A DNA stretch of 10,073 bases from Deltaproteobacteria bacterium TL4. Lineage in GTDB: Bacteria > SAR324 > NAC60-12. Below the pieces are notes generated by a model, which saw only the letters and a list, made by a program, of their open reading frames with translations, had not been told where the DNA came from and ran no database searches. Both the position numbers and the translations under genes were made by a program. The stretch spans positions 1-10,073 of the forward strand of contig JBBCAX010000394.1 in the NCBI GenBank assembly GCA_051382335.1, written 5' to 3'. Shown piece after piece: positions 1 through 10,073 of the stretch (positions are counted from its first letter, which is position 1; every line of letters begins with the position of its first letter).

Positions 1-207
1 GTTCAGGATTGGTACGGTGAAAATTATTACTCACAAAGTCCTTCAACGAACCCCCGTGGACCGTCCAATGGCTCGATCCGTGTCAACCGCGGCGGTTGTT
101 GGGGCAGCTTCGCCTGGGACTCGCGTTCGGCGATTCGTTCCATCAACTCGCCCGACGACCGGTTCCACATCTACGGGTTTCGGCTCGCCTTCTCCCCAGG
201 TCAGTAG
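1..207 (+). CDS. 3' end (68 aa, 5'-truncated by window) of an FGE-sulfatase/SUMF1-domain (CLec-fold) protein; probable DGR target
   Basis: Frame +1 reads VQDWYGENYYSQSPSTNPRGPSNGSIRVNRGGCWGSFAWDSRSAIRSINSPDDRFHIYGFRLAFSPGQ*, TAG at 205-207. DWY..YY..SP..NP.GP..G..RV.RGG.W...RSA.R...GFR is the characteristic FGE-sulfatase C-terminus. Not in the ORF track. Confidence 0.93.
   Translation, partial: VQDWYGENYYSQSPSTNPRGPSNGSIRVNRGGCWGSFAWDSRSAIRSINSPDDRFHIYGFRLAFSPGQ
61..195 (+). other. Putative DGR variable repeat (VR); boundaries approximate
   Basis: 45 consecutive codons have no A at position 3 and ~64% GC (86/135), versus 45% in 1-60. The variable positions between conserved RGGxW/RSA/R/GFR residues are mostly NNC codons, as expected from mutated AAC template codons. 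Confidence 0.7.
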
Positions 208-224
208 GAGGGCAGAGGTAGAGA

Positions 225-306
225 GGAGTTGGGAAGCGTCCGCGCCGGAACGGAACGGAGCGAGGGACGAGCGGAGAGGAGAGGAGGTCGGAGGTTTCCC
301 AACTCC
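225..306. repeat. 18-bp inverted repeat (stem-loop/cruciform) just downstream of the putative VR gene
   Basis: GGAGTTGGGAAGCGTCCG (225-242) pairs with CGGAGGTTTCCCAACTCC (289-306) at 16/18 positions, with the outer 11 bp perfect. The 46-nt loop is purine-rich. Confidence 0.85.
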
Positions 307-355
307 GAGTCAGTGGGAAAAACTTATCTAAAAGTCTATAGAAGCGAGAAAACCA

Positions 356-1708
356 TTGAAAGCATTAACCGTGAGGCCTATTAAACTAACACATACTCAG
401 ATTTTCGTTTTGAGTTTTCTGGGTTTTATCCTGCTAGGGACCCTTCTCTTGAAATTGCCCCTTGCGACGACCACAGAGTTGTCTTTCATGGATGCCGCGT
501 TTACGGCAACGTCCGCTGTTTGTGTGACAGGACTGATTGTTAAAAACACGCCCGTTGAATTTACTTTATGGGGACAGCTCATTATCCTGCTTTTGATTCA
601 GGTGGGAGGTTTGGGGTATATGTCCATGGCAACGTTTCTGGCCATTTTATTGGGAGAAAAGATTAGTTTGAAGGAACGCGTCCGTGTTAAAGAATTTATG
701 AATATGGCTTATTTTTCAGAAGTCGAGGGCTTCATAAAGATCATGTTTACCTACGTTTTTTTAGTGGAAGCCGTTGGAGCGGTTCTTCTGACTTTAAAAT
801 TCTTACAGGAGTTTTCGGTGGGGAAGGCTATTTTTTATGGCATTTTTCACTCGATTTCCGCCTTCAATAATGCAGGTTTCAGTCTCTTTCCTGATAGTTT
901 AATCCGATATCAAGGAGACTGGTCCCTTAACTTAGTGATTGCGATCCTGATCATCCTGGGCGGAATCGGCTTTGTGGTCGTTAATGATGTTTATCAAAGG
1001 TTTCTTAAAAAACGACAGCTATTTTCCATTCATACCCGCTTGGTATTCATCACTACAGTGTGTTTACTGATTTTGGGAACCGTGTTGATGTATTTCAGTG
1101 AAAGGAACTATCTGTTCTCTCAAGGTGATTTAAATTGGAAAACCAAATTTCTGACTGCTTTTTTTGCCTCTGTGACGGCTCGAACAGCAGGCTTCAACAC
1201 TGTTGATTATTCGCTATTACAAGCGGGGACTTTATTTATTTTTATGGGCTTTATGTTCATTGGAGCCTCTCCTGGCAGTACTGGTGGAGGCATCAAAACC
1301 ACCACGTTTTCTTTGGTGCTGGTCCATATCTGGTGTGTTTTAAAAGGACAGAAGAAAACGGTGATTTTCAATCGGGAAATTCCACAGGAAATCCTTTCCA
1401 AAGCTTTCGTCATTCTTGCGATTTCTGTGCTGTATGTTTGTACCATCACGTTATTTGTTGTGGATTTGGAACACACGAATTTTGAAAAAACACTGTTTGA
1501 AGTCGTTTCCGCTTTTTCGACGGTTGGCTTGTCAACAGGGGATGGCGGAACCAACAGTTTGAGTGCGCTCTTTTCCGTGCCCTCTAAAATGATTATCCTC
1601 TTTTCCATGTTAGTTGGCCGTTTGGGTCCCTTGGTCCTTTTTATGGCTCTGCTTCAACAAAAGGAAACGCATATTCACTACCCACAAGAAAGGATTATGA
1701 TAGGATGA
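356..1708 (+). CDS. ktrB: Trk/Ktr potassium uptake membrane subunit (KtrB/TrkH family)
   Basis: Multi-TM protein with four pore-loop motifs (TATSAVCVTGL, FHSISAFNNAGF, SVTARTAGF, FEVVSAFSTVGLS), GASPGSTGGGIKTTT, GRLGPL and C-terminal YPQERIMIG. Start (TTG 356 vs GTG 371) is uncertain. Confidence 0.95.
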   Translation: MKALTVRPIKLTHTQIFVLSFLGFILLGTLLLKLPLATTTELSFMDAAFTATSAVCVTGLIVKNTPVEFTLWGQLIILLLIQVGGLGYMSMATFLAILLGEKISLKERVRVKEFMNMAYFSEVEGFIKIMFTYVFLVEAVGAVLLTLKFLQEFSVGKAIFYGIFHSISAFNNAGFSLFPDSLIRYQGDWSLNLVIAILIILGGIGFVVVNDVYQRFLKKRQLFSIHTRLVFITTVCLLILGTVLMYFSERNYLFSQGDLNWKTKFLTAFFASVTARTAGFNTVDYSLLQAGTLFIFMGFMFIGASPGSTGGGIKTTTFSLVLVHIWCVLKGQKKTVIFNREIPQEILSKAFVILAISVLYVCTITLFVVDLEHTNFEKTLFEVVSAFSTVGLSTGDGGTNSLSALFSVPSKMIILFSMLVGRLGPLVLFMALLQQKETHIHYPQERIMIG

Positions 1709-2370
1709 AACAACAATTTGCGGTAATTGGTCTGGGAGTTTTTGGCGTTTCAGTCGCAAAAACCCTGGCGCAAAATGGCTACGAAGTCTTGGCCATTGAT
1801 GTTAATGAGGCAAAAGTCCAGGATATTGCGGATAGCATCAGTTTGGCGCTTCAGTTTGACGCAACCAACAAAAAATCGTTATTAGAAGCAGGCATCGAAA
1901 AATTTGATGTGGTCTTTGTGTGCATTGGTGAAGATATTGAAGCCAGTATCTTGGTGGTGATGATTCTCAAAGAGTTGGGAATCAAAACGATTGTAGCCAA
2001 AGCCATCAACCGGGCACACGCACAAATTCTTGAATTGATAGGCGTGACTCAAGTCGTACATCCTGAACGAGACATGGGGCAGCGTCTTGCGTATAGTTAC
2101 ATCAAACCTTCTTTTCTCGACAAGCTTGAATCTTCTCCCGACATTGATATCATCGAATTTACGGCACCGGATTCCTTCACCAATTTGACCATTGAACAAG
2201 CCCGAACCAAAACTAATTATAAACTGAACATCTTAGCGGTGATTAGCCATGACAAAGACAACCTGCCGCAATGGAACATCAATCCGTTGCCAGAAGAAAT
2301 CATCAAAGAAGGTGAGATCTTGGTTGTCATTGGAAGTCATCAAACGGTGGCAAAATTCTTGAAAACATGA
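1705..2370 (+). CDS. ktrA: Trk/Ktr regulatory RCK subunit (KtrA/TrkA family)
   Basis: FAVIGLGVFG Rossmann motif, VHPERDMG, C-terminal RCK_C (EGEILVVIG). ATGA overlap with ktrB. Confidence 0.95.
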   Translation: MKQQFAVIGLGVFGVSVAKTLAQNGYEVLAIDVNEAKVQDIADSISLALQFDATNKKSLLEAGIEKFDVVFVCIGEDIEASILVVMILKELGIKTIVAKAINRAHAQILELIGVTQVVHPERDMGQRLAYSYIKPSFLDKLESSPDIDIIEFTAPDSFTNLTIEQARTKTNYKLNILAVISHDKDNLPQWNINPLPEEIIKEGEILVVIGSHQTVAKFLKT

Positions 2371-2570
2371 CGGTCAAAAGTTTTTGGCGCTTTGATATTT
2401 CCCTTCACGCACAGGGTGAGTATTCTGCCTCTATTTAATTGAACGTCTATAAATATGATTTTGTATAAATCAAGATTGTATTTCAACAAAGAATGTGGCA
2501 TGTGTTGTCTTAGAGCTCATTTTTTCCGCAGGCAAACAGTAGGTCTTCGCTTTTCAATTAAGGAGGTTTC

Positions 2571-3749
2571 ATGAAGATTAAAGGATTCGTCTTGGTGTTT
2601 TTTGTGCTATTCTTGTCCGGTACCCCTTGGCTTTGGGCACAAAACCAGAAACTGGATCTCCAGCATCATACTTTTGGTCTGGAATTTCGTATGGATTTAG
2701 TGATTGAAACCTCTGAAAACGAAAAGATACTGGAAGATGCCGAAGAAAAAATAACGGAGACCCTGAAATTGGACTCCAGTCTCAAATTTAGAATCTCACG
2801 GGCCCGGATGAATTTCAAAGGAAATGTTGATCCGAAAACCACCTACCGCGTAAGACTCCAATTTAATAAATCCTTTGATGCCAAAGATCGTATCGATAAT
2901 ACAGGTGAAGCCTTGGACCTTTGGTATATTACCCGGGAAATTGTAAGTTTTCTGCCTGAATTCAGGGTTGGAAAAATCGAAGTCCTCGCAGGGGCCCTGG
3001 AAAGTCAATTTTATTCAGAAATGGATTTATACCAGTCTTCCCGCACACTTCCCAAATTAACGTATTATGAAGTGGGGGGTGAGATGACCTTTGAGTTTGT
3101 TGAGCAACAAATCACACTTCAGATGGTCAACAGTCCACTGGGTCGGGATAATCAAAGCAGCGCAAGTGTCAACATGACTATTCGAGGAAATCTGATTGAT
3201 GAACGCATCAAATCGCTCATCGTTTTCGGGTTCTTTCCCAGCGCAGAAAGCACGCTTGCCATTGATAATGGAACCAATTCCATCACAGAAGTCAAAGAGG
3301 AGTATGCGGAGCAGCATGCGGCGATTGGATTACGAACAAATATAAAAGTTCATGAAGCCGCAAACCTTCGTGTAGAACTGGAATATGTCCAGTGGGTTCG
3401 TCCTGAGTTTAATATTTCTAGAAGCTTTGGAGGCAGCGAACCTACCGTCCTGACCAATAATGAACATAAAATTCAGTCTAATATTTTGGGACTTCGATAT
3501 GAAACACCGTACCTCCATACGATCTTACGTTTTGTTGGGGATACGGAAAAACAAGATGGGGTTCCAGGAGAGCAGATTGGAATAGATGAGATAGAAACTC
3601 AATATTACGGTGGCATTGAGTATTACCCTGAAGGCAAAATCAATACCTTTCGTTTCCATGCAATTTTGGGTTCAAAAATTCTGAAACCCAAGGATAGTGT
3701 AGAAACCAAGTCAACGACGGCCAATGTGGGGGTTTCTGCGCAATTCTAA
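2571..3749 (+). CDS. Outer-membrane beta-barrel, porin-like (possibly OprO/OprP-like)
   Basis: RBS AAGGAGG at 2560-2566, N-terminal signal peptide, amphipathic strands, FRISRARMNFKG segment resembling the porin O/P N-terminal motif, C-terminal strand ending in Phe (NVGVSAQF). Confidence 0.7.
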   Translation: MKIKGFVLVFFVLFLSGTPWLWAQNQKLDLQHHTFGLEFRMDLVIETSENEKILEDAEEKITETLKLDSSLKFRISRARMNFKGNVDPKTTYRVRLQFNKSFDAKDRIDNTGEALDLWYITREIVSFLPEFRVGKIEVLAGALESQFYSEMDLYQSSRTLPKLTYYEVGGEMTFEFVEQQITLQMVNSPLGRDNQSSASVNMTIRGNLIDERIKSLIVFGFFPSAESTLAIDNGTNSITEVKEEYAEQHAAIGLRTNIKVHEAANLRVELEYVQWVRPEFNISRSFGGSEPTVLTNNEHKIQSNILGLRYETPYLHTILRFVGDTEKQDGVPGEQIGIDEIETQYYGGIEYYPEGKINTFRFHAILGSKILKPKDSVETKSTTANVGVSAQF

Positions 3750-3806
3750 GGCAAAATAAATTCATTTTTTTCTCGTTATTGTCATCCTAATCAAAAAAAG
3801 GAACCC

Positions 3807-5429
3807 ATGTCATTAAGAACTACGAATATTAATAAATTAAAAGGACAAACATTTGATGTCCTGATTCTTGGAGGCGGAATCAATGGCGCCGTGTCTTCGT
3901 CCGCCCTTTCCTCAAAAGGCGCAAAAGTCGCTTTAATCGACAAGAGGGATTTTGCGGGGTTCACCAGCCATCATTCTTCGAACTTGGCTTGGGGCGGAAT
4001 TAAATACATGGAATCCTTGGAGTTTTTATTAGTCCGCAAGCTTTGTCTTTCCCGAAACCGGCTGATGCGGAATTACCCCTCAACCGTAGAAGAAATGCGC
4101 TTCTACACCACGTTGACCCAAGGGTTTCGCCAGCCTCGTATTTTTGTTTTTTTAGGCACACTGCTCTATTGGTTCATGGGAAACTTTTTCACAAAAGCAC
4201 CGCGATTACTTTTGAAAAAAACAATGCAAGCTGAGGAACCGGTTATCAAATTAGACCAGAGTGTCGGCGGTGTGGAATATTCGGATGCGTATCTTCATGA
4301 CAATGACGCACGGTTTGTTTTTAATTTTATCCGCACAGCTCTCAATCATGGATGTATTGCCGCAAATTATGTCAGTTCTCAAGCAGCGTCCTTTGATGGG
4401 GCCTTATGGCATATTAAGGCTAAAGATGAAATGAGCGGCGAAGAATTCACGATTAAAGCCAAAGTGCTGATTAACGCCTGCGGTCCTTTTGTGGATGAGC
4501 ATAATCAAAGGTCAGGACAAACCACCACACATCGACATGTGTTTTCCAAGGGGATCCATTTACTGGTAAAACGCTTAAGCCCTCATAAACGGATACTGAC
4601 GTTTTTTGCGGATGACGGACGTTTATTTTTCGTGATCCCCATGGGACCTCGAACGTGTTTAGGGACCACGGATACCAAGGTGGATTCCCCCTATACTGAA
4701 GTTACCAATGAGGATCGTCAGTTTGTTTTAGATAATATCAACAAAAGATTAAATTTGGAAAAACCCCTGACTTTTAAGGATATTGTCGCGGAACGATGCG
4801 GAGTCCGTCCGCTTGTGATTAGCGGTCAAGGAGGTGGACCTGTGGATTGGGTCCAACTTTCGAGGAAACATGCCGTTGAGGTCAACGAGAAGCAAAAACA
4901 CCTCAGTATTTTTGGAGGGAAACTCACAGACTGTCTGAATGTTGGGGATGAAATCTGCCATCAAATAAAAAAACTTGGAATTGAGCTCTCGTTTTCAAAT
5001 AAAAAATGGTACGGAGAGTCTCCCAAATATGTCAGAGATGAGTTCTTTCATCAAGCCAAGCTGATGGATCTGGACGGAATGACCTCACCTTCTTCTTCGG
5101 AACCGCTTTCCATTCGGTTGTGGAGACGATACGGTGATCGGGCGTTTGGCTTACTGGAAAGTATTCGCTGTGATCCTAAAATGGCAGAAGTCTTGATTAA
5201 AAACGCAGAGTACATCCGCTGTGAAATTGAACAAACGGCTCGGTGGGAAATGATCACGAAACTGGAAGATTTTTTGCGGAGACGTTCTAAAATATCACAA
5301 GTTGTCAGAACCGAAGATCTCAGGAATGCACCGGGCTTAAAAGAGGTCTGTGAAATGTTTTTTGGAGATCAGGCAGAAGCAAAACTTGAAGAATATTTCC
5401 ATTCTCAATCTCCAACCACTGAAAAATGA
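3807..5429 (+). CDS. glpD: FAD-dependent glycerol-3-phosphate dehydrogenase/oxidase family (GlpD-like)
   Basis: DVLILGGGING FAD motif, DFAGFTSHHSSNLAWGGIKY, INACGPFVD, SKGIHL, GTTD, CGVRPL, GGKLT and EMITKLEDFLRRR. Substrate not certain. Confidence 0.88.
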   Translation: MSLRTTNINKLKGQTFDVLILGGGINGAVSSSALSSKGAKVALIDKRDFAGFTSHHSSNLAWGGIKYMESLEFLLVRKLCLSRNRLMRNYPSTVEEMRFYTTLTQGFRQPRIFVFLGTLLYWFMGNFFTKAPRLLLKKTMQAEEPVIKLDQSVGGVEYSDAYLHDNDARFVFNFIRTALNHGCIAANYVSSQAASFDGALWHIKAKDEMSGEEFTIKAKVLINACGPFVDEHNQRSGQTTTHRHVFSKGIHLLVKRLSPHKRILTFFADDGRLFFVIPMGPRTCLGTTDTKVDSPYTEVTNEDRQFVLDNINKRLNLEKPLTFKDIVAERCGVRPLVISGQGGGPVDWVQLSRKHAVEVNEKQKHLSIFGGKLTDCLNVGDEICHQIKKLGIELSFSNKKWYGESPKYVRDEFFHQAKLMDLDGMTSPSSSEPLSIRLWRRYGDRAFGLLESIRCDPKMAEVLIKNAEYIRCEIEQTARWEMITKLEDFLRRRSKISQVVRTEDLRNAPGLKEVCEMFFGDQAEAKLEEYFHSQSPTTEK

Positions 5430-5653
5430 AAACGGTGGATGTTATTTTGCACGACATTAAAACCAAACCTGAGGCCTGGCGTATTGATGAATTTTGGGCA
5501 CGTCATCAAAGCGGCACGGCCATCTGGCTCGGGAATGGTTTTTGGGGATGTCATGTTAAAAAACCGCAATATCAGGAGTTCAACCTGATGGATCGCTTTA
5601 AACTTTATCGAGCGCTTCGCCAACTGGAGCGTACTGAAGAAGGTGTCACCTAG
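5426..5653 (+). CDS. Small hypothetical protein (75 aa, Trp-rich)
   Basis: ATGA overlap with the glpD stop; fills the gap to the next gene in the same orientation; protein-like composition. Confidence 0.65.
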   Translation: MKTVDVILHDIKTKPEAWRIDEFWARHQSGTAIWLGNGFWGCHVKKPQYQEFNLMDRFKLYRALRQLERTEEGVT

Positions 5654-5665
5654 AAAGGAAATCAA

Positions 5666-6064
5666 ATGAACGCTATCAAGAGAGGATTACTCAGTTGCCT
5701 GGTTATTGCATTCCTCTTTACGAGTACAGTGGTTGATGCCAGTGAAAAAGAAAAACCGACAGCAACCGCAATCATTATTGATATCCCCATACGGGTCATT
5801 GGAATGGGGACGATTGTGCTGGGAACCGGTTTTGCTGTGATAGCTACCCCGTTTGCCCTGTTTGGGGAAGACGGTGCTTTAAGCCGTATTTGGGGCACTT
5901 TGGTGATGGACCCCCTACGTTTTACGTTCACACGACCGGTGGGGCAGTTTGAAGACTGGAAAAAAGAGGACATGAAAGAAATCAAGGAGCTTAAAGAAGA
6001 ACCCAAAGACAGCGACGTCGAAAAAGAAGCAACGAAAGAAAGCAAAGAAAGCAAAGAAAGCTAA
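5666..6064 (+). CDS. Exported/membrane hypothetical protein with hydrophobic hairpin and charged tail
   Basis: RBS-like AAAGGA, signal peptide, IIDIPIRVIG..TIVLGTGFAVIATPF..LVMDPLRFTFTRPVG core, K/E-rich tail. Confidence 0.8.
   Translation: MNAIKRGLLSCLVIAFLFTSTVVDASEKEKPTATAIIIDIPIRVIGMGTIVLGTGFAVIATPFALFGEDGALSRIWGTLVMDPLRFTFTRPVGQFEDWKKEDMKEIKELKEEPKDSDVEKEATKESKESKES
6035..6061 (+). repeat. 9-bp tandem repeat (AAAGAAAGC)x3 encoding KES-KES-KES just before the stop
   Basis: Three exact copies at 6035, 6044 and 6053, then TAA. Confidence 0.9.
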
Positions 6065-6073
6065 GAGTTTGAT

Positions 6074-6682
6074 ATGAAAAAACGATGGTTTCTCCGATTA
6101 GTGGTGTTGATGATAGTCTTTGGGGGTGCTTTGGTTGAGGCCCAGGCGCAGTTTATGGATGACCGGTTCCTCGGCTTTAGTGTGGATGGTGCCATTGCCT
6201 ACACGGCAACCTCGGAAAGCGTTTCGGGCTTCAGCATCGGAATCTCTCACCCGGCACCTGTTCTGCCCAACGTAGGATATATGGGATTAGGCTACAAGGA
6301 AGATGAAAAACTGGATGATACCTATACGTTGAGTACCAAGCTCAATGTCCGATCTTTTGAGGTTTATTATCATGTTCTTTTCCCTGTTGTCTCCTTAGTG
6401 ATCGGCGCGGGAGGCGGACTTATGGAAATCAACACCGGAATCATTCAAAAGGGGGTTGGCGCCATAGAATATGTCAATCTTGTTCAACCGATCACGGAAG
6501 GCTTTGTCAGAATTGGACTTCCCTTTTGGCATAGTGTTGAATTTCATATTGGATACCACGCCATTAACGTATCTGCTGTGGATCGGGTGAAAGACAGTGA
6601 TACGAACTTAAGCAGCTATAAAACCAAGAAAAGCTACACTGGGGGAATGGCAAGTATCGGACTGCTGTTTGTCCTTTTGTAA
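6074..6682 (+). CDS. Exported protein, probable small outer-membrane beta-barrel
   Basis: Signal peptide ending AQA; Gly/aromatic alternating strands (LVIGAGGGL, VEFHIGYH, ASIGLLF). Confidence 0.65.
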   Translation: MKKRWFLRLVVLMIVFGGALVEAQAQFMDDRFLGFSVDGAIAYTATSESVSGFSIGISHPAPVLPNVGYMGLGYKEDEKLDDTYTLSTKLNVRSFEVYYHVLFPVVSLVIGAGGGLMEINTGIIQKGVGAIEYVNLVQPITEGFVRIGLPFWHSVEFHIGYHAINVSAVDRVKDSDTNLSSYKTKKSYTGGMASIGLLFVLL

Positions 6683-6688
6683 CCCCCA

Positions 6689-7345
6689 ATGTTTCAGACT
6701 CCTTTTCCAGAAACAATTCGCTTTCATTGCCAACGACGAAATCCTTCAAGTCCTTGTGCCGTTCTGCCTGAAGAACTGGAATGTATTCAACAGGTAACGT
6801 CTGTCAAAAGGCGTTGGGAATTCATTTTGGGCCGACATTGCGCTCACCAGGCTTTGGGGGAAGGAGCGGGGCCTCCCCCACCAATTTTAAAAGATCCCAA
6901 AACCCGAGAACCCCTCTGGCCTGCTCCTTTTATCGGCAGTATCACTCATGCCGAAGATTGGGGTGCCGCGGCTGTTGGTAGAAAAAGCTGGATTCGCGGA
7001 GTAGGTCTTGATATAGAAAGTGTACAACGAGAGATTAACCCACGCATTGAAAGAATAATTTGTGTCGATCAAGAACGGGAATGGTTGTCAACGTTCTCTG
7101 GAGCGGAGAAGGACTATTATCTCAAATTGATCTTTTCCGCCAAAGAATCGATTTTCAAATGTTTTTATCCCCAATCTCGTGTTTATCTGGGATTCCATGA
7201 TGCTTGTGTCACATTAGCCCCCTCTTCTAACGGGTTTGAGTTCACCTTATTCAAAGCATGTGGACCTTCTTTTCCTGTCGGCTTTCGTCATCAGGGCAAT
7301 TATCAGCGACAAGAACACCTAATTTTAACAGCAATTTACGTTTAA
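6689..7345 (+). CDS. 4'-phosphopantetheinyl transferase, EntD/Sfp-like
   Basis: KRRWEFILGRHCAHQAL, PLWP..IGSITH, GLDIE and IFSAKESIFK motifs. Confidence 0.93.
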   Translation: MFQTPFPETIRFHCQRRNPSSPCAVLPEELECIQQVTSVKRRWEFILGRHCAHQALGEGAGPPPPILKDPKTREPLWPAPFIGSITHAEDWGAAAVGRKSWIRGVGLDIESVQREINPRIERIICVDQEREWLSTFSGAEKDYYLKLIFSAKESIFKCFYPQSRVYLGFHDACVTLAPSSNGFEFTLFKACGPSFPVGFRHQGNYQRQEHLILTAIYV

Positions 7346-7354
7346 TGAGGTTTT

Positions 7355-8116
7355 ATGAGAAGTCTTTTTTTTCAGCGTCCTCTTGAATATACAGTGGAAA
7401 TAACGGGAGAAGAATGGAATCAAGGTGATTCTGTTTCAGGAATATTTCAAGTAAAAAACGCGCATTCAGAAGAAGTCCGTGTGTCTACGCTTTCACTGAT
7501 ACTCGCTTATGCTGAAGACAAAACCTTAAAAAAGGATGAAACCGTTGAATGGCACGTCATAAAACAGTTTGACTTGGAACATGATTTTGCTTTAAAAGCA
7601 CAAGAAATCAAAAAATTTGAATGGACGTTTGACTTGGAATCCGATTGTCCTTTTTCCGACAAAAATGGAACTTTATACTTGGTTTATGGAGGACAGGAGG
7701 CCTTAACGGTCGGGGGCAAAATTGATTTAAAGGTGCGGATGTTTCCTATTCTTCAAAACTTTTTGCAAACCTTTGAGACCCAATATCGCTTTTCGCGTAA
7801 ATATGAAAAATATAAAAGCGGCTGGGTGGAAGTAAAATTTGTGCCTCCTCCTAAATCTAAAGACTTTCCAACACTGGACCAAGTTCTATGCTACTTGAAA
7901 ATGGAAGAACAACAATTGAAAGTGAAGTATAAGTTCAAAGTTCAATCGTTTGGTCGGGTTGGAGAGAACATGAAAGCTGTGGCCAAGGTCAAAGAATTCG
8001 AGCAATCGTTCTGTCCTGATCAATATCTACAAGGAGGCAGTTTCCCGGACCGTTTGTTTTTCCGCCAACAAATAGAAGAAGCTTTAAATACTGCCAAGCC
8101 CGGAAGTTTATTCTAA
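7355..8116 (+). CDS. Hypothetical protein, Spo0M/arrestin-N-like beta-sandwich
   Basis: RBS GAGG. The N-terminal pattern WNQGDSVSG.F.V.N...V..LSLIL...FEWTFDLESDCPF and the 253-aa length resemble the Spo0M family. ORF is solid, family call tentative. Confidence 0.55.
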   Translation: MRSLFFQRPLEYTVEITGEEWNQGDSVSGIFQVKNAHSEEVRVSTLSLILAYAEDKTLKKDETVEWHVIKQFDLEHDFALKAQEIKKFEWTFDLESDCPFSDKNGTLYLVYGGQEALTVGGKIDLKVRMFPILQNFLQTFETQYRFSRKYEKYKSGWVEVKFVPPPKSKDFPTLDQVLCYLKMEEQQLKVKYKFKVQSFGRVGENMKAVAKVKEFEQSFCPDQYLQGGSFPDRLFFRQQIEEALNTAKPGSLF

Positions 8117-8359
8117 ACGGGCTCTGTTTTCAAAAGGCTTGGGGTACTAGTGGTTGAGTGGCAAACAAAATAGTCACCGATTGTATCAACAGGCAGCGTG
8201 ATGAGGAGTTTAAATTGTCCAAAAAAATAGATTGGCATCGTTTGATTCGATAACTGGAATCATTTGATTGGATTTATGGCACAACAGCTCGAAATAGCGA
8301 TGCTTAATTCAACTTAAACCTAAATTTGGAATTGCTGGATGTTGGGAGTCAGAAAATAG

Positions 8360-8423
8360 TTGCTTTTCAGTCCTGCATCTTCTATAAAATGGGAGGGACA
8401 TATTTTTTGATAAATTAAGGAGG
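8360..8423 (+). promoter_or_regulatory. Putative sigma70 promoter and RBS for the TA cluster
   Basis: TTGCTT (8360-8365), 17-bp spacer, TATAAA (8383-8388); AAGGAGG at 8417-8423 before ATG 8429. Confidence 0.5.
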
Positions 8424-8428
8424 TACTT

Positions 8429-8662
8429 ATGCTGGCTATCCATAAACAATTTGTTACCCATGAAACTGGAACTCCGATAGCAGTGTTAATCGACATTCAG
8501 ACTTTTGGGCAAATTGAAGCGTTGCTCAAAAAAAACATTTCTGAGGAGGTTTCTATTCCTGAAACCAAGGTGAGTCCTGAAGATTTTGAAATTTTAAATC
8601 GTCATGCGGATGCGATTAACCAGGAAGCTCAGGATGTTCTGGAATATCAGGTCGCCCTATGA
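8429..8662 (+). CDS. Small acidic antitoxin-like protein (77 aa), apparently orphan
   Basis: Strong RBS. N-terminal QFVTHETGTPIAVLIDIQTF and C-terminal DFEILNRHADAINQEAQDVLEYQ both resemble type II antitoxin segments (from recall). Confidence 0.6.
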   Translation: MLAIHKQFVTHETGTPIAVLIDIQTFGQIEALLKKNISEEVSIPETKVSPEDFEILNRHADAINQEAQDVLEYQVAL

Positions 8663-8765
8663 AACGATGATTTATTGAGAATAAAGTCTTTATAAATAGA
8701 CGCTGCCTCTGGAAGAGGTGGCATTGAGTGAATCAAGGGAATTCCTTCTTTGTACAAAGAGTCTT

Positions 8766-9005
8766 ATGTATTCCACCTATCATTTACAAGCTGATGAACT
8801 AAATGAACAATTTTTGAAAAGTCTTCAGATCTTGTTTCAAGGACAAGAGCTGGAGATTGCGGTCCAAGCTTGCGATGACACCGAACATCTGATGCGTTCA
8901 GAATCGAATCGACAACACTTGCTCCAATCCATCGCTCATATAGAATCTGGGAAAAATCTGGTTGAAGTGAACCTTGAGGACTATGAACAGAAAGATTCTT
9001 TTTGA
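8766..9005 (+). CDS. Antitoxin partner of YoeB/Txe (YefM-like C-terminus, non-Phd N-terminus)
   Basis: DDTEHLMRSESNRQHLLQSIAHIESG matches the YefM/Axe toxin-binding helix (ETxYLLRSPxNxxxLxxSI). Overlaps the yoeB start. ATG 8766 is preferred to GTG 8718. Confidence 0.8.
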   Translation: MYSTYHLQADELNEQFLKSLQILFQGQELEIAVQACDDTEHLMRSESNRQHLLQSIAHIESGKNLVEVNLEDYEQKDSF

Positions 9006-9258
9006 ACAACAAGCCTTTGAGGATTTTACTCAGTGGTCACAAGAACAACTTCAGATTTTTCAAAAAATTCTTCGGTTGGTCAGGGAAATCAGTCGTGAGC
9101 CTTTCAAGGGAATTGGAAAACCCGAACCCCTCAAAAATCAGCTTCAGGGATACTGGTCTCGCAGAATTACTGATGAACACAGACTGGTTTACAAGGTTAC
9201 AGAGGAAACTTTAATCGTGGCAAGCTGTCGCTATCATTATCCTAAAAATCCTCCATGA
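8983..9258 (+). CDS. yoeB: Txe/YoeB family type II toxin (ribosome-dependent mRNase)
   Basis: AFEDFTQW, PFKGIGKPEPLK, GYWSRRITDEHRLVYKV and SCRYHY are hallmark YoeB motifs. Confidence 0.96.
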   Translation: MNRKILFEQQAFEDFTQWSQEQLQIFQKILRLVREISREPFKGIGKPEPLKNQLQGYWSRRITDEHRLVYKVTEETLIVASCRYHYPKNPP

Positions 9259-9343
9259 TTTATTTTCAGAAGCGTTGCTTCTTTCACTGAGGTGAGCGTT
9301 TCTCCCCCCTACATTTATCTCATCCTTTCCTCTGCCTCCCCTC

Positions 9344-9443
9344 GTCTGTACCGCAGATTTTCCCAGATTCCACCGATTACGCTGATGAACTGCGACCTTT
9401 TATCTGTGTCATCCTTTCATCTGCGTTCATCCGCGGTGCAGAC
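9344..9443. repeat. ~100-bp imperfect palindrome built of ~9-10-nt GAT/ATC units
   Basis: GTCTGTACCGCAGAT (9344-9358) pairs with ATCCGCGGTGCAGAC (9429-9443) at 13/15. Four xxGAT units on the left mirror four ATCxx units on the right. Confidence 0.7.
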
Positions 9444-9525
9444 AATTTTCCCCCTCACGGCTTCTCCGCCGCATATAAGGCACTCACCTCGGAGGCGGAA
9501 AACTTCATTCTGGGGTGAACTTCCT

Positions 9526-9832
9526 GGGGTTGCATCAAACTTCGGCCACTAAGAGATTGTAAAAATCGACAGTAGTCTCGGTGTTCGTCCCGAGGAACTA
9601 CGGGAATACAATGATTTTCCTGATACCAAACTAAAGGCTGCCAATATTGGGCTACTGGCCTAAGACGGGACAGTTATCATTTCAGTAGGTTGGGTAGAGC
9701 GGCAGCGAAACCCAACATCCAGGCAGTGATGTCCATTTTTCGTTGGGTTTCGCTGCCGCTCTACCCAACCTACGTTTTTGTCCCGCTTTAGACCCGAGGC
9801 CCGATATTGTGGCCGAACTTAGATGCAACCCC
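9526..9832. mobile_element. 307-bp non-autonomous IS derivative (MITE/MIC) with 24-bp TIRs and 8-bp TSD; possibly IS1595 family, IS1016-like
   Basis: Left TIR GGGGTTGCATCAAACTTCGGCCAC (9526-9549) and right TIR revcomp GGGGTTGCATCTAAGTTCGGCCAC (9809-9832) match at 22/24. Exact flanking direct repeat AACTTCCT at 9518-9525 and 9833-9840. No transposase. Confidence 0.92.
9685..9773. repeat. GTAG-family REP doublet (REPIN): perfect 32-bp inverted repeat, 25-bp spacer
   Basis: GTAGGTTGGGTAGAGCGGCAGCGAAACCCAAC (9685-9716) has its exact reverse complement at 9742-9773. Each arm starts with GTAG and has an internal GTTGGGT/ACCCAAC hairpin. Confidence 0.9.
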
Positions 9833-10073
9833 AACTTCCTTAATTCCAATTCAGAGAGAGCCCTATAGTGTTTCACATTTCCGGTAACCAAAGGAAGTTG
9901 ATGGGCGTGAGCTGTGGCTCCAATCAAGGCGTCTGCGACCTTGAGTCCAATACCCGTGCATGAAATCAAATTCTGCCGAAATATGAGTGATATGTAAAAA
10001 TTGAAAAAATAGCAGAATTGGATTGAATATGGCGGTGTTTCTCCCGTAAAGGGGTGTCTTTTTTCACAAAGAT

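Follow-up and report, generated by a model that had tools for sequence, protein, structure and literature searches.

The window, a stretch of 10,073 nucleotides from the genome of Deltaproteobacteria bacterium TL4 (G000), is the start of contig C394, and the gene with which it opens is therefore cut. The 3' end of this gene (1-207, plus strand), truncated by the contig start and closed by a TAG codon at 205-207, encodes 68 residues matching in frame +1 the FGE-sulfatase family PF03781 of Pfam (E 6e-7, profile positions 189-254 of 255). Frame +1 had been preferred in the original prediction to an ORF located at 17-331, and the Pfam match supports the choice; the other ORF, equally open in a related gene on contig C302, has been discarded as a shadow frame. 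The gene end is followed by a non-coding element, by a tail similar to REP/MITE repeats and by ktrB. Further downstream, at 8429-9258, a small ORF separates a RelB-like antitoxin from a YoeB-like toxin.

A variable repeat and its template

Codons located at 61-195 have a GC content of 0.637, and none of the 45 ends in A, versus 5 of the 20 codons at 1-60. These figures had drawn attention to the region, and were exactly reproduced upon recomputation. Third-position A has a frequency of 0.25 in the long ORFs of the genome, which has 43% GC, and no stretch free of it was found among 30,177 non-overlapping windows of 45 codons taken from the same ORFs (binomial probability 2.4e-6). Searching the genome by BLASTN with window 1-300 yielded three strong matches beyond self, located on contigs C302, C3 and C207. 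The C207 match (G000:C207:13077-12948, minus strand, 130 nt) is the template repeat (TR). It is non-coding, is preceded immediately upstream by two stops in the frame of the variable repeat (VR), is rich in AAC (13 of 43 codons), and lies beside an RT remnant. Of the 24 mismatches distinguishing window 70-199 (plus strand) from this TR, 21 fall at the 36 template adenines (hypergeometric p 8.4e-12), and three, at 96, 122 and 190, at other bases. These data identify window 70-199 as the variable repeat of a DGR whose TR is hosted on another contig.

A diversified VR with a non-adjacent TR had been predicted, and this is what was found, with two amendments: homology to the TR stops at 199 and begins at 70 and not at 61, and the AAC-rich copy beside the RT remnant, expected to differ at adenines only, differs also at the three positions above. 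The NNC codons listed as diversified (103-111, 118, 139-147, 157 and 163-174) are all present. Codons ATT, TGT and TGG had been traced to AAT, AGT and AGG, and the real TR carries AAT, AGT and AGG opposite 133, 97 and 115, respectively; 30 of the 32 residues specified in the reconstructed template peptide agree with it. Variation concentrated at third positions, which would have spoken against a VR, was not seen, as the 21 adenine-site changes involve 11 first, 9 second and 1 third codon positions. Ordinary divergence or positive selection among FGE-domain paralogs, with no retroelement involved, is hardly credible, since the 23 FGE-sulfatase matches of the genome, which could suggest it, account neither for an AAC-rich non-coding copy beside an RT remnant nor for the adenine specificity of the changes (p 8e-12), 20 of 21 of which are at codon positions 1-2.

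The pairing is specific, because among six other FGE-type TRs of the genome only that of contig C153 matches the window, with 20 non-adenine mismatches over 113 nt, and has been rejected as donor; TRs on contigs C387, C156, C133, C58 and C208 do not match the window at E<=1e-6, and were similarly rejected. Three VRs are paired with the C207 TR. In addition to that of the window, the C302 VR differs from the TR at 20 adenines and 3 other positions, and the C3 VR at 17 adenines and 2 other positions, with one 2-nt deletion. Non-adenine substitutions are described for 23% of DGRs by Wu et al. (2018, PMC5758913). Among 104 related TR-VR pairs, a set restricted to pairs with 8 or fewer non-adenine mismatches, 67 are free of them and 8 carry at least three. 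A-to-T changes make up 33 of the 58 changes in the C207-family VRs, while T and G are found 786 and 807 times, respectively, in 104 related VRs. The excess in this small sample could stem from a bias of the RT or from selection favoring aromatic residues.

The GC-rich 3' end of the repeat, past the last AAC run (175-199, plus strand), is a putative IMH by analogy with the DGRs described by Wu et al. (2018, PMC5758913): no A-to-N change is found 3' of 173, and similarity of TR and VR is lost past 199. The VR occupies the C-terminal end of a CLec-type domain (PF03781 189-254/255), as in DGR targets. In formylglycine-generating enzymes (FGE) the catalytic site includes two cysteines located after an RGGS motif. 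Both are displayed by the FGE chain aligned to the C302 domain, and the pair is absent at the corresponding VR codons in the window and in C302. The product is plausibly a surface or periplasmic ligand-binding protein, and not a formylglycine-generating enzyme.

Target copies and the 3' element

The first 75 nt of the window are identical to a gene encoding PEGA domains and an FGE domain (G000:C302:95-1411). This identity is shorter than the commonest overlap between contig ends (127 nt, found at 79 of 300 ends from 150 of the 445 contigs), and has not been counted as independent evidence. Within the repeat, window and C302 differ at 21 of the 36 template-A sites and at 2 of the 94 others (Fisher p 1.2e-12), and the differences alter 16 of 43 residues. 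In the 121 nt past the repeat only two substitutions and one 4-nt indel were found. Because differences are concentrated at template adenines and flanks are nearly identical, diversification came after duplication. When compared with PDB structures, the C302 domain matches best Treponema TvpA (2y3c, E 2.3e-36). The C3 target gene features a hydrophobic signal-like N-terminus. The window retains the C found in the TR at 184, and C302 and C3 have T; this single base is possibly a non-adenine marker that the VR has taken over from its template close to the 3' boundary.

It is very improbable that the window contig and C302 represent a single locus in two strains, differing in VR allele and downstream DNA. 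In favor of this, the contig opens with the 75 nt shared with C302, and the upstream part is found on no other contig. However, the DNA past 320 is unrelated in the two contigs, ktrAB in one, a PEGA fragment and a RAYT-like gene in the other, and the contamination estimate of the assembly is 2.6%. The VR call would stand even so. The window has also been considered as the 3' exon of a second, intron-interrupted C302 copy, and this was rejected, as unrelated sequence precedes the intron and no linking contig exists. The RAYT-like (Y1_Tnp) gene, at G000:C302:1962-2621, is located between the two PEGA-FGE copies of C302; an 81%-identical Y1_Tnp gene at C414:22362-21684 adjoins a frameshifted, DGR-like RT piece.

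A non-coding 3' element (208-320, plus strand) is common to the three targets of the family and to a target of a Desulfamplus MAG (L018), where it sits between the target and the HRDC gene. Identity to the window is 95% in C302, 84% in C3 and 79%, over 96 nt, in L018. The element includes a long stem (225-306, plus strand) with arms at 225-242 and 289-306 and a purine-rich loop, a candidate target-recognition hairpin. The stem folds as DNA with a z of -3.1, and one of 200 shuffles folds equally well. When the structure derived from the window is imposed on the four related sequences that make up the set, 95.6% of cells pair, against 34-63% in slid controls, and 5 of 17 pairs have changed on both sides. 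In loci hosting 90 distinct related VRs, the 130 nt past VRs fold better than those past TRs (median z -2.8 vs -1.5). A purine-rich motif, picked after seeing the window, follows 52 VRs and 12 TRs out of 90 each, and is found on the opposite strand in 8 of 90, the 90 loci being not independent. The stem-loop region (225-320) may resemble plasmid single-strand initiation or primosome-assembly sites. It may be suggested, though we hold it to be rather unlikely, that HRDC-type DGRs lacking Avd mark their targets by a long stem with a purine-rich loop of the GAGCG/GAACG type, portable with the gene 3' end, and that copies landing at REP/MITE repeats would at once become remote targets. Were this true, the 3' stem-loop would provide a handle on a poorly studied class of DGRs.

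The tail of an abundant REP/MITE-like repeat (316-341, plus strand) is the junction past which similarity to C302 and C3 is lost and the ktrB region starts. Its motif is found in 29 copies on 26 contigs, and the module was plausibly inserted before ktrB via recombination at the repeat. A terminator-like hairpin, found after the C3 element, is missing in the window, and transcription might possibly read through from the target into ktrAB. The target had been assigned to a housekeeping locus. This was not borne out, as the target module ends at the repeat tail, just before ktrB. The ktrB gene of the window has no match at E<=1e-40 in the 44 family genomes, and window DNA 1-330 has none in 60 relative genomes.

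A damaged cassette, probably split over two contigs

The RT remnant on C207 corresponds to residues about 248-334, the last 87 or so, of P0001, a 334-aa protein from an NCBI record labelled SAR324 cluster bacterium. P0001 is the closest intact RT, being 89% identical over the remnant. Loci hosting P0001 relatives, 80 from genomes and 80 from metagenomes, are organized in the order FGE target, HRDC, RT, TR. Close P0001-type RTs are absent in 87 other genomes of the phylum, in which the two matches at E<=1e-60 are only 41-42% identical. Exact degenerate patterns of this TR/VR family gave no match in collections of genomes, metagenomes and viral contigs; a phage context was not found, one pattern giving no match among viral contigs.

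Avd had been predicted as accessory protein. HRDC genes, which are intact in relatives (PF00570), were found instead in 72 of the 80 related genome loci, and Avd in none of the 80 by three queries, of limited reach because two Avd types of the genome do not detect each other. Avd may be provided in trans: PF22296 (Avd) was identified at some place in 4 of 5 relative genomes, and not in the genome of L018. HRDC is reported in 14 of 372 DGRs, about half of which lack avd, by Wu et al. (2018, PMC5758913). HRDC-type DGRs with no adjacent avd are common in the clade spanning L018 to L097, with two or more per genome in several Desulfobacterota MAGs.

Contig C3 hosts a target, the 3' element and, at the contig end, half a MITE; the other half is found at the contig end of C207, before the start of HRDC. 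The two halves share one 9-nt flank, and flanking sequences continue the HRDC start as in relatives. Among 19 orphan left ends only that of C3 matches the C207 flank at 9 of 9 positions, five others matching at 8 of 9; the join is weakened by the AT-rich nature of the flank and by the preservation of a perfect flank in only 4 of the 11 intact copies of the MITE. The joined contigs have the gene order of relatives, target, HRDC, RT, TR. Judging from these junctions, C3 and C207 likely represent one cassette split at a MITE. A partial copy of the same MITE is found at window 9647-9802, beside a PIN-domain fragment.

All components of this cassette are damaged. The cis target on C3 carries three frameshifts. 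The HRDC remnant on C207 has the MITE at its start, a stop codon and a truncated end, and does not encode a working accessory protein. A deletion of 940 nt, relative to both L018 and L019, joins HRDC to RT residue ~248, and thus no intact cognate RT is left. The motif G.PIG...SQ marks DGR RTs. The P0001 motifs of the catalytic region, at 179 and 211, have been lost with the deletion. An assembly artefact is unlikely as its origin, since the short similar A/G-rich words of HRDC and RT that meet at the junction are far shorter than the 127-nt overlap usual in the assembly. The C207 TR has A at position 91, where all 133 related TRs covering the site have G (out of 141 TRs found in 160 loci). The RT-TR spacer is 142 nt long and includes an 88-nt palindromic insert, while 36 of 40 relatives have spacers not exceeding 35 nt; distances were measured from the RT stop in C207 and from the match end in relatives. 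No second copy of the C207-type RT or TR was found in the 445-contig assembly.

Two locations had been envisaged for the cassette, upstream of the window or elsewhere, with the window as a remote target. The second fits: C3 provides the matching cassette with a cis target of its own, and this cassette sits on contigs other than C394; the assembled cassette is not upstream. Ongoing diversification is not supported, as the assembled cassette cannot work.

Donor template, present state and known systems

Position 122 is C in both intact targets, window and C302, and T in the C207 TR and in C3. Template-A sites flanking 122 on both sides differ between window and C302. If cDNA synthesis proceeds from the IMH end toward 5' (Wu et al. 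2018, PMC5758913), the donor base at 122 would have entered one of the copies, or both. The donor therefore carried C122, and the assembled TR in its present form was not the last donor. The comparison points to the C207 TR in a former state, or else to a sister copy now lost, as the probable donor. The 8 non-adenine differences found across the three VRs are, without exception, C/T transitions, as would be expected of drift once the system had been inactivated.

We think it probable that the window VR has been rewritten in trans by an HRDC-type DGR and is now frozen; the target is likely frozen because the assembly has no matching cassette other than the broken one. TR RNA would have been copied by the cognate RT with adenine-specific errors, the cDNA taking the place of the VR starting at its IMH end. 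The gene end and the 3' stem-loop would have been copied as a module to the site beside ktrB, at the repeat tail, and the window and C302 copies rewritten in trans after duplication. The cassette would then have decayed, with target, HRDC, RT and TR all damaged, leaving the window target frozen. Against a frozen target, three non-adenine mismatches are a high number, found or exceeded in 8 of 104 related pairs only. In the three VRs and the damaged cassette the succession of duplication, diversification and decay can still be read.

Alternatively, the window may be a live remote target, served by an intact sister HRDC-RT-TR (with G91 and C122) that is missing from the assembly and possibly lies upstream of the contig start, the C3-C207 cassette being a redundant dead duplicate. 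We see this as possible, though clearly less likely. C122 is common to both intact targets, the two remote VRs have retained open frames, unlike the cis target, which is broken, and an intact RT 89% identical to the remnant (P0001) is present in the NCBI SAR324 cluster record. Families of TRs in multiple copies occur in the genome, and a missing sister cassette is plausible in an assembly of 445 contigs, because another family has three near-identical TRs on small contigs or near contig ends. Long reads revealed intact variants of degenerate loci in a case described by Doré et al. (2024, PMC10907252). However, RT residues 1-247 were not found in the assembly at >=60% identity, except for one 15-residue match. 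No second TR copy was found either, and the assembly is rated 100% complete and retains 1-kb contigs.

It is very unlikely that the RT-less C207 template remains in use with the help of a different DGR RT, preserved intact in the same genome. Contig C153 does host an intact target-HRDC-Avd-RT-TR locus (21 adenine and no non-adenine mismatches), and the core of the C207 TR is nearly whole. But the C153 RT is merely 39% identical to the cognate type, A91 of the TR is found in none of the three VRs, T122 is missing from two, and the palindromic insert is located directly 5' of the C207 TR.

The mechanism is already known, and the window is a fresh example of a remote or orphan CLec target in the setting of a damaged cassette. 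Its VR is recognisable from the codon pattern alone, and would be missed by annotation pipelines requiring an adjacent intact RT. According to Wu et al. (2018, PMC5758913), no class of targets outnumbers CLec1/FGE (71 of 372), 45 of 372 DGRs have targets that are not adjacent, and the Treponema denticola DGR is assigned to the HRDC-containing 'architecture C' and to the CLec1/FGE-sulfatase 'category b'. The window family resembles the latter in the C-terminal FGE-type CLec VR, as denoted by the TvpA (2y3c) match, in the HRDC accessory gene, in the presence of remote targets, and in targets that have outlived the core cassette (Nimkulrat et al. 2016, PMC4891356). HRDC is described as located between TR and RT in T. 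denticola, whereas the window family is organized as target-HRDC-RT-TR, with no detectable avd. In contrast to T. denticola, moreover, the C302 copy has PEGA domains and the RT clade is nearest to Desulfobacterota MAGs.

Several DGR classes per genome, loci degraded by MITE-like elements, and targets diversified in trans or before disruption are features shared with Thiohalocapsa PB-PSB1, in which trans activity is also described (Doré et al. 2024, PMC10907252). Host lineage and N-terminal domains are different, being the latter a signal peptide or PEGA in the window family. PB-PSB1 has one complete locus per class, and its activity was shown by reads, whereas the window family has no complete locus assembled. 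In Bordetella phage BPP-1 a hairpin downstream of the VR aids homing (Guo et al. 2011, PMC3240598), and there too an inverted repeat is found, the stem of which is kept while sequence varies. The BPP-1 element is 24 bp long and is located right after the VR, unlike the window stem, which has 17 pairs, starts about 25 nt past the repeat and surrounds a purine-rich stretch of about 46 bases. In the literature searched, neither a DGR from SAR324 nor one associating PEGA and FGE-sulfatase domains was found.

The genome hosts four template families with assembled targets, corresponding to the TRs of C207 (3 VRs), C153 (1 VR), C156/C58/C208 (4 VRs) and the DUF1566-like C135 (7 VRs). With at least 15 VRs in these families and two target-less templates, it is added to the genomes comparable to Thiohalocapsa PB-PSB1. 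The intact-looking C153 locus (L017, G000:C153:1089-6066) encodes an 849-aa target with four PEGA domains and FGE, followed by HRDC, Avd, RT and TR; VR and TR differ at 21 adenines, and at no other base. The three FGE-type TRs found on C156, C58 and C208 are near-identical, and their four VRs are dispersed on C60, C166, C54 and C69, with 0-3 non-adenine mismatches, and 3-nt indels in two. The RT of this family is represented only by pieces, located at contig ends or carrying deletions. The TRs at G000:C133:37040 and C387:1666 have no matching VR in the assembly. An internal RT deletion, with the TR kept, is found in each of the C387, C208 and C207 cassettes, and repeated loss of RT may be a common route to DGR shut-off.
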